In this document: positions 1 to 64,000 of the stretch, piece by piece
Layout of the letters: every line of letters begins with the position of its first letter
Numbering within the stretch: position 1 is the first letter of the stretch
Source: an uncultured delta proteobacterium
Lineage (GTDB): Bacteria > Desulfobacterota > Binatia > UBA9968
DNA length: 64,000 nt
Assembly (NCBI GenBank): GCA_963737905.1
Contig: CAVTUQ010000026.1
Location: 239,176-303,175 of the forward strand
Reading direction: 5' to 3'
The notes under the pieces: generated by a model
The model's database searches: none
What the model saw: the letters and a program-made list of their open reading frames with translations, nothing else
Told to the model about the DNA's origin: nothing
Program-made: the position numbers and the translations under genes

Positions 1-241
1 TGCCCATGATGTGGATGGCCTCGACGTCGCCCGCTACGGCGGCGGCGATGGCGGTGGTTCCGCGGGTCAAAATGAGCTGCGGCTCCAAGTTTTCCTCTTT
101 GAAGAAACCGCGATCGTTGGCGATGAAGGCCATAATGGCTGAGATCGAACGGCTCGCGTACGTGATGCGGACGCGGTCGTCCGCCTGAGCCGAATGTGCA
201 AGGCCGCAGGATAGCAGCAGCACAAAGAAGATTTTCTTCAT
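1..241 (-). CDS. NMT1/THI5/SsuA-like ABC substrate-binding protein, N-terminal part (runs off window edge)
   Basis: Manual translation MKKIFFVLLLSCGLAHSAQADDRVRITYASRSISAIMAFIANDRGFFKEENLEPQLILTRG: signal peptide plus the A-x-x-x-G-F-F-x-E-x-x-L motif. Confidence 0.8.
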   Translation of the reverse strand, partial: MKKIFFVLLLSCGLAHSAQADDRVRITYASRSISAIMAFIANDRGFFKEENLEPQLILTRGTTAIAAAVAGDVEAIHIMG

Positions 242-382
242 TTGAAGCTCCTGTCTTATGGCGATCTAGAGGGAACGCCCATCCGTTTAACAAGGGCTAC
301 CTTGAATTGCAATGGAGTCGTACGCTATAAAAGCCAAGCCGCCAAAAACAAAGAAATTTCTGTTTGATAACGGAGGGCAGTC

Positions 383-1165
383 ATGGGCGTGGAGACAACG
401 ACGGGCTACGAACTTCTCTATGATATTATTCGGCGCAGATCGAGTATTCGCAAGCTAAAGCCGGATCCGATTCCAGAGGAATACATCAACAAGGTCCTGG
501 AGGCGGGCCGGTGGGCGATGTCCGGAGCCAATTCGCAACCCTGGGAATATATCGTGGTCAAGGATCCCAAAGTGAAGAAGGATCTTTTTCGTTGCTACGC
601 GGAGGTCAATACGGATTTTATTTATTGGATGGAGCAGCAGCGTGTCTTCGAGCTCAGGCATCCCGCCTATCAGATGACGGCAGACAAAGCCGTTGAGCAG
701 CAACGGCGCGGCACCGGTTGGTCTGAAGCGCCGGCGCTCATCGTGGTTGTCGGTGATGGCCGGCGCCAATGGGGCACGGTGCAAGGCGCTCATACCTTTG
801 GCCGGGATCAGTCGCATCTCACGGATGGCTTGGCCAATACCTGCACCTTGATGCATTTGGCTGCGGCCTCCCTCGGACTCGCTACCCAATGGGTGAGCAT
901 TCACGTCCAAGAACCTTTCAAGAAAGTTCTGGGCGTGCCGGACCTCATGATGTTGTATCTCATCATCCCCGTCGGCTATCCCGCGGTGGAGCCGTCCGAA
1001 GGCGTGCGGCGTCCGCTGGACGAGATCGTTCACCACGATCACTACGACGAGTCGAAGTTCATGAGCAATGAGCGGGTCATTCAGTTTCTCTATGAGCTGC
1101 GCGGCAAGACTTTGCAGACTTACCGCCAGTCCTATGTAGGTAAAGACCCGCTCAAGAACGATTAG
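383..1165 (+). CDS. Nitroreductase family protein
   Basis: RRRSSIRK, AGRWAMSGANSQPWEYIVV, LAAASLGLATQW and IPVGYP motifs; GGAGG RBS. Confidence 0.9.
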   Translation: MGVETTTGYELLYDIIRRRSSIRKLKPDPIPEEYINKVLEAGRWAMSGANSQPWEYIVVKDPKVKKDLFRCYAEVNTDFIYWMEQQRVFELRHPAYQMTADKAVEQQRRGTGWSEAPALIVVVGDGRRQWGTVQGAHTFGRDQSHLTDGLANTCTLMHLAAASLGLATQWVSIHVQEPFKKVLGVPDLMMLYLIIPVGYPAVEPSEGVRRPLDEIVHHDHYDESKFMSNERVIQFLYELRGKTLQTYRQSYVGKDPLKND

Positions 1166-1196
1166 GTGCGCCGTAGTTTGCGGAAAGGAGATCGCT

Positions 1197-2930
1197 TTGG
1201 CCCTGGATCCGATCACCGTGGAAATCATTCGCTGCGCTCTGAAAGCAGCGGCCAACGAGATGTCGGCGGTGCTGAAAAAGACCGCCTATAACATGATGAT
1301 CTACGAAGTGCAGGATTACTGCGTCAGCATCGTCGATCACCAGGGCAGGACGATGTCGCAGAATGAAGGCGCCTTGCCGATTTTTCTCGCCGATCTCGGC
1401 GTCGCGGTACAAGACGGCGTAGAAATCTATGGACTGGAGAACGTTCATCGCGGCGATGTTTTTCTAGTCAATCACCCGGAGATCTGCGGCCAGCATCTCA
1501 ATAACATGGTGGTCTACACGCCGTTCTTCTGGGAGTCCAAACTGGTTTGCTTCCTGGCGGTGCGCGCGCACTGGATCGACGTCGGCGGCGCCAGCACCGG
1601 CTTCGGATCGAGCATGACCCGGGACGTATACGAGGAGGGGCTGCAAATTCGTTCCGTGAAGATTTACGCGGAAGGCAAACCGAATACCGAGATCTTGCGC
1701 TTGATCGAAGACAACATCCGATTCCCGGAATCTTCTTTAGGTGATCTTCGCGCGCAGATCGCCTGCTGCCGCACGGGAGAAGAGCGGCTCGAACAGATCT
1801 GCCGCAAGTATGGTGGGGCCGGGTTCCAAGAAGCGGTGGAAGTCATCTGGAATCAGACCGATAAGCTCGTGCGCGAAGCCGTGCGGGCGATTCCCGACGG
1901 AGTTTATGAGGCCTCGTCGTTTCTCGATGACGACGGCAAAGATTTTACCAAGACGCTTCCCATTAAGGTTCGGGTGATTGTTCGTGACGACGAGTTCACC
2001 ATCGACTTCTCCGAGGTATGCGATCAGGTGCCGGGGTTTATCAATTGCGGCGCTTCGGGAGGCATGGCCGCGGCGCGCGTGGCCTTCAAGGCGCTCACCT
2101 CTCCCCGTCGGGAAGTGAACGAGGGTTCTTTTCGCGCCCTCAAGGTGATTCTTCCGCCGGGAAAATTGCTCAGCGCAAAGCGGCCCGCGCCCATCGGCGG
2201 CTGGAGTCTATCATTGCCGACCGTGCTCGATACGATCTTGCTGGCGCTGGCGCCTGTGCTCCCGGAGCGTATCCCCGCGGCTCACAAGGGCGACATGGGC
2301 GGTTACGCGATCTTCGGGACGCACCCGAAAACCGGACGACGTTATGTCTGTCAGAATATCATCGGCGGTGGTTGGGGCGGCCGCCCGTTCGAAGACGGGG
2401 CGTCTGCCGCAGTTTCCATGTGTCAGGGCGATGTGAAGAATACCCCGATTGAGTTGCAGGAACTCTATTATCCCTTGCTCTATGAACGCCATACCTTGCG
2501 AACTGACAGCGGCGGCGCGGGAAAATTCCGCGGCGGCGTTGGCCTCGAAGTCAAAGTGAAACCACTACACGACCTTTTCATCAGCCGCAACACGGATCGG
2601 ATTCAATGCCCGCCCTGGGGATTGTTGGGCGGCGCAGAGGGCGCAACCAACGCAACCTTGATCGAGCGCGATAACAAGGAAAAGATACTTCCAGGCAAAT
2701 TCAGCCATCTTCTGGTGCGGCCCGGAGAGACGGTGACGTTGCTAACAGCCGGCGGAGGCGGACATGGCGATGCGGCAAGGCGCGACACTACCGCAGTGAA
2801 CCGAGATGTTGCGTTGGGCTATGTATCCAAGGAGCGGGCTAAACAAGATTACCCGCCGGCTTTTGACCGCACAACCATACCAGTTGAGCGTGATTCGCAA
2901 GTTCAACCTGCCACCTCGTCCAAAACCTGA
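1197..2930 (+). CDS. Hydantoinase B/oxoprolinase family protein
   Basis: DPITVEII, GQHLNN, RAHWIDVGG, EEGLQI, DSGGAGKFRGG and TAGGGGHGD motifs; TTG start after AAGGAG. Confidence 0.92.
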   Translation: MALDPITVEIIRCALKAAANEMSAVLKKTAYNMMIYEVQDYCVSIVDHQGRTMSQNEGALPIFLADLGVAVQDGVEIYGLENVHRGDVFLVNHPEICGQHLNNMVVYTPFFWESKLVCFLAVRAHWIDVGGASTGFGSSMTRDVYEEGLQIRSVKIYAEGKPNTEILRLIEDNIRFPESSLGDLRAQIACCRTGEERLEQICRKYGGAGFQEAVEVIWNQTDKLVREAVRAIPDGVYEASSFLDDDGKDFTKTLPIKVRVIVRDDEFTIDFSEVCDQVPGFINCGASGGMAAARVAFKALTSPRREVNEGSFRALKVILPPGKLLSAKRPAPIGGWSLSLPTVLDTILLALAPVLPERIPAAHKGDMGGYAIFGTHPKTGRRYVCQNIIGGGWGGRPFEDGASAAVSMCQGDVKNTPIELQELYYPLLYERHTLRTDSGGAGKFRGGVGLEVKVKPLHDLFISRNTDRIQCPPWGLLGGAEGATNATLIERDNKEKILPGKFSHLLVRPGETVTLLTAGGGGHGDAARRDTTAVNRDVALGYVSKERAKQDYPPAFDRTTIPVERDSQVQPATSSKT

Positions 2931-3155
2931 TTCGTCATTTCGATGTTTCGAGAATTCCAACGGAGGTTCGTAACTTCATCCGGCACCTGCCTCCTGTACT
3001 CAAATGTAAAGTTCGCGCCCCTCCGGTGGACATTCTCGATGAACCAAACTTGCGGAAAAGCACTCAAAGAGATACTGGAGTTTGCGCGTGGGAAGAACTC
3101 AAAGGCTGTGTAAGCGCGCTTGTTACCGTCGGAACAACTGCCCCTTCCGTGTCAT

Positions 3156-4841
3156 CTATGCAACGATCACGTCGATGATCGCTGGCTTGCCGCGACCGTT
3201 GGCTTCGAGGCCGCGCTTCAGCGCGTCCTGGAGTTTTTCCGGATCCGTTACCTGCTCGCCGTAGCCGCCAACGGATTCGGCGACCTTCACGAAGTCCGGC
3301 GCGTTGATGTGGGTGCCGTGGTAAACGTCGGTCTCCGCCGCGATTCCGTCCGGATACATCCTGAGGTGCATGCCCTGCATTGCGGCGTATTTCTTGTTGT
3401 TAAAGATGACGGCCATGATCGGCAGGTTGTAATCGCGTGCAGCGCCGAGGCTCCCGAGCGCCGGGTTGTATAGGAACGCACCATCGCCGATCAAGGTCAC
3501 GACCGGTCGTTGCGGCTTCGCCAGCTTGATCCCCAGCGAAAGGCCCAGCCCCTGTCCGAGACCGCCCTGGCGGGTGAACAGGCTCTGTGGCTTGTTCCAT
3601 TCGAGGTGCTGGCGCAGTAGGGCGGTGTGGGTGGTGACCTCGTCGATATAGATCGGGTCGTCCGGCATCACCGCGTTCAGCGAGGCGCACAGCCAGGCCG
3701 GATCGATCGGCGTCTTCCTGCGCGCTTCGGCTTGCTGCGCGTCCCGTTTCTCGATCATCGCAGCGTGCGCCGCGGCGAGCTCCTTGCGTCTTGCCTCGAC
3801 GGTGGCCTTGTCCGGCCTGGCCGCGTCGGCCAGATCGCGCAGTGTCTGCGCCACATTGCCTTCCAGGTACATGTCCGCCTGATGGCTCTGGTAGGCCATG
3901 GCCATGTTGTGCGGCGCCTCGTCCACCATCGCGACGGCCGCCTTGGGCGGGCGGTTGCTCGGGGGATACCAGGGGGCGCGCGCGCGCACGACGATCGCGA
4001 GGTCCATGTCACGCCAGAACGGCTTGATGTCGGTTCCCTGATGGAGCGGGTGACTCTTGGGGAAGTTCGCGAACAGAGCGCCGGGCTTCTCGACCACCGG
4101 CAGGGCGAACTTATCGCAGAGCGCCACCAGCGCTTCGTAGGTCTCGACCTCCTGGCCGGCGCCTTCGGTGAGCACGACCGGGTGCTTCGCTTTGGCAATC
4201 TGGGCAGCGAGTTTTTCGATATCCTCGGGAGCGGTGAGAATGCGCGGCGCGGGCGGAACGGCCCGCGGATTGGCCGGCGGTGTCCAGGCGTCCATCAGCG
4301 TTTCCGTCGAAACGGACAGATAGGTTGGGCCGGTCGGTTGCCGCTGCGCGAGCTCGCCGGCGCGGACGACGCTCTCATAGAGCGTGTGGACGCTGCCCGC
4401 CACCGAGGCATATTTGACAATGGAATCGACCAGGTGGGTCGTGCCGCCCGCGATGCTCAGGTTGTTGATCCATTGGGCGCCGGGATCGAACTCCGGCTGC
4501 TCGCCGTAGGTCATCGACTCTCCGGAGATCACCACCATGGGCACGCCGGCGACAAAGGCGCCGTGGATGCCCATGGCGCCCTGCAGCAGGCCCGCGCCTG
4601 CATGCAGCAACACACCCTGCATCCGGCCGGTGGCCAGCGTGTAGCCCGCGGCCATGTCTACGGCGAGCGTTTCGTGCCACACATCCAGGAGCTTGGGGCC
4701 CTCCTTATGCCGATGGATCTGGTCGGCCATGGCTTCCCACACGGGCGCCCATTCGGTGCCCGGCGAGGACAAGATGTAATCGACTCCGAGCTTGCGGAAT
4801 CCTTCGACTATGGCTTCGCCGCCGTCGAACTGGTTTTTCAT
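3156..4841 (-). CDS. Thiamine-pyrophosphate-dependent enzyme (acetolactate synthase/benzoylformate decarboxylase-like)
   Basis: HE-x-x-A-x-x-MAAGY N-terminal motif and GDG...NN TPP-binding motif (IGDGAFLY...FNNKKY). Confidence 0.9.
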   Translation of the reverse strand: MKNQFDGGEAIVEGFRKLGVDYILSSPGTEWAPVWEAMADQIHRHKEGPKLLDVWHETLAVDMAAGYTLATGRMQGVLLHAGAGLLQGAMGIHGAFVAGVPMVVISGESMTYGEQPEFDPGAQWINNLSIAGGTTHLVDSIVKYASVAGSVHTLYESVVRAGELAQRQPTGPTYLSVSTETLMDAWTPPANPRAVPPAPRILTAPEDIEKLAAQIAKAKHPVVLTEGAGQEVETYEALVALCDKFALPVVEKPGALFANFPKSHPLHQGTDIKPFWRDMDLAIVVRARAPWYPPSNRPPKAAVAMVDEAPHNMAMAYQSHQADMYLEGNVAQTLRDLADAARPDKATVEARRKELAAAHAAMIEKRDAQQAEARRKTPIDPAWLCASLNAVMPDDPIYIDEVTTHTALLRQHLEWNKPQSLFTRQGGLGQGLGLSLGIKLAKPQRPVVTLIGDGAFLYNPALGSLGAARDYNLPIMAVIFNNKKYAAMQGMHLRMYPDGIAAETDVYHGTHINAPDFVKVAESVGGYGEQVTDPEKLQDALKRGLEANGRGKPAIIDVIVA

Positions 4842-5143
4842 GGTTGGTCTCCCCGAATCGTTATTTTTTAGCGCGTATCATGTCACGGCTGAACCCGCAA
4901 GGCCGCTGCGCGGCGGTTCAAAGTTCAAGCCGTTCAATCGCTCAGAGTGACTGCACCGTTGTCATAACGAGAGACGGAAAACAATCCGGAAGCGTCTGAT
5001 TTCTACGTCTGGCCTCTCTGGCTAGCGATATTTGTCGTCAAAAAGTTGGAATCCTTGGCGCGAGCGGCGGCGCTTTCGTGGTTTCGACTTCCGGGTTTAG
5101 GGTGCGACAATCTCTCCAGTCTTCAAAACATCTCCGACTCGCC

Positions 5144-6194
5144 CTAGGTGCCCAGTATTTTCTTCACGCGCTCGATAACCTCCGGCGGAGAATCGAAAAT
5201 TTCCTTTACCAGTGATTCCAGCTCTTCGCCGGACGTCGGTTCTACGTCCATCCGAGCCTTTTTTGCTTCGGCAAGGGCTTCAGGATCATTCAAAGCCTTG
5301 GCATAAGCCTCCCTAAGGAGCTTGACCCTTTCAGGGGGAGTGCCGGGCGTCACTAGCATGGGCCGGCCGAAATCCCCCGCGGCCAGCACAATCTGGGCGA
5401 CACGGCGGCTATTCGCCGGGACCTTATACTGATCGAAGATTTCCTGAGTCGTAGGCACATCGGCTGCGCGTGAATCTCTCTTACGCGAGGTCTGGATGAT
5501 ATGGCGGTCAAAACCCTTCTTGTGCCACGTATCGAAGGGTTCGCGGCCAAAGTGGGCGGAGGTGCTATGCGAGCGGCAAACCACCTCTCCCTTTTCTACC
5601 GCTATGTCGATTTCGGAGCCTCCGGGATAGCCCAGGACAGTGTTGATCTTGGCCCCTACGGTCTCCTCCAAAACCTTGGCCAGAATATAGTCGGCGCTTG
5701 CCGTACCCGTCGCGCCGCACTTGGGTGGCTCCTTCGCCTTGATGATATCTGCGACGGACTTATAGGGAGTATCGGCTCGCATGTACATGATGGTTGATTC
5801 AACTGCGGGCGAGCCGATCCAGTGGAACTTGCGCAGATCAAACTGTACCTCTTTGCGCCCGACAAGTTGGTCTACGTAGACACTGTTCAAGGGCATCGCA
5901 ACCGTTAGACCGTCAGGCTTGCCCACATTAAAAACATGGTTGGTTGCGATCACCGATCCCGCGCCCGGCATGTTCTGAGCGATGATCTCCGGCTGTCCGG
6001 GAATGTATTTGCCCATGTATCGGGCGAAGAGACGGGCCCAGCGGTCATAAAATCCACCAGCCGTGGAGCCCACCATGATGCGAATGGTTTTTCCCTTGTA
6101 GAAAGGGTCAGCTTGTGGTCCGGCCCACGGAGGCGAGCTGTGGAGCGAAAAGAAAAATCGCGAGACAGATCAGGGAAAGTGCTTGTTTTTGCAT
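5144..6194 (-). CDS. Bug/TctC-like tripartite tricarboxylate transporter substrate-binding protein (frameshift in signal-peptide region)
   Basis: FYKGKTIRIMVG, GGFYD, NMPGAGS and KPDGLT motifs; ATG at 6194 has a GAGGAGG RBS but is one base out of frame with the body (shift near 6115-6125). Confidence 0.82.
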
Positions 6195-6372
6195 GACAAC
6201 CTCCTCTTAACGGCCTGACCAACTACAGGATTAAACTTTTTACAAAAGTGAAGACCCCTTCTCCTCCGCCGACATCATCGTTCGAGCGGTGACTATATCG
6301 TTGGAAGCTGACTTGTCAAGTTTAGGTGCAGGACCCGTCGTGGGTAATTGCTTGCCGATGGATTGCGCGGAG

Positions 6373-8910
6373 CTATTCTAACGACGCACGCTTGCGAGCC
6401 TCGATCATTTTTTCGACTTGTTTGAGTGCCGATGCTAAGTCGATCGCCTTGCGAAAAATGGGCGCCATGGGGTCTTTCATCTTCCGAAATCGCTCGGGGA
6501 CAGTCTTGATTGTGAAACGCGACGGATGCAGACGCCCATTCACCTCGTTCCAGAGCAGCGGACAGGAGACCGTTGCGCCGGGCAGCGGCCGGACGGCAAA
6601 GGGCGCCGCAATGGTTACCCCATAGCCGTTCTGGCCGAAATCGATGTAAACCTTGCCGCCCCGCGCGGCAATGGGCCGGGCGACCGTCGAGATATCCGGG
6701 ACAGACTCCGTTCCCAGCATCGCCAGCAGCCGGGCGAAACTTTTCGCCTGCTCATGGGTGTAGCGCGCGCCAAGAGGGACGAGGATATGGAGGCCTGATG
6801 CTCCGGAGGTCTTGATGAAGCTTTCGAGCCGAAGTCCCGTCAATATCTCGTGGAGCGCGCGCGCCACCTCGACGACGTGTGCAAAGGGCGCGCCTTTGGG
6901 GTCGAGGTCGAGAACCAGCCAGTCCGGACGCTCGAGAGAGTCGATTCGCGAGCTCCACAGGTGAAGCGGGATCGTGCCCATGTTGATGACATAGAGAAGG
7001 GTCTCTACGTCGTTCACGATAATGTAACCGATGTCGCGATCCGTATCTTTGGAATAGATCTTCTCTCTGCGTATCCAGCTCGGAATAAATTCTGGGGCAT
7101 CCTTCTGAAAGAACGATTTCCCGGCGATGCCGTCGGGATACCGCGTCAACACCAGCGGGCGATTTTTCAAGTAAGGAAGCAAGAAAGAAGCGATGCTGCG
7201 ATGGTATTCGATCAAATCACCCTTAGTGTAGCCCTCGTCGGGCCAAAAGATTTTTTTCAGATTCGTAAACTTCACCTGTTTTGCCGGACCGTTTTCGAGG
7301 GGAGCGGGAACCGGGAGCTCCGGAAGACTTCGCGGCAGAGGCTCGTCCTTTCGGCATTCGTCGGGTTTCTTATCCGTTCTCAATCCCAGAAAGGCTGGGT
7401 GGCGAATCCCGCCGTCATGGGTCCAGTCCGAGAAGCGCACCTCGCAAACGAGCTCGGGCTCGACCCAGTGGTGGCCGCGGCCGGTTGGGCTTTTTTCCTG
7501 GAAAGGCGATTTCGCCAGGGCAAGCGGCTGCAGCTTCTCCCAGATCGACTTCAGGGTCTTGGTATCGAATCCGGTGCCAACCTTGGAGACGTAAACCAAT
7601 TTATTGTTTTGGTAGAGACCCAAATGAAGCGCGCCGAAATAACTTCGTCCCCCCTGGGGATTCGTGTAGCCGCCGATCACGAATTCCTGGCGCCGTTGGC
7701 ATTTAATCTTGATCCAATCACGGGAGCGTCCGCCGACGTAGCGGCTATGAGCTTTTTTGGCGACCACTCCTTCCAGCCCGTGTTCCGAGGCCGCGTCGAA
7801 GAAGTCTTCGCCCGCTTCCTCAATGTGATCGCTGAAGCGCGCCCGACCCAAGCGCGGCAACAAGCGCTTAAGGCATTCTTTCCGTTGGAGTAGAGGGATC
7901 GAACGCAAGTCATGACCGTCAAGGCCTAGACAATCGAAGAAAACACCTTCTACTGGAGCCGCGTTCATGGCGAGCTGGATATCGCGCGTGCCGGTCAGAT
8001 GCATGCGCGCCTGCAGTCTTTGAAAGCTCGGCTGTCCCCGCTCGTCGAGGGCTACAATCTCGCCATCGATGACGAAATGATCGATGGGCAGTTTTTTCAG
8101 GGCGTCCGTCAGTTCCGGGTAGCGGTTGGTGATCTGCGTTCCATTGCGGCCGTAAAGTTCGACTCTTTCGCCGTTGCGCTCCGCCAAAACCCTAACACCG
8201 TCGTATTTGATTTCGAAAATCCATTCAGGCCCGGAAAAGGGCCGTTCCTGCAGAGTTGCAAGCATGAGCTGTTGACCTCGCGCAGAGAAGTTTTGTTTAG
8301 GCGCTTTGATCTTTCGCAGAAGCTCCCGCAGCTCGGTAACTTTCGCGGGAAGGTCGGCTATCTCTTCCAAGGTAAGCCCGGATATGACCGATTGCGGATA
8401 GCGCTCGATCAGCTCCTCGGTCCCGGCAAAGGAGTCGGCTTTCTTCAGAAGCAGCCAATCTTTCTCTTTCTTCGACATGCGCGCCAAGGTCCACAATCCC
8501 CGCATCTTGTGACCGAAAAATTCCAGTTCGAGCTTACCCCGTTCGAGCTGTTCCACCGGGTCGCCGGCTTTGACCAAACGGTATGGTCCGCGATCCCAGA
8601 CGATAACCGAGCCGGCGCCATAGTTATCGGGCGGGATGATTCCTTCAAAATCGGCGTATTCGACGGGATGGTCCTCAACGTGGACGGCCAGCCGCTTTTC
8701 ATGAGCTCGCACCGACGGTCCTTTCGGCACTGCCCAACTTTTCAGCACACCGTCCATCTCCAGTCGTAAATCGTAATGAAGGCGGCGGGCGCCATGTTTC
8801 TGAATGACGAAACGGAGCCCCGAGTCGGTGCGACTGACGCCGAAAGGCTCGGGTGTGCGCTCGGGATCGCGCTTTTTCCGGTACAGATCGAGCTTGGAGG
8901 GCGACTTCAC
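6373..8910 (-). CDS. ligD: DNA ligase D (phosphoesterase, ligase and polymerase domains)
   Basis: PE: QKHGARRLHYDLRLE...SWAVPKG; ligase: EIKYDGVR, EGVVAKK, WIKIK; POL: RYPDGI, FFQK, DLDP, KTSGASGLH. Confidence 0.97.
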   Translation of the reverse strand: MKSPSKLDLYRKKRDPERTPEPFGVSRTDSGLRFVIQKHGARRLHYDLRLEMDGVLKSWAVPKGPSVRAHEKRLAVHVEDHPVEYADFEGIIPPDNYGAGSVIVWDRGPYRLVKAGDPVEQLERGKLELEFFGHKMRGLWTLARMSKKEKDWLLLKKADSFAGTEELIERYPQSVISGLTLEEIADLPAKVTELRELLRKIKAPKQNFSARGQQLMLATLQERPFSGPEWIFEIKYDGVRVLAERNGERVELYGRNGTQITNRYPELTDALKKLPIDHFVIDGEIVALDERGQPSFQRLQARMHLTGTRDIQLAMNAAPVEGVFFDCLGLDGHDLRSIPLLQRKECLKRLLPRLGRARFSDHIEEAGEDFFDAASEHGLEGVVAKKAHSRYVGGRSRDWIKIKCQRRQEFVIGGYTNPQGGRSYFGALHLGLYQNNKLVYVSKVGTGFDTKTLKSIWEKLQPLALAKSPFQEKSPTGRGHHWVEPELVCEVRFSDWTHDGGIRHPAFLGLRTDKKPDECRKDEPLPRSLPELPVPAPLENGPAKQVKFTNLKKIFWPDEGYTKGDLIEYHRSIASFLLPYLKNRPLVLTRYPDGIAGKSFFQKDAPEFIPSWIRREKIYSKDTDRDIGYIIVNDVETLLYVINMGTIPLHLWSSRIDSLERPDWLVLDLDPKGAPFAHVVEVARALHEILTGLRLESFIKTSGASGLHILVPLGARYTHEQAKSFARLLAMLGTESVPDISTVARPIAARGGKVYIDFGQNGYGVTIAAPFAVRPLPGATVSCPLLWNEVNGRLHPSRFTIKTVPERFRKMKDPMAPIFRKAIDLASALKQVEKMIEARKRASLE

Positions 8911-8982
8911 CGTTTGAAGAATAACTCAGTGGCTGGTATGGTTCAAATTTGATAGAATTTGAGGATCAAGGAGGTCTCCCCC

Positions 8983-9839
8983 ATGCCCCCGCGTTCTCTC
9001 GGTTCCGGCACGATTTCTTTTGGTCTTGTCTCTATCCCCGTAAAGCTTTACCCGGCCGCTTCCTCCCAGGCGATCAGTTTCAATTTGCTCCATGCCAAGT
9101 GCGGCAATCGGATCCGGCAACAGCGCTTCTGTCCTGTCTGCAACGAGGTCGTGGAGCGCGAAGGCTTGGTCAAAGGATACGAGTTCGCTAAAGATCAGTA
9201 CGTCAAAGTTTCGGACGAGGAGCTCGAAGCGCTCGAAGGCGAGGCATCGAAGGCGATCGAAATTTCCGAGTTTGTACCGCTTGCGAAGGTCGATCCGGTT
9301 TATTTCGAAAAGAGCTACTATCTTGGCCCCGACAAGGGGGGGAGAAAGCCTATCGCTTGTTGTCGGACGCGATGACCCAAGCCGGCAAAGTCGCGCTGGC
9401 AAAATTTGTCCTGCGCGGAAGAGAAAATCTGGTTCTCGTCCGCTCGGCACAGAACGGGCTGATGCTTCACACCATGTATTTCGCCGACGAGGTGCGTAAT
9501 TTCGATGAAATTTCCAAAGGAGAATCGGCCAAGATTAGCGAGGCTGAGACCAACCTGGCGATCCGTCTGATCGACGAGCTGTCGAATGAACAGTTCAATC
9601 CTGGGCAATATGAAGATGAATACCGCCAGCGCGTATTGGATCTCGTCAACACCAAGGCCGAGGGCAAAGAAATTACCGTGGCCGAGCCCCAAGTCCATCG
9701 TGCTCAGGTGATCGATCTTATGGAGGCGCTCAAGGAAAGCCTGGGAAAGAAAGTTGCCAAGGAGAAAAAGCCCGCGGTCCGCGCCAAATCGGCCGAGCCT
9801 GAGAAAGGCAAGAAAAGGGCCCAGTCCGCCAAGAAATGA
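8983..9839 (+). CDS. ku: Ku NHEJ protein, split by a 1-nt deficit in a G7 run (9336-9342)
   Basis: GTISFGLVSIPVKLY, VKGYE and YYLGPDKGG then EKAYRLLSDAM in the -1 frame; C-terminal VIDLMEALKESL and basic tail; AAGGAGG RBS. Confidence 0.93.
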
Positions 9840-10657
9840 AACTTTTCACCACCGGCGAGGTGGCGAAAATCTTGAATCTCCCGGGTAGTCGCATTCGATC
9901 TTTTGTGCGCGCCGGCTTTCTTGCGCCGGCACGCGATCCCAAAAAGACCTTCCAGTTTACTTTTCAAGATCTGCTCTTTTTGAAAACGGCGAAAGGGCTC
10001 CTCGATTCTCGCGTGCCGTCAAAGAGAATTATTCGCATGCTTTCTTCGTTGAAGCGGCAGCTGCCGGACGATCGGCATCTGTCCGGGCTCAAGATTTATG
10101 CCGACGGTCGCCGCGTTATCGTCTGGGACGGTAAAGCCCGCTGGCAGCCTGACTCCGGGCAGTTCCTGTTCAATTTTGATGCCCGCAGCGTTGTGGAAAA
10201 AATCAAATTGCCGCGCCCTGCGCCGAAGCCGGTGAAAGACAAACTGACCGCGGATCATTGGTTCAATCTGGGAGTCGAGCTGGAAGCAACGTCAACGAAG
10301 GAAGCGGAGCGAGCTTACCACATGGCGCTGGAGGTCGACCCAAAAATGGCCGCTGCGCATCTCAATCTGGGCAAACTCTACCACGATGCGGGTGAACTGG
10401 AGAAAGCCGAAGCGCACTATCGAGCTGCCGGAGAGATTGATCCGGAAGAGCCGGCGCCCCACTTCAACCTAGGGGTCTTACTGGAAGATCTCAAACGGCC
10501 GCAGGAAGCTTTGCGGTCCTATCGCGAAGCGGTCAAGCTGGATCCGGCTTTTGCCGACGCGCATTACAATCTTGCACTGTTATTCGAGTCTATGGGTAAA
10601 AAAGCCGAAGCGGTTGCACACTTTCGTACGGCGCGTAAGATTTATCTGAGCAAATAA
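9836..10657 (+). CDS. MerR-type HTH plus TPR-repeat protein
   Basis: N-terminal FTTGEVAKIL...IRSFVRAGFL...FTFQDL HTH; C-terminal TPRs (AHLNLG, PHFNLG, AHYNLA); ATGA overlap with ku stop. Confidence 0.85.
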   Translation: MKLFTTGEVAKILNLPGSRIRSFVRAGFLAPARDPKKTFQFTFQDLLFLKTAKGLLDSRVPSKRIIRMLSSLKRQLPDDRHLSGLKIYADGRRVIVWDGKARWQPDSGQFLFNFDARSVVEKIKLPRPAPKPVKDKLTADHWFNLGVELEATSTKEAERAYHMALEVDPKMAAAHLNLGKLYHDAGELEKAEAHYRAAGEIDPEEPAPHFNLGVLLEDLKRPQEALRSYREAVKLDPAFADAHYNLALLFESMGKKAEAVAHFRTARKIYLSK

Positions 10658-10752
10658 GCCCCGCCGTACATCAAGGAGTTATGGAAAAATTACAACGTGC
10701 GCCCCTTTGTTTTTGATGAACGCGTTCAGTCACTGCGGAGGAGGTTTGGCAG

Positions 10753-11679
10753 GTGAATGAGGGATTGCGGGAAGCCGTATTGTCGTTGCAAAGGCGGTCT
10801 CAAGAGCACGAAAAGATCGAGCAAGAGCTTCGGGCTAGAGAGGCCCATTTTCAAAGACGTTGCGAAGATTTGGAGCGCTGCCTCAGTGAAAGGATAAGCC
10901 AGCTGGAGGAAGAAATCCGGCGGAGGCAAGCCGCCGAGGACATGCTGCGCAGCGCAAGGAAAGATGCCGAGAAAAAAGCGCAGAATAGCAAAACCCCTTC
11001 CACATGGGGAACCACGACAGCACTTTTTGCGCATGAGGTTGCGAACTCTCTCAATGGTATTTTCGCCTGTCTCCAGCTTGTCGATATGAAAGCTCCGGAC
11101 CAGGGCGGTGCGGATCCTGAGCTCAAATCTTTAGTGGCATCAGCGACACAAGAAGTTAAACGGCTAGGCGCTTTGTTGAAAGAATTTCGCTCTTTCTCGC
11201 AGCCCCAAGCCTATGATTTCGAACCGACTGATTTGCGTAAAGTGATCGATGACGTTATGGCCGAAGACAAGCTGCTCTATGACTTGGCCGGAGTCCGGTT
11301 GAAGTTTGAATTCCCAAATACGTCATTGCCTGTTACGATTGATCAAAAGAAAATAAAGCAGGCGATCCTAAGGATTTGTAAAAACGCGGTTGATGCCATG
11401 CCGTCAGGAGGTGTCCTTACATTCCGCGGCTATGAGTCTGAAGGTAGGATTTTTCTCCAGATCGGCGACACGGGGGCCGGCGTTCCCAAAGGATTGGAGG
11501 TCTTTGAGCCCTTTCAAACCACGAAACCCCTCAGCAGTGGATTGGGACTTCCCATCGTAAGCCAAATTATCTCCGCGCATAATGGAACCATTGATTACGC
11601 GAGTGATCCCGGTAAAGGGACCACGTTCAAAATAGGGCTCCCGGCAGCGCGTGAGAATGGGGAAGGGGAGTTGCGATAG
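10753..11679 (+). CDS. Cytoplasmic sensor histidine kinase (coiled coil, HisKA, HATPase)
   Basis: H-box FAHEVANSL, N-box KNAVDAM, DTGAG, FEPFQTTK, GLGL, GKGTTF. Confidence 0.9.
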   Translation: MNEGLREAVLSLQRRSQEHEKIEQELRAREAHFQRRCEDLERCLSERISQLEEEIRRRQAAEDMLRSARKDAEKKAQNSKTPSTWGTTTALFAHEVANSLNGIFACLQLVDMKAPDQGGADPELKSLVASATQEVKRLGALLKEFRSFSQPQAYDFEPTDLRKVIDDVMAEDKLLYDLAGVRLKFEFPNTSLPVTIDQKKIKQAILRICKNAVDAMPSGGVLTFRGYESEGRIFLQIGDTGAGVPKGLEVFEPFQTTKPLSSGLGLPIVSQIISAHNGTIDYASDPGKGTTFKIGLPAARENGEGELR

Positions 11680-11729
11680 CTAGACAGAGGTGGTACAAGC
11701 AAACACAAATCAAACCCAGAGGTGATTCA

Positions 11730-12290
11730 ATGAGATTATTATCTTACGGCCCTTGACCTTACGCTCACAGGACAAGGCTTGTCCTGGCGGAAAAAAAGAT
11801 TCCCTATGAGCTTATCGAATGCGATCTCAAGAACAAATCCAAGGAACTTCTCGAACGAAACCCGTACGGCAAGGTTCCCGTGCTGGTGGATGGCGACGCC
11901 GTCATCTACGAGTCGGCGGTCATCAACGAATATCTGGAAGAGAAATATCCTGAAATCCCGCTCATGCCTAAGGACCCGCTCCGGCGCTCGCGGGCGAGGA
12001 TATGGATCGATTACTGCAACACGCGGCTGCAGTACGCCGGCGGTAAAATAGCCCATGATTATGAAGTCGAAAAGTCGGCCGAGGAGCTAAAAAAATATCT
12101 AGCGGCTTTGAATAGCGAGATGGAAGGCCGGCAGTACCTTGTGGGGGACTATTCTCTGGCGGATATCACCTATATTCCGTTCTTCGTCAGAAAAGAGCGC
12201 TATAAGGCGACCATCGACAACAGTCTGCCGCACCTGAAGGCGTGGATGGATCGTCTCCTCGACCGGCCTCTGGTTCGCGCGACCCCGTAA
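11730..12290 (+). CDS. Glutathione S-transferase (omega/SspA-like), predicted selenoprotein with Sec at codon 9
   Basis: ATG 11730 (GAGGTG RBS) is in frame with the 11880 ORF: MRLLSYGP-[TGA 11754]-PYAHRTRLVLAEKKIPYE...NPYGKVPVL...ESAVINEYLEE; TGA occupies the Cys of the CPYA motif. Confidence 0.88.
11768..11786 (+). promoter_or_regulatory. Bacterial SECIS-like hairpin
   Basis: CAGGACAA-GGC-TTGTCCTG, perfect 8-bp stem with G-rich apex, 11 nt after the in-frame TGA. Confidence 0.78.
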
Positions 12291-12307
12291 GCAGATCAGA
12301 AAATCTT

Positions 12308-13372
12308 TCAGCGTAATTTCTTGCGCGCTTCTGGCAAAAAACCGCTGTCTTCTAAGCTGCGCACAGGAGCTGGGTCGAGCACCTGACTCAGCTCCACGTG
12401 CGCGACCTTAGGGTTGATCCTCGCAATGACTTTCTGAACGATCTTCCACGCCGCGGGGTCGGGCATCATGTCGAGAGTGGCCATGATGTTGAGAACCTTG
12501 TAGGAAGCCTCGGCATCTTCGGGCCGAGGAAAACGGAACGCCTTGCGCAGGATTTCAACGATCTCGGGCTTGGCGCTTGGGTCGTGAATCAAGACCACCG
12601 CGTCCGCCAATCCTTTGAGCAAGCGCGATACCTGATCGGGCGCGCTGGCTGCTGATTCCCGTAAATAACAGAGGGTTGTCCCCTGGTAAGGAAAGTTAAG
12701 CTTACCGATATCGGCGAGCACGTTGGCGCCTGCTCGCTTTGCCGCTTCGCTAAAGCTATAGGGGATGACGGTGGCGTCGACCCCACCGGAGCTGAGTGCC
12801 TGGGTGACCGTCGCGGTGTCGCCGAGGATGCGCATTTTAAGATCATATTTTTCCGGGTCGATGCCAAGCTGATCCAAAGAAATCATCGTCTGCAGCCAAA
12901 AGCCGCCGCCGATGCTTTGAACGCCGAAGGTCTTACCGCGCAGGTCTTCTATGGTCCGGATTTCTTTACGCGCGATCAGTTCGCGCGGAATTTTATGCAC
13001 CGCCGACGCGACGCATTGAATCTTCATGCCACCCACGGCGGCGCTGAGGGCATTGCCAGGCGAACCGTAGTTGTATTGGACTTGGCCGGAGGAGAGGGTC
13101 GCCATACTTAGAGACCCGGTGCGTAACTGGACCAGGCGAACGTCGAGTCCGTATTTTCTGAAGGTGCCTTTCTCAATTCCTACCCACATCGGACCGACGG
13201 TTTCATTTTGACCGGCATAGGCGACCAGGATCGGCGCAGCGGTTTGCGCCGAGGCGCTGGATAGCGACGCCAAGGTAGCGAAGATGATGGTGAGAAGGAA
13301 GACGCGGCCGAAGCTGAACGTTCCGCCACTAGAGCGATGCCGGGAAGGTAAATGATTCATGGGCTCCTCCAT
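12308..13372 (-). CDS. NMT1/THI5/SsuA-like ABC substrate-binding protein
   Basis: Signal peptide, GIEKGTFRKYGLDV, IEDLRGKTFGV. Confidence 0.85.
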   Translation of the reverse strand: MEEPMNHLPSRHRSSGGTFSFGRVFLLTIIFATLASLSSASAQTAAPILVAYAGQNETVGPMWVGIEKGTFRKYGLDVRLVQLRTGSLSMATLSSGQVQYNYGSPGNALSAAVGGMKIQCVASAVHKIPRELIARKEIRTIEDLRGKTFGVQSIGGGFWLQTMISLDQLGIDPEKYDLKMRILGDTATVTQALSSGGVDATVIPYSFSEAAKRAGANVLADIGKLNFPYQGTTLCYLRESAASAPDQVSRLLKGLADAVVLIHDPSAKPEIVEILRKAFRFPRPEDAEASYKVLNIMATLDMMPDPAAWKIVQKVIARINPKVAHVELSQVLDPAPVRSLEDSGFLPEARKKLR

Positions 13373-13398
13373 GATGATATCAAGATCAACTACATAGA

Positions 13399-13980
13399 TT
13401 AGGGCTGTGGCCTGGTCGTCGAGCCGAGACCGGAAAAATTGCTATCGCCAGGTCCGCCGGTTGGCCCACTGGGAGGTGTGATGAGCGTCACGATTCGCGT
13501 GTCAGCGATCTTCTGCTGATCGGGCGAGAGAGTTGCATAAAGCGTGCTCGCAGCGGTGCGGATATCCTCGAGTTCCTTCACGCGGATCCGAGCGCCATCG
13601 GTGATCAAGTCGATATGTTGCAAACCGCCGATTGCCGTCCCTTCGGATACCGGGATACCTGTCCGGGCACGCTCGCGAGAAAGATCACTGGCGTAGACGC
13701 GCACCTTATCGGCAAACGATTGCCACGCCTCTTTCTGCTGGGGTGTTAGACGAAGATCCATTTCCATAACCGCCAGGCCGTGCTCGGTTTGTTCGTAGGA
13801 ATCGGGGGTGAGACGAGGAACACTGTTTCCTCGGTTTTGTGTATTTCCTCGCCCGCCTCGTGGTGTGCCGCCAAAGATGCCGCCTATGCCGCGCCCGCCG
13901 AATTGTGCAAAGCTATTCGATTCTCCGACCGCGATTACTAAACCGACGGTGATAACCAGAACCCAAGCGTTCTTAACCAT
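13399..13980 (-). CDS. Spy/CpxP-like (LTXXQ) periplasmic protein
   Basis: Signal peptide, Gly-rich segment, LRLTPQQKEAW and LYATLSPDQQKIAD motifs. Confidence 0.75.
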   Translation of the reverse strand: MVKNAWVLVITVGLVIAVGESNSFAQFGGRGIGGIFGGTPRGGRGNTQNRGNSVPRLTPDSYEQTEHGLAVMEMDLRLTPQQKEAWQSFADKVRVYASDLSRERARTGIPVSEGTAIGGLQHIDLITDGARIRVKELEDIRTAASTLYATLSPDQQKIADTRIVTLITPPSGPTGGPGDSNFSGLGSTTRPQP

Positions 13981-14150
13981 AATAATTATCCTTATTGAGA
14001 TGCCCGAGGTCGACGCTAACTTTTCTGATGGATTCGCACAAACTAGCGGCGGACGCTGGAACCGACCAAGGGAGACAACTGAAGACCTTTAAGTAAGACA
14101 CAAAAATTCTTCTAATTATTTTGGGAGGCTAGGCGGAAAACAACCCGTTG

Positions 14151-14882
14151 TCAATAAGCAACCGCCGGCCAGGACGAGAGCAGCTTGCCGTAGCCCTTGA
14201 TTGAAAACTTCGCGCCTAGCTTCGACAGGATGTTCCAGAGCATTGCAGTGTTGCTGGAGATCACGGGGATGCCGAGAGTGTCTTCGAGCCTTTGGATGAT
14301 CGGTAGGGGATCGAGGGTGGCGCCTTGGAAGTAGATGGCTTGGGTTGTCGGATTCTGCCGGTAGCTTGATTCGACTCTGCGAAAAAGCTCGTCGGAACTG
14401 ATTTCGACGCCGGCTCCTGGTTTGCGCGTCTTGTCATAGGGTGGACCCGGGAATACGGTGAAGCCGAGGTCAGTCAGATGCTTCTCGATGTGGGCGTTCA
14501 TATCCGCGGTGAACGGGGTGACCAGCATCACCCTCATCGCTGACAGTGCTCTCAGCGCCGCTGTAACCGATGACACTGCGCTGGTGACTGGTATGTGCAC
14601 CGTCTCGGCGACTTTGGCTTCCAGGCCACGATTGAACAGGGTCACGAAGCCGCCGGTAACGATGAGTCCCTGGACTTTGTTTCGACCGACGAAGTCGGCG
14701 GCGCGAGCAGCGATCTCGTCCGTCTTGCCTTCGAGGTCCTGATAGGAGTCTTGCAGCAGGCCGAGACCTTCGTTGGTGACGGTGACTTCAGGAGGCAGCA
14801 TCTGCTCCAGGCTTTTGAAGTGCGGGCGATCGGCAGTGGCCGGCGATAGGATCCCAATGTGAATGTTTTGTGGTGTAGCCAT
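14151..14882 (-). CDS. Maleate isomerase/arylmalonate decarboxylase (Asp/Glu racemase superfamily) homolog
   Basis: IGILSP, LVTPF, LEDTLGIPVISSNTAMLW and GYGKLL motifs. Confidence 0.82.
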   Translation of the reverse strand: MATPQNIHIGILSPATADRPHFKSLEQMLPPEVTVTNEGLGLLQDSYQDLEGKTDEIAARAADFVGRNKVQGLIVTGGFVTLFNRGLEAKVAETVHIPVTSAVSSVTAALRALSAMRVMLVTPFTADMNAHIEKHLTDLGFTVFPGPPYDKTRKPGAGVEISSDELFRRVESSYRQNPTTQAIYFQGATLDPLPIIQRLEDTLGIPVISSNTAMLWNILSKLGAKFSIKGYGKLLSSWPAVAY

Positions 14883-14905
14883 GGCTCCCCCCGCCTAAAG
14901 CAATT

Positions 14906-14932
14906 CTGGATTCCCGTTGCCACAGGAATGAC
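14906..14932. repeat. dRS3/REP-like palindrome
   Basis: CTGGATTCCCGTTGCCACAGGAATGAC matches ATTCCC-N8-GGGAAT with one mismatch. Confidence 0.5.
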
Positions 14933-15003
14933 AATGTAGAAACCCGTGTGCCCAGTCATTCTCGCAGCCGCTGCATTTCATACGACGGCCAGCGGGACCT
15001 TTA

Positions 15004-16329
15004 TCACATTTCCCGTTGTAACATTTGGGCTTCCATATTGTCGCCCTTCGAAGTCACCCGCCACATTTTTCCACCGCTGTCGTCGGCCACGAGCAATGAG
15101 CCGTCCGGCAATTCCGTCACGCCCACCGGTCGGCCGTAGGCTTCGAATTTGCCTTCGTCAGCGATGAATCCTGTGAGGATATCTTCCATAGGGCCGGCCG
15201 GCTTTCCGTTTTCAAAGGGGACGAACGCGACTTTGAACCCCACCATCTTCGAGCGGTTCCACGAACCGTGCATGCCGATAAAGGCGCCACCCTGGTAGCG
15301 CCGGGGAAAAGCTTTGCCGCGATAGAAAGCGAGCCCCAAGGCGGCGACGTGGGAGCCCACCGCATAGTCGGGTTTGATCGCTTTGGCTACGAGATCGGGC
15401 CGCTGGCCTTTTTTGCGCGGATCTTCATTCTGGCCAAAGTAAGAGAAAGGCCAGCCATAGAAGGCGCCTTCTTTGACGCTGGTCAAATAATCGGGGACCA
15501 GATTGTCGCCCAAGAGATCGCGCTCGTTGACGACCGTCCATAAAACATTCGTTTGCGGTTCCCAATCCATTCCAACTGGATTGCGCAGTCCCATGGCGAA
15601 GATCCGCATGCCGCTGCCGTCGGGATTGATTTCCAGAATCCCGGCGCGGCGTTGATCCTTTTCCCAACCATTTTCCTCATCGACATTGGATGCCGAGCCC
15701 ACCGCGATATAGATTTTCCGGCCGGTGCGATCGGCGATAAGGTTGCGCGTGTAGTGCCCGCCGGCGGGGAGGGCGAGAATTTTCTCTCCCTTGCCCTCGA
15801 TTTTCGTTTGGCCCGTGCGGTAGGGGTAGCGTACGACTCCATCGGTGTTCGCCACGTAGAACCAGTTGCCCACGAGCACCATGCCGTGGGGCATATTGAG
15901 GCCGGTCAAGAAAACTTCACGTACATCGGGTTTGCCGTCCTTGTTGGTATCTCTGAACAAAGTGATTCGATTCGCCGACTTCTCCGGTCGATCGGCCCGG
16001 CCGGGCCACTCGCGAGTGGCCTCAACCACTAAGATGTCTCCGTTGGGCAAGACGTACGCCTGACGTGGATTGTCGAGATTTTCAGCGAAGAGGCTCACCT
16101 CGAAGCCGGGCGCGGCCGTCGGCATTTTGCCTTTGGGCCAGCCGATTACCTTGGAGGTATTGCGCGCCGACGGTGTGGCGAAAGGAACGGGCAGTTGAAG
16201 TGTGTCAGAGGGACCCGTGCCCGTCGCGTATTGGCGGTTGGCAACACCGGTTTGGGTCGTGACTGCGCAGGACAAGAGGAATACCGCGGCGATTACCTGA
16301 CTCATCTGAAATAGATGACGAAGTAACAT
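15004..16329 (-). CDS. Sorbosone dehydrogenase family (PQQ-dependent beta-propeller) lipoprotein
   Basis: GFEVSLFAENL, GLNMPHGM, GLRNPVG, VNERD, GAFYGWP, HGSWNR, GRPVGV; lipobox-like LLSC. Confidence 0.9.
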   Translation of the reverse strand: MLLRHLFQMSQVIAAVFLLSCAVTTQTGVANRQYATGTGPSDTLQLPVPFATPSARNTSKVIGWPKGKMPTAAPGFEVSLFAENLDNPRQAYVLPNGDILVVEATREWPGRADRPEKSANRITLFRDTNKDGKPDVREVFLTGLNMPHGMVLVGNWFYVANTDGVVRYPYRTGQTKIEGKGEKILALPAGGHYTRNLIADRTGRKIYIAVGSASNVDEENGWEKDQRRAGILEINPDGSGMRIFAMGLRNPVGMDWEPQTNVLWTVVNERDLLGDNLVPDYLTSVKEGAFYGWPFSYFGQNEDPRKKGQRPDLVAKAIKPDYAVGSHVAALGLAFYRGKAFPRRYQGGAFIGMHGSWNRSKMVGFKVAFVPFENGKPAGPMEDILTGFIADEGKFEAYGRPVGVTELPDGSLLVADDSGGKMWRVTSKGDNMEAQMLQREM

Positions 16330-16453
16330 AGTGTCGCCCTCCTTTTATCGATTCTATTCGATCACGCTGGTTGGGATAACGGGCACTATATAATAACCAT
16401 CAACTATCAGAAAGCCAGTTGTATAGGCCCCCGGTCCGTTCTAAGATCGCCAC

Positions 16454-16585
16454 GCTGCTGAAAAAGACGTTTCGAATGATTGAGGATCGAAGATGGAGGA
16501 TAGAAGATGGCGATCATCGATCCTCTATTCTCAATCCTCCATTGTTGCGGATGAAACCGCCTCTGAGTCTTTTTGAGCGGCCTGC
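16454..16585. mobile_element. MITE-like element with ~15-bp terminal inverted repeats enclosing heptamer repeats
   Basis: GCTGCTGAAAAAGAC (16454) and GTCTTTTTGAGCGGC (16567), 13/15 complementary; internal GAGGATC/GAAGATG heptamers followed by their inverse. Confidence 0.55.
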
Positions 16586-16621
16586 AATTCGAATTTTCAG
16601 ACACTTTTGGAGGAGGTGGGA

Positions 16622-18043
16622 ATGCTCTATCGCGACTTGCGTGGTTGGCTTGATGGGGTCGAATCATTCGGCGAACTCAGGATGGTGGAGGGCGCCGACT
16701 GGAATCAAGAGATCGGTGCTGTTGCTGAAGTCGCGGCACGCTCGGAGCCGCCACCGGCAGTGCTGTTCGACAAAATCAAAGATTATCCCGCTGGCCGGCG
16801 TGTCTTGACCGGCATTCACAATCCCACCCTCAAGCGCCAGTGCCTCACCAATCACCTGCCGCTTGATTACACACGCGATCAATTCATCGACGCATGGAAA
16901 AAACGGCTCAACCATCCAGTTTTTCTGCCGCCGCGCGTCGTCCCGTCGGGCCCGGTGATGGAAAACGTTTTCGAAGGAAAAGAGATCGATCTGCTGTCAC
17001 TGCCGGTTCCTTTCTGGCACGAAGGCGATGGCGGCAGATATATCGGCACTCTCGATGTCACAATCAGCCGCGATCCGGAGGAAGGCTGGGTGAACTTGGG
17101 CTGCTATCGTGTGATGGTGCACGACCGCGACACGTTGGCGCTTTACATCTCGCCGGGACATCATGGCAACATTCACCGGCAGAAATACTTCGATCAGGGA
17201 AAGCCGTTTCCGGTCGCGATCAGCTTCGGTCCCGATCCGTTGCTTTGGTACTTCGGCCAGATGGATGTGCCACCAGGGGAGTCAGAATACGACTATGCCG
17301 GTGGGGTTCGCGGCGAGCCTTACGAAGTCATCATAGGAGAACATACAAAACTGCCGCTACCCGCGTATTCCGAAATCGCGGTGGAAGGCGAGGTCCTACC
17401 CGGAACGAAAATTCCGGAAGGACCTTTCGGCGAGTTTACCGGCTATTACGCCGGTGGTCTCCGTTCCGAGCCGATCCTGAAGGTAAAGCGCCTCATGTAT
17501 CGCAACAATCCGATTATCACCGGCGCACCGCCCTATCGCCCGGCCCCCGGAGCGGAAAACAATCTGATTCGTGCGGCCTACATATGGGATTACCTGGACA
17601 AGGCGGGTGTCCCGGATGTGAAAGGAGTCGCGTATTATCAAACCCGCTTGTTGGTCGTTGTGGCAATCAAGCAGCGCTATCCCGGTCATGCGAAACAGGC
17701 CGTGGCGATCGCGTCGCAGTGCCGCGCGGCTGCGCTTTTGACCCGTTACGTGGTCGTCGTCGACGACGACATCGACATCTGGGACAGTAACGAGCTGCTC
17801 TGGGCGCTTTGCACGAGAACCGATCCGGTGAAGGATATCGATATTTTGCGCCGTTGCTGGAGCAATCCCATCGACCCGATCATCCCGCCGAGCGAGCGTG
17901 GGTTTCAATCTCGCGGGCTGATCGACGCATGCCGCCCCTATGAATGGATGAACGAATTTCCCGCGGTGTCCGGGGCGAGCGCGGAGCTGAAGGAGAAAGT
18001 TATCAAGAAGTTCGGTGCGAGCCTGGCGGGGAAAAGAACCTAG
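16622..18043 (+). CDS. UbiD family (prFMN-dependent) decarboxylase
   Basis: PAVLFDKIKDY, DGGRYI, NLGCYR, EGPFGEFTGYY, VVVDDDID motifs. Confidence 0.93.
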   Translation: MLYRDLRGWLDGVESFGELRMVEGADWNQEIGAVAEVAARSEPPPAVLFDKIKDYPAGRRVLTGIHNPTLKRQCLTNHLPLDYTRDQFIDAWKKRLNHPVFLPPRVVPSGPVMENVFEGKEIDLLSLPVPFWHEGDGGRYIGTLDVTISRDPEEGWVNLGCYRVMVHDRDTLALYISPGHHGNIHRQKYFDQGKPFPVAISFGPDPLLWYFGQMDVPPGESEYDYAGGVRGEPYEVIIGEHTKLPLPAYSEIAVEGEVLPGTKIPEGPFGEFTGYYAGGLRSEPILKVKRLMYRNNPIITGAPPYRPAPGAENNLIRAAYIWDYLDKAGVPDVKGVAYYQTRLLVVVAIKQRYPGHAKQAVAIASQCRAAALLTRYVVVVDDDIDIWDSNELLWALCTRTDPVKDIDILRRCWSNPIDPIIPPSERGFQSRGLIDACRPYEWMNEFPAVSGASAELKEKVIKKFGASLAGKRT

Positions 18044-18264
18044 CAGCGCGGAACCGTAACCAAAACTCGGAATATCTCGCGCAATGGCGCAAAGTATGTC
18101 CTGAGCGCAGTCGCAGGGGCCGCAAAGAAATTAGACTTCCGGACTTGGCGTTCTTGGCGCCTTGGCGCGAGCAAATCCCTGTTTTGGATAGTCACTGGCC
18201 ACCGGAAAATTTTGACATATAACAGTGCAGAGAGAGAACAAAGGAGCAGAGGAGTGAAAGAAAA

Positions 18265-19215
18265 ATGAAATCATGGCGACTAGTGGCGGTTGCGCTGGCG
18301 ATGCTGATTATCGGTCTTCGCGCGTTCGTAAGCGCGCAGGAACTGAAGAAGCCACTGGAAAGAGTCCGGCTCACGGTGCCGGCCAAATCATTGACCTTTG
18401 TCCCTTACTATTTCGGCAAGTCACAGAGGCTTTATGAGAAAGAAGGGATCGATCTGGAGCTCATCGTCATGCGGCCGCCGATCGGCGTCACTGCCTTACA
18501 GGCAGGAGAGGTCGATTATTCTGCTGCCGGCGGTCTCTCGGTTCGCGCGGCGATGAAAGGGCTCCCTCTCAGAACGATCATGTTCATTCAGACCCGGCTA
18601 AGCTTCAGCCTTATCGGCCAGCCGGGAATGGTACCTGCACGAATAAAAAACGTCGCCGTCAGCGGCATCGGATCTTTGGCGCACTACGCCGCCATCACCG
18701 TAATGAAAAGATTGGGTAATGAAAAAGTCGCCTATATTTCGACCAATACCACGGGCAACAGTTACACCGCCTTATTGGGCAAAGCCGCGGATGCTGTGAT
18801 ACTCACTCCGCCGTACACGTCCATGGCGACCCTGGCGGGCTATCCCGATCTGGGAAACACCTTCGACGTGCGTGACCTGCAGGGCGGTTTGGTTGCGAGG
18901 ACGACTTACATTCAAGATCACCGCGATCAAGTAAAATCCATGATTCGGGCGACGCTTCGCAGTATGGATATCATCATGAAGAACGAAGCCGAGGTTATTT
19001 CCTACCTCCAAAAAGATTTTGGGCTGGAACCGAAAATCGCCGCCGACACTTATAAGATCCTCAAGCAAGTCGTAAATTCGGACGGCGACATCGAGGAGCC
19101 CGTCTTTAAATCTATCATCGATAAGATCAGGCAAGAATCGGGGGTCGCCGCCGAAGTGCCTGCCGACCGGCTGGTCGATTTATCGATTTTGCGCGAGGTG
19201 CGGAGGGAAAAGTGA
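18265..19215 (+). CDS. NMT1/THI5/SsuA-like ABC substrate-binding protein
   Basis: Signal peptide, YEKEGIDLEL, ALQAGEVDY, C-terminal LVDLSILREV. Confidence 0.85.
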   Translation: MKSWRLVAVALAMLIIGLRAFVSAQELKKPLERVRLTVPAKSLTFVPYYFGKSQRLYEKEGIDLELIVMRPPIGVTALQAGEVDYSAAGGLSVRAAMKGLPLRTIMFIQTRLSFSLIGQPGMVPARIKNVAVSGIGSLAHYAAITVMKRLGNEKVAYISTNTTGNSYTALLGKAADAVILTPPYTSMATLAGYPDLGNTFDVRDLQGGLVARTTYIQDHRDQVKSMIRATLRSMDIIMKNEAEVISYLQKDFGLEPKIAADTYKILKQVVNSDGDIEEPVFKSIIDKIRQESGVAAEVPADRLVDLSILREVRREK

Positions 19216-19301
19216 ATATGCCCGGTGATGTCTTGCGGAGCACGCAGGAGGGCTAGTAGAATCCGGCAAGATCCAAATTTTATAGACGGGGAGGTTGCTC
19301 T

Positions 19302-19766
19302 ATGAAATCTCTATTGTGGCTGCTTGCGTTATTGCTGAGTCTCGGGCTGCTTCCGACGTGGACGCTGGCTGACTTGCCTGCACCCAAGTCGACCCCTGAG
19401 AATGCGAATATGGCTGCGGGCCGCAAGGCGATCGACGCGAAGGATTATAAGGCGGCTGTGGGCCATTTGACCAAAGCTGTCCAGGAAGATCCAAACAACG
19501 CCGACGCGCATACTATGCTCGGTTACAGTTACCGTAAGCTCGGAACCTTTGACAAATCCATGGATCATTACCAGAGGGCGCTAAAGATAGATGCCAACAA
19601 TCGAAGCGCGCATGAGTACCTGGGAGAGCTCTATCTTGATATGAATCAACCCGCCAATGCGGAAAAACAACTGACGGTTTTGAAAAAAGCGTGCCCGTTC
19701 TTCGGCAAGTGCGAAGAATACGACGATTTGAAAGAAGCTATCGAAAAGTACAAGGCGAAGAAGTGA
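19302..19766 (+). CDS. Secreted TPR protein
   Basis: Signal peptide; TPRs ADAHTMLGYSYRKLG and AHEYLGELYL; C-terminal C-x5-C. Confidence 0.85.
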   Translation: MKSLLWLLALLLSLGLLPTWTLADLPAPKSTPENANMAAGRKAIDAKDYKAAVGHLTKAVQEDPNNADAHTMLGYSYRKLGTFDKSMDHYQRALKIDANNRSAHEYLGELYLDMNQPANAEKQLTVLKKACPFFGKCEEYDDLKEAIEKYKAKK

Positions 19767-19851
19767 GCCTTTGAGAGAGAGTCGGTTTCAGGTTTCGGGT
19801 TTCAGTCTCGGAGTCTTCGAGACGCCAAGCGAATAGCAGAGGAGATTTTCC

Positions 19852-20581
19852 ATGGCAGAGGCGATAAAAGCCCGGATCGGGTTTGTAAGCGGCGGCAGCA
19901 GCGCGATGCCACACTACAATAGCTTTCTGCCGTTGATTCCAGAGGAGGTGAAGTTAGAGCACGAGGGATTGGAGCTTTATCGAGAGTCGCTCTACCAGAT
20001 TGCGGACAAGAAGGATCATATCGTTCGCCGAGTCCAAGAGTGTGTGACGAACAAGCATTGGGATGGAGTCATTCTTACTGCGGCGCCGACCGAAGTCCTC
20101 AACCCGGGCTTGTACGACGCTCTGAAGGAGACGGTATCCGTCCCTTTTACAACGGCATTCCACGCATGCGTCGTCGCCCTGAGCATCTATGCGGCGAAGC
20201 GGGTTCTTTTGCTAACGCCCTTCGATGAAAAACTGAATGAATTGATCTGCCGGCATCTCGTGGGCAAGGGGGTTACGGCCGTGGCCCCGCACCCGTTCAA
20301 GGAACTCGGCGTGCCTAAACGCATGACACCTGACGAAGTGTTTGCGTTAACGAAGCAATGTCTGAATCCGGTGGACCCCGTCGACGCCATCTATTTTCAG
20401 GGCGCTGTTCTCGACCCGATCAAGGTCTTGGAGAAGATTGAAACAGAGCTCGGGTTGACGGTCATTGCCAGCAACCCCGCGATGCTGTGGTATGTACTGT
20501 CAAAACTAGGGCTCTGCCTATCCGATGAGCGGCTATGGGAGGCTGCTGCGAGAGTGGCCGAAGCTGCAGGGCGGGTTTTAA
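19852..20581 (+). CDS. Maleate isomerase/AMDase-like homolog (extra base near 20514; corrected C-terminus ...AYPMSGYGRLLREWPKLQGGF)
   Basis: LLTPF, IYFQGA, IETELGLTVIASNPAMLW; the family GYGRLL motif is in the +1 frame, ending at TAA 20579-20581. Confidence 0.8.
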
Positions 20582-20593
20582 ACCCGCCCCTAC
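20566..20593. repeat. GTAG-type REP palindrome
   Basis: GCAGGGCGGGTTTTAAACCCGCCCCTAC between convergent genes. Confidence 0.65.
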
Positions 20594-20641
20594 AGGATTC
20601 CCGTTTTTTACAGAAATGACCTCTTGGTGCCGATAGTTTCA

Positions 20642-21463
20642 TCACCCCAAAGTCCGCGCCAGCCATTCAATTACACTCTTTGCAACTTGTTCTTCCGCCC
20701 CAACGTAAAAATGATCGCAGTTCGGAATGATGGCGATCTCGCAGGGACTGGAGCAATTCTCTTTAAACTTCTCGGCCGGGTAGTTCTCCATCGGCTCTTG
20801 ATCTCCGCGGATAAACAGAACTGGGCAGCGGATGCGCTTGGCGCTTTCTACGAGGTCCGGTGCGTTAGTCAGTCGATCTAAGAATGTCCGTGCCGAGATC
20901 ACCCACCACCAAGTTGGAATGAGCATCAGCTGCCGCGGTTTGCCGGCTGCAACTAAAGCTTGCGCTTCCTTGGTCTGTTCGTCGGTTTTCTCGTTAATGG
21001 TGAAACTCCGCGCCGATCGCGGATTTGTCAGACGGTTGCCGCCGGCGTGAGCAGATAGCAGGATCAAGGCCGGCGTCTCCGGGTGGCGCGCAACGTGCTC
21101 GCTCGCCAAGACACCACCGTTGCTATGGCCGATGACAATGGGATTTTTGAATCCCTGGTCGGCTAAAAATTGTCCGGCTAGCTCATTGTCTTCGATACCT
21201 TCCGCCACCGTTTGGTAGGCGCCGCCGACGGGCTCGCGGCTATTATAGGTACTCACGGAATCGTGGCCGCGCCGATTGAAAGGCAGAAAAGCGTAGCCGA
21301 GAGAGGTAACATAGGGCGCAAGAAAACGCGCCGCGCAAACGTAGAAGTTCATTTGGTTGCCGTGGAAGTACATGGCCGCGCCTTTGATGGGACCCTCCGG
21401 TCTGTAGTAGGCCCCATCTAGGGGATGGGTTGGCGTCGGAATGCTGATGAGTTCCGTGCGCAT
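20642..21463 (-). CDS. Alpha/beta hydrolase
   Basis: FHG, NRRGHD, nucleophile GHSNGG, GDQE, catalytic DHFY. Confidence 0.88.
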   Translation of the reverse strand: MRTELISIPTPTHPLDGAYYRPEGPIKGAAMYFHGNQMNFYVCAARFLAPYVTSLGYAFLPFNRRGHDSVSTYNSREPVGGAYQTVAEGIEDNELAGQFLADQGFKNPIVIGHSNGGVLASEHVARHPETPALILLSAHAGGNRLTNPRSARSFTINEKTDEQTKEAQALVAAGKPRQLMLIPTWWWVISARTFLDRLTNAPDLVESAKRIRCPVLFIRGDQEPMENYPAEKFKENCSSPCEIAIIPNCDHFYVGAEEQVAKSVIEWLARTLG

Positions 21464-21700
21464 GTAAGGCTCCTTCTCGTGGTTTCTGGCCCAAGGTTAG
21501 CTCTAACTTAACGTTGAATACAAAGAGCCTGGAGCGTGGCTGTCCAGCCGTGCTCGCAAATCCAAATCAAATTGACATAGATTATCTTATCCAATACGCT
21601 CTGCCCCGAAGCGGTCAGTTGGCGCAAGGTTTCTTGTTAGGACTCGCTGTTCAATTTATTGGGAGGGGCGTCCGTGCCAGCTTGGAGGGATTAGATCGGG

Positions 21701-22105
21701 ATGCGGGTCGTCGGAATTGTCGTCGGCATATTGATTATCGTCGCCGGCTACTTCTGGGTGGTGCTCAAGTGGAACTACTCCACCGGTGAGCGTGCCGGCT
21801 GGGTGCAGAAGTTCTCGAAGAAGGGCTGGTTCTGTAAAACCTGGGAAGGCGAGATGGCGATGGTCTCGATGCCGGGCGCAGTGCCGGAGAAGTTTTACTT
21901 CACCGTTTGGGACGACGGGGTGGCCGGTGAGCTAAACAAGGTCATGGGGAAGCGTGTCTCTCTTCACTATGAAGAAAAGGTCGGCTTGCCCACCTCGTGT
22001 TTCGGCGAGACGCGCCACTATGTGACCCGTGTGACCGGGGTGGAAGAGATTCCGCTCGCTCCCGGTATCGTCGTGCCGACACCGGCACCGTCAGCCGCGC
22101 CGTAA
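21701..22105 (+). CDS. Conserved hypothetical membrane-anchored protein
   Basis: N-terminal TM helix then YSTGERAGWVQKFSKKGWFCKTWEGE...LHYEE...CFGET. Confidence 0.75.
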   Translation: MRVVGIVVGILIIVAGYFWVVLKWNYSTGERAGWVQKFSKKGWFCKTWEGEMAMVSMPGAVPEKFYFTVWDDGVAGELNKVMGKRVSLHYEEKVGLPTSCFGETRHYVTRVTGVEEIPLAPGIVVPTPAPSAAP

Positions 22106-22306
22106 TCGCCGTAATCTTTTTTAGATCCGACAAGGAGTGATTTTTCAATTCTCCCAGCTTGCGCGGTCGATGACAGGGCCGAGATTTGTGTAACCGGACT
22201 GCGACTGATTGCCAACGAAGGACATCTAATCGGTGATAAGTTGCAATAGTATGTCCGCGGTCTAAATGTAAGGTAGTTTAGTCGCTTCGTAATCTGCGGA
22301 AATCAT

Positions 22307-23518
22307 ATGCTAGAAAGCGGAATATCTAAGCCCGAAGAAGTGAGCAAGCAGATTGCCAGAGAAGAGATTCTTGCCCGGTTGAGTGATCCGTCTCTTTTGC
22401 TAGTGAACGTGATGCCGAAAGAAGCATTTGAGGAGGGTCACATACCGCGTTCGCTTAATTTGCCGCTGGCGGAGATCGAGACAAAGGCACGCCAGGTTTT
22501 TCCGGAGATCGGCCGGGAACTACTAATCTATTGCGGTGGTCCAACCTGACCCCTGGGCCAGCAGGCGGTCGGCCTGCTTTTAGGTATAGGCTATAAAAAT
22601 ATCCGGCACTATGTCGGGGGCATGGCCGATTGGGTGGAGAAGGGCGGGCCGGTAGAAAAGATGGATTTGCCCGTGACGAGCCTCTCGCCCAGGCAATTCA
22701 GAAGAGGGGAGACTTCGAAAACTTGGTCCTGGTCGCGATGGCTCGACATGCTCGCCAATTGGCCGTTGGACCGTTTGGTTTTTTTCTGGCTGGGGATGAT
22801 CCTTGCTTTTGGCTTCATTTATTGGGGCGCCGGCATAGGTATGGGGTGGGGACTGCAAGCCGGCAACACCTCCGTCAAGCCTGATTTCGGCGGTCTCGTC
22901 ACTTCCATCTATTTCAGTTTTGTGACGGCGTTGTCCATCGGCTACGGCGATGTGATTCCGGTAGGACCTTTGAGAATTCTTGCTATCGTCGAAGGGGCTA
23001 CGGGTCTCTTGATCTTCGGCTGTCTGGTTTCAAAGCTCGTGTCTCGACGGCAAGAAGAGCTGACGGAGGAAATTCATCGCACGACATTCGAGGATCGATT
23101 GGATCGGGTGCGTACCAACCTGCATCTGGTGTTTTCAGATCTGGGCGCTGTGCTACAACTGCAGATGGAGCAAGGCGCGTTGCCCGGGCAAGTTCTGCGG
23201 CGGCTTGAAAGTACAGTGCGGGTTTTTCGTGGGGAAATGCAGACGATTCATGATTTGCTGTACCGCGCTCAGGTCCTGCCTGACGAGGAAGCGCTAGAGT
23301 CGCTGCTGGCGAACCTGGCGATCTGTCTTCAGAGCGTTATCGACCTGCAAACTGCGCAACTAAACGGACAGCAGCGATCCCAGCCGCTTGACGCCGGGTT
23401 GCACGCCATCAGCAATCTCGCCAACGAAATCTGCGGTGAATGCGTGCCACGCACCTATGCGCCCGCCATGAAACAGTGGATGGATCAAATTCAAGAACTC
23501 GCTCGCAAGATCGCGTGA
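22307..23518 (+). CDS. Rhodanese (Sec-containing) / 2-TM potassium channel fusion, 403 aa with UGA read-through
   Basis: ORFs 22307-22549 and 22622-23518 are in one frame separated only by TGA 22547; read-through gives GHIPRSLNLP...IYCGGPT-U-PLGQQAVGLLLGIGYKNIRHYVGGMADW (complete rhodanese), then TM-YFSFVTALSIGYGDVIP-TM. Confidence 0.85.
22560..22578 (+). promoter_or_regulatory. Bacterial SECIS-like hairpin
   Basis: AGCAGGC-GGTCG-GCCTGCT, 7-bp perfect stem with GGT loop, 10 nt after TGA 22547-22549. Confidence 0.75.
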
Positions 23519-23539
23519 TTCAGCCAAGCTCGAAAGCCC

Positions 23540-24553
23540 TCAATTGCAGCGGCCTTCCTTTACCAGCTCTTCCACCAGGGTCGCATCGACCAGCTCTTGC
23601 GCTTTCATCCCGCGCGCGGCGGGCAGGGTTGATGCAACCATCTCGATTCCGAGCTCGACTCCCTCAATCTTAGGGTAGGGCCGCGCCGGTATCACCTCGG
23701 TGGTATAGAGGCGGTAAAGATATTCCAAAGCCGCTGGATCGCGTCCCCGTTCCGATTTCGTCATGATCTCCAGCGCCTTCAGCCGGTTCTGTTTCGCGCC
23801 AACAATGCCTTCGCAGATACCGCTCATAAAACTTTTCGCCTCTGGCCTGCGCGTTTTGAGGAAAGCCACGGTCATGGCGTAATCGGCGCCACCTCCGGCG
23901 TAGATATTGAGTCGTTTATGGTCGGCGAGGATGCGAAAATTTTTGATCTGCCCGGTTTTCTCCAGGTCGTACATGGCTTCTGCGGTAACCAAAGTGCCGG
24001 ACAGTTGACCCGAAGTCAGAGCGGTGGCGCGATCGGCGCTCCGAGCATCGTGGGAATGGACCAAAGTCACGTCCCGGTCGGGATCAAGTCCGAGTTTTCT
24101 CAAGGCCAGCCGCGTCAATCGATCGGGCGTGCTGCCCGGTTCACCGGTGCCCACTTTCTTACCCCTAAGATCCTCCGTTCGCGTGATCGCGGAGTCGACG
24201 AGCAGGACCGAGTAGTTATAGCCCGAGTTTGCGACGAGGGTCAGAGCCGGTCCGCCGGTGGCGTTGTTCTGGATGACGTGATTGGAACTCACAACGAAGA
24301 TATCTCCGCCGCCGTTTTTCATCGCCGCGAGGAGCTTCTCGTTTGAGCCCGGATTCGTCCACGAAAGCTTCAGGCCGTTTCTTTCAAAAATGCCGGTGTC
24401 GCGAGCGAGATATAAGGGCAGTTTGCTGATGTTCCAGGGAGGATAATAGATGACCTTAACCGTGTCGGTTTGTGCGAAGGACGACGGGCAGCCCATCAGC
24501 AAGGGGATAAGCGTGACAATAAACCGGAGTCGGTTGGGTTTGCGGCTGCCCAT
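23540..24553 (-). CDS. NMT1/THI5/SsuA-like ABC substrate-binding protein
   Basis: LYLARDTGIFERNGL, EDLRGKKVG, LGLDPDRDV. Confidence 0.85.
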   Translation of the reverse strand: MGSRKPNRLRFIVTLIPLLMGCPSSFAQTDTVKVIYYPPWNISKLPLYLARDTGIFERNGLKLSWTNPGSNEKLLAAMKNGGGDIFVVSSNHVIQNNATGGPALTLVANSGYNYSVLLVDSAITRTEDLRGKKVGTGEPGSTPDRLTRLALRKLGLDPDRDVTLVHSHDARSADRATALTSGQLSGTLVTAEAMYDLEKTGQIKNFRILADHKRLNIYAGGGADYAMTVAFLKTRRPEAKSFMSGICEGIVGAKQNRLKALEIMTKSERGRDPAALEYLYRLYTTEVIPARPYPKIEGVELGIEMVASTLPAARGMKAQELVDATLVEELVKEGRCN

Positions 24554-24566
24554 GGGGACGATCTCC

Positions 24567-26279
24567 TCATTTCTTGAAAGAGACAATCAGATAAGCGGGG
24601 GCCGACTTCGAAGCGAAGTCGCCCTGGCCCACGACTATGACGGTGTACGTTCCCGCTTCCTTGATGGCCTGTTGCGGGACCGTCGCCTCGATTTCCCCGG
24701 CGCTGACGAAGCGAGTTTCCAGCTCTTTGCCGTTGAGGGTAACCTTGTGAAAGCGATCGAAGCCTCGGCGAGCGGAGACCTTGACCTTGAGGATCGCGGT
24801 GGAGCCTTGAGTAATAGCGTGCGGCGAAATCTCGATGTCTCGCGGCGTCGCCCGCCACGGACGAATGTTTGGAATCGGGTTCTTGTAATCCGCATGAAAG
24901 TCGCTATCGGCGACCTCGCCGTTCAGGACGACCAGTTTCACGTTCTGAACCGCCCACATGTCTTTTAGGGGATCCCCCTCCACGGCGATCAAGTCGGCGA
25001 CCTTTCCCGGTTCCACGGTGCCGAAGTCCTTGTCCTTGCGGAATGCCTTGGCGACGTTGATCGTCGCTGCTTGAATGGCCTGCATAGGCGTCAAGCCGGC
25101 TTCGACGAACATAACCATTTCTTGATGGACCCCGAGGGCGGGCAGTCCGTTATTCGGGTCCGATCCGGCCCTGATGATACCGCCGGCTCGTACGAACCGC
25201 GCGATGAAATCGGCAATCTTGCTGTAGCCCTCGCGAGTCCGTTTAAGGCGATCGGCTGGAAACTTTGCGTAGCGATCGTACTGTCTCAGGGTTTGTTCGC
25301 GCATCACCGCCGGCAAGTATGCCGCGCTGGGATTATCTAGAATCGACAATTCTCTTTCCTTGAACCGCTCGGCGCTCGGCGAGAGCGGACGAAACCAGGT
25401 GGCGATGGTCGGACTCCAAGAGACCTTTTTTTCCGCCATCGCTTTGATGATCTTGTCGAAGTTCTCCGGTTCGTAATAAAAGGCGACGTCCGCCGTATTG
25501 ATCTTGCCGGTCATGCGGAGCTCGTGAACTTCCCAACGCTTTTTGACATCCGCGATGGAAGTCATTCCGGGCGCCCAGTGATGCTCAACGCCGGCGAACC
25601 CCGCTTCCGCTGCAAGAAAAACATCGAGACAGTGACAGGTTACAGGAAGACCAAGCCGGTTGGCTTCCTCCGCGCCCGCTTTGATCGCCTCGGGGGAGAC
25701 GTATTCGTTGAACTTGATGATCTCAATGCCCGCTTCCTTCTTTTTTCGGACGATCGCGCGCGCATCTTCAGGACTCTTGATCAGGTAACCGCTCTCAGTG
25801 CGCAACGCCCAAGGCGGCGGCGGTCCGACCAGGCGCGCTCCCGTCGACCAGATGCGCGGGCCGCGGATCTTACCGAGATTGGTTCCATCGCGCTGGGCCA
25901 TGGTCCACTCGTCATCGTTTTGCGTGATGTCCGGACAGGTGGTGATGCCGAGATGCAAGTAGAGCTCACCGACAAAATCGAGCAGATGGCAGTGGCCGTC
26001 AATGAGGCCCGGAAGAATTGTCTTTCCTTTCACGTCAATGATACGGCTTCCCTTTGGAACTGCGACCGCGCCACGCTTCCCGACCGCCTTGAACCGATTG
26101 CCTTCGATGACGATAACCGCGTCCTCCAGCGGAGGCCGGCCGGTTGCGTCGATGAGTGTTCCACCCTGAATGACCAGCGGTGTCGCGTTCTGCGCTTCGC
26201 TCCGCGCCGGGAGCAGCCAGACGAGTATGGAGATGAGGAGCACTGTGTCCAGCCATCTTAAACGATCGCGAATTTCCAT
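24567..26279 (-). CDS. Secreted metal-dependent amidohydrolase with C-terminal Ig-like (IPT/TIG) domain
   Basis: Signal peptide; PGLIDGHCH, AGSD, GTVEPGKVADLIAVEGDPL; beta-rich C-terminus. Confidence 0.88.
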   Translation of the reverse strand: MEIRDRLRWLDTVLLISILVWLLPARSEAQNATPLVIQGGTLIDATGRPPLEDAVIVIEGNRFKAVGKRGAVAVPKGSRIIDVKGKTILPGLIDGHCHLLDFVGELYLHLGITTCPDITQNDDEWTMAQRDGTNLGKIRGPRIWSTGARLVGPPPPWALRTESGYLIKSPEDARAIVRKKKEAGIEIIKFNEYVSPEAIKAGAEEANRLGLPVTCHCLDVFLAAEAGFAGVEHHWAPGMTSIADVKKRWEVHELRMTGKINTADVAFYYEPENFDKIIKAMAEKKVSWSPTIATWFRPLSPSAERFKERELSILDNPSAAYLPAVMREQTLRQYDRYAKFPADRLKRTREGYSKIADFIARFVRAGGIIRAGSDPNNGLPALGVHQEMVMFVEAGLTPMQAIQAATINVAKAFRKDKDFGTVEPGKVADLIAVEGDPLKDMWAVQNVKLVVLNGEVADSDFHADYKNPIPNIRPWRATPRDIEISPHAITQGSTAILKVKVSARRGFDRFHKVTLNGKELETRFVSAGEIEATVPQQAIKEAGTYTVIVVGQGDFASKSAPAYLIVSFKK

Positions 26280-26324
26280 GGGCGATTCTCCTGAATGGGT
26301 TTGTTGTTCGTCTGGCCAGGGACC

Positions 26325-27299
26325 TTACTTGTAAACGGAATCGATGAAGCCGCTGCGCTCGAGCTGGTCCACCAAGGAGGTGTCCACAAAACTCTCTGGC
26401 TTCGGCGTTGGAGTTTTGTCTTTGAGCTGGTTCTCGATCATAAACTGAATAGCTTTCATGGAAGGGCGCGGAACCTTTTGCAAGGTCGGCGCATAATCCT
26501 GCCAGGTTCCTTCCAATAGCTCATCTTCGGTGATCTTGCCGTATTTCCCCAAGACACGCTTGCTGTATTCCTTGTCGGTTCGATAGCGATGCATGCCGCG
26601 GATGAATCCACGCATGAAGCGCATGACGGTATCGCGCTGCTGGGCGATAAAAGATCTCGTGGTGATCACGGTGCCGTTCACGTCCTCGAAGCCGAGGTCG
26701 GCAAACTTCACCAGCTCTCGCATTCCCAGTTGGGCCGCCTTGGGGTAAAGCGGGTAACTGAGAGCTGCGACTTGTACAGCCCCGTTCTGCAATGCCGCGA
26801 AAGCTTCAGGCTGGGCGCCAAAAGTGAGAATCGCGACATCTTTAGTCGGCTCCAAACCGAAATGCTTCAAAGCTATCCGCACGACCTGGTCGGAGGTGGA
26901 ACCGAAGGTGGTAATGCCTGCTCTCTTCCCCTTCAAGTCCGACGGCTGTTTAATTTCGGGCCGAGCCATCAATCGAAAGGGCGAAACTCTCCCGGTGGCG
27001 GCGATGATAACGACGTCGCTGCCGGCGCCTGTGGCCGCTATGGCAGCCGATGCTCCTGCTTGAATGATCGGCGCGCTGCCTCCGAGCATCGCAGCCACCA
27101 TTCGGGTGCTCCCACCCACACGGATCAGTTCGACATCCAGTCCTTCCGAAGCAAAATAGCCGGCTTCCTTGGCGACCCAAGCAACGGCCCAAGTGCCGGC
27201 AAAGCTCGGGTACAAAACACGCATGGAGATCGCAGCGCCAAAGCCTTGGGATGGAAATGCACTGATAATAAGCGCCAACAATGTTATGAGTCGCAGCAT
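26325..27299 (-). CDS. NMT1/THI5/SsuA-like ABC substrate-binding protein
   Basis: WVAKEAGYFASEGLDVEL, DLKGKRAGIT, FVDTSLVDQLERSGFI. Confidence 0.9.
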   Translation of the reverse strand: MLRLITLLALIISAFPSQGFGAAISMRVLYPSFAGTWAVAWVAKEAGYFASEGLDVELIRVGGSTRMVAAMLGGSAPIIQAGASAAIAATGAGSDVVIIAATGRVSPFRLMARPEIKQPSDLKGKRAGITTFGSTSDQVVRIALKHFGLEPTKDVAILTFGAQPEAFAALQNGAVQVAALSYPLYPKAAQLGMRELVKFADLGFEDVNGTVITTRSFIAQQRDTVMRFMRGFIRGMHRYRTDKEYSKRVLGKYGKITEDELLEGTWQDYAPTLQKVPRPSMKAIQFMIENQLKDKTPTPKPESFVDTSLVDQLERSGFIDSVYK

Positions 27300-27460
27300 A
27301 TGTCACCCTCGCAATTGTATGTCTCACGCGCGCGCTTCGGCCGGAAGCCCCCAAGCCGATGCATGGGTAAACTATCCGAGGAATTCATCTATCGTCAACC
27401 CAAAACGTGGACAGGGCGTAGCTTTGAGATATCGCACACCGAGGACAGGGGAGGATGGGG

Positions 27461-27862
27461 CTACTTGAGACGGAACTTATCGACGAGTTTCTTATTGTAG
27501 TTCCGTACCGAAGGGAGGGACATAGAACGACGCTTGAGCATATCCAGCCGGATCACTTTCGACTGGATCCTCTTTGCAAGGGCCCGTCGCTCATCATCGT
27601 CCTCGACATGCTTGAGCAAATCTTCGAGGGTGTGGATGTCCTTTAACAGTTCCGCTTCGGGAGGCAGGACGTGGGCGTTCTTGAGAATATGGTAGCCGAT
27701 GCGTAGATCTTCAGGCACCCAGCTCAAGTCCTCGAGATGCAGCGGCTTTCCCTTGCCCGGAAGGTTATCGAACGCGCCCGTTCTCTGGGCCTCAAGAATA
27801 CGTTGTTCGGCAATTCTTTGAAAGATGGGAACCGCGCCTGTTGGTTGTGGTGACCTTTTCAT
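27461..27862 (-). CDS. DUF1992 (DnaJC28 conserved domain) protein
   Basis: IAEQRILEAQRTGAFDNLPGKGKPL...ILKNAHVLPPE. Confidence 0.9.
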   Translation of the reverse strand: MKRSPQPTGAVPIFQRIAEQRILEAQRTGAFDNLPGKGKPLHLEDLSWVPEDLRIGYHILKNAHVLPPEAELLKDIHTLEDLLKHVEDDDERRALAKRIQSKVIRLDMLKRRSMSLPSVRNYNKKLVDKFRLK

Positions 27863-27942
27863 CTCGCTGCTCGCTATGGGTTCAAGCCGTTCAACCGTTC
27901 CAATCGTTCAAGCCGTTTGAAGTTTGGCTTCCAAGTTATCCC

Positions 27943-28207
27943 TTATCTTTCACTTCTTCCGGAGGTCTCACGTGACGAAACATAAGAAAAAAGGCTACGT
28001 CGTTGACCAATTGTAACCCGCCGCCGATAAGGTAAGCAATGCGCTGCTGATGTAGGCAACGGAAAAGATGATTCCCACGTTACGTCGAGTAACCGAAACC
28101 GGTCGAGATAAGATGGCGAAAACAACATTCAGGTAGGAAAACGCGAAGGCCCTCACGCCGCGTGAAGCCATCAGAACGACTACGTCCCGTTGCAAGCCGG
28201 CAAACAT
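27943..28207 (-). pseudogene. Truncated, degenerate MFS transporter remnant
   Basis: MFAGLQRDVVVLMASRGVRAFAFSYLNVVFAI...VGIIFSVAYISSALLT resembles MFS TM1-2; frame disrupted and ends after ~70 codons. Confidence 0.6.
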
Positions 28208-28215
28208 AACGGTCG

Positions 28216-29178
28216 TTAGCTTTTGTTCGTGGCGCGGTATCTTTCCCGCTCGAGATCGAGTTCGGTCTTGGTGCCGATGGCATGCAGCGCGTCGTTGGCC
28301 GCTTCGAGGGACGAGGTTTCGAGCACGGCTTGTGCGGGTCGCGAGAGGGTATCAAACAATTTCCTCGTAGAGAGGAAAAATGTGAGGGCGGTGAGCGGCG
28401 TCAGCTTGACGGTTCTTTGGTCGCTGCGGATTTTACTTTCTCCCCAAGCGCCATAGAAGCATTGGACCGGAATGGCGCTGGCCTCGGTGGAAACGGTTTT
28501 GACGACTTCTGCCAATTCAGCCGCGACTCGCGGCGTCAGCGAAGTGGTACCGAGCCACGCGCCGGCTTCCGCTAACTTGCTCAGCGCCCGTTCGATTTCA
28601 TCCACCGTCAATTCGCCATCGCTGCCATAGCCGAAGACAGCCCAGAGAGTGCGGTGCCCGCGTTTTTCCAACTCGGCGTATGCCGCGAGCATGATGGCAT
28701 CTGCCAGGGGGCTCCGCAGTCCGGGCTCGCCGCCTTGAGCCAATGAGTCCCCGCCGACGTCGAGCCCCACGAGAAGGTCGGTCTTGAATTCTTTGATAGC
28801 GACTTCCAGTCCATCCACCACGCCATTCACGCCACCGTTGATATCGACCAGCAGAACTTCTTTGCCATGGACCGCCGCCATCTTCGACTCGGCAAAAAAG
28901 ACTCCTGTCTTGGTTTGACTTTTTGGGTTTGCCATCCAGACACGGGGATGGAGCGCGCGGACGTTCTCGACTTCGCCGAGCGTCCGGGGGCCGGGAACCG
29001 GGTCATAGACCGAACGTTCCCACGAAAGACCCCCGAGGATGAATTCCAAGCCGCAGAACTCCAAGAACCGAGCCGCCCCGAGCGCGCCGACGACATCGCC
29101 GCCGCCGCCCACTCCGATCACCAATGCGCGTGACGAGGCGCGAATGAGATTCTCTAGGGACTGTGAATCCGAACTCAT
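28216..29178 (-). CDS. DUF1152 family protein
   Basis: IGVGGGGDV, LDVGGDSLA-x-G-x-E-x-GLRSPLADA, GYGSDGEL; ATGA overlap with upstream gene. Confidence 0.85.
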   Translation of the reverse strand: MSSDSQSLENLIRASSRALVIGVGGGGDVVGALGAARFLEFCGLEFILGGLSWERSVYDPVPGPRTLGEVENVRALHPRVWMANPKSQTKTGVFFAESKMAAVHGKEVLLVDINGGVNGVVDGLEVAIKEFKTDLLVGLDVGGDSLAQGGEPGLRSPLADAIMLAAYAELEKRGHRTLWAVFGYGSDGELTVDEIERALSKLAEAGAWLGTTSLTPRVAAELAEVVKTVSTEASAIPVQCFYGAWGESKIRSDQRTVKLTPLTALTFFLSTRKLFDTLSRPAQAVLETSSLEAANDALHAIGTKTELDLERERYRATNKS

Positions 29179-29729
29179 CGAGGGATGTGGGTGTCCTGTC
29201 CCGGCACAGGGTTGGCTATCGCTTCTTCCAACGATCTTACACCGTGCCACTCATCGGACGGGCGCACGCGGCCGTCGCTGCCCACCTGATCGACGCCCCA
29301 GTAGATCTCTACGCTATGATTATCCGGATCGCGGAATTCAACGGCGATCTGACAGCCGGCGCGGCGGCGGCCGTCGAAATCGATCTTTACCTTGTGAGCG
29401 CGCAGGCGATCTCGCGCGCGGACAACTTCGGCCAGGGTGGGTACCTCGAAGGCGAAATGATGTAGCTCCCTGTTCGCGGCTTGTTCCTTGGCGGCGCCCA
29501 CCAATGCCAGGCAGTGATGATCAGTGTCGCAGCGCAAAAAAACCATACCCCCCGGCATCATCTCCTCGGGATAGACATCGGACACTTTGAAACCCAGAAC
29601 CCGGGTGTAAAAGGCGGTGGATCTTTCCAGGTCGCTTACCTGCAAGACGATATGGCCTAGTTTCCTGATATGAAACTCCATTCCCTTGGGAGGCGCCATA
29701 CTTTTTAGTTTGTCTACATTGACAGCCAA
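29175..29729 (-). CDS. VOC/glyoxalase family (extradiol dioxygenase-like) protein
   Basis: KLGHIVLQVSDL, DHHCLAL, LHHFAFEV, FRDPDNHSVEIY; TTG start after GAGGAG. Confidence 0.85.
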   Translation of the reverse strand: MAVNVDKLKSMAPPKGMEFHIRKLGHIVLQVSDLERSTAFYTRVLGFKVSDVYPEEMMPGGMVFLRCDTDHHCLALVGAAKEQAANRELHHFAFEVPTLAEVVRARDRLRAHKVKIDFDGRRRAGCQIAVEFRDPDNHSVEIYWGVDQVGSDGRVRPSDEWHGVRSLEEAIANPVPGQDTHIPR

Positions 29730-29775
29730 GATTACTCCTCCTTTCGAGCGAAGCAGGCCGGACGGTGTAGAGTAT

Positions 29776-30564
29776 TTATTTCGGCATGAGACCGTTGGCA
29801 CGTAAGAACTCGATAACAAAATCATCGAAACCGGCCGGATCTTCGATGCAGCAGGCGTGCCCGGTCTTGGGCAGAATCTTGTGGACTGCGCCGGGGATCA
29901 ATGATGCCGTTTTCTTGCCGGCGGCAAGCGAGTTGTCGTACTCGCCGTTGATAACCAATGTTGGAACCCTCATGCCTCCGAGGCGAGAAGTCATGTCGGT
30001 TCCGCCACGGGCGCGAAAAATCTGCCCGATGGATTCTCCGCTGAGCCATGGATCTCTTTCGACAAAAGTGTTGAGAAGATATTTGCCCAGTTTTGTTTCA
30101 GGAAAATCGGGAGCAACGAGTTCTTTCAAGTGCTGGATATGATAGGTCTCGATGCCGATTTTGGTGTAGCCATGAATACGCCCCTCAATACTTCCGGCAC
30201 CGGCGCTATTGCCGCCTACAAGGACCAAAGCTTTGAACATCTCCGGATGATCCAACCCTAGCAAAAGCGCCATTCCTGAGCCGACGCTCACGCCGCCGAT
30301 AATCGCTTCTTTCACTTCTTCGTCCCGGCAAACTCCCAGGACGTCGTCGGCCATCTCATTGAGGCTGAATGGTGTCGTTGGCTTGTCGGAGCGGCCATAG
30401 CCGCGAATGTCGATGGCAATGACTTTGAAGTAGGTCGAGAAGTGAGCGATCTGGTACATCCAGAGGTTGTGGTCGAAGGGGTTGGCGTGGATCATGATAA
30501 ACGGCAAGCCTTCGCCGGAAATTTCATAGTAGATTCTGATGCCGTTGGCGGTGCTGTAGGGCAT
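29776..30564 (-). CDS. Alpha/beta hydrolase
   Basis: DIRGYGRS, GVSVGS nucleophile elbow, GEYD, TGH. Confidence 0.9.
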   Translation of the reverse strand: MPYSTANGIRIYYEISGEGLPFIMIHANPFDHNLWMYQIAHFSTYFKVIAIDIRGYGRSDKPTTPFSLNEMADDVLGVCRDEEVKEAIIGGVSVGSGMALLLGLDHPEMFKALVLVGGNSAGAGSIEGRIHGYTKIGIETYHIQHLKELVAPDFPETKLGKYLLNTFVERDPWLSGESIGQIFRARGGTDMTSRLGGMRVPTLVINGEYDNSLAAGKKTASLIPGAVHKILPKTGHACCIEDPAGFDDFVIEFLRANGLMPK

Positions 30565-30579
30565 GGCTAACTCGGTAAA

Positions 30580-30705
30580 GGTTCAAGACGTTCAACCGCT
30601 TCACTCCGTTCAAACCGTTCCAATCGTCTCGGGCAGACGCTGGCCTTTTGATTTCTTCCAACGGTTTGAACGACTTGAACGGTTTGAACCGTTTGAACGA
30701 GTTCA
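30580..30705. repeat. Nonamer tandem repeat tract (GTTCAANCC-like) followed by an inverted tract
   Basis: GTTCAAGAC GTTCAACC ... GTTCAAACC GTTCCAATC then GGTTTGAAC GACTTGAAC GGTTTGAAC CGTTTGAAC; related tracts at 4916, 27880, 34275, 38347, 40716 and 42205. Confidence 0.75.
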
Positions 30706-30709
30706 GTAT

Positions 30710-31417
30710 TTAGCTCGCCGTGCGTGGCCGCTCTTGCCGGAGTTGTTCCTTCACTTCTTCCAGCTTCATCACGTCGGAATATTTGTGATGCAGGTCGAAC
30801 AGATTCACCTTGTGAGAAAGGGGGCTCCGGTCGAAGACGCACTCTTCGACGATCGATACGTGATAACCCAATGAGTAAGCATCAACGCAACTGGCGCGCA
30901 CGCAGCCGCTGGTGCTTTCGCCGCAGACGATGAGGCTGTCGATGCCCAATTGGGTAAGATGAGCCACCAGCGGCGTACCGAAAAATCCACTCGCACGTTC
31001 TTTGAAGATGACCACGTCGCCCGGTTCGGGTTTGAACTCTTCCTTGATCTCGAACGCTTGGGGATCAATCTTCACCCGCTGGCGGTTAGTTGCATAGATC
31101 GTGTCCGGTTTCGCTTCTTTGCGAGTTTCGGTGGTGGTGTAGAAAACCGGAATCTTGAGCGAGCGCGCCAGGGCGAAGAGTTCCTCTGTCGGCTTGATGG
31201 CGTTGTGGGCATAAATGCCGCAAGAACTTTTATGCGTCTTGACCAGTTCGTGCGGTTCCTTCGGTCCACCTTCGTAAGCGAGATTGTAGAGGTCGATGGC
31301 CAGGAGCGCGGGCCGCTGGCCGACGTAGGTCTCGCGATGATAGGGTGTGTAGGTCTCGAGAATTTCCGGTGTCACGATATCCTTCCAGCAGTGGTCTTCA
31401 AAGTTTTCGATGGTCAC
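30710..31417 (-). CDS. Isochorismatase/cysteine hydrolase family (N-carbamoylsarcosine or maleamate amidase-like)
   Basis: PALLAID, KERASGFFGT, GESTSGCVRASCVDA; GTG start after GGAGG. Confidence 0.9.
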   Translation of the reverse strand: MTIENFEDHCWKDIVTPEILETYTPYHRETYVGQRPALLAIDLYNLAYEGGPKEPHELVKTHKSSCGIYAHNAIKPTEELFALARSLKIPVFYTTTETRKEAKPDTIYATNRQRVKIDPQAFEIKEEFKPEPGDVVIFKERASGFFGTPLVAHLTQLGIDSLIVCGESTSGCVRASCVDAYSLGYHVSIVEECVFDRSPLSHKVNLFDLHHKYSDVMKLEEVKEQLRQERPRTAS

Positions 31418-31582
31418 GATGAACCTCCTAGTGTTGTTCGTGGGTGAAAAAGCTGCTGTCACCCGCGGGAAGGATCCATCTAACTTTAGCCTCCTAGAGT
31501 TGTCAAGGCAGCTGTTTGTTTGCATAGCCTTCCAATATCCGTTACTTTTCAAAGTTCAATCTCACTCCACCACGGACCAGCC

Positions 31583-32866
31583 TTGGCTTCTGACAGCACG
31601 ACAATAAACGGAGAAACTTCCGCGGTTTCGCATAAGAGAGTCGCTTTTGCGGCTTTGCAACATCGTGACTTCCGTAGGTTTTTTGTCACCACCATGCTGG
31701 CCATGATGGCGGACAACATCGAACATGTTATCAGCTACTGGTTGTTGTTTCAGAAATTTCACTCGCCGGTGTTGGCGGGCTTCGCCGACATCAGTCACTG
31801 GGCGCCATTTTTGTTGCTTTCGGTCTATTTTGGCGGGGTCGCGGACCGTTACGATTGCCGGAGACTCATTCAGTTAGCGCAGATCATGTACATGGCCGTG
31901 TCAGTGGCGTGGGCGGTTCTATTCTATACTCAAACCATTCAGATATGGCATGCGTCGGTTCTGCTCGTTCTTCACGGGATTGCCGGAGTTTTGTGGACTC
32001 CCGCCGAACAGCTCATCATCCATGACATTGTGGGAGCGGAGCATATTCAAAGCGCGGTGCGACTCAACGCGACCAGCCGCCAGCTCGGCATACTTTTCGG
32101 TCCGGCAGTGGGCGCAGGTTTGATGTTGCTGCTGGGACCCTCCATGGCTCTTTTAGCGAACGCGCTCATTTATTTGCCGATGACGCTGTGGTTGCTCGTG
32201 GTCCCATACACGGGACACCTCCGCGAGGGGGCGCCGCCAAAGCGAGCCATCGGCTGGAAGGATGCCATCAGTGTGGTCCGTGAGGTTTGGCACCATCGCC
32301 CGATCATTACGATGGTGATTTTGGGAGGCAGCGCGTCGTTGTTCGTCGGCAACGCGTTTCATACGCAGATGCCGGAGTTCGCTCATGACCTCGGCGCAGG
32401 CAAGGCGGATTTCACCTACAGCGCCTTGCTGGTAGCCAGTGCGGCCGGAGCTGTTTTTGGCGGCTTCTTGCTCGAAGGGAAGGGCTGGCTTAAAGCGAAC
32501 GTCCGGACCGCGATCACCTGCGCCATGATGTGGTGCGCGTTGATCACGGCGTTTGCGTTCTCCAGGAACTATTTTTTCTCGCTGGCGCTCTTATTTTGCG
32601 CCGGGATCTTGAGTCTCTCCTTTTATTCGACCGCGCAAGCGATCGTACAGCTGCTTGCGCCGGCCCATCTGCGCGGTCGGCTTATCGGACTTTTCAGTAT
32701 GTCCGCCTTCGGGTTGCGAGCTTTTAGCGGAGTGACTGTTGGGGTCGTCGGCGGATGGATTGGGATTCACTGGTCCCTGGCCATCAGCGCGATGGCATTG
32801 ATGACGGTGACCTTTGCGTTATTCGCGTTTGCCGCTCCCGCGCGCGGTGGCGGTGAGTTTAGTTGA
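31583..32866 (+). CDS. MFS transporter, paralog 1
   Basis: AFAALQHRDFR, GGVADRYDCRR, LRGRLIG, about 12 TMs; start codon uncertain. Confidence 0.88.
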   Translation: MASDSTTINGETSAVSHKRVAFAALQHRDFRRFFVTTMLAMMADNIEHVISYWLLFQKFHSPVLAGFADISHWAPFLLLSVYFGGVADRYDCRRLIQLAQIMYMAVSVAWAVLFYTQTIQIWHASVLLVLHGIAGVLWTPAEQLIIHDIVGAEHIQSAVRLNATSRQLGILFGPAVGAGLMLLLGPSMALLANALIYLPMTLWLLVVPYTGHLREGAPPKRAIGWKDAISVVREVWHHRPIITMVILGGSASLFVGNAFHTQMPEFAHDLGAGKADFTYSALLVASAAGAVFGGFLLEGKGWLKANVRTAITCAMMWCALITAFAFSRNYFFSLALLFCAGILSLSFYSTAQAIVQLLAPAHLRGRLIGLFSMSAFGLRAFSGVTVGVVGGWIGIHWSLAISAMALMTVTFALFAFAAPARGGGEFS

Positions 32867-32977
32867 AACACTGCGCCACGCTCGCCGCCAAAAGGTGCGT
32901 GGTCCTGATCTTCATTTGCACCCCTATAGTTTATCCGTTACTCTACCGAGTTAATCTCAACGAAGGTAGTGACAACC

Positions 32978-34264
32978 ATGGCATCAACCGCCAACGAAGT
33001 AAGTCAAGACAATGCAATCGGCTCCGGAAAAAAAATCGCCTTCGCCGCGCTCCATCACCGGGATTTCCGTATTTATTTCGTCGCGACGATGCTTGCGATG
33101 ATGGCCGATAACATCGAACACGTCATCAGCTATTGGCTCTTATATCAGAAATTTCATTCACCTGTGCTTGCCGGGTTTGCCGTGCTTGTGCACTGGACGC
33201 CGTTTTTGGTTTTTTCGGTTTATTTCGGCGCTATGGCTGACCGCTATGATTGCCGGAAAGTCATTCAAATTGCGCAGATCATGTATATGGGAGTATCGGC
33301 AGCATGGGCGTTCTTATTTTTTACGGACACCATCGAAATCTGGCACGCCTGCGTGCTGTTGACTATTCACGGCATGGCCGGCGTGCTTTGGGCACCGGGC
33401 AGCCAATTACTGATTCATGACATCGTTGGCTCGGAGCAATTGCAAAGCGCGATACGGCTTAATTCCACGAGCCGGCAAATGGGAGTCCTGTTCGGTCCGG
33501 CCGTGGGCGGCGCCCTGATGCTGCTTTTGAGCCCGCCGATGGGGCTGGTGGTGAATACCCTTATCTATTTGCCACTGACCCTGTGGTTGCTGACGGTGCC
33601 TTATACCGGCCATAGTCGCGAACGCGCGGCGCCGGCAAGACGAGCCATCGGTTGGCGCGACGCTATCGATGTCATCCGCGAAGTTTCTGGAAACCGGCCG
33701 ATCATTACCATGGTTGTATTGGCCGGCTGCGTGTCATTTTTTGTCGGCAGCGCGTTCCAAGCAACCATGCCCGAGTTTGCGCACGATCTGGGTTCGGAGA
33801 AAGCTGACTTGGCCTACAGCGCGCTTCTCGGTGCCAATGCCGCAGGGGCGGTGATCGGCGGGTTCATGCTCGAGGGACGCGGCTGGTTTCCGCCGCGGGT
33901 CAGTACCGCGATGATCAGCGCGATCCTGTGGTGTCTCGCGATCACTGGATTTGCGCTCTCCACTAGCTATTATTTGTCGCTGCTGCTTCTCTTCACGGCT
34001 GGAGTGTTGAACCTGACCTTTTCCTCCATGGGGCAGACAATCGTGCAACTCCTATCGCCGCGCGAGCTTCGTGGCCGTCTCATTGGCTTGTTCGCCATGG
34101 CCAGCATGGGGCTGAAAGCGTTTAGCGGCGTCACGGTGGGTGTAGTGGGGGGATTGATCGGCGTGCACTGGTCGCTGGCCCTGAGCGCAATGGTGCTGCT
34201 GGCTATCACAGTCGCATTGTTCGCCTTCACGATTCCCGGACATCGACAAGGGGAATTCGGCTAA
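32978..34264 (+). CDS. MFS transporter, paralog 2
   Basis: Same motifs as paralog 1 (MADNIEHVISYW, GAMADRYDCRK, LRGRLIG). Confidence 0.9.
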   Translation: MASTANEVSQDNAIGSGKKIAFAALHHRDFRIYFVATMLAMMADNIEHVISYWLLYQKFHSPVLAGFAVLVHWTPFLVFSVYFGAMADRYDCRKVIQIAQIMYMGVSAAWAFLFFTDTIEIWHACVLLTIHGMAGVLWAPGSQLLIHDIVGSEQLQSAIRLNSTSRQMGVLFGPAVGGALMLLLSPPMGLVVNTLIYLPLTLWLLTVPYTGHSRERAAPARRAIGWRDAIDVIREVSGNRPIITMVVLAGCVSFFVGSAFQATMPEFAHDLGSEKADLAYSALLGANAAGAVIGGFMLEGRGWFPPRVSTAMISAILWCLAITGFALSTSYYLSLLLLFTAGVLNLTFSSMGQTIVQLLSPRELRGRLIGLFAMASMGLKAFSGVTVGVVGGLIGVHWSLALSAMVLLAITVALFAFTIPGHRQGEFG

Positions 34265-34373
34265 CAGGCCGAGCGTTGAAGCCGTTCAAATAGTTCAAGC
34301 CGTTCAAATTGTTCTACACGAGCCTCGCCCTGACGCCCGGCGATTTGTGCCTTTATCACAATTCCAAGAAAAG

Positions 34374-35668
34374 ATGACTACGGATCATCAGCTAGCAGAT
34401 CACCAACCCAGTCCACGAGACAGATTGCCTTTGCGGCGTTGCACCATCGCGACTACCGGCGATATTTTTTCGTGATCATGCTGACGCAAATGGGAGACAA
34501 CATCGAACATGTGATCAGTTACTGGTTACTGTTCCAAAAGTTTCACTCGCCGGTCCTGGGGGGCTTTGCGGTCATCAGCCATTGGACGCCCTTTTTATTC
34601 TTTGCGGTTTACTTTGGGGCGCTCGCCGACCGTAACGACTGCCGTCGGGTGCTTCAAGCCGCCCAACTGATGTACGCCGGGGTCTCGCTAACATGGGGAA
34701 TTCTTTTTCTTACCGATACCATTCAAGTGTGGCACGCCTGCGTTCTATTGGTGATACATGGCATGGCCGGAGTCGTGGGAGGACCTGGGAGCCAACTCAT
34801 TATTCACGACATCGTTGGGCGTGAGCACCTGCAAAGTGCGGTGAGGCTCAATTCCACCGGACGTAACATTGCGGTGCTTTTCGGACCGGCGGTGGGCGGA
34901 GCAACGATGCTGCTTTTCGGGCCGCCGGTCGGACTTTTCATTAATGCTCTGATGTTCCTGCCAATGTTCATCTTTATGTTCATCTTGCCCTACACCGGCC
35001 ACGGCCGGGATGACGCCGGGAGTAGTAGAGCGCCGCGGTTTAGTTTAAGGAGTGCGATTCAGTTGATGCGAGAAACCGCGGCGAATCCGACGATTCTTTC
35101 CATGATTCTCCTAGGTGGGGCGACATCGTTACTCGTCGGCAACGCTTTCCAGGCTCAAATGCCGGAATTTGCCCACGACTTCGGTCACGAAAAACAAAAT
35201 TTGGCTTACAGCGTGTTGCTGGGTGCCAATGCCGCAGGCGCCGTGATCGGTGGCCTTCTGTTGGAAGGTACCGGGCTCCTGAGGCCCAATGCACGCAATG
35301 CGGCGATCTGCTCGATCCTTTGGTGCATGGCCATCGGCGGGTTCGCCGTTGCCACGAGTTATCCGCTGGCGGTAGCGTTGCTTTTTTGCGCGGGTTTTCT
35401 CAATTTGACCTTTCTCTCCATGGCGCAAACTCTCGTGCAGCTCGGGGCGCCAGCTCAACTCCGTGGACGATTGATCGGTCTATTCAATACGTCGAACAAC
35501 GGTCTTAGAGCTTTTAGTGGAGTAACGGTCGGTGTGATCGGAGGACTGATCGGAATTCACTCGTCGCTTGCCATCAGCGCCATGATATTGTTGGCCGTAA
35601 CCCTCGTGTTGTTTGCGTTGGTTATTCCCGGACGAGGAAGCGAGGAATATAGCCACCCACTCGGATAG
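34374..35668 (+). CDS. MFS transporter, paralog 3 (probable indel near 5' end)
   Basis: IAFAALHHRD precedes 34439 in frame but has no in-frame ATG; ATG 34374 is out of frame. Confidence 0.85.
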
Positions 35669-35671
35669 CTT

Positions 35672-36652
35672 TTAGCGAGCCGTCCCACTTCTCCTGGGCT
35701 CGGAGAAATCGCCTGACGATGGGTGGTCTTTTTCCTTGAGAGCGCGATAGCTATCGAGCAGCCGTTTTTTCTCTGATTCACTTATACCGATTTGCGGGCG
35801 GCGGACGGTGGCAGTATCGATCAAGCCTTCGTGCTCTAGAATGATTTTGATCCGTGCCACGGCTTCGACGATGGGTTCGCTGAAAATCAGCTCTTTTAAG
35901 GATTCTAGCTCTTTTTGAATAGCCGCCGCGTTTTCAAAATCGCCGGCGCGCCCGGCGCTATCCATCGCTGCCCACTTCTCCGTCGCTACATTCGACACAC
36001 CGATCAGCGCGCCCGAAGCGCCGAGCCGATAACTCTCGGCGACGAAGCGATCGTTGCCGGTGAGGACTTCCATGCTCGCGTTTTGGCGCTCCAATTGCTG
36101 CATGGTGTCTTCGAACAGTTTTATGTCGAAGGAGGCTTCTTTGAAGGCGACGACTTTTTCCAACTTGGCGATGCGGCAGATGGTTTCGACGTCATACCAG
36201 TAGCTCTTGACTGGGATCTGAAAGAGCACCAGCGGCAAATTTGTGTCGCGCGTAAGATCTTCGAAAAAACGGAATTTGAGCTCTCCTTCCACTTTACCCC
36301 AGGCAAAAAGCAAGGGCGGGAAAATCATGACCGCATCCACCGGCAGTGTTTCCAGGTCGCGCACCAGATCGATGGCCTCGTCGGTGGATTGCGGCGTCAT
36401 GGTTGCGATGTGAACCCGGCCGGCTTTGTGCGCTATTTTGCCGACGCTCTCATAGACGCGGCGTTTCTCCTGCACGGTGAGGACCGGCCCCTCGCCGATC
36501 CGCGCGCAGGATACCAGCCCGGCAACGCCATTCAGGGACGCGAAGTGGGTGGTCAAGCGATCGAGGCTTTCCATATCCAAAGCACCTGACTCGTCGAACG
36601 GGGTTACGTAAGGGATGAATAAACCGCGAAAGCGTTCTTGAAGGTTTTGCAT
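35672..36652 (-). CDS. Dihydrodipicolinate synthase/N-acetylneuraminate lyase family aldolase
   Basis: PYVTPFD, GEGPVLT, Schiff-base FKEAS, LTGND. Confidence 0.88.
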   Translation of the reverse strand: MQNLQERFRGLFIPYVTPFDESGALDMESLDRLTTHFASLNGVAGLVSCARIGEGPVLTVQEKRRVYESVGKIAHKAGRVHIATMTPQSTDEAIDLVRDLETLPVDAVMIFPPLLFAWGKVEGELKFRFFEDLTRDTNLPLVLFQIPVKSYWYDVETICRIAKLEKVVAFKEASFDIKLFEDTMQQLERQNASMEVLTGNDRFVAESYRLGASGALIGVSNVATEKWAAMDSAGRAGDFENAAAIQKELESLKELIFSEPIVEAVARIKIILEHEGLIDTATVRRPQIGISESEKKRLLDSYRALKEKDHPSSGDFSEPRRSGTAR

Positions 36653-36771
36653 TGACTTCTCCGTTAGGCGAACATTCAGCCTGGGAAAATCACTTGAATT
36701 TTCTGGCTACATTAGTAGAACAGAAGGACGGTTGGGTCAAGCTGAGATCAGGATAAAGGGGAACCTTCGTC

Positions 36772-38334
36772 ATGCCTGAAAAGATTTCGTGTCGCGATCT
36801 GGCAGATTTGATGGCTTCAGAAACTTTGTACGCCGTATTCGATGTCCGCGAGCGGGGCGAGTTTAATGTGGGTCAGATTGCCAACGCGATCTCTTTGCCG
36901 CGGAGCCAGATCGAATTTCGCATAGCCGAACTGGTGCCTAACCGGCGGATTCCCATTGTCGTTTACGATGAAGGCGAAGGGCGGGCAACCCTAGGCGCGC
37001 AGAGTCTCGCTGAATTCGGTTATGAGAATGTCTCGATCCTGGAGGGCGGACTGCCGGGATGGCGAAAGGAGTTGCTCCTAACAGTCACCGGCGTCAATGT
37101 TCCCAGCAAAGCCTTTGGCGAAAAGGTTCATCATGAAAGAACCATTCCCGAAATCTCCCCTGAAGAACTTGGAAACCTGAAGGACCGGGGCGCCGATCTG
37201 ATGATCTTTGACGTAAGAACCCCCGAGGAATACGGCCGTTTCTGTATCCCCGGGGGTCTCAATGTTCCCGGCGGAGATTTGATCTTGTGGGCGGAGGCTT
37301 TGAGGCAAAAGCCCGAGACGACTGTCGTGGTTAACTGCGCCGGGAGGACCCGCAGTATTATCGGCACGGCAGGGTTACTGCGGTTGGGCTTAAATAACGT
37401 CCGCGCGCTAAGAAACGGCACCATGGGTTGGCTATTGGCAGGATTGGAACTGGAGACACCGCCGAGCAGGATAACGCCTCCGCCGCCTGACGAAAGCCGC
37501 ACGCAAGGCCGAGAGATCGCGCTGCGGATTGCCGAGGAGGAGAGGATTTCCTGGATTTCAGCCCGCGCCCTAGTCGACTCATTGGCGAAAAATGAGATTA
37601 CCTATCTTATCGATGTGCGATCCGAAAGTGAATATGAGGACGGCCACATGCCAGGTTCGCTTAATGTCCCTGGCGGGCAGGCCGTGCAACGCACGGACGA
37701 CTTCGTGGCTGTGAAAAATGGACGGATCGTCTTTGTCAGCAATCAGTCGGCGCGGGCGGTCATGGCCGCTTATTGGTACGGCCAAATGGGCTTTCGGGAT
37801 GTGAAAGTTTTACAAGGCGGTCTTGAAGCTTGGCGCAAGAACGGTGGCGGAGTGGAATCTGGCGTATCGCAAAAGGAACCTCTTGGATTTGAGGCGGCGA
37901 AGAAACTTGCGCGCGCGCTCGGACCTGGCGAGGCGAACTCGTTGTTGCAAAGTTCATCGGTCAGCGTTCTGCACGTCGGCAGCAGCGCCGATTTTGCAGC
38001 GGCCCATCTGACCGGCAGCAAGTGGATTTCTCGCGGTTGGTTGGAGCTCAAACTCCCAGCCTTGTTAACCGATAAAGCCCAGTCCATTGTGCTTTCGTGC
38101 CGTGATGGGCGAAGCTCAACGCTCGCGGCGCGAACGCTTGCAGAAATGGGTTACACGGAAGTTTTTGTTTTGGATGGTGGTGTTGAAAGGTGGGCACGCG
38201 CCGGCTATTCGACCGAGAGAGGCCTCGAATCCTGTCTGGTGGATCCTAACGATGTGGTATTATCCCCTTCGATCAAAGGAGACAAGGAAGCGATGCGGCG
38301 TTACCTGGAATGGGAAATCAAGCTCACGCCATGA
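36772..38334 (+). CDS. Four-domain rhodanese/sulfurtransferase
   Basis: Repeated DVR...E(F/Y)...G-x-I/H motifs, GVNVPSKAFGE, NCAGRTRS, LEGG/LQGG/LDGG, C-terminal MRRYLEWE. Confidence 0.9.
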   Translation: MPEKISCRDLADLMASETLYAVFDVRERGEFNVGQIANAISLPRSQIEFRIAELVPNRRIPIVVYDEGEGRATLGAQSLAEFGYENVSILEGGLPGWRKELLLTVTGVNVPSKAFGEKVHHERTIPEISPEELGNLKDRGADLMIFDVRTPEEYGRFCIPGGLNVPGGDLILWAEALRQKPETTVVVNCAGRTRSIIGTAGLLRLGLNNVRALRNGTMGWLLAGLELETPPSRITPPPPDESRTQGREIALRIAEEERISWISARALVDSLAKNEITYLIDVRSESEYEDGHMPGSLNVPGGQAVQRTDDFVAVKNGRIVFVSNQSARAVMAAYWYGQMGFRDVKVLQGGLEAWRKNGGGVESGVSQKEPLGFEAAKKLARALGPGEANSLLQSSSVSVLHVGSSADFAAAHLTGSKWISRGWLELKLPALLTDKAQSIVLSCRDGRSSTLAARTLAEMGYTEVFVLDGGVERWARAGYSTERGLESCLVDPNDVVLSPSIKGDKEAMRRYLEWEIKLTP

Positions 38335-38446
38335 GCAAGCGAGCTTGTTCAAGGTTCAAAGTTCAATGTCTTCTGATCGTTTTGGGAGGAGTAGGCTTTG
38401 CCCTAACTTTGAACTTTGAACGTTGAACTTTGAACCCGTCGGCAGA

Positions 38447-39013
38447 CTAGCAATTCTGGTATTTCGGGCTTGCGAAAGTTTTCACACCATCGTTGGCGAC
38501 ATCGAAACGCTGCCGCGGCATCTCTGCCAGATCTTTACCGTAGACATGGATTTCCACGGTGTTCCGATCCGAGACATTGTTCATCTCATGAATGTCGTCG
38601 TCCGGCGGGACCAGACAGGAAACCATCCCGGCGGTATTTCTCAGCACGTTTTTAACCTCCAGCTTAGCGTAGCCCGCCTTGGAGCCATCGTCCAAGCGGT
38701 GAAAGCGGGTCTCCTGAATTTCGTTCTCGACCACTCCGACCAAACCCCATGTCTCGTGATTGTGCGCCTTGGCGGCATCGCCGGGTCCCCAGACGACGGC
38801 CGTAACGTTGAATCGGGGCGAGCGGTGGAGCATGTAGCGCCCGTACTCCATGGCGGGCCGCTTCTTAAACTTCGACTCAATGCAGTCTGGACGCTCCACG
38901 AGCTTGGCCAGCAAAGGGCTCGCGGCGGCGACGATAGTTGCCGGCGAATTTTCTCCGCGGGTAATATCATCCATATCGTGGATGAAACTTTGTAACGAAT
39001 ATTCCTGCGCCAT
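38447..39013 (-). CDS. Cysteine/3-mercaptopropionate dioxygenase family (thiol dioxygenase) protein
   Basis: VVWGPG...AHNHETWGLV, DIHEM, IHVYG three-His cupin. Confidence 0.85.
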   Translation of the reverse strand: MAQEYSLQSFIHDMDDITRGENSPATIVAAASPLLAKLVERPDCIESKFKKRPAMEYGRYMLHRSPRFNVTAVVWGPGDAAKAHNHETWGLVGVVENEIQETRFHRLDDGSKAGYAKLEVKNVLRNTAGMVSCLVPPDDDIHEMNNVSDRNTVEIHVYGKDLAEMPRQRFDVANDGVKTFASPKYQNC

Positions 39014-39016
39014 AGA

Positions 39017-39469
39017 CTATTTTCCGTGGACACTGAGAACCGGACAGTGAGCCGTTGAAACGACTTTGTTGGCAACGCTTCCCATGAGAAGCTTGGAAAG
39101 GCCGGTCCGTCCGTGGGTTCCGATAACTATCAGGTTCGCTCTTCGGCCCTTGGCAGCTTTGACGATCTGCTCGTGAGCGGTACCACGGAGCAAAAGACTT
39201 TTGGCGTTGACCTTCAATTGTCGTAGTTTTTCCATGAGCTTTTTCATGGAGGTTTCAGCCTCTTGCTTGGTCGTCTCTTCCAACTTCATGTAGAGCTCAG
39301 CGCCGCCAATCTCCTCCCCCGCAACGTACGATGGCACGACATCGATGACGTGCAAGACCAACAGTTCCGCATGATTCTGCTTAGCCAAAGCGACGGCTTC
39401 GTCGAGGGCACGAGCCGACGCTTTGGAGTAATCCGTAGCGTAGAGAATCTTGCTAAAATGTTGCGCCAT
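39017..39469 (-). CDS. Universal stress protein
   Basis: ILYATDYS, LIVIGTHGRTG, GSVANKVV...CPVL. Confidence 0.93.
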   Translation of the reverse strand: MAQHFSKILYATDYSKASARALDEAVALAKQNHAELLVLHVIDVVPSYVAGEEIGGAELYMKLEETTKQEAETSMKKLMEKLRQLKVNAKSLLLRGTAHEQIVKAAKGRRANLIVIGTHGRTGLSKLLMGSVANKVVSTAHCPVLSVHGK

Positions 39470-39492
39470 TGGTTTCCTCTAGCAGGACGCGA

Positions 39493-40587
39493 TTACGCCG
39501 AGGCTTGAGCAGCCGCGGCGGCCGTAGCAATGCCCTCCGGGATCCTAGCCAAATCGAGATTGTAGAGTCTACAGACGTTTGTCGCCAAAACCTTGGTCTG
39601 GGTTTCCAGCGGCAGGTGCCCGATATCTCGCTGGATGATCTTGAGGGAGTTCGGCCAGGTGGAGTTCGGATGCGGGAAATCGTTGGACCACATGATGTTG
39701 TCCTGGCCCCACCATTCTAGATTATGACCGCAAACCGAATCGTTGAAGAAGCAGGAGTAGACTTGGTTATGGACAAACTCGCTTGGGTTCTTGGTGATCG
39801 GTGGCGGATTCTGTTTGCGGAAGCGATTGTAGTAGTAGTCCCACTGTTGAACGATCCAGGGCAGCCAGCCGCATTCGTTCTCGACCGTCACGATCTTGAG
39901 CTTCGGATATCTCTCCAGGACGCCATAAAAAACCAGCTCGAAGAGGCCATTGGCGATGTCCATGAGCTTAAGGTTGACGCTACCGCGGTAACGCTCAACG
40001 CCCTTTCTCTCCTTATCCTTGTTGTAGCTGTGGCCGGTCAAAATGTGCAAGCTCACAGGGGTATCCAGGTCCTGCGCCGCCGACCAGAATTTATCATAGT
40101 GGCTGGAATGAAACGGAAGATCCGGATGAGGCGCCTGCCAGATAATGGCGCCTTTGAGGCCGGCTTTGTGGCAACGTTCCAGCTCTTTGATGCCAACATC
40201 GATATTATAGACGGGAATCGCCGGAATACCGATCAACCGGTTGGTATCGACGCTGCAGTAATCGATTAGCCAATCGTTATAGACCCGGAAACACGCCTCC
40301 TGCATGCCGGCATCGTCGAGAGCAAACAGATCCAGCATCAGAGTCGGATACAATACCTCGGCGCTGAGACCATCTTTTTCCATTTCCTTGATTCGCGCGT
40401 GGGGATCCCACCCGCCGGCGTGATGTTGGAATCCTTCGCCCACTTTGTGGGGTGGAAAGAGCGGAGCGTCGGCGCGGTATTTTTCCGGAACGCCTTTCTT
40501 CCAAAGATCCACGGGTTCCATTACGTGGGAATCCGATGAAATGATGACACCTTCGATCCCTTGAGCATGACCATTACCTGCCGCCAT
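39493..40587 (-). CDS. Amidohydrolase_2 family protein
   Basis: SSDSHVMEP, YNDWL, SLH, ENECGW, WSNDFPH; ATG 40587 after GGAGG. Confidence 0.9.
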   Translation of the reverse strand: MAAGNGHAQGIEGVIISSDSHVMEPVDLWKKGVPEKYRADAPLFPPHKVGEGFQHHAGGWDPHARIKEMEKDGLSAEVLYPTLMLDLFALDDAGMQEACFRVYNDWLIDYCSVDTNRLIGIPAIPVYNIDVGIKELERCHKAGLKGAIIWQAPHPDLPFHSSHYDKFWSAAQDLDTPVSLHILTGHSYNKDKERKGVERYRGSVNLKLMDIANGLFELVFYGVLERYPKLKIVTVENECGWLPWIVQQWDYYYNRFRKQNPPPITKNPSEFVHNQVYSCFFNDSVCGHNLEWWGQDNIMWSNDFPHPNSTWPNSLKIIQRDIGHLPLETQTKVLATNVCRLYNLDLARIPEGIATAAAAAQASA

Positions 40588-40757
40588 TTTTTTCCCCTCC
40601 TTGTGTATGATCGTTTTTGTTTCGTTGACCTCTTGACCGCAGCTTATGCGATAGAAGGGTGACCTGTCAATTACGCGATGTCTGTACGTCATTCGGTTCG
40701 TTTCGCTCCCCGCATTAACGGCTTGAACGACTAGAACGGTTTGAACGGCTGGAACCG

Positions 40758-41398
40758 TTATTTCCTCCAGAGCGATGCCAACCACGGTTGCTGCGCGCGG
40801 GGAACACCTGGCGGCCGGTAGTAGTGAGTGATTTCGGTAAAGCCTGCTTCAGTCACCAACTCGCGCCATCGTTCTAAATTGTAATAGACACCATAGCGCT
40901 CGCCATTCCAGCCTTCCTCGTTATCGCCCCGGGGATTTGAGCTGAAGAGCACACCGTTTGTTTTTAATGTAATCCAAAGGTGTTTTAGAACTCGCGGCAA
41001 CTCCTGGCTCGGGACGTGAAAGAGGGCTGCGTTGGCGAAGATGCCGTCGAAGTATTCTGACGGAAGCTCAAGGCTGAGAAAGTCCTGATGCCACACCTCG
41101 CAACCGCTGTATTGGCGCGCAAATTCTACGAAGCGCTCTGCTCCTTCGAGGCCGATTGCCTTGTGGCCGAGGTCGCTAAAAACTTTCAGATCGCGCCCGG
41201 GCCCGCACCCAAAATCGAGGACTCACAATGGCCCTTCACCTGAAGATGCTCCAGAAGAGCGTCACGATTCTGGGTCACATCATGATCGCGCGTGCCTTTC
41301 CAGAAACTATCCGCATGCTGATTGTAGTGGCCGAGAGTGATCGATGAAGTCTGCGCGAGTTGTTCCGCGCTGAGGATGGGTGCCTGACGTATTCGCAT
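40758..41398 (-). CDS. Class I SAM-dependent methyltransferase, frameshifted near 41220-41240
   Basis: HYNQHADSFWKGTRDHDVTQN in one frame and VLDFGCGPGRDLK...FDGIFANAALFHVP in another. Confidence 0.8.
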
Positions 41399-41555
41399 AC
41401 CGTGGAAGCAGACGGTTGTAAAGTGCCTTGTACCTGTCGAATAATGGCAAGCCATCGTCTCGGATTCAATACAACGACTGTGGATTGGGTTAAGTTAGAC
41501 GCCGCTGTACCGCCAATGATAGTATGTCGAACAACTCACTTTTGGAGGTTAAGTC

Positions 41556-41942
41556 ATGAAGATCGACAGCATCGACCACGTAGTTTTCACGGTCAAAGAC
41601 ATTAACGCAACCTGTGAGTTCTATTCGAAGGTGCTTGGAATGGAAATCGTTACCTTTGGGCAGGGCAGGAAAGCTCTGGCCTTCGGCTCACAGAAGATCA
41701 ATCTGCAACAATTTGGGCGCGAGAGCACTCTGATAGCGGAAAAGCCTACACCCGGTTCGGCCGACGTTTGCTTTGTTACTTCCGTTCCCATCTCCGATGT
41801 GATCGCGCAGCTGAATTCATGCGGCGTGCGCCTTATCGGGGGCCCGGTGAAAAGAGACGGGGCAAGGGGATCGATGATGTCGGTGTATTTCCGTGACCCC
41901 GACCTGAATCTGGTCGAAGTCTCCAACTACGAGAGCTCTTAG
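41556..41942 (+). CDS. VOC/glyoxalase family protein (YaeR-like)
   Basis: IDHVVFTV, FGSQKINL, PTPGSADVCF, SVYFRDPDLNLVE. Confidence 0.92.
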   Translation: MKIDSIDHVVFTVKDINATCEFYSKVLGMEIVTFGQGRKALAFGSQKINLQQFGRESTLIAEKPTPGSADVCFVTSVPISDVIAQLNSCGVRLIGGPVKRDGARGSMMSVYFRDPDLNLVEVSNYESS

Positions 41943-41955
41943 GAATCGATGTGAG

Positions 41956-41999
41956 GGTGTAGCAAATTTGATTCAGGGATGAATCAAATTTGCTACACC
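41956..41999. repeat. Perfect 20-bp inverted repeat
   Basis: GGTGTAGCAAATTTGATTCA-GGGA-TGAATCAAATTTGCTACACC. Confidence 0.85.
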
Positions 42000-42091
42000 T
42001 CTGCTTTCATCGGCCTGCGCGGCTCGATTCCCATCGTAAAAATCTTCCATAATTACAATATTTTTTCTTATTCATGCTGCTCCAGCAAAAG

Positions 42092-42107
42092 TGGTATATC
42101 GCTTGCT
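42092..42107 (+). promoter_or_regulatory. Putative sigma-54 -24/-12 promoter
   Basis: TGGTATATCGCTTGCT (GG-N10-GC) preceded by an AT-rich tract. Confidence 0.5.
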
Positions 42108-42310
42108 GAGGAGTTGTTGCGAGTTCTTACTAAGCCCTAAACCGGTCGTAACACGTAACCACTCAAAACTCCTGCTCGAATAGTGGGAACGGGTGGGGCT
42201 AGGATTTGAACTTCTTGAACGGTTTGAACTACCTGAACTATAGGGTCTGGAGTCGAGTTGCTTGACTCAGGTTTAGATCGGCGATCTCAGATTTGCGAAG
42301 GGAGAGCCTG

Positions 42311-43306
42311 ATGCAAACTCAAAAATCGAAAATAGTTAATCTCGCCATCGCACTATTCGCGATGGTTCGACCTTGGCCCCATCTCGCCGAGGCGCAGCAA
42401 CAGAAAAAGATTCCGCGGGTTGGGTTCTTGATCGCGAGCACTGCTTCTGCTCAAGAGCCTCGACTTGAAGCATTCAAGAGTGGGTTACGCGATCTCGGCT
42501 ATGTTGAGGGACGGAACATCGCTATTGACGTCCGATCTGGCGATGGCAAACCTGAGCGACTCCCTATCGCCGCGGCTGAGCTCGTTAGCCTGCAGGTCGA
42601 AGTCATCGTCTCGGGAGGACCGACATCTACTCGCGCAGCGAAACAAGCGACGAACAAGATACCTATTGTCATGACACTGGAGGGGGATCCAGTCGGCGAT
42701 GGCCTCGTGGCCAGCCTAGCGCGACCGGGAGGAAACATTACCGGGTTATCCACCCTAGGCCCGGAATTGAGCGGAAAACGACTGGAGCTTCTCAAGGAAA
42801 TTATTCCGAAGGTCTCCCGCGTGGCTGTGTTCCATTCGGCTGACACGCGCAATGTTCCCCAGTCGAACGAAATCGACGTCGCGGCGGTTGCGTTAGGTAT
42901 ACAGCTACAGAAACTGGAACTGCGAAGTCCCAAAGATATTGAGACCGCGTTCCAGGCGATGACGAAGGGACGTGCCGGCGCGGCTCTCGCGCAGTCGGCC
43001 GCCGTACTCCTCTCTCAGCGGACCCGAGTGGCAGAGCTCGCGATTCAAAACCGGCTTGCGGTGATGTTTCCCAGAAAAGAATTCGTAGAAGCGGGTGGCC
43101 TTGTCGTCTACGCGGCGAGTACCGCCGATCTGTCCCGCCGCGCAGCAACCTTCGTCGATAAAATCCTTAAAGGTGCCAAACCCGCAGACCTTCCAGTGGA
43201 ACAGCCGACGAAGTTCGAGTTCGTGATCAATCTCAAAACGGCGAAGCAGATCGGATTAACAATTCCGCCCAACGTCTTGGCGAGAGCGGACAAAGTCATT
43301 CGATGA
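42311..43306 (+). CDS. ABC_sub_bind-type substrate-binding protein
   Basis: GLRDLGYVEG, DPV-x-x-GLVASLARPGGNITG, KRLELLKE, KPADLPVEQPTKFE. Confidence 0.92.
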   Translation: MQTQKSKIVNLAIALFAMVRPWPHLAEAQQQKKIPRVGFLIASTASAQEPRLEAFKSGLRDLGYVEGRNIAIDVRSGDGKPERLPIAAAELVSLQVEVIVSGGPTSTRAAKQATNKIPIVMTLEGDPVGDGLVASLARPGGNITGLSTLGPELSGKRLELLKEIIPKVSRVAVFHSADTRNVPQSNEIDVAAVALGIQLQKLELRSPKDIETAFQAMTKGRAGAALAQSAAVLLSQRTRVAELAIQNRLAVMFPRKEFVEAGGLVVYAASTADLSRRAATFVDKILKGAKPADLPVEQPTKFEFVINLKTAKQIGLTIPPNVLARADKVIR

Positions 43307-43347
43307 GACAAAACAAAGGCAAAAATATAGTGGAGGAGGGGAAAGGC

Positions 43348-44325
43348 ATGAATAAAAAGATCATCAACGGGGTGTTCTTAGCTTTTTGGCTCGCGATGGT
43401 GTCTCTCGCGCAGGCCCAGCAAGCGGGGAAAATGCCCCGGGTCGGCTATGTTTCGACCGTGGGCAGTCCCGATGCCAACTTTGAGGAATTGCGCCATGGG
43501 CTGCGCGATCTCGGCTATGTCGAGGGAAAGAACATCGCGTTTGAGTATCGTGCTGCTCAAGGCAAAGCCGAGCTGATCCCCGCCTTCATCGCCGAGCTGG
43601 TGCAGATGAAAGTCGATCTGCTTTTCTGTTCAAACCTGCCTGCGATACACGCTGCGAAGGAAGCAACCAAGACGATTCCCATCGTCATGATCTCCAACGT
43701 CGACCCCGTCGAGCTGGGACTCGTCGAAAGCTTTGCACGGCCCGGCGGAAATATCACAGGGATGACTTTGCAGTCGCTGGAGCTGAGCGGAAAAAGATTG
43801 GAACTACTTAAGGAGACGTTTCCCAAGCTTAATCGTGTAGCGTTAGTTTGGAACATGGGCGATCAGAGCATGAATCTGATTACCAAACAGGTGCAAGCCG
43901 CCGCGCCGCCGCTCGGCGTGACGATCCAACCGTCCGGGGTGCGCGACCCGAGTGATCTCGACAGCGCCTTCGCTAAGCTCACGCAGACGCCCCCGGACGC
44001 GCTGTTTTCCGTCGCGGATCGGCTGATCACCTCGCAGAGAAAAAAGATTCTGGAGTTTGCGGTCAAGAACAAGATTCCCACTATGTTCGATGCGCAAGCA
44101 GCCGTCGAAGCCGGCGCCCTCATGTCATACGGCCCCAGCCGAGCCGAAGTTACGCGCCGGGCCGCAGTTTTCGTCGACAAGATTCTCAAAGGCACCAAGC
44201 CCGCCGACCTCCCGGTTGAGCAGCCGACGAAATTCGAGCTCATCATCAATCTGAAGACCGCCAAGCAGATCGGCCTGACGGTTCCACCTAATGTGCTGGC
44301 GCGGGCAGATCGGGTGATTCGATGA
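43348..44325 (+). CDS. ABC_sub_bind-type substrate-binding protein
   Basis: Same family motifs; GGAGG upstream of ATG 43348. Confidence 0.92.
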   Translation: MNKKIINGVFLAFWLAMVSLAQAQQAGKMPRVGYVSTVGSPDANFEELRHGLRDLGYVEGKNIAFEYRAAQGKAELIPAFIAELVQMKVDLLFCSNLPAIHAAKEATKTIPIVMISNVDPVELGLVESFARPGGNITGMTLQSLELSGKRLELLKETFPKLNRVALVWNMGDQSMNLITKQVQAAAPPLGVTIQPSGVRDPSDLDSAFAKLTQTPPDALFSVADRLITSQRKKILEFAVKNKIPTMFDAQAAVEAGALMSYGPSRAEVTRRAAVFVDKILKGTKPADLPVEQPTKFELIINLKTAKQIGLTVPPNVLARADRVIR

Positions 44326-44407
44326 GGGGTGAAAAGTGAGGGGTAAGGCGTCAGGGGTTAGGTCGGCCGAAGGGACGAGGAATTCTTGATGGGTAATAAG
44401 AAAACTC

Positions 44408-44812
44408 TTAGCGTTCCCTGGCGAGATCAATGATACCTCTGCGAAAACGGATGGTGAGCTTGAAGAATCTAAAAAAGTTAAGTCCGAGGAGTCCGTCGAC
44501 GCCGCTTTCTGGAGGCAGGTCATGGCACAGAACGTCGAGATTGGCGACCTTTTGGCCAATCGCAGTGGCGGAACGCACGGTGGTGCGGGGCGCATACTCG
44601 ATGCCGCTACCGGTGACGATCCGCTGGCGAGCGAGCGCAGGGTTGGCTGGGTCGTATCCGAGCCGCCCGATTACGTCGGTAGCTAAGATGGTCATGCTCG
44701 CCCCTGTGTCGAGCACAACCGGGATAACCAGCGACGAACGGCCGTCGGCGGCTTCGAGAAGAAGATCAATGACAATGGATGAGACGGCCGGATCAAAAAC
44801 CACCCGGGGCAT
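44408..44812 (-). CDS. Retropepsin-like (clan AA) aspartic protease
   Basis: VLDTGASMT and DGLLGLNFF motifs. Confidence 0.88.
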   Translation of the reverse strand: MPRVVFDPAVSSIVIDLLLEAADGRSSLVIPVVLDTGASMTILATDVIGRLGYDPANPALARQRIVTGSGIEYAPRTTVRSATAIGQKVANLDVLCHDLPPESGVDGLLGLNFFRFFKLTIRFRRGIIDLARER

Positions 44813-45042
44813 TAGAAAATGACCCCGGTATCGGGAGGAAGAGTGCCGGTAAAATGGATGCAGAGATTGCCAGTATGTTTTTTAAGGGCGCGATGTATTT
44901 CGTCGCGATCTTTGCTGTGTGCAATCACCCGCCCCTTGCGAAGAGTGGTTGATGCGTCCAATTCGTAATCTTCGAGGAGAAGCCATTGATTAGGATACTT
45001 GGTTTTAATCTTTTCTTTTGTCAATAAAGGTCTTTTGGCCAT
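44812..45042 (-). CDS. Small DUF5678-like protein
   Basis: KYPNQWLL...GRVIAHSKDRDEI; TAATG overlap with the protease gene. Confidence 0.7.
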   Translation of the reverse strand: MAKRPLLTKEKIKTKYPNQWLLLEDYELDASTTLRKGRVIAHSKDRDEIHRALKKHTGNLCIHFTGTLPPDTGVIF

Positions 45043-45144
45043 GAAAAGAGTCTCCTACAACCGGCCCGCTAATCTAAGTCGTGTGTAGTTTCGCGATCAA
45101 CCTTTTCCGGATCGGATTATAGCGCCTCCATTGAGGGAAAGTCT

Positions 45145-46167
45145 ATGAACAGACAAACGGTGGTCCTAACTATATGCGCTCTGCTCTTTGCGCTATGCGT
45201 TCCTGCTGATGCGCAGCAAACAAAAGTCCCGCGGATAGGGTATCTTTCGCGAGGAGACAAACCCACAGCGACAACGCCAGACCTCAAGGCCGAGGCATTT
45301 CGGCAAGGATTACGCGATCTCGGTTACATTGACGGGCAGAACATACATCTTGAGTTTCGCTATGCGGAGGGAAAAGGTGAACGTTTCCCAGACTTTTTGT
45401 CTGAACTCATGCAACTCAAGGTAGATGTCCTTGTCTCTGGTACAATACAGGCGATCCGCGTAGCCAAAGAGGCGACCAAGACGATTCCCATTGTCATCGT
45501 GACCCAAGGAGATCCCGTCGAGTCTGGGCTTGTTGAGAGCCTGGCGCGCCCCGGGGGAAATATCACTGGGCTCACCAGATTTACCCGAGAACTAAACGGA
45601 AAGCGGCTGGAATTGCTGAAGGAAGCGGTTCCAGGGATGTCACGCGTCGGAGTGCTTGGGGATGCGAGTGCTGCGACAACTGCCAGAACGTTTAAAGAGT
45701 ACGATATTGTGGCGCGAGCACTAAAGATACAGTTTCAATCACTAGAAGTGGGGGATCCGAAGCACGATTTGGACCGAGCATTTCAAGTTGCAGCCAAAGC
45801 GCGCGCGAATGGCCTCTTAACAGTTTCTAGTCCGATGCTAGATCGTTCTAGAAAACAGATTGCGGACCTTGCGATAAAGAATCGACTGCCTTCAATGAAC
45901 GAAGAGAGCCATTGGGTCGAGGCCGGTGGTCTCTTATCATATGCAGCCAACGATGCCGAGAATTTCCGGCGTGCTGCAGTTTACGTGGACAAAATACTCA
46001 AAGGTGCAAAGCCCGGAGAGTTACCAGTCGAGCAGCCGATGAAGTTTGAGTTCCTGATTAATCTGAAGACCGCTAAGGCGCTTGGCCTGACCATTCCACC
46101 CAACGTTCTCGTGCGTGCTAATAAGGTTATTAAGCCGAATTGTGATTGTCGTTCGGGACGAGCTTAA
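45145..46167 (+). CDS. ABC_sub_bind-type substrate-binding protein
   Basis: FRQGLRDLGY, SLARPGGNITG, PVEQPMKFE. Confidence 0.92.
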   Translation: MNRQTVVLTICALLFALCVPADAQQTKVPRIGYLSRGDKPTATTPDLKAEAFRQGLRDLGYIDGQNIHLEFRYAEGKGERFPDFLSELMQLKVDVLVSGTIQAIRVAKEATKTIPIVIVTQGDPVESGLVESLARPGGNITGLTRFTRELNGKRLELLKEAVPGMSRVGVLGDASAATTARTFKEYDIVARALKIQFQSLEVGDPKHDLDRAFQVAAKARANGLLTVSSPMLDRSRKQIADLAIKNRLPSMNEESHWVEAGGLLSYAANDAENFRRAAVYVDKILKGAKPGELPVEQPMKFEFLINLKTAKALGLTIPPNVLVRANKVIKPNCDCRSGRA

Positions 46168-46194
46168 TCATAGCTTAAAAACCAGGAGGGATTT

Positions 46195-46974
46195 ATGCGC
46201 AGGATCATATGGACGGTTGTTTTCTCAGTCGCGGTCTTTATGCCGCGCTTTTTATTGGCGCAGTCGTCGATCAGCGAGGAGCTCGCACCGACTGGGAAAT
46301 TGCGCGTCGCGATGAACGCTTCGACTCCGGCGTTGCTGACACGCACTACCGACGGAAAGGTCATTGGCGGCGTCGCTTTCGAAGTTGGGACGTTCATTGC
46401 GCAGAAGCTTGGCGTTCCCGTTGAACTGGTCCCGTATGCTGATTCGAGAGCACACGCGCAGAGCTTCGATAAGAGCGAATGGGATATCAGCTTCGGACCT
46501 CAAAATCCGGCGCTGGCGGATAAGGCCGTCTTTGTCGTCCCTGTGGTGTTGAGTGAGTTTTGGTTCGTTGCCGCACCGGGACGCGAGTTTGCGAACGCCT
46601 CCCAAGTCGACCGGCCCGGAGTCAAAATCGGCGTCGGTGCAGGCAGCACAGCCGACCGGTTCCTCAGAACCAATGTTAAGTCAGCCGAGCTCGTTCATGT
46701 GGTGGGCGGCGGAGTCGAGGCACTGCGCAGCGGCAAAGCGGACGTGTGGGCGGCGAGTGCCAGCAATGTTCAACAAGTAGCCCGCAACCTGCCTAAGGCA
46801 ACGATCGTTCCTGGTGCGTTCATGAGCGATCGCTCTATGCTCGCTGTTCCCAAAGGTCGGTCGGCAGCGGCTCAGGCGAAGATCGCCGAAATCGCCACGG
46901 AGGCTAAGCAAGCCGGCGTGGTGCAAAAGGCGATTGAGAAACTAAACCTTACCGGCGTACGTCCTGCGCCGTGA
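46195..46974 (+). CDS. Family 3 (amino-acid type) substrate-binding protein
   Basis: ELAPTGKLRVA, VDRPGVKIGV, LRSGKAD. Confidence 0.85.
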   Translation: MRRIIWTVVFSVAVFMPRFLLAQSSISEELAPTGKLRVAMNASTPALLTRTTDGKVIGGVAFEVGTFIAQKLGVPVELVPYADSRAHAQSFDKSEWDISFGPQNPALADKAVFVVPVVLSEFWFVAAPGREFANASQVDRPGVKIGVGAGSTADRFLRTNVKSAELVHVVGGGVEALRSGKADVWAASASNVQQVARNLPKATIVPGAFMSDRSMLAVPKGRSAAAQAKIAEIATEAKQAGVVQKAIEKLNLTGVRPAP

Positions 46975-47068
46975 TGCTTCCGGGTAACTACCAGCGGCCG
47001 AGCCTCTCCATGATCCATGATGATGCACAATGGTGACGACGTGATGAACGGAAGCTAGGGTAGAGGCC

Positions 47069-48034
47069 ATGAATGCGAAAATCATTCTATCGTTACTGGT
47101 GATTGTGCTTCTGTGGCCTATGGCTTCAGCCAAAGCGCAGCAGCCGGGAAAAATCGCTCGGATTGGTTATTTAAGCTCCGCCTCTAGTCCTTCACCGGCA
47201 TTTATGCAAGGACTGCGCGATCTCGGGTATCTCGAAGGCAAGAACATTGAGGTTGTGTTTCGCACACCTGGAGGTAAGTCCGAACGGTATTCCGATCTCG
47301 CCGCTGAGTTGGTCCGTCTCAACGTTGATATCATTGTGGTGGGGGGGAACACGGCTATCCGTGCTGCCAACAAAAACACCAGCACAATCCCCATTGTCAT
47401 GCTATCTGTCGGCGACCCGGTAAGTTTAGGCCTGGTCGCCAGCCTCGCGCGGCCGGGTGGCAACATCACGGGGTTGTCTCAAATGTCCCCGGACTTGACT
47501 GGAAAACGAGTGGAGTTGCTGAAGGAAACGTTGCCCAAGGTCAAACGAGTCGCCTTTATATGGGATCCGGACAACCCGGGAATGCGGCTGAGATTCAAAG
47601 AGGCCCAAGTTGCGGCGAAAGCCGCAGGCATTGCATTGCAATCCCTTGAGGTGCGGAGATCCGACGAACTGGCGACGGCTTTCGCTGCCGCAACTAAAGA
47701 ACATGCCGAGGCACTCGTGGTGCCAGCTCCTATGGCCAGATACGAAAAACAAATCGCCGATTTTGCTGCGACAAATCGCTTGCCGTGGACCTGTGACACA
47801 ATGGAGTCAGTAGTACGGGCTGGTTGTCTCATGGCGTATGGGCCGAGTTATCCCGACTTACACCGGCGCGCCGCTGCCTACGTTGACAAGATTCTGAAGG
47901 GCACGAAGCCCGCTGACTTGCCCGTGGAACAGCCGACGAAATTTGAATTCGTGATTAATCTTAAGACCGCGAAGCAGATCGGACTGACGATTCCCCCAAA
48001 TGTGCTGGCGAGGGCAGATAGGGTAATTCGATGA
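47069..48034 (+). CDS. ABC_sub_bind-type substrate-binding protein
   Basis: GLRDLGYLEG, ASLARPGGNITG, KPADLPVEQPTKFE. Confidence 0.92.
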   Translation: MNAKIILSLLVIVLLWPMASAKAQQPGKIARIGYLSSASSPSPAFMQGLRDLGYLEGKNIEVVFRTPGGKSERYSDLAAELVRLNVDIIVVGGNTAIRAANKNTSTIPIVMLSVGDPVSLGLVASLARPGGNITGLSQMSPDLTGKRVELLKETLPKVKRVAFIWDPDNPGMRLRFKEAQVAAKAAGIALQSLEVRRSDELATAFAAATKEHAEALVVPAPMARYEKQIADFAATNRLPWTCDTMESVVRAGCLMAYGPSYPDLHRRAAAYVDKILKGTKPADLPVEQPTKFEFVINLKTAKQIGLTIPPNVLARADRVIR

Positions 48035-48145
48035 CAGAAATCAGCGGTCAGAGGTCAGTGGTCAGAAATCGGAGGGCGGATAGAGTCATAAAATAGCAGG
48101 GAGCAGGGAGCATAGAGGACTCAAAAAAAATTCAGAGACAAACCC

Positions 48146-48434
48146 ATGAACAAAATCATTTGCATTGCGCTTAGGGGGATGCTCTTCGCGCTTTGCTCGG
48201 CTGTTCAGGCGCAGCAGCCGGGCAAAGTCCCACGGATCGGATTTTTGTAGCGAAGGCTTCCCCCAACTCCGACCAATCCCGATTCTCTCGCCGAAGCATT
48301 CCGGCAAGGGTTACGAGACCTCGGTTACATTGAGGGGTAAACACATTTTGGTTGATTATCGCTATGCTGAAGAAAGTGAAGACCGCCTCAGAGCATTCGT
48401 GGCCGAACCCGTGCAAGTCATGCGCATCTGTTAG
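48146..48434 (+). pseudogene. Truncated, frameshifted ABC_sub_bind paralog
   Basis: MNKIICIALRGMLFALCSAVQAQQPGKVPRIGFL then stop; AEAFRQGLRDLGYIEG and DYRYAE in shifted frames; no C-terminal part. Confidence 0.8.
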
Positions 48435-48526
48435 ATACACGGCTCGGCGCTAGTCTGTTTCACGCTCCGGGAAAACTGAAGCGTTTGAGCAGAAGTGTTC
48501 TTTGGAATGTGTTATAAAGTCACTGT

Positions 48527-48742
48527 ATGAACCAACCGGCCAAACGCAAGAATATCACTAGCCGCATTATCCGGCCTGGAGACCCCGTTCCCGATGAGCA
48601 GTATTGGGACAACGCTACGCCCGAAGAGCGGATGAACGCGGTATGGGAATTGACCCTGCTCTGCTTAGCTTGGCAACCGAACCAATCCGATGAACCAAGA
48701 CTTCAGAGATCTATTAGCAGAATTCAACGTCCGACAAGTTGA
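48527..48742 (+). CDS. Small hypothetical protein (antitoxin-like partner)
   Basis: YW-x-x-x-TPEER...RLQR motif; overlaps downstream nucleotidyltransferase gene. Confidence 0.7.
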   Translation: MNQPAKRKNITSRIIRPGDPVPDEQYWDNATPEERMNAVWELTLLCLAWQPNQSDEPRLQRSISRIQRPTS

Positions 48743-49151
48743 ATTTCTCTTGGTCGGTGCCCATGCCTTGGCCGCGCACGGCCATGTCCGCGCGACCCAA
48801 GACCTCGATGTTTGGGTGCGCCCATCCCCAGAAAACGCAAAGCGAGTCATTGAAGCCATCCGCGCCTTCGGAGCCCCGTTGCATGACCTAACGGAGAAAG
48901 ACCTTTCGACGCCCGGCCTCATTTTCCAGATCGGGGTGGAACCCATACGCATCGATGTCTTGACCGTGATCGACGGTGTTCAGTTCGAAGAAGCTTGGGC
49001 AGACCGGATGATTTCGAAATTCGCCGATCAACCGGTCGCTGTGCTCTCCAGAGAGCACTTGATTAAGAACAAGCTCGTGGCCGCGAGGACGCAAGATTTG
49101 GCCGACGTCGAAGCGTTGAAAAGCAAAGGCCGAGCACAAAGTAAAACCTAG
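48690..49151 (+). CDS. Nucleotidyltransferase-fold protein (DUF6036-like)
   Basis: LVGAHALAAHG...RATQDLDVWV, RIDVL, LIKNK...RTQDLADVEAL. Confidence 0.85.
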   Translation: MNQDFRDLLAEFNVRQVEFLLVGAHALAAHGHVRATQDLDVWVRPSPENAKRVIEAIRAFGAPLHDLTEKDLSTPGLIFQIGVEPIRIDVLTVIDGVQFEEAWADRMISKFADQPVAVLSREHLIKNKLVAARTQDLADVEALKSKGRAQSKT

Positions 49152-49278
49152 CCAAAAAATTTCCTTTCCTTATTTCTGGCACTTAATTTTGATGCTGTAC
49201 CGGGCGGGCGGCCAAAGTCGTTAAGCAATAGAAAACTTCCGGCTGAAATCTGCTGAAGGAGAATCACCGCTTCGAGCT

Positions 49279-50262
49279 TTATGGCTTTAGCACTTCCGGA
49301 TTGTGCAGGTTGACGGGTTTACCGTCGATGAAGTTCAGAATATTCATCAACGCTTCCTCGTAGCGCTCGCGAAGAACTTCTACGGTTGCGTAACCGCGGT
49401 GGGAGAGGAGGATGGCGTTGTCGAAACGGCGCAGCGGGTGGTCCATTGGCAGCGGTTCGATGTCGAAGACGTCGAGACCGACACCGCCTAAGCGACCGGT
49501 TTCGAGTGCTTTGATCATGGCGGTTTCCGATATGATGGGTCCGCGGGCGGTGTTTACCAGCAGCGCGCCCGGTTTCATCATGGCTAGTTCTTTGTCCCCG
49601 ATCATGCCGCGGGTATTGGCATTTAGCGGCACGTGGATGGTCACGATGTCGGATTCTTTAAGCAAAGTCTCCATAGGAACACATTCCGCTCCGATCTGTC
49701 CGGCTTTTTCGGCGGTCAAGGTGCGTGCGTAGGCAAGCACGCGGGTATTGAACGCTTTAAGGATACGCGCCACTTCTTGGCCGATCCGGCCAAAGCCGAG
49801 CACACCGACGGTTTTTCCTTCGACCAGCCGACCGGCCAGCGGCGGCCAACTCTCCTCGCGCATACGCCGGTTCACTTGGGGGATTTTTCTCATGAGCGCC
49901 AGGATCAGCCCTATGGTCAGCTCTTTGGTCGATGTTCCGTTGTCGGCCGGCGTTCCCGCCACGGCGATGCCGCGCCGGGTGGCGGAAGGCAAATCGAGAT
50001 GCCTGCTGGTGCGGCCGGTTTGCGATATCAGCTTTAAGTTCGGCAATCGGCTGTAGTCATTGTCACTGAAGTAGGTGCGTTCACGCATAAGAAGTAGCGC
50101 ATCCATCTCTTTAAGCTTTGCCTCGATTTTCACCGGCGAATCCAGCCGTTCTCGAAGGATCGTCATATCGGCCCGTGCCTTGAGTTTTTCATAGGCTGGG
50201 ACGGTTTCGGCCAACTTCTCGAAATCATCTAGAATAGCGACGCGAAAGCGCTTATCAGTCAT
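49279..50262 (-). CDS. D-2-hydroxyacid dehydrogenase family protein
   Basis: VAILDD, MRERT, GVLGFGRIG, LVNTARG, LDVFDIEP, H-x-GY. Confidence 0.92.
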   Translation of the reverse strand: MTDKRFRVAILDDFEKLAETVPAYEKLKARADMTILRERLDSPVKIEAKLKEMDALLLMRERTYFSDNDYSRLPNLKLISQTGRTSRHLDLPSATRRGIAVAGTPADNGTSTKELTIGLILALMRKIPQVNRRMREESWPPLAGRLVEGKTVGVLGFGRIGQEVARILKAFNTRVLAYARTLTAEKAGQIGAECVPMETLLKESDIVTIHVPLNANTRGMIGDKELAMMKPGALLVNTARGPIISETAMIKALETGRLGGVGLDVFDIEPLPMDHPLRRFDNAILLSHRGYATVEVLRERYEEALMNILNFIDGKPVNLHNPEVLKP

Positions 50263-50281
50263 GGTTTGATCCTTCATCGAA

Positions 50282-50962
50282 CTATAGGGTCGCTGTTACT
50301 TCGATCTCGCATAACTTCCCTTCGGACGAATATCCGTCCACGAAGGAGTATTCCATCGCGGGGATTTTAGCCGCGACTCGTGCGCTGAAAAGCTCCTTCA
50401 GGGTTTCCAGTCTTTGGCTTCTGTGGAGAAAGAAGGAGACTTTCACGACTTGGTCCCAGGAACTGCCCGCGCTTTTAAGCGAATCTTCGATGCGCGGTAG
50501 AATGTTGTCCAATTGTTCGTCGAGAGTAGCGAGCACGGCGGTTACCCCGGAAAGAACAACCACTGAATCATAGCTCAGATAGCGGAGCGGCACGATGGGC
50601 GGGTCGTACTCTTTCAAAAACTTTTCGGTGTCCGAACGGGAGGGCCGCATGGCGAGGAGATCAATGGCCACCTTTGCGTTCGAGTCGAAGTGAACCGGCG
50701 CGATGTAGCTCGAACTCGCCGAGCGTGCTTTCCCGGAAAGAATTTTAACTCGTTCGTTGCTGCCATGGTCGCGGCTTTCCCGGTCGCGCCCCCAAAGCCT
50801 TGAACGAACCGTGTTAGCCAGGGACAATCCGTGGACGCGCAATTCTTGATCGAAGCGTTGAAAGAGATCACGCGCCTCTTCAGTCGCTGCTGAAGCCGTC
50901 CTTGCTTCACCGGATAGCTCTACGAACTCTTTTCCCAGCCATGAGAAGATTCTTTTGCGCAT
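50282..50962 (-). CDS. Two-domain RidA/YjgF-like protein
   Basis: GLSLANTVRSRLW and AGSSWDQVVKVSFFL...CEIEVTA repeats of the Rid fold. Confidence 0.7.
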   Translation of the reverse strand: MRKRIFSWLGKEFVELSGEARTASAATEEARDLFQRFDQELRVHGLSLANTVRSRLWGRDRESRDHGSNERVKILSGKARSASSSYIAPVHFDSNAKVAIDLLAMRPSRSDTEKFLKEYDPPIVPLRYLSYDSVVVLSGVTAVLATLDEQLDNILPRIEDSLKSAGSSWDQVVKVSFFLHRSQRLETLKELFSARVAAKIPAMEYSFVDGYSSEGKLCEIEVTATL

Positions 50963-51071
50963 GATGCACCTCGCGATTTCAAAGCTTTGCTCAATCTGGC
51001 GGCGATCTTACCTCAGTGGTTTGTGGCGATCAACGCGAAATCTTACTTCAAATGCTAGCGGAAGATAAGGC

Positions 51072-52229
51072 TTACTTGAAACTCAGGCGGATCACTCGGT
51101 CGTCATCATCTTTCGGGCTGCCGCGGCCGTCGCGGTTGCTCGTCAGGAGATACAAATTTCCATCGGGACCTTCGACGATATCACGCAAGCGACCGTACTG
51201 GCGGTAAAAGTAACGTTCGAACTTCTCCACCTTGCGCGGATCGTTGGAGTCGAGCACTACGCGGTAGAGCGTCTGCCCGCGGAGTCCGGTGAAAAGGAGC
51301 GAGGCGGCCCACGGGCCCCGGGTGACAAATGTGGCGCCGGTGGGAGCCCAAGTCTCGCTGGTCCCTGCATTAATGACCGGCGATACCATACCCTCCCGTG
51401 TATCGTCTCCTCGGATTTCCGGCCAACCATAGTTCTTGCCGGGTTCGATATAGTTCAATTCATCCCGGCAGCAGCCCTGGAATCCGCTCGGGCCATGTTC
51501 CGTTGAATACAGTCGCTGCGTTTTTGGTTGCCATGCGAGCCCTTGCGGATTGCGATGGCCGTAAGAGTAGACATAGGAACTGGCAAATGGATTGTCTGGC
51601 GGAATCGAGCCGTCTTGGTTGAGCCGGAGGGTTTTTCCGTTCAGCGAACGCAGGTCCTGCGCAAACCTCGTGGTTTGCGCGTCGCCCGTCGTCCAGTAGA
51701 GTTTCCCGTCGGGACCGAATTTTACTCTTCCCCCATCGTGATTGTTGGAGCCGGCCACGTTATCAATCAGGACTTTGTCCAAACTCCCTTTTCCGGTTTT
51801 CGGATCTTCGCGCAACCGGACGAGGCGATTTTGCAGCCGGCCGTTGGCGGTCCGGTAAGTATAGGCGACGTAAACAAAGCGATTTTTGGCGAATTGTGGG
51901 TCCAGCGCTAAACCCATGAGCCCTGATTCACCAGTTGCGGTGACCTCTAACGTCATCCAGGGCTCGGGTAATAGTCGACCGCCTTCGACCACACGGATAC
52001 GTCCAGGCCGTTCCGTAATAAAAATTCTACCATCAGGTGCGAAGTCGAGGGCCCAGGGGGTGTCCAAGCCGCGGACCAGGACTTCAATCCTCAAATCCGG
52101 CGGTGTGCCGGCGAGTTGTTCTTGGGGCAGGCCGCAAGCGACGAGAAAAGCGATTGAGAGTAAGCGGAAGATGCGCACGAGTTTTGCGCGGGGCGGTGTA
52201 AAACGTCGCAAAGGTCCGCCGACCATCAT
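51072..52229 (-). CDS. PQQ-dependent sugar dehydrogenase (GSDH/YliI-like) lipoprotein
   Basis: PWALDFAPDG, HDGGRVKFGPDG, YGHRNPQG, EHGP, GKNYGWP, GRLRD; lipobox LVAC. Confidence 0.92.
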   Translation of the reverse strand: MMVGGPLRRFTPPRAKLVRIFRLLSIAFLVACGLPQEQLAGTPPDLRIEVLVRGLDTPWALDFAPDGRIFITERPGRIRVVEGGRLLPEPWMTLEVTATGESGLMGLALDPQFAKNRFVYVAYTYRTANGRLQNRLVRLREDPKTGKGSLDKVLIDNVAGSNNHDGGRVKFGPDGKLYWTTGDAQTTRFAQDLRSLNGKTLRLNQDGSIPPDNPFASSYVYSYGHRNPQGLAWQPKTQRLYSTEHGPSGFQGCCRDELNYIEPGKNYGWPEIRGDDTREGMVSPVINAGTSETWAPTGATFVTRGPWAASLLFTGLRGQTLYRVVLDSNDPRKVEKFERYFYRQYGRLRDIVEGPDGNLYLLTSNRDGRGSPKDDDDRVIRLSFK

Positions 52230-53755
52230 GAGCCGGACGCCGGCTTCGGAATGACGGTCAGAGACTTTTCCCAGACCGGACGAAGGTCGGCGGAACAGGG
52301 ATAACGGATGCCGTTTTCCTCGATGATCTTGGCGGTGGATTCTAAGAGTTCGGCGCGATTAAAAACCATGGTTTCGTGAGTCCGGCGCGACGCTCTAACA
52401 AATTTGAGAGTGATCTGGGGTTCTGTGTCGTCACGCAGAAGTTGAACGAAGTGTCGCAAACTTCTCACCCGATGGCCGTTGACTTCACTCAGGACGAAAC
52501 GTTCGGGATCGTCATAGCCCTTGGTAATGCCATGGGGAAACATGGGCGAGGTAACCACGACAAGTTCTTCGCCATCAAAGCGGGGCTTGTCGTAGCGCCG
52601 CGTGACCAGGGGACTATTTTGCTGACTTGCGGGCAAGGGCCTTTGAGCGCTCGTGCGCTCAACATAATCCTGAGTCGCTTGGGAAAAGACCAGGGGGCCA
52701 AGAATGAAATAGCGGGGGCTCGCATTCAATAGATAGGGCATGACCAGCTCTCGATGCGATTGGACCGGCAGCTTCATCGGGATGAGCTTGCCGTCGCGAA
52801 AAACCGTGACGTCAACATAGCCATCCTTAGCCAGCTTCTGAACCAGGTAGAGTGCCGATAGACGCAAATCGTAGCGAACCGCGACCTTGCCTTCGCCGTC
52901 GATGGGTATGTTGCCAATCTGAGTAATGACATCCCACTCCTTGAGCGGGTAGTTCGGATCCTGTCGGTAGGGTTCGGTGACCATGACTCCATTCACACCG
53001 GCGGGGAGCCCGAGTTTCTGACGTAACGCGTCGTTTTCGACCGTCTGAAGATAGTCGTAGAGTTGCGGTTTGCCGTCATACTTGCCATCGGCGATGTCGG
53101 CCAGAAACAACCGGATTTCTTCGACCGGGATCAGATAACCGATACTTTGGGCGTTTTGTATCAGACTAAAAACCAACCCCACCAGCTTTCCATTCGAGAC
53201 CGCCGGTCCGCCGCTATTACCGAAGTTGAGCGCGGCATCCACCTGAATCCTTAACCCGCTCGTTTGATAATAATAGTTCGTGTATTCGATGCGGGACACG
53301 ATACCTTGAGTTACGGAAAGCTCCGAACCGCCCGTTGGGTAGCCGTAGACATTAATGTTATCTTTTACCCACGGCAGCTCTTCTGCGAACGGAAGCGTTC
53401 CACGTTTATCAAAGAATGATTCGTCATCGAGCTTTAACACGGCCAAATCCATAGACGGTGTCATCGCTTCCACGTGCGCCGCAATGCGTTCGGCGGACTG
53501 GTTGGGTTGGACGTAAATCTGACTGGCGTAACGCACCACGTGCGCATTGGTGAGTATCCGTTTGCCCTCGATGACCACGCCGGAACCTTTCACTTGTTGC
53601 GGGCTGTTTTTGGTCCAGGGACGCAATAGATCGGGCGTGTGGTGAACTGCATGGATCTTGACGACCAGATCCCGAATCGTATCCTGGGCGATTAATATCG
53701 ACGGTTGTACGGTTAGAAAACTGAACACGATTAAACCAAGAACGATTCGATGCAT
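52226..53755 (-). CDS. HtrA/Deg-type serine protease with PDZ domains
   Basis: GSGVV, LTNAHVV, DLAVL, DAALNFGNSGGP. Confidence 0.92.
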   Translation of the reverse strand: MHRIVLGLIVFSFLTVQPSILIAQDTIRDLVVKIHAVHHTPDLLRPWTKNSPQQVKGSGVVIEGKRILTNAHVVRYASQIYVQPNQSAERIAAHVEAMTPSMDLAVLKLDDESFFDKRGTLPFAEELPWVKDNINVYGYPTGGSELSVTQGIVSRIEYTNYYYQTSGLRIQVDAALNFGNSGGPAVSNGKLVGLVFSLIQNAQSIGYLIPVEEIRLFLADIADGKYDGKPQLYDYLQTVENDALRQKLGLPAGVNGVMVTEPYRQDPNYPLKEWDVITQIGNIPIDGEGKVAVRYDLRLSALYLVQKLAKDGYVDVTVFRDGKLIPMKLPVQSHRELVMPYLLNASPRYFILGPLVFSQATQDYVERTSAQRPLPASQQNSPLVTRRYDKPRFDGEELVVVTSPMFPHGITKGYDDPERFVLSEVNGHRVRSLRHFVQLLRDDTEPQITLKFVRASRRTHETMVFNRAELLESTAKIIEENGIRYPCSADLRPVWEKSLTVIPKPASGS

Positions 53756-54183
53756 AGACTCTCCTCGTTTCTGCAGCCCCGATGCGCGAAAACATTATAT
53801 ACAAAAAAAAACAGAGTTAAACTGTGCCTTCATAGAATAGCAGGCTGATGAAAAAAACTCATAGGCCGATTGCCCTGAGCATCGTCGAAGGGTGCGCTCA
53901 ATCCCCTCGCTCCAGTTGGCTTATGGCGTATGGCTTATAGCGTAGTTCGTATGTCCCAACTATATGCCAAAATGCTATCAGCCATATGCGAAGTGCTAGT
54001 GATCTTTGTGTCGTGGTGGGGTCCGTTGCCATCGTAGTGGGCAAATAACGATCCGACAAAGTTCTTGACAGCCGAACGAAGCAGTCATATCCCTTCATCA
54101 CAGTTACAGGTCTCCGGTTTCGAGCCATGCGTTACCTGAAACTCGACACCTGAAACCAAACTGCGAAGTCTCAGGAGGTGATC

Positions 54184-54492
54184 ATGTGGTATTTGGTGCT
54201 TAGACGGCCGGTGAAACCGCGCGAGGAGTGGACCGTTACCTTGGATCAACATCTGGCGTGGATGAAACAACAGCATGAAGCCGGAAAAATTCTCTTCTCA
54301 GGCCCAACGCCGGATCGAAAGCTCGGCATTTATGTCATCCGTGCCGGATCGCGGCAAGAGGCGGAGAAGATCGCCGCCGGCGATCCGTACACCGCGGCCG
54401 GGTTCACTGCCTTCGACTTGATCGAGTGGGAGGTACATCAGATCATGGGCGCCGGGCCGTTCTCGGCGGCGGGATTGCAAGCTCACAAATAA
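54184..54492 (+). CDS. YciI family protein
   Basis: HLAW...GKILFSGP...DPY motif; GGAGG RBS. Confidence 0.85.
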   Translation: MWYLVLRRPVKPREEWTVTLDQHLAWMKQQHEAGKILFSGPTPDRKLGIYVIRAGSRQEAEKIAAGDPYTAAGFTAFDLIEWEVHQIMGAGPFSAAGLQAHK

Positions 54493-54527
54493 CCGCCAAA
54501 AAACCTCTGCGTTCTCATGAGGTCGAT

Positions 54528-54900
54528 ATGAACTCTCGAAACTACCGGGATCGTGTGGTCTTCGTTTCATTGTGCCTTCTGTTTAGCTTTTCGGTGCCGG
54601 CGGGCGCGCAGTCCGACTGGAAAAAGCAGTGGGAAACAGCCGTTGAGGCTGGGAAAAAGGAAGCGGAGGTCGTGATTTACGGACCGCACAACCCGATGTA
54701 CCAGCAACTGTGGGCCGTGTTTCAGAAAAGCTTTCCAGAGATAAAGTTCAATTTCGTTCCTGGCAAAGGCGCGGACCACTATCAACGTATCGTTGCGGAA
54801 AGACGGGCGGGAAAATATTTGGCGGACCTCGTCATGGGGGGATCTTCGAGTTTTGCATCCTTTCCGCCGGGGACGTTGGAGCCGTTGCTTCTCTTGCCGG
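54528..54900 (+). pseudogene. N-terminal fragment of iron/thiamine-type extracellular solute-binding protein
   Basis: WKKQWETAVEAGKKEAEVVIYG...RIVAERRAGKYLADL; similarity stops after ~125 codons. Confidence 0.72.
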
Positions 54901-55438
54901 AGGCAAGCGAGAAATCATTGACGACTGCATCGGCTTTTTGAAGGAACTGGCGCAAACAATCATTTGTCTTCCGGAGCCCTGGATGCCGAAAGCGTTCAAG
55001 ATCGCCGTGATCATGTATTCGACGGCGAACAATATCGTTACTGCGGAGATCTGTTCCTGGCTGACGGCTCAAGGCGCCGATCCAAAGCTGTTCTTGAAAC
55101 TCTTGCGAACGACCGGTTCTCAAGCCTCCGCCGCGCGCCTGGAAGAGTTCATGAAGCGCAACAATAACCACGGCGGAGCGCTAAGTAATAGCTACAAAGA
55201 CCTGCGCCAGGCGCTTGAGGTCGCAGCAGAGTTGCAGATCCCGATGCCATTGTTGTCGATGGCAAATCAGATCCAAGAAATGGGAAGGGCGAGCGGATTG
55301 TCGCGGCTAAACAGCCCGGCTGCGATGGGCAAGCTGTATGAATTAATCACGGACACGGATCTGAGCGCAGCGACTATGAACGTGGATAAGCATTTCCCCG
55401 AGAGTCGCGAGTCGAGGGTGGTTTACCTGGAGGATTAA
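54895..55438 (+). pseudogene. C-terminal fragment of 3-hydroxyisobutyrate dehydrogenase-like oxidoreductase
   Basis: LAGG...FK...AE...GADP...KDLRQALEVAAELQIPMPL helical domain; NAD-binding N-terminus and start codon absent. Confidence 0.68.
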
Positions 55439-55507
55439 GCAAAGCATCCGAAAAAGTTTGACCGTAAGAATTAAGAAATCATGCATCAGAAAAAAATAAA
55501 AAACGTC

Positions 55508-55536
55508 TTGACAAGAATGTTTTACAGCAGTAGGTA
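55508..55536 (+). promoter_or_regulatory. Putative sigma-70 promoter with A-rich UP element
   Basis: Perfect TTGACA, 17 nt, imperfect -10 TAGGTA; A-tract at 55490-55503. Confidence 0.6.
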
Positions 55537-55540
55537 GAAA

Positions 55541-55949
55541 GTGTGTCCTAAACCTCCCACTAGGGACCGGAAGAGTGAAGACAGTGCGCGCCTGTTGAAA
55601 CTCTTCTCAGAAATGGAGGTAACTCATGGTAGGGGAGAACAGTCCACCGGGCGAATATAGCCCGCCAAAGGCGGGCGCCAGCCATTCGGTCAGACATCTT
55701 GTTCGGCATCGAGCTGCCTGAAACAAGCCCTCAACCCTGGCACGTGAACGTGCCAGCTCGCTAAGGCGAGCAGATCAAGGAAGGACTTTCCCAAAGCAGA
55801 CTCGGAATCTCGCCGGCAGAGAGATATCGAATCAAATGGAAAGCGCCTTTGCTGCGAGGCGGGCACCACGAGAAAAACAGCGATTTCAATGACGACGCAC
55901 TAGCGTCACAAACGGGGTCTCGTTCTGCGGAAGGAGGCCCCGTTTTTTT
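55541..55949 (+). ncRNA. Candidate ~400-nt structured non-coding RNA, family not recognised
   Basis: At least 7 hairpins between a promoter and an intrinsic terminator; no long ORF; G-U pairs favour the + strand. Confidence 0.6.
55910..55949 (+). terminator. Intrinsic terminator
   Basis: AAACGGGGTCTC...GAGGCCCCGTTT stem ending in a T7 tract. Confidence 0.85.
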
Positions 55950-55994
55950 GTGCGCCTTTTATCCGTCAATTCCTAACGCTGGGGACCCGATTCT

Positions 55995-56702
55995 CTAGCG
56001 GAGCAGTTGACCGTAGCCGTCTATGGGAATTCTCATTGCCAATCTTTGCAGCACCCACCACAGGGAAGCTGCGGTGCTGGAAACGACTGGCCGCCCGCTG
56101 TCTTTTTCTAGCTCTTCAATGTAGGCGACAGAACGCCAGCGGCCCTGAATTAGAATTGCATCGACGGAAGGGCTTTCGAGAAAGAGGTTTCGAGCAACTT
56201 TGTAGGAGGCATAGTCCGGGAGCTTGACCTGATCGACGGGTTTTTTGACCTCTAACCCGGATATGCCTGAAACCTGAAACCCGGCGTCCTCGTAGTAGCG
56301 CTTCACAGCTTGGTTGATCTTTTCCATGTAAGCAGTGGCAATGACAATAGTTTTTGCTTTCAAATGTTTCAGCGCTTCGGCGCTGGCATTCATACCCGTG
56401 CTGATTGGAAGCCCCACACGTTCGGACAGCGTCGCGACCACTTCTTGCTCCGCTCCGTAGCCTCGCTGGGTGCCCAGCGTAATGCCGCCCAGGAGAATGG
56501 CGTCACATTCTTCCGCAGTGAAAATCCCCAATCCTTTCTCGAGAGCGTCGATGGCTTTGTTGAATTCTTCCGTCGTATGAGCCTGGACGTTGAGCCCTGA
56601 GGCAACGATTGTGAAACCCTTTGGGAGGATGTAATCCCAATCGGAGGGGGTTTCGAAAACCGATGGTGAAAGATATCCGATGCGTGCTTTCCAACCAGAC
56701 AT
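55995..56702 (-). CDS. Maleate isomerase/AMDase-like homolog
   Basis: WKARIGYLSPS, IATAY, LEKDSGRPVVSS...LWW, GYGQLL. Confidence 0.82.
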   Translation of the reverse strand: MSGWKARIGYLSPSVFETPSDWDYILPKGFTIVASGLNVQAHTTEEFNKAIDALEKGLGIFTAEECDAILLGGITLGTQRGYGAEQEVVATLSERVGLPISTGMNASAEALKHLKAKTIVIATAYMEKINQAVKRYYEDAGFQVSGISGLEVKKPVDQVKLPDYASYKVARNLFLESPSVDAILIQGRWRSVAYIEELEKDSGRPVVSSTAASLWWVLQRLAMRIPIDGYGQLLR

Positions 56703-57050
56703 AAGTTGCTATTTCGCGGCTTTGATGCTTTTTTGTCTAACTCCCAAACCTCAGGCGTTTATCTCTTTTTAACGCAAGCGGGCAGACATGGGAAGGGGAA
56801 TTCTGTCGTTCTTTATCGCCGGCAATAGGGTCGCTTCGCGTACCCTGAGCAACAGTCAAGGTTTTCCCTGATTGATTTTGCTTAGCCGTTGCTCTAGAGA
56901 AACCGTGTGGAAACCGTTCGGATCTTTCATAGGCATTGTGGGAAACTGAATATACTTCGTCAAATAGATGTGGAAATTAAGCCAACAAGGCAGAAATTCT
57001 GTATTGGAGCGATTTACGGTCGGCGATTTCTGGGCAGATAGACCACTTCT

Positions 57051-58172
57051 ATGCGAGTATCATTGAGAAATTTTGCCATCGCCTTGGTGATGACCACTGC
57101 GTTGGCCGGCTCGGCTGGCGCAGAAAGCGGCGAGTTTAATCGCCGCGCGACGGCCACGGCGCAGATATTGGCCGGTATTACGCCTCCCGCGGGTGACCCT
57201 GCGCTGGATCGATTAGCGAAACTCGAAGCTTTTGCCGAGCATCAGCAATGGATGGCGTCCCATTGGGGCCAGGCACGGGGCCGGATTTCCGCAATCGAGA
57301 GTTGGCGAGCCCGGGAATTGAAGATTTCCGGCGCGCACAACAAGACGCTTTTATATCCCTTTAGCGGACCTGACTTTTTCAACGCCTACACGTTATTTCC
57401 GGATCATCTGCTTTACATTTTCTTTAGCCTTGAACGACCGGGAACCCTGCCGGATCTTGAATCCCTCACACACGTCCAGTTCGGAAAAATGCTCCAAGAC
57501 GTGCGAAGCGCTTTTCGCGATATCTTCGAGCGCAATTACTTCATCACGGATTATATGAGCAAGCAGCTCACGACCCCATGGGTTCGGGGCACGGTTCCGG
57601 TGATGGCGACGATGATGGCACTGATGAACTTAAGAATCATTCGGATTGAGCCCGTCGATCTCTACCCCGAGTTGACGAATACCTACGAGGCACAAGACGC
57701 CAAGCGGCCACGTAAGCTCATGCGCGGTGTAAGGATGGACTTTAGTAGCGCCAACGATGGTTCGTTACACCAATTGTACTACTTCTCGGTGGACGCCACT
57801 GACAAGTGGCTGGAGTTTTATCCCGGCTTCTTGGATTGGGTAGCCCAACATCGGCCAGCTTCCGCTCTGCTCAAGTCGGCATCTTACCTGTTGCACGATA
57901 GCCAGTTCGAAAAAACCCGCGCAATGATCCTTTCGAGCGCCGACTACGTGGTTCAAGATGATAGCGGCATCCCTTATCGTTTTTTGAACCAGTCTCCGTG
58001 GCACGTTCGACTTTATGGTCGGTATACCAAACCGATCAAGGGGCTTCGCTATGGGTATCAAGCCGACCTCGAATCCGCGTACAAAGCAAACGCCGATGTG
58101 CCCGAACTTCCTTTCCCTTTTGGTTATCATTGGCGAGGTAAACAGTCTGGCCTGCTTATCGCGAACCGGTAA
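57051..58172 (+). CDS. Conserved hypothetical exported protein
   Basis: Signal peptide; LLYPFSGPDF, KSASYLLH, QDDSGIPY, PFPFGY motifs; function unknown. Confidence 0.8.
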   Translation: MRVSLRNFAIALVMTTALAGSAGAESGEFNRRATATAQILAGITPPAGDPALDRLAKLEAFAEHQQWMASHWGQARGRISAIESWRARELKISGAHNKTLLYPFSGPDFFNAYTLFPDHLLYIFFSLERPGTLPDLESLTHVQFGKMLQDVRSAFRDIFERNYFITDYMSKQLTTPWVRGTVPVMATMMALMNLRIIRIEPVDLYPELTNTYEAQDAKRPRKLMRGVRMDFSSANDGSLHQLYYFSVDATDKWLEFYPGFLDWVAQHRPASALLKSASYLLHDSQFEKTRAMILSSADYVVQDDSGIPYRFLNQSPWHVRLYGRYTKPIKGLRYGYQADLESAYKANADVPELPFPFGYHWRGKQSGLLIANR

Positions 58173-58176
58173 AGTT

Positions 58177-59064
58177 TTGTATGCCTGGTGGCGGTTATTT
58201 GTTGGAACCTGCCTAATAGCGCTTTCAGGAAACATGGCAATTGTGGAGGCTGCAGTATCGCCGTCGCGGCAGACTTTTCAAACCAGTGATGGCGTCCGGC
58301 TCTCCGTACTCGAAGCCGGCCAAGAACACGCCAACAGCCGCAGGCCTACGATCGCATGCATTCCCGGTTGGTCGATGCCGGCGTATCTCTGGCAAAGCCA
58401 AGTTGAGGAACTGGGACGCCGCTACCATATGCTCGCCCTGGACCCGCGCGGGCAAGGCGAATCTCAAGTTCCGACCTTCGGCTACACGGCGGAGCGCCGC
58501 GCCACCGATTTGCGCGATTTTCTTCAACCGTTATCTAATGTTCTGCTCATCGGTTGGTCTTTAGGAGCAATCGAGGCGCTCCAATACATCCACATGTTCG
58601 GTACCCAGCGACTCGCCGGTTTGGTTATCGTCGATAGCTCCGTGGGTGAGGAACCGGCGCCGCCGTCCGGCGGAAATTTTACGCAAAGGCTCCGCGAGAA
58701 CCGAGACCAGGCGCTCGATGAATTCGTCCGCGCCATTTTTGCCAAGCCTCGGCCGGAAAAAGAGATCGAATCGTTGGTATCGGGGGCAAAGCGAATGGCG
58801 TTGGAAGACAGTCTCGCGCTCTTATCCTATCCCTTCGAGCGCACACACTGGAGGCGCATCGTGCAGGGGTTTAAGAAGCCGCTCCTCTATGTCGTTACGC
58901 CGCAGTTTGAGAAGCAAGCGCAGAACTTGAGAAAGAATCGCCCAGGGACTCAGCTCGAAGTTTTTAAAACAGCGGGCCATGCCCTCTTTGTCGACGAGCC
59001 GGAGCGGTTCAATAATTTGATTCTTAGATTCGCAGAAAGCCTGTCTCCACCAGGAAAGAAATAG
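58177..59064 (+). CDS. Alpha/beta hydrolase (non-heme haloperoxidase/arylesterase-like)
   Basis: TSDGVRL, IPGWS, DPRGQGES, GWSLG, AGHALFVDEPERFN; start uncertain. Confidence 0.88.
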   Translation: MYAWWRLFVGTCLIALSGNMAIVEAAVSPSRQTFQTSDGVRLSVLEAGQEHANSRRPTIACIPGWSMPAYLWQSQVEELGRRYHMLALDPRGQGESQVPTFGYTAERRATDLRDFLQPLSNVLLIGWSLGAIEALQYIHMFGTQRLAGLVIVDSSVGEEPAPPSGGNFTQRLRENRDQALDEFVRAIFAKPRPEKEIESLVSGAKRMALEDSLALLSYPFERTHWRRIVQGFKKPLLYVVTPQFEKQAQNLRKNRPGTQLEVFKTAGHALFVDEPERFNNLILRFAESLSPPGKK

Positions 59065-59112
59065 CTTTTGACCGCGCGTTAGGGTTTGCGACTCCAACGA
59101 ACGAGGATTTTT

Positions 59113-59847
59113 CTATGAAGGCATCTCTGCTAAAAGCCTTCCATAACCCGGCATCGGGTGCCGCAAGCCTAGGCGCAGTTGTGTCTCCCAGCAGCGGGCC
59201 GGCCCGGGATGAATGACCGGCAGCCCGGTCGCTTTTTCCAACCGATCGATGATGTCGAGCGTTTTCCATGCAGAACCGAGCATGTAGATCCCGTCGGCGT
59301 CTTTATGCTTGGCGGCAATGCTCTTCATGAATTCGAAGATCTCGTCCGGCGGAACCTTCGGGACGTCGCCAAAAGCAGCGTCGATTCCTTCCATGGCTAG
59401 CACTTGGAAACCCGCCTCGGTGAAATAGCGGGCGAAGATGGCATTCATCTTTTCGGGAAAATAGCTGGCGCCGACGAATTTCTTGATGTCCAGGGTGCGG
59501 AGCGCGCGCACGTGATTCTGCCCCGACGTGAACATTTGAACGCCGTATTTCTTTTCCCAACCGCCAATGATCTCCTGCTCGCCCTGGTAGCCGAGTAACA
59601 TGAAGGGCGGCGCGCCGCTCGGCCGAATGAGGTCCGCGTTCATCTTCGCCAGCTCCGCCGCTTTCGCTTCATACCCCGGCATCGAGGCACGGAACTCCTC
59701 TTCGGTGCCGCGGGTGAAGTTCATGGTACGGGTGAGTAGTTTGATCTTGGCCGGAATCTTCTCGTCGAGATCGATTTCCTGGCCGGATTCCGGTCGATTC
59801 GTAGGTCGTACGGTGCCGACTATATATTCTCTTTGGGTTTCAGGCAT
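59113..59847 (-). CDS. Maleate isomerase/AMDase-like homolog
   Basis: VGTVRP, YFTEAGFQV, LEKATGLPVIH, GYGRLL. Confidence 0.8.
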   Translation of the reverse strand: MPETQREYIVGTVRPTNRPESGQEIDLDEKIPAKIKLLTRTMNFTRGTEEEFRASMPGYEAKAAELAKMNADLIRPSGAPPFMLLGYQGEQEIIGGWEKKYGVQMFTSGQNHVRALRTLDIKKFVGASYFPEKMNAIFARYFTEAGFQVLAMEGIDAAFGDVPKVPPDEIFEFMKSIAAKHKDADGIYMLGSAWKTLDIIDRLEKATGLPVIHPGPARCWETQLRLGLRHPMPGYGRLLAEMPS

Positions 59848-59882
59848 AACTGTTTCTCCTTTCGATTAGAGCGTCAAGTTAC

Positions 59883-60108
59883 TAAGGAGTTCATTGGTTA
59901 GTAGACATAAGGCGCCCAAGGGGCGAGTCATGGAGAGCGTGGGCACCCAAACGTAAAGGAAGCGTTCAGGCCCGGGCCGCTGCAATAACCGCCCCTGGAG
60001 TGGATCGGGTGGTGGCCGACAAGGCACAGACTTATTGCCCGCGCGCGGAAGGACTCGTCCCTTGGGTTTTTCCCGAACCCTTGTTGTCTACATACTTGTG
60101 AACTCTTA
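59883..60108 (+). ncRNA. Candidate ~225-nt rod-like structured RNA or MITE
   Basis: Nested pairings GAGTTCA/TGAACTC, GTAGACA/TGTCTAC, 15-bp CCCAAGGGGCGAGTC/GACTCGTCCCTTGGG, GCGTGGGCA/TGCCCGCGC. Confidence 0.5.
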
Positions 60109-60128
60109 ATAAGATCAAAGATCGCTGT

Positions 60129-61115
60129 CTACTCCTCTGGCGCGCCGCCCGACCTCGCCAAGTCTTCCATCTTGACCTTTTCCACGTTGAGTTTGGCGGC
60201 AGCTTTTGTCATGCGATCCAGGGCTTCGTCGAAACTGAGCGGTGCGGCGTCCTTGGGACGGAAGCGGATCGGGTTAATGCGAGCAACCACGAAGCTCTTG
60301 AGATAGGGACTGGTCAGCCCCTTGGATTTTAAAGCTTCGACTTTTTCGACGACCAGATTGTCTAGCTCCATAACAGTTTTGGCCCGCTCTTGTCGAAGGG
60401 CTAGCGCCGCTCGAAGCGGCTTCTTGAGAAACTCATCGGTCCGTCTCAAGACAGGGTGGTAAGCGCCACCGCTGAAACGCGGCCGGTCGAGATAACAAAG
60501 GCCAAGGGTGATAAGCGCGGCTTCTTCGAATTCCAAAGCATAGCTTTCTTCGGTGGCATCATCCATTATAGCCAGCTCCTGGTACATCTTGATCACTTCC
60601 AACGCCCGCTCGCGCAGGTTGTGGGCTTTCTCGGTGTTGAGCGCGAGGATCTGGTAGGCGGCGGAAGTCTCCGGCACGACGATCCCAACGATGCTCTTGG
60701 CCCCCAAGGTGCGCATGGCCGACAAGCGGTGATTGCCGTTGGGTGTCCAATAGCGCGTTTGACTGTCCTGGCTCTCTTTTCGAACGACGATGACAGGGTC
60801 AAGAAAGCGGCCCAGTTTGGCGATGACGGCTTCGAGTTTGCGTACGTGGTTGTCCGAGAGATTTCGTTGATAAGGAGTAGGCTCGACTTTTTCGATGGGA
60901 AGCGCCGCCATGACCAGCCAGTGACCGCCGAAGGGCTCGCGATAAGATGCCAGAACTTTACCGCCGTCTTTTTCGATGGCCTCTTGCAGTTCGCCGACGT
61001 TGCCCGGTGTGGCGGTACTGGGAATTTCTTTGGGTTCAAGTCCGATCGATTTGCCTGCAAGTTTTCTCCGCTTTCGAGGGCCCTCCGGCTTTTTTGTCGT
61101 TTTTTTCTCAGCCAT
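60129..61115 (-). CDS. ParB/Srx N-terminal domain protein
   Basis: PTPYQRNL, FLDPVIV, PNGNHRLSA, LALNTEK; basic N-terminus; no parA nearby. Confidence 0.8.
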   Translation of the reverse strand: MAEKKTTKKPEGPRKRRKLAGKSIGLEPKEIPSTATPGNVGELQEAIEKDGGKVLASYREPFGGHWLVMAALPIEKVEPTPYQRNLSDNHVRKLEAVIAKLGRFLDPVIVVRKESQDSQTRYWTPNGNHRLSAMRTLGAKSIVGIVVPETSAAYQILALNTEKAHNLRERALEVIKMYQELAIMDDATEESYALEFEEAALITLGLCYLDRPRFSGGAYHPVLRRTDEFLKKPLRAALALRQERAKTVMELDNLVVEKVEALKSKGLTSPYLKSFVVARINPIRFRPKDAAPLSFDEALDRMTKAAAKLNVEKVKMEDLARSGGAPEE

Positions 61116-61441
61116 AAAGCGTGTGCCCGTGGTGTCTCCTTAACATAGCGCGAGTTACTGTTCCAAGCACCACGTATTGGGCAAGAATATCGCAACTCCC
61201 AAAGCCATGACGGCGACGAAGGCACCGCCCACCACAACGCAGCGCGCTAACGGCTTCGACGATTCGACGGGTCCCGGTAGTCGGCTCTGTCGTGGCGTTT
61301 GACATGGCCGGTAAAGGATCCAAGAAAGTTTCCCATTCTTCACAAAAGGCCTGCTCCTGTCAAAGACAACGTGCGAGCGTGTTGAGGAAACGGGTGCTAC
61401 CTTCTATCATTGGGACATCCAACAGAAGGGAGTCTTACGAC

Positions 61442-62794
61442 ATGGCGCAATACGATTACGATCTCTTCACCATCGGTGCGGGTTCCGGCGGGGTGCGCGC
61501 GAGCCGCGTGTCCGCTTCCTATGGCGCCAAGGTTGCGGTGGCGGAAGAGCGGTATCTGGGCGGCACCTGTGTCAACGTGGGCTGCATCCCGAAGAAGCTT
61601 TTGGTTTATGCCGCGCACTTCAGCGAAGATTTCGAGGACGCGGCGGGTTTTGGCTGGAGGGTGGGCGAACAGTTCGTCGATTGGGCAAAATTGATCGCGA
61701 ACAAAAACAAAGAGATCAACCGGCTCAACCACATCTACCGAAAGTTGCTAGAAGATTCCGGTGTCACGATCATCGACTCAAGGGCGGAAATTTCCGACCC
61801 TCATACCGTTCTCGTTGACGGCAAGAAGATCACGGCAAAATATATCCTCCTTGCCGTGGGTGGTTGGCCCATAGTGCCGAAGCTCCCCGGATCGGAGCAC
61901 GCGATCACTTCGAATGAGGCATTCTACCTGCCGACTTTGCCAAAAAAGGTGATCATTGTCGGCGGCGGCTATATCGGTGCCGAGTTTGCCGGCATCTTTC
62001 ATGGCCTCGGCGTAGAAGTGACGCAGCTCTATTGGGGTCCGTTGTTTCTCCGCGGCTTCGACGATGATTGCCGTAAAACTCTGGCCGAAGAGATGAAAAA
62101 GAAAGGTATCGACCTGAGATTCAATGCTGATATCTCGCAAATTGAAAAGATGGGCGCGACCTTGCGTGCAACATTAAATGGAGACGTAAACATAGACGCC
62201 GACCAGATTCTCTATGCCACGGGGCGAGTGCCGAATACGGGTTCGCTAGGGCTTGAGAATACCAGTGTGCAGATGAAGCCTGACGGCTCTGTCGTCGTCG
62301 ACGACTATTCAAAAACAGACGTGGACAGCATCTATGCGATCGGCGATTGCACCAACCGGATGCAGTTGACACCCGTCGCTATCGCCGAAGGGCGCGCCGT
62401 GGCAGAGACGCTCTTCAATAGCAATCCGATGAAACCTAACTACATGAATGTGCCTTCCGTTGTCTTCAGTCAACCGAATCTAGGGACAGTTGGGCTCACT
62501 GAAGCGGAGGCGCGCGAGCGTTATAGTAATGTCGATGTTTACAAGACCTCCTTCAAACCGCTCAAGCATACGTTAACCGGCCGCGATGAAAGGACAATGA
62601 TGAAAATCGTCGTTGATCATGTGACGGACAAAGTCTTGGGCTGCCACATGGTCGGTTCGGATGCCGGGGAAATCATCCAAGGACTGGCCGTTGCAATGAA
62701 TTGCGGCGCCACCAAGGCCCAATTTGATGCGACCATTGGCATTCACCCTACGGCCGCGGAAGAGTTCGTCACCATGCGCACGCCGGTGACGTGA
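61442..62794 (+). CDS. gor: Glutathione-disulfide reductase
   Basis: IGAGSGGVRA, GGTCVNVGCIPKK, GGGYIG, IHPTAAEEFVTMR. Confidence 0.95.
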   Translation: MAQYDYDLFTIGAGSGGVRASRVSASYGAKVAVAEERYLGGTCVNVGCIPKKLLVYAAHFSEDFEDAAGFGWRVGEQFVDWAKLIANKNKEINRLNHIYRKLLEDSGVTIIDSRAEISDPHTVLVDGKKITAKYILLAVGGWPIVPKLPGSEHAITSNEAFYLPTLPKKVIIVGGGYIGAEFAGIFHGLGVEVTQLYWGPLFLRGFDDDCRKTLAEEMKKKGIDLRFNADISQIEKMGATLRATLNGDVNIDADQILYATGRVPNTGSLGLENTSVQMKPDGSVVVDDYSKTDVDSIYAIGDCTNRMQLTPVAIAEGRAVAETLFNSNPMKPNYMNVPSVVFSQPNLGTVGLTEAEARERYSNVDVYKTSFKPLKHTLTGRDERTMMKIVVDHVTDKVLGCHMVGSDAGEIIQGLAVAMNCGATKAQFDATIGIHPTAAEEFVTMRTPVT

Positions 62795-63158
62795 GTTACG
62801 TAGCCCGGTTCATTTACAGAAGAGCGTCCGAGAACCGAGCCTCTCCGGTTGCGGGCAATGGGCCTCTAGCCCGAGGCGGTCTGCAAACTGAAGTGGTGGA
62901 GCGTATGGGAAGGAAGAACCGCAAACCTATTGCCAAGCACCTTAGAAGTCGTCGCAGCTTTACGCTCGTATGCCCGCGCGCTTCGAGGCTCACTCCTCGG
63001 TCTCCGTGATCTTTCTTCGGATCATGAGTAAGACCCCATCTGCAATCGGGTTGAGATTGCCTGCTTCCGCACGCCAAGTTGTCTTATTTTCTGACAAGTG
63101 TCCGCTTTGCCCGATCCCTCTCGTCGGCAAAATGCTGCGAAGTCAGCGGGTTGGGTAG

Positions 63159-63174
63159 TGGCATGGTGGTTGCT
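63159..63174 (+). promoter_or_regulatory. Sigma-54 -24/-12 promoter
   Basis: TGGCATGGTGGTTGCT matches TGGCAY-N5-TTGCW about 40 nt upstream of the start codon. Confidence 0.7.
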
Positions 63175-63215
63175 CTGCCTCACCTGGAAGAGGCCGATAC
63201 CCCAAAGAGGTGGCT

Positions 63216-63965
63216 ATGGATCGGGAAAACTTTCGGGAGCAATTGTTAGCTGTGATGGAACGGAAGGATCACTGGGCCTGGCCGGTGTTTACCTCGGGCA
63301 GGGTACCGAAGGCGCTCTTACATTTTCATTTCGAGCAAGAATACGAAACCTACGTGCGGGATTTTCCAGTCATGGTGGGTTGGGCTTATGTGCGTTGTCC
63401 GGTTCCCGAAGTCCGGCGAAGCCTGGCTGAGAACCTTTTTGAGGAAGAGACCGGCGGTTTGGTTGCCGGGCGTCCGCATCCGGAGCTTTTTCTCGAATAC
63501 CCGCGCGGATTGGGAATGGATCTGAGTCGATTTCAGCATGTGGAACTGCTCCCGGCGGCGAATGAATATCGCCACTTCCTCGACGAAGCGATCCAGCATT
63601 ATGGCTGGGAGATTGCCGCGGCAATCGTTACCATCTTCATCGAAGGGACAAAGGACGAACGTTCCGTGGTAGATCCATCAATGCAAAAATTTCCACTTCC
63701 GCCTCTTGAAGAGCATCCTCTGGTCAAACATTACGGTATGGCTCTGGAGCACCTGGCCCTGACCAAAGCTCATCGTCAAGTCGAGGGTAACCACCGTGCG
63801 GCGGCGTGGAACACAATACTGACCCATGTCTCGCCAACCAGGCGAGGACCGGTCGTGCGGGTGATGACCGAAGCCCTGGATCGCTGGCTTTCGTATCGGG
63901 ACGAGGTCGCGGCTATCTGCGGTATCGCGCGCGATAGCAATGATTCCGCTGCCAGCGCTGCCTAA
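63216..63965 (+). CDS. Heme-oxygenase-like diiron enzyme (PqqC/CADD/TenA superfamily)
   Basis: QEY, LAENLFEEETG...HPELF, FIEG, HRQVEGNH metal-ligand pattern. Confidence 0.8.
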   Translation: MDRENFREQLLAVMERKDHWAWPVFTSGRVPKALLHFHFEQEYETYVRDFPVMVGWAYVRCPVPEVRRSLAENLFEEETGGLVAGRPHPELFLEYPRGLGMDLSRFQHVELLPAANEYRHFLDEAIQHYGWEIAAAIVTIFIEGTKDERSVVDPSMQKFPLPPLEEHPLVKHYGMALEHLALTKAHRQVEGNHRAAAWNTILTHVSPTRRGPVVRVMTEALDRWLSYRDEVAAICGIARDSNDSAASAA

Positions 63966-64000
63966 AGCTGAATTCCGCAAAACCATCCATCTCAATCCTC

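Follow-up and report, generated by a model that had tools for sequence, protein, structure and literature searches.

With few exceptions, selenoproteins are soluble redox enzymes. A catalogue of the prokaryotic ones, from 2026, holds five rhodanese forms with selenocysteine (Sec) and a few transporter subunits, and no channel; the words "channel" and "potassium" have no occurrence in it (PMC13188914). In this catalogue the 'rhodanese-like form 5', TsoB (NF045694), is a rhodanese/DsbD fusion-like selenoprotein with the motif UxxxxU, and forms 1-4 carry the motifs UxxS, UxxG, CxU (NF041203), and UxxG (PMC13188914).

The gene described here lies in a window of 64,000 nucleotides (the whole stretch of DNA analysed) from an uncultured delta proteobacterium of the Binatia, and very probably encodes a Sec-containing rhodanese and a K+ channel fused in one protein (Table 1). 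The active-site loop is predicted to read I-Y-C76-G-G-P-T-U81-P-L-G. Like TsoB, the protein would have a pair of chalcogen residues spaced by four positions in this loop, with Sec second, and a fused integral membrane domain. Unlike TsoB, the first position is Cys rather than Sec, and the membrane partner is a K+ pore rather than a DsbD-like electron conduit. The TsoB model is the second-best NCBIfam match to the rhodanese part (E 4.8e-7), at 28.3 bits against a cut-off of 805, so the fusion protein is not a TsoB member. With forms 1-4 it shares the rhodanese fold and a Sec within or next to the active-site loop; by their motifs, these forms place Sec at the catalytic position or two residues past it, as opposed to C-x4-U. 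Membership in NF041203, the LYCAU rhodanese-related (seleno)protein family, was also rejected (score 16.5 bits, cut-off 115; motif C-x4-U, not CxU).

The membrane part resembles two-transmembrane (2TM) K+ channels of the KcsA/MthK type and KirBac3.1 in its order of TM1, pore helix, filter, and TM2, in the signature T-x-x-[ST]-x-G-[YF]-G-D, and in a cytoplasmic domain carried on the inner helix, from where it might influence the gate. Of the solved structures, Lmo2059, SthK, and KirBac3.1 match best in sequence, though weakly (E 4.5e-5 to 8e-3) and over the pore alone. Such channels sense through cytoplasmic RCK, CNBD, or Kir C-terminal domains; here, by contrast, we find an N-terminal Sec-rhodanese and a C-terminal helical domain with a CxxC motif. 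A cytoplasmic rhodanese borne by an inner-membrane protein is also seen in Escherichia coli YgaP (fold match Z 13.4), whose rhodanese structures 5hbl, 5hbo, and 2mrm are among the fold matches and, by their PDB titles, include S-nitrosylated and S-sulfhydrated cysteine. YgaP, whose membrane part consists of two TM helices, lacks both a pore signature and Sec, and it differs in domain order and partner. In eukaryotic Kv channels with a Kv-beta oxidoreductase subunit, K+ gating is coupled to the redox state of the cell, but these proteins are unrelated and their sensor is a separate subunit without selenium. As the sequence-only reading had held, no described Sec-containing K+ channel was found in the literature; supplementary survey tables may list the family under another name. 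Apparently, this is a real selenoprotein family that is new to the literature.

Table 1. Features of the rhodanese-channel gene, in window positions
Feature	Position	Strand	Basis or remark
Whole gene	22307..23518	+	403 codons plus terminal TGA; one internal TGA, predicted to be read as Sec
Rhodanese homology domain	22361..22639	+	Pfam PF00581, residues 19-111; structural matches cover about 10-120; spans the TGA
Cys76 codon TGC	22532..22534	+	catalytic cysteine, start of active-site loop
Putative Sec81 codon TGA (C-x4-U)	22547..22549	+	TGA in 21/21 loci; unchanged in contigs of three studies
bSECIS-like hairpin	22560..22578	+	7-bp stem 22560-22566 / 22572-22578; loop GGTCG 22567-22571
Linker, residues 119-141	22661..22729	+	pLDDT <50 at 121-137; gapped and variable in alignment A2
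TM1, residues 154-178	22766..22840	+	AF2 helix 154-178; short helix 142-150 before it
Pore helix (194-209) and selectivity filter	22886..22951	+	Pfam Ion_trans_2; filter T207-A-L-S-I-G-Y-G-D215 at 22925-22951
TM2, residues 222-246	22970..23044	+	AF2 helix 222-289, one long helix to 289
C-terminal helical domain, 247-403 (157 aa)	23045..23515	+	AF2 helices 294-320, 327-351, 359-374, 386-402
CxxC, C376-G-E-C379	23432..23443	+	loop ahead of last helix

The in-frame TGA, its hairpin, and the Sec machinery

Inspection of the letters alone had suggested two open reading frames (ORFs) sharing one frame across a single TGA, with a 403-aa read-through product. Translation confirmed this: an ORF of 80 aa (22307-22549) stops at TGA, the ORF at 22622-23518 is in the same frame, and with TGA read as U the product has 403 residues, codon 81 being the sole internal TGA. 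A genome search returned a read-through match over residues 1-403 that contains one TGA. The TGA is not an error. Contigs from three independent studies (runs X1, X2, and X5) cover 22547-22549 and show no difference there, settling the earlier question of whether the codon is genuine; the nearest difference is a synonymous A>C at 22543. Near the locus TGA otherwise acts as a usual stop: of 12 neighbouring ORFs, 11 of which have Pfam support, 7 terminate with it, and so does the fusion gene itself.

A hairpin (AGCAGGC/GGTCG/GCCTGCT) starts 10 nt 3' of the TGA. The stem length and distance noticed initially were correct, and the loop is 5 nt, GGTCG, not GGT. In the text of the selenoprotein catalogue, the bacterial SECIS (bSECIS) model calls for a loop of 3-9 nt with a G in its first two positions, a stem of 4-16 bp, 16-37 nt from UGA to loop, and a minimum free energy of -7.5 kcal/mol or lower (PMC13188914). 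The hairpin conforms, with a 5-nt loop (GGUCG or CGUGG), a 7-bp stem, and 17 nt from UGA to loop; it folds freely at -13.2 kcal/mol in the window. It recurs with the same TGA and frame in 21 of 21 loci (-9.1 to -15.0 kcal/mol), that is, the window plus 20 loci from Binatia, Deltaproteobacteria/Syntrophobacter, Methylomirabilota, Gemmatimonas, and Acidobacteriota. Across these loci 93.2% of 147 stem cells are paired, versus 28-46% with slid partners, and the consensus fold gives the hairpin. Covariation is modest: compensatory changes occur in one of seven pairs, in two sequences, and the observed values are also attained in 21-27 of 500 shuffles. Part of the stem conservation may be protein-driven, since the stem also encodes the conserved residues QAVGLL. 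A scan of the window with Rfam at gathering thresholds gave no match, a result that neither finds nor excludes a SECIS.

The genome encodes SelA (607 bits), SelB (410 bits), and SelD (381 bits), all above cut-offs and clustered on one contig (C29); selD itself carries one in-frame TGA. The machinery proposed at the outset is thus present except for tRNA-Sec (selC), which was not found in the 87%-complete assembly with Rfam RF01852, ARAGORN, or nhmmer. The best RF01852 match in the genome (46.6 bits) is a tRNA-Leu according to ARAGORN, which with default settings reported 44 tRNAs in the genome, none of them SeC, and, once its thresholds were lowered, yielded spurious candidates by the thousand. 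An nhmmer profile built from the tRNA-Sec of 10 relatives returned nothing better than E 0.04 in this genome. Among relatives, tRNA-Sec is present in 15 of 20 (64-79 bits), including a genome of the same genus (G002), and ARAGORN calls tRNA-SeC at all 10 of the relatives' loci checked. SelB was found in four of five genomes of other phyla that have Sec forms.

Around the gene (22050-23700) a promoter scan found no sites, and the two terminator-like sites are no more than occur in shuffles. In the window the gene is flanked by genes for an alpha/beta hydrolase, three NMT1-type binding proteins, and an amidohydrolase, and by a 134-aa ORF that belongs to no family; some of these are shared, by close relatives only. 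No conserved neighbour gene for sulfur, selenium, or redox metabolism was identified in the loci compared. Genes for MetE-like proteins (Meth_synt_2) adjoin the fusion gene in six Binatia/delta loci and five Acidobacteriota loci. For now we treat this as coincidence: the side on which they lie varies, they share 23-26% identity, and the window has none.

Homologues, distribution, and public gene calls

At all 21 loci the codon is TGA, never TAA or TAG, at the same position and in the same frame. In an order-level genome search, each of 17 site-spanning matches carries exactly one TGA; these matches overlap the 20 loci and are not independent of them. The sequence right after the TGA, P-L-G-x-Q-A-V-G-L-L, is conserved, and third codon positions vary. 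Fourteen full-length cluster representatives occur in one open frame, with Cys in the Sec column of 12, Ser in one, and Gly in one, the last two indicating that the second chalcogen is dispensable in some members. In alignment A2 (28 rows), Cys is present in seven of nine full-length forms, and U or C in 26 rows overall. Single-ORF forms (P0125, P0128, and P0146) match both Pfam Rhodanese and Ion_trans_2. Both expectations that the initial proposal had for homologues, TGA or Cys at this codon and the same domain fusion, are therefore borne out.

That proposal had also considered that the channel might be translated independently from an internal ATG. Met107 is replaced by Ile or Leu in several Sec forms (L035, L036, L038, L040, and L041 in A2), which means that a separate start at this codon is not a conserved feature; nor is any start codon after the TGA conserved among the loci aligned. 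As judged from these comparisons, the homologues show a frame that is read past the TGA, a column occupied in turn by TGA or Cys, and a fusion already present in the ancestor of a multi-phylum family.

In a tree of 28 forms the Sec forms group together (a value as low arose in 1 of 500 shuffles), which decides neither for nor against a single origin. An even sample of the phylum gave a match at E <= 1e-30 in 1 of 401 genomes, the window's own, so the family is patchy and not phylum-wide. One sub-branch (P0137) adds a C-terminal AhpC/TSA peroxiredoxin domain (E 2.8e-25).

At least 1088 public protein clusters match the read-through product. The best 120 of 1088 are truncated channels, 225-328 aa long, and cover 56-79% of the query; all 12 of those gene calls that we inspected begin in the C-terminal piece of the rhodanese, just past the stop. 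As a product name, public calls give no more than "potassium channel". Among the best 150 cluster representatives (50% identity), 44 start within the rhodanese domain.

Rhodanese, channel core, and C-terminal domain

A single Pfam domain, PF00581, matches residues 19-111 of the read-through product (model positions 3-101/102, E 4.5e-12, 46.8 bits against a gathering threshold of 22.2), and the rhodanese domain thus runs across the TGA. The sequence-only reading had the fold continuing past the TGA, which is correct, for 24 codons; about 30-37 are needed instead. In the AF2 model, pLDDT is 92-95 in the rhodanese region, and solved rhodaneses match it with Z 15-17 and rmsd 1.5-2.4 over 100-111 residues (Foldseek E 5e-7). 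Cys76 is invariant in all 28 rows of A2 and aligns with the YCGG cysteine of the solved rhodanese 6mxv; the active-site loop is two residues longer than the 6mxv loop.

The second half of the protein had been described from its letters as TM-pore-TM with the filter TALSIGYGD and a helical tail. Ion_trans_2 (PF07885) matches residues 196-246 (E 3e-12, 46.7 bits against a gathering threshold of 22.5), and the AF2 helices (154-178, 194-209, and 222-289) agree with that description. In the filter, Ser stands where Thr is commoner, and relatives in A2 have S or T. A Ser hydroxyl is able to serve at the usual Thr site of a K+ filter. Within A2, W161 and W173 of TM1 are nearly invariant, and F203, S204, G214, and D215 are invariant. 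Strict conservation of the filter signature and pore helix extends to 26 of 28 rows, which argues that the pore is under selection and is no mere anchor.

The most conserved stretch of the whole protein, RRQEELTEEIHRTTFEDRLDRVRTNLHLV, lies in the C-terminal domain directly after TM2, and Q249, E250, H257, R264, and R267 are invariant in A2. Both C376 and C379 are present in every row of A2 (28) and of alignment A4 (10). The CxxC motif also occurs in relatives apparently without a rhodanese, so it need not partner the C-x4-U loop. No family in Pfam or NCBIfam matches this domain, and matches in the ESM Atlas are unnamed clusters only. Fold searches with the whole model returned lists filled by the rhodanese domain; in five fold-match rows the aligned model range extends from the rhodanese to residues 378-386, a hint, not counted here as evidence, that the AF2 model puts the CxxC loop next to the rhodanese domain. 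Docking of the rhodanese on the C-terminal domain, using the natural Cys forms of A4, gave no answer (score 0.00), which is evidence neither way.

Proposed gating and alternative readings

The TGA kept in independent contigs, the sel genes, the homologues with Cys or TGA, and the conserved fusion together support a Sec-dependent fusion. SelB and Sec-tRNA would recode UGA 22547-22549 as Sec, guided by the hairpin at 22560-22578, giving a 403-aa inner-membrane protein whose channel core is presumably tetrameric. From N to C terminus it would comprise a cytoplasmic single-domain rhodanese with the loop C76-G-G-P-T-U81, a flexible linker, a 2TM K+ core, and a 157-aa cytoplasmic helical domain with CxxC. 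Because no internal start codon is conserved, a lack of selenium would mean a stop after 80 residues and no channel.

We tentatively propose, at somewhat less than an even chance, that the C-x4-U pair is a sensor of redox state or sulfane sulfur (or selenium) whose change is passed to the gate. The pair would switch among selenol/thiol, selenenylsulfide, and persulfide states, and a change of state would be relayed to the gate via the linker and the C-terminal domain, so that K+ flux and membrane potential would track the thiol or reactive-sulfur state of the cell. A bolder form of this proposal, which we regard as possible and somewhat more doubtful, is that the protein is the first natural Sec ion channel, with its gate set by a selenol/thiol pair and the CxxC acting as the second half of the relay or as a metal switch. 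In favour of the redox reading, C76 is as invariant as C376 and C379 (28 of 28 rows of A2), and a peroxiredoxin domain is added in one sub-branch.

It is less likely that the rhodanese is, instead of a gating sensor, a membrane-tethered enzyme, either a sulfur/selenium transferase or a reductase working through a C-x4-U selenenylsulfide, with the channel as a tetrameric anchor or functioning independently; the identity of the protein would be unchanged. The invariance of Cys76 and the fold matches to active sulfurtransferases (GlpE, TSTD1, and the YgaP rhodanese, Z 13-15) would suit such an enzyme. So would the precedent of TsoB (UxxxxU), a rhodanese selenoprotein with a membrane domain already listed in the catalogue text (PMC13188914). 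The peroxiredoxin fusion in one branch would likewise fit an enzymatic redox relay. The strict conservation of the filter signature and pore helix in nearly all rows argues against this reading, however, as does the absence of conserved neighbour genes that would supply a substrate. Gates of 2TM (KcsA-type) channels sit directly after TM2, and it is there that the protein is most conserved.

More improbable is that the main role of the UGA is selenium-dependent attenuation, or that a near-cognate Trp or Cys tRNA reads it, with no chemical role for the Se atom. The missing tRNA-Sec would fit, as would the Cys, Ser, and Gly forms, which imply that function without Se is possible. Yet it is specifically Cys that takes the place of the TGA, in 12 of 14 full-length forms, and the TGA lies in the active-site loop five residues past the catalytic Cys, a spacing that matches the UxxxxU of TsoB in the catalogue (PMC13188914). 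Moreover, a hairpin conforming to the SECIS model is present at every one of the 21 loci, alongside selA, selB, and selD. That an 80-aa rhodanese remnant and an independently translated K+ channel are two separate genes is very improbable: the public calls listed do split the frame, and one (P0088) bears the source name 'potassium channel family protein', but a decaying remnant would not retain one TGA, one frame, and a conserved N-terminal half at 21 loci in several phyla, the called "channels" open with a conserved C-terminal third of a rhodanese that is unable to fold alone, Met107 is not conserved, and the Cys forms are single ORFs.

Most likely, then, the Sec-containing fusion represents a widespread family of soil bacteria that gene annotation has cut in two. 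A dedicated family model would fix the split calls in soil Binatia, Acidobacteriota, Methylomirabilota, and related genomes, and the natural Cys forms are ready controls for experiments. A Sec-bearing K+ channel would join ion-channel research and selenium biology. If the sensor reading is true, the C-x4-U rhodanese would be a new natural sensor module and selenium biology would gain an output in membrane excitability. In these bacteria, membrane potential and K+ flux would then answer directly to reactive sulfur, oxidants, or selenium compounds, through a channel whose synthesis itself would depend on selenium.

One gene, probably read through an in-frame TGA

The two ORFs predicted at 22307-23518 share one frame, as the sequence-only reading had proposed, and when the TGA between them is read as selenocysteine (Sec, U) they give one 403-residue product in which codon 81 is the sole internal TGA. 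In the read-through protein, Pfam places a single rhodanese domain at residues 19-111 and an Ion_trans_2 pore at residues 196-246, bearing out the proposed fusion of a rhodanese to a K+ channel pore. The rhodanese match spans model positions 3-101 of 102, so codons on either side of the TGA are needed to make up the domain. The active-site loop is Y-C76-G-G-P-T-U81-P-L-G and the selectivity filter T207-ALSIGYG-D215. The TGA (22547-22549) is unchanged in contigs from three soil metagenome studies (runs X1, X2, and X5; 95-99% likeness), in which the closest variant is a synonymous A>C at 22543.

Four points (coding conservation, start codons, gene calls, and fold) indicate that the frame is read through the TGA. 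In related loci, the residues P-L-G-x-Q-A-V-G-L-L immediately past it are kept and third codon positions are variable. In an alignment of 28 Sec and full-length single-ORF forms, the region from the TGA to the pore has no conserved start codon, and Met107 is replaced by Ile or Leu in L035, L036, L038, L040, and L041. An unfused channel translated from ATG 22622, the contrary case considered in the sequence-only reading, is at odds with the unconserved Met107 and the conserved fusion. Public gene calls begin immediately past the stop: the best 120 of 1088 matches are 225-328 aa long and cover 56-79% of the query, all 12 calls inspected open on the last third of the rhodanese domain, and by motif-based classification so do 44 of the best 150 cluster representatives (50% identity). 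The AlphaFold2 model (mean pLDDT 86.6; 92-95 near the Sec site) contains a complete rhodanese fold that matches solved rhodaneses with Z 15-17 and rmsd 1.5-2.4 across 100-111 residues. The sequences indicate one gene whose fusion is conserved and whose residue 81 is predicted to be Sec. In the absence of a conserved internal start, production of the channel should require selenium, as had been anticipated.

Features of the gene, its product, and neighbouring loci (window coordinates unless a locus or residues are named; residues from the AlphaFold2 model)
Feature	Location	Strand	Remarks
ORF 1	22307-22549	+	80 codons, stop TGA
ORF 2	22622-23518	+	298 codons, frame of ORF 1
bSECIS-like hairpin	22560-22578	+	7-bp stem, loop GGTCG, 10 nt past TGA
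Rhodanese domain	residues ~10-120
Linker	residues 121-137		low confidence
Short helix	residues 142-150
TM1	residues 154-178
Pore helix	residues 194-209
Filter	residues 207-215
TM2	from residue 222		runs on as one helix to residue 289
Tail	past residue 289		four further helices; C376-G-E-C379 in loop preceding last
UbiD-family decarboxylase	16607-18043
NMT1/THI5-like	18265-19215	+
Arylmalonate-decarboxylase-like	19852-20619
134-aa ORF	21701-22105	+	directly upstream of channel gene
NMT1/THI5-like	23540-24586	-
Amidohydrolase	24567-26279
NMT1/THI5-like	26325-27299	-
selA, selB, selD	G000 C29:71024-75669	-	L009, L011, L019
MetE-like, upstream	L023:1395-2516		Meth_synt_2; counterparts L024, L026, L027, L028, L031
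MetE-like, downstream	L037:4472-6255		Meth_synt_2; counterparts L038, L040, L041, L044
CvpA	L037:2366-2977; L040:2375-3010		PF02674; counterparts L038, L039, L041, L044

Evidence for selenocysteine

The classical test for a selenoprotein is a Cys/Sec pair among homologues, and the rhodanese-channel family contains one. The whole fusion lies in one open frame in 14 representatives, of which 12 have Cys at the Sec column, one Ser, and one Gly; Pfam confirmed Rhodanese and Ion_trans_2 in three that were checked. When each species was represented by a single genome, scanning gave 23 related loci, 20 of which extend to the TGA site. In these and the window (21/21), the codon after Y-C-x-x-x-T is TGA, never TAA or TAG, and the frame runs on into the channel. 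Homologues with Cys or TGA at this codon are what the sequence-only reading had proposed to look for.

Of the hairpin described in that reading, the stem and position stand, and the loop is GGTCG, not GGT. GGUC is also the SECIS loop of E. coli fdhF. The hairpin agrees with the bacterial SECIS model (PMC13188914, Fig. 2 legend) on all four counts: a 5-nt loop, a 7-bp stem, a G at loop position 1 or 2, and a UGA-loop distance of 17 nt. All 21 loci fit, with loops GGUCG or CGUGG and free folds of -9.1 to -15.0 kcal/mol. Stem positions pair in 93.2% of cells across the 21 sequences versus 28-46% with slid partners, and the stem doubles as coding sequence for the conserved QAVGLL. Compensatory changes occur at one pair in two sequences, as the synonymous combination CAA with TTG, and the covariation was matched by 21-27 of 500 shuffles; support from covariation is modest.

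Genome-wide reassignment of TGA is excluded, since it is the commonest ordinary stop nearby, ending 7 of 12 neighbouring ORFs. In the window's own genome (G000), selA, selB, and selD adjoin on one contig, each over its curated cut-off in profile searches, and selD, with one in-frame TGA, is thus a second selenoprotein gene. Together with the Cys/Sec pair and the hairpin, these genes uphold Sec insertion. selB was also found in four of five Sec-form genomes of other phyla. The remaining sel gene, selC (tRNA-Sec), was not found in the G000 assembly (87% complete, 46 contigs), where none of the 44 tRNA genes reported by ARAGORN is tRNA-Sec. It is present at 64-79 bits in 15 of 20 relatives (13 of 18 without the flagged G006 and G012), a member of the same genus among them, and ARAGORN confirmed it in 10/10 fetched relatives' loci. 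Relatives' tRNA-Sec frequently lies on small contigs, so that of G000 may be merely unassembled; its absence is probably an assembly gap.

Product architecture and proposed redox coupling

The N and C termini of 2TM K+ channels are both cytoplasmic, and hence the rhodanese domain and tail would lie together beneath the pore. Among solved structures, the pore is most closely related to the K+ channels Lmo2059, SthK, and KirBac3.1. C76, C376, and C379 are invariant across the 28 aligned rows, and the best-conserved stretch lies just past TM2 (R-Q-E-E-L-T-E-E-I-H-R...R-V-R-T-N-L-H-L-V). The tail matches no family in Pfam or NCBIfam, and its ESM Atlas neighbours are unnamed only.

We propose, tentatively and at somewhat less than even chances, that the rhodanese is a sensor. 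The C-x4-U pair in its cradle loop would be able to carry a persulfide or to form a selenenylsulfide by closing, and the domain, on a flexible linker beneath the gate, would be positioned to couple K+ flux to thiol or reactive-sulfur state. The main rival, that the rhodanese domain is a tethered enzyme, seems somewhat less likely. The CxxC (C376/C379) may serve as partner in a relay or bind a metal, possibly involving H257; it also occurs in relatives seemingly lacking a rhodanese, so its link to that domain is uncertain. Such proteins (for example P0173, P0176, P0177, P0185, and P0190) have the pore and CxxC tail, start at TM1 with no rhodanese piece, and may be stand-alone channels or truncated gene calls.

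A Cys-form sub-branch, P0137 (565 aa) and in part P0136 (455 aa), has an extra C-terminal AhpC/TSA peroxiredoxin domain, the sole domain-fusion hint of thiol-peroxide chemistry. The filter there is degenerate (...SASYGD and ...SSSYGD) and Pfam detects no Ion_trans_2; the sub-branch may have derived from the channel as a redox protein that no longer conducts. In L036:3001-4257 (Acidobacteriota), the stretch from rhodanese to pore helix is low-complexity and Pro/Ser/Arg-rich, with TM1 unrecognisable, which looks like a frameshift or assembly error in the record; the genome concerned also yielded no selB.

Distribution, neighbourhood, and known selenoproteins

Related loci are in records named Candidatus Binatia, Deltaproteobacteria/Syntrophobacter, Methylomirabilota, Gemmatimonas, and Acidobacteriota. 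Within the order to which the window belongs, matches occur in 22 of 123 genomes, with exactly one TGA in all 17 matches that span the site (20/121 and 16/16 without G006 and G456, flagged as unpublished); several of these genomes also supplied loci to the one-per-species scan, and the two counts are therefore not independent. An even sample of the phylum gave one match in 401 genomes, the window's own, indicating a patchy distribution.

MetE-like genes (cobalamin-independent methionine synthase catalytic domain) adjoin the selenoprotein gene on its upstream side in six Binatia/delta loci and follow it in five loci of Acidobacteriota, and the window has none near the channel gene; this may point to sulfur amino-acid metabolism or be coincidence. 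Six Acidobacteriota loci encode the membrane protein CvpA (Colicin V production protein), whose gene shares the strand of the selenoprotein gene in L037, L040, and L041 and stops shortly before it; in L038, L039, and L044 it lies about 1.6 kb upstream. In the window, three paralogous NMT1/THI5-like periplasmic binding proteins are encoded inside 9 kb; neither they nor the amidohydrolase, the arylmalonate-decarboxylase-like gene, and the UbiD-family decarboxylase have an apparent link to the channel. The 134-aa ORF matches no Pfam family, and none of the 28 related loci compared contains a counterpart.

A 2026 catalogue of selenoproteins lists five Sec-rhodanese forms (UxxS, UxxG, CxU, UxxG, and TsoB, UxxxxU) and several Sec-containing transporter subunits but zero channels, the words "channel" and "potassium" appearing nowhere in its text (PMC13188914). 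TsoB, a rhodanese fused to a DsbD-like membrane part (PMC13188914), comes closest, since it shares the x4 spacing and is likewise joined to a membrane part; the window protein falls outside that family (28 bits versus a cut-off of 805). The deep-Sep main text contains no Sec-rhodanese-channel family, and the accessible part of the full-text literature on Sec/selenoprotein, rhodanese, and potassium/ion channel held nothing relevant, in agreement with the earlier statement that no described Sec-containing K+ channel is known; an earlier listing under another name is possible. This is a conserved and apparently undescribed selenoprotein family, cut in two by standard annotation. The family joins known parts in a new way, and its natural Cys forms could serve as controls for a direct test of mechanism.

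Follow-up and report, generated by a model that had tools for sequence, protein, structure and literature searches.

The element at positions 55508 to 55951 (+) of the stretch of DNA analysed here (64,000 nt, referred to as the window), which lies on contig C26 of a metagenome-assembled genome (MAG) of 87.5% completeness, is a real structured RNA gene of about 400 bases belonging to the Binatia, a widespread group of uncultured soil bacteria. It forms a self-contained unit that opens with a TTGACA box, continues through a pair of 5′ hairpins and a structured body, and closes with a strong terminator, and this stand-alone transcription unit is an undescribed RNA family; we found no description of it in the open-access literature searched, and a comparison of the 64-kb window with Rfam, a check suggested in a first-pass annotation of the same DNA, returned no match at gathering score. 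That annotation had proposed a candidate new large ncRNA class. Its view of a stand-alone, undescribed RNA holds, but the element is not purely non-coding, and "ncRNA" is the wrong word for it because a Shine-Dalgarno (SD) sequence, a start codon and a mini-ORF are conserved and a Pro-Pro pair in the mini-ORF is kept through synonymous codon changes. On the same comparative grounds, ribosomes almost certainly read the mini-ORF. Since its Pro-Pro stall signal lies just ahead of a long helix, the RNA probably works by way of a paused ribosome, and the best reading we can offer, tentatively, is that of a new stand-alone RNA family that would be gated by a ribosome paused at a stall site of the kind relieved by elongation factor P (EF-P). 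Translation, pausing and a structural switch in this RNA are throughout what we infer from comparison of its copies.

The comparisons rest on several sets of homologues. A BLAST search with the 456-nt element found clear homologues only within the same family, in 27/90 genomes, and 23 full-length copies found in this way make up alignment A1, in which TTGACA, GAGG, UCC(A/G)CCGGGC, GCCCGC and CGG are invariant and many other columns nearly so. With a covariance model (R1, 198 positions) the element was detected in 71/90 genomes and in 21/23 genera of the family, often with two or three matches per genome; outside the family, R1 matched one of two genomes of family f2 and, weakly, 4/18 genomes of family f9, and gave no match in family f3 (0/8 genomes). 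The tallies out of 90 genomes include unpublished genomes (G083 in 27/90 and 71/90, G006 and G066 in 32/90 and 71/90), none of which is used in the alignments, the later ORF tables or the structural counts. A pattern scan of species genomes returned at least 119 stretches, and among those listed 28 are true copies by nhmmer, the rest of the listed stretches being chance matches in GC-rich genomes; a stricter scan of metagenomes returned at least 120 contigs, by name mostly from soil studies. Together, these searches yielded 122 distinct full-length copies, and as the metagenome set was picked by motif, invariance of the motif within it does not count as evidence. Several MAG contigs break at the element.

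Both ends of the transcription unit can be recognized. An A-rich tract at 55490–55504 (+), which is A/T-rich in most homologues and may act like an UP element, precedes a −35 box, TTGACA, at 55508–55513 (+); both had been picked out in the first-pass annotation and are present as described. The box is invariant in 23/23 aligned homologues, and every one of the 21 divergent copies inspected has TTGAC upstream of its core. Seventeen nucleotides after it stands a −10-like hexamer, TAGGTA (55531–55536, +), in which TA is invariant and the third base is mostly G, placing the presumed start of transcription near 55541–55545. At the other end, an A-rich linker (55865–55893, +; A-rich in nearly all homologues) leads to a small hairpin, GACGC-ACUA-GCGUC (55894–55907, +), and to an intrinsic terminator (55910–55951, +) with a 12-bp stem, an inner 3-bp stem and a UUUUUUU run. 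The small hairpin, also seen in the first pass, is unremarkable in energy when folded alone (z −1.8) and covaries among homologues, with compensatory changes in 4/6 pairs (helix 9). The terminator, whose stem spans 55910–55945 ahead of the T run, folds alone at −26.8 kcal/mol (z −5.9) with compensatory changes in 12/14 pairs (helix 10), and it does face a convergent gene, as first noted: an Amdase-family gene of the Asp/Glu racemase superfamily at 55995–56702 (−; Pfam PF17645, E 2.4e-31). In the majority of the 21 inspected divergent copies one still finds a distal motif of the CGGGC type at the 3′ end of the long helix described below, then the A-rich linker, a GC-rich equivalent of the small hairpin and a last hairpin ahead of a T run; in three divergent paralogues (L340, L342 and L344) no T run was seen after the last hairpin. 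A simple consensus scan for promoters and terminators reported neither end of the unit, which, going by the rules it states, we attribute to the absence of T at position 6 of TAGGTA and to the internal loop in the terminator stem.

Two hairpins occupy the 5′ leader. The first, H1 (55545–55567, +; GUCCU/GGGAC, helix 1), is unremarkable in energy when folded alone (z −0.2) and nonetheless covaries among homologues, with compensatory changes in 3/4 pairs and 88.9% of cells paired. Its loop carries CCUCC in this copy, and we considered whether it sequesters the SD sequence; a CUCC-type motif occurs in the H1 region of only 9/23, 51/121 and 5/21 copies in three sets, and such sequestration is not general. 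The second, H2 (55569–55607, +), consists of an outer stem, GGAAGAGU/ACUCUUCU, and an inner stem, GACAG/CUGUU (helices 2 and 3), around a loop with a near-invariant palindrome, GCGCGC; it folds alone at −15.1 kcal/mol (z −2.9) and shows changes on both sides in 11/11 pairs. The first-pass annotation had drawn it as GAAGAGT (55571–55577) and ACTCTTC (55600–55606) enclosing ACAG/CTGT, and these stems are there. A pairing of CUCUU with the SD sequence, suggested by RNAalifold, was set aside, because the changes in it are C/U on one side only and the CUCUU bases instead covary with GAAGAG. In some divergent copies the leader runs for only about 11–13 nt before the SD sequence and the 5′ hairpins are missing, H1 being absent from these short-leader paralogues.

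RNA libraries from several soil studies contain the element, which bears out the expectation that it is transcribed. Eighteen RNA-library runs contain part of the stretch, and all 20 containing runs, some of only 8–13 million letters, come from 12 studies. When the contigs of four runs, each from a different soil metatranscriptome study, were mapped to 55100–56400, all fell within 55550–55913, the RNA contigs beginning at 55550 and 55554; no RNA contig of these runs covered the flanks at 55100–55539 and 55936–56400, which is not the same as silence. Summed word depth reached 1.37 million in one run (X1, with many variants among its 1,606 contigs); in another (X4) it reached 22,800. Such very high summed depth, in soil and rhizosphere libraries, suggests high abundance, although it is a poor measure of expression in runs that were selected for containing the element and that are available as contigs, from which transcript ends and strand cannot be read.

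A Shine-Dalgarno sequence, GGAGG (55615–55619, +), sits in an A-rich unpaired stretch ahead of a mini-ORF of 31 codons plus TGA (55626–55721, +; stop at 55719–55721) encoding MVGENSPPGEYSPPKAGASHSVRHLVRHRAA. The first-pass annotation had passed over this frame and its GGAGG. GAGG is invariant in 23/23 BLAST-found homologues, 4–9 nt before a start codon that is ATG in 22 and GTG in one, and in the larger set 120/122 copies start with ATG. The frame follows a simple plan: GGAGG, ATG, four to six codons, then Pro-Pro-(Gly/Asp/Asn). In the 23 copies the number of codons before Pro-Pro is four, five or six, always in frame, with indels of whole codons only, and the residues encoded there are mostly acidic (E/D). 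Here the motif is Pro-Pro-Gly, encoded by CCA CCG GGC (55644–55652, +), and Pro-Pro is found in 23/23 homologues. Within the main type these proline and glycine codons are almost fixed, a pattern that constraint on the RNA alone could explain, and the argument at the level of codons therefore rests on the divergent copies. Pro-Pro occurs in 47/47 of these (set A5, found with R1, a model that itself includes the Pro-Pro region), written with eight different codon pairs in which the four C-C positions are constant and the third positions vary freely. All 43 divergent copies that could be parsed have an SD-like motif ahead of the start; Pro-Pro forms codons 6–7 in 37 of them, and the next residue is G in 22, D in 10, N in 4, C in 3, E in 2, K in 1 and V in 1 (C, D, G and D in the four unparsed copies). 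In sequence, the mini-ORF thus carries, at codons 6–9, an XPPX motif of two proline codons and a strong-staller residue. PPD and PPE are likewise strong stallers, and PPK and PPV, found in one divergent copy each, are weaker ones. PMC5021804 and PMC11611912 report that PPG and PPN arrest ribosomes unless EF-P relieves them, and PMC12856214 and 10.1101/2021.02.02.429294 describe destabilization of ribosomes by proline mixed with acidic residues near the N-terminus, a device used by the MgtL leader. According to PMC8129111, CCA is the proline codon for which tRNA is limiting in E. coli.

Downstream of the motif, the spacing to the following helix is fixed and the coding content is not. The spacer (55653–55659, +) measures 7 nt in 23/23 homologues and in 43/43 parsed divergent copies, where the helix that it leads to has the form GCC(C/U)G(C/U). 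The frame is exactly 31 codons long in 16 of the 23 BLAST-found copies and in 75 of the set of 122, where 109 frames end in TGA; 12/122 copies read the tail in another frame, giving 40 residues over the same conserved nucleotides. Among the 43 divergent copies parsed, whose tails are unrelated, the shortest frame has 8 codons and the longest 51, and the stop directly follows PPG in 3/47. As judged by comparison, what is conserved is the SD sequence, the start, a few acidic codons, Pro-Pro-X, the 7-nt spacer and the helix, and no protein is conserved. Selenocysteine insertion or read-through at the TGA was also considered and rejected: the frame after the stop stays open for 56 codons here and for 3–59 in 22 other homologues, without conservation.

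Beyond the spacer, the rest of the mini-ORF is one strand of a rod of about 200 nt capped by a four-way junction. The rod begins exactly 7 nt past the stall motif: in the minimum free energy fold of the window, 55660–55717 (+; codons 12–31) pairs with 55796–55864 (+), the 3′ strand ending in a distal GGCGGGC at 55858–55864. Folding of the whole 418-nt stretch is more stable than that of its shuffles on the plus strand (z −4.9, with 0/100 shuffles as good) and on the minus strand (z −3.9). RNAalifold predicted 63 pairs from A1, 34 of them with compensatory changes. Our curated structure has 62 pairs in 10 helices, counted on the 23 copies of A1, and 91.6% of its cells are paired versus 84.3% in shuffles, with changes on both sides in 43/62 pairs versus 19.3; its covariation score of 0.328 compares with 0.186 in shuffles, 0/500 of which reach it, and with 0.07–0.11 for slid partners. 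The covariation among homologues proposed as a check in the first pass is therefore strong, and the helices that it supports are both 5′ hairpins, the four-way junction, the small 3′ hairpin and the terminator.

The junction at the tip of the rod (55709–55805, +) is built from UCGAGCUGC/GCAGACUCGG, AAGCCC/GGACUU and two adjacent hairpins at 55738–55755 and 55756–55771 (helices 5–8). Each of the four helices has compensatory pairs and is predicted in 75–113 of 121 single-sequence folds, and the twin hairpins fold alone at −23.1 kcal/mol (z −5.1). They correspond to CTGGCACG-TGAA-CGTGCCAG (55737–55756) abutting CTCGC-TAAG-GCGAG (55757–55770), which had been recognized in the first pass. About half of the inner stems listed there give way in the consensus to the long-range rod; CTTGTT..AACAAG with GGCA/TGCC, ATCTC/GAGAT and CGCCTT/GAGGCG do exist in the sequence, but they are not conserved structure, and their bases take part in long-range pairings.

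For the body of the rod the evidence comes from a comparison of its strands across copies. The middle of the ORF (alignment columns 162–204) co-evolves with a variable segment lying some 120 nt further downstream (columns 303–356). In a duplex test, cognate segments paired at −37.8 versus −29.2 kcal/mol for non-cognate ones taken from copies less than 75% identical, an advantage of 8.6 kcal/mol, and 33/76 copies lie within the best 5%; the corresponding difference was 0.0 to +1.0 kcal/mol in three negative controls and −3.3 in the positive control, the arms of H2. In a mutual-information ranking of column pairs, clade signatures dominate and only local helices stand out. At the base of the rod, GCCCGC has two alternative partners, the distal one at 55858–55864 and a local one at 55670–55676, the latter giving the hairpin GCCCGCC-AAA-GGCGGGC (55660–55676, +) that the first-pass annotation had pointed out and that folds alone at −15.1 kcal/mol (z −3.6). 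Covariation cannot choose between rod base and local hairpin (helix 4) because the bases of GCCCGC and GCGGGC are invariant; the rod base is predicted in 52–60 of 121 single-sequence folds.

These features suggest a mechanism in which translation would control the fold. A ribosome would load on the exposed GGAGG, make an acidic peptide of 7–9 residues and pause at Pro-Pro-(Gly/Asp/Asn), a kind of motif that needs EF-P. The entrance of the ribosome's mRNA channel lies about 12–16 nt downstream of the P site, as known from toeprint and helicase studies. With the second proline codon (55647–55649) in the P site the entrance would thus coincide with the rod base at 55660, which would stand at or just inside the entrance during the pause, and we propose for this reason that the progress or failure of a ribosome paused there decides whether the rod is unzipped. 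Efficient elongation, with active EF-P, charged Pro-tRNA and enough Mg2+, would carry the ribosome through the rod and free its 3′ strand and the junction; if the ribosome stalled or dropped off, the rod would stay closed. The RNA would then be a translation-gated riboregulator whose open or closed form might act on a titrated protein or on a paired RNA.

If a paused ribosome does gate this RNA, stall peptides would have a use beyond attenuation in cis, namely the gating of an RNA that acts in trans, and the RNA would be a natural compact reporter of EF-P and of proline-dependent elongation. A bolder extension, which from the sequences compared we consider possible rather than probable, is that the family represents a new class of abundant bacterial RNA with a built-in translation sensor that reports elongation capacity to a partner in trans, so that EF-P activity, prolyl-tRNA and Mg2+ would decide whether the rod opens. 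Were that so, a major lineage of uncultured soil bacteria would have in it a regulator at the housekeeping level, working by a principle undescribed for stand-alone RNAs. The family in any event merits addition to RNA annotation, the 31-codon frame being sometimes called as a hypothetical protein.

The alternative that survives best, though we think it unlikely, is a housekeeping RNA that binds a protein in the manner of 6S, Ms1 or CsrB, its rod and junction titrating the protein and the mini-ORF parking a stabilizing ribosome near the 5′ end. The very high summed depth in soil RNA libraries, the rod-like shape with invariant junction loops and the presence of several copies per genome all fit such a role, as does the lack of a 6S match in this genome and in 31 genomes of genus g16; a fixed 7-nt spacing and a stall-type residue after Pro-Pro, however, exceed what mere stabilization would need. 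Nor does the element seem to stand in for 6S RNA. Its region has no RF00013 or other 6S-like match at E up to 10, and the genome, at 87.5% completeness, has no RF00013 match either. Presence by genus, as found by BLAST, had looked opposite to that of 6S, but the covariance model finds the element in most 6S-bearing genera, so that the opposite pattern was an artefact of search sensitivity, and canonical 6S and the element occur together in genomes G004, G010 and G014.

It is quite improbable that the element is an ordinary small-protein gene, with a peptide of about 31 residues as its product and RNA structure serving only to stabilize the message. The conserved SD sequence and ATG would be expected of such a gene, as would the length of exactly 31 codons in 16/23 BLAST-found and 75/122 copies and the conservative nature of the replacements (E/D/Q, S/T/N). 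Peptides of this kind have been predicted by gene callers: a profile search of 1.84 billion representatives gave 32 matches at E up to 0.001, about 27 of them short proteins with the match rightly placed. That search led to nothing beyond this element, however, and the peptide has no Pfam family. The 12 copies with 40-residue variants read the tail in a different frame, the ORF varies from 8 to 51 codons among divergent copies and may stop right after PPG, and the nucleotides of the tail are conserved regardless of frame and pair with the 3′ segment.

Slightly less credible still is a leader or attenuator acting in cis, in which stalling would decide passage of the terminator and read-through would run antisense into the Amdase gene here, or into downstream genes elsewhere. 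A short ORF with stall codons does resemble the mgtL, hisL and pyrL leaders as PMC5021804 presents them, and the Amdase gene is convergent in 82/122 main-type loci, where the usual order is an HtrA-like gene (−), YCII (+), sometimes a NAD_binding_11 ORF (+), the element (+) and the Amdase gene (−). The three divergent paralogues in which no T run was seen (L340, L342 and L344) are each followed by a same-strand ORF, which in L340 and L342 matches cytidine/dCMP deaminase. Against this, a strong terminator (−26.8 kcal/mol, seven U) stands about 190 nt past the stop of the ORF, and none of the folds showed a pairing that competes with its arms. The element also persists without an adjacent Amdase gene at six loci whose downstream flank reaches 500 nt or more, and the Amdase gene adjoins only one divergent copy among those scanned (L347). 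The neighbours of divergent copies vary without a common theme; since they are unrelated, we read the synteny of the main type as vertical inheritance and set aside a functional link to neighbouring genes. Finally, a purely non-coding RNA in which conserved structure happens to leave a frame open would agree with the near-invariance of four-fold degenerate sites in the main type and with the overlap of the ORF tail and paired bases, but it is very improbable given the invariant GAGG with a start codon 4–9 nt on, the restriction of indels before Pro-Pro to whole codons and the four constant CC positions in 47/47 divergent copies with both third positions free.

Comparison with known systems places the element near several of them and within none. 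In E-value mode, Rfam 15 gave for 55300–56100 only a chance-level match to RT-6, which lies over the promoter on the other strand and scores 13.1 bits (cut-off 46.7) at an E-value of 6.1. tmRNA is similar in size, abundance and possession of a short internal frame, and the frame of the element often ends in ...RAA; the element differs in having its own SD sequence and ATG and no tRNA-like domain. We rejected it as a tmRNA: ARAGORN found 0 genes in 55300–56100, and the genome has its RF00023 match elsewhere (C13:84582–84934, 196.6 bits). 6S and Ms1 are abundant rod-shaped RNAs that bind RNA polymerase, 6S taking up the holoenzyme through a central bubble that resembles an open promoter, and the element shares with them apparent abundance, a stand-alone gene and a long irregular rod. 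To our knowledge, neither has a ribosome-binding site or an ORF, and unlike 6S RNA the element has no RF00013 match and coexists with canonical 6S in some genomes. Dual-function small RNAs such as RNAIII/hld, SgrS/SgrT and SR1/SR1P are likewise independent units that combine structured RNA with a small translated frame, and the element, with its own promoter and terminator and its presence in RNA libraries of four studies, is organized in the same way. In those RNAs, however, the peptide functions as a product in its own right, apart from the base-pairing part, whereas the element conserves only the first 8–9 codons and uses the remaining frame as a strand of its main helix.

In its way of working, the element would most resemble MgtL/MgtP and other leader-peptide systems. 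Like trpL, hisL and pyrL, it has an SD-led mini-ORF with stall codons, and the state of translation would be read out through RNA pairing; its signal is Pro-Pro-X and not a run of the regulating amino acid, and of the features that define leader attenuators, a terminator/antiterminator pair overlapping the ORF was not seen in the folds and a regulated downstream gene on the same strand was not found, the next gene being convergent here and the neighbours varied in other copies. The leaders of Mg2+ transporter operons in Salmonella and E. coli come closer, in that a very short ORF with prolines and acidic residues lies near the 5′ end of a structured RNA, and pausing or loss of ribosomes at its codons, as PMC12856214 and PMC5021804 describe, selects between RNA folds. 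Those are cis leaders acting on Rho or terminator read-through, whereas the element ends at its own terminator with a convergent gene behind it, occurs in unrelated contexts and bears a rod of about 200 nt and a four-way junction that those leaders lack. The element thus combines two things usually kept apart, a large covarying fold of the housekeeping kind and a stall ORF of the leader type.

The two hairpins at the 5′ end of the element each carry a loop motif. The loop of H2 (55569-55607) contains a near-invariant palindrome, GCGCGC, at 55586-55591 (columns 85-90 of A1, the alignment of 23 full-length copies), which could mediate loop-loop dimerization or a tertiary contact. The H1 loop (hairpin at 55545-55567) contains CCUCCC at 55553-55558, complementary to the element's own GGAGG Shine-Dalgarno (SD) sequence at 55615-55619; a CUCC-type motif is present in the H1 region of only 9 of the 23 close copies and 5/21 divergent copies.

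Covariance model searches revealed 2-3 copies of the element in many genomes, and in several MAGs the element is truncated by a contig end (loci L011, L030, L036, L045 and L047); the family may be a cause of breaks in short-read assemblies. One paralogue type, represented by L340, L342 and L344, has a mini-ORF peptide beginning M-Q-D-G-N-P-P-N. No T run was seen after the last hairpin in these three loci, and a same-strand ORF, which matches cytidine/dCMP deaminases in L340 and L342 (the two that were scanned), follows shortly downstream, an arrangement for which action in cis might be envisaged. In a further subtype (L346 and L355, from two genomes), the leader preceding the SD sequence is absent or nearly so, the peptide reads M-D/N-E-G/E-I-P-P-G-Q-K-R-P-R-P-R, and a diadenylate cyclase (CdaA) gene lies directly downstream on the same strand.

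The ORF directly upstream of the element (54710-55438) has as its sole domain match a C-terminal NAD_binding_11 domain (residues 95-199), as found in 3-hydroxyisobutyrate-dehydrogenase-type enzymes, and its alignment to relatives starts only at about residue 57. It is overlapped by a 171-codon ORF (54426-54941), the N-terminal part of which appeared signal-peptide-like by eye. The region from 54426 to 55438 may contain a gene with a different true start, or a gene remnant.

With respect to known RNAs, the Rfam 6S model (RF00013) had no match in the whole source genome (87.5% complete) or in any of the 31 genomes of genus g16, and matched 32 of the 90 genomes of f1, the family to which the source genome belongs. 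In genera without a match, 6S RNA may have diverged too far for the model, or may have been lost.
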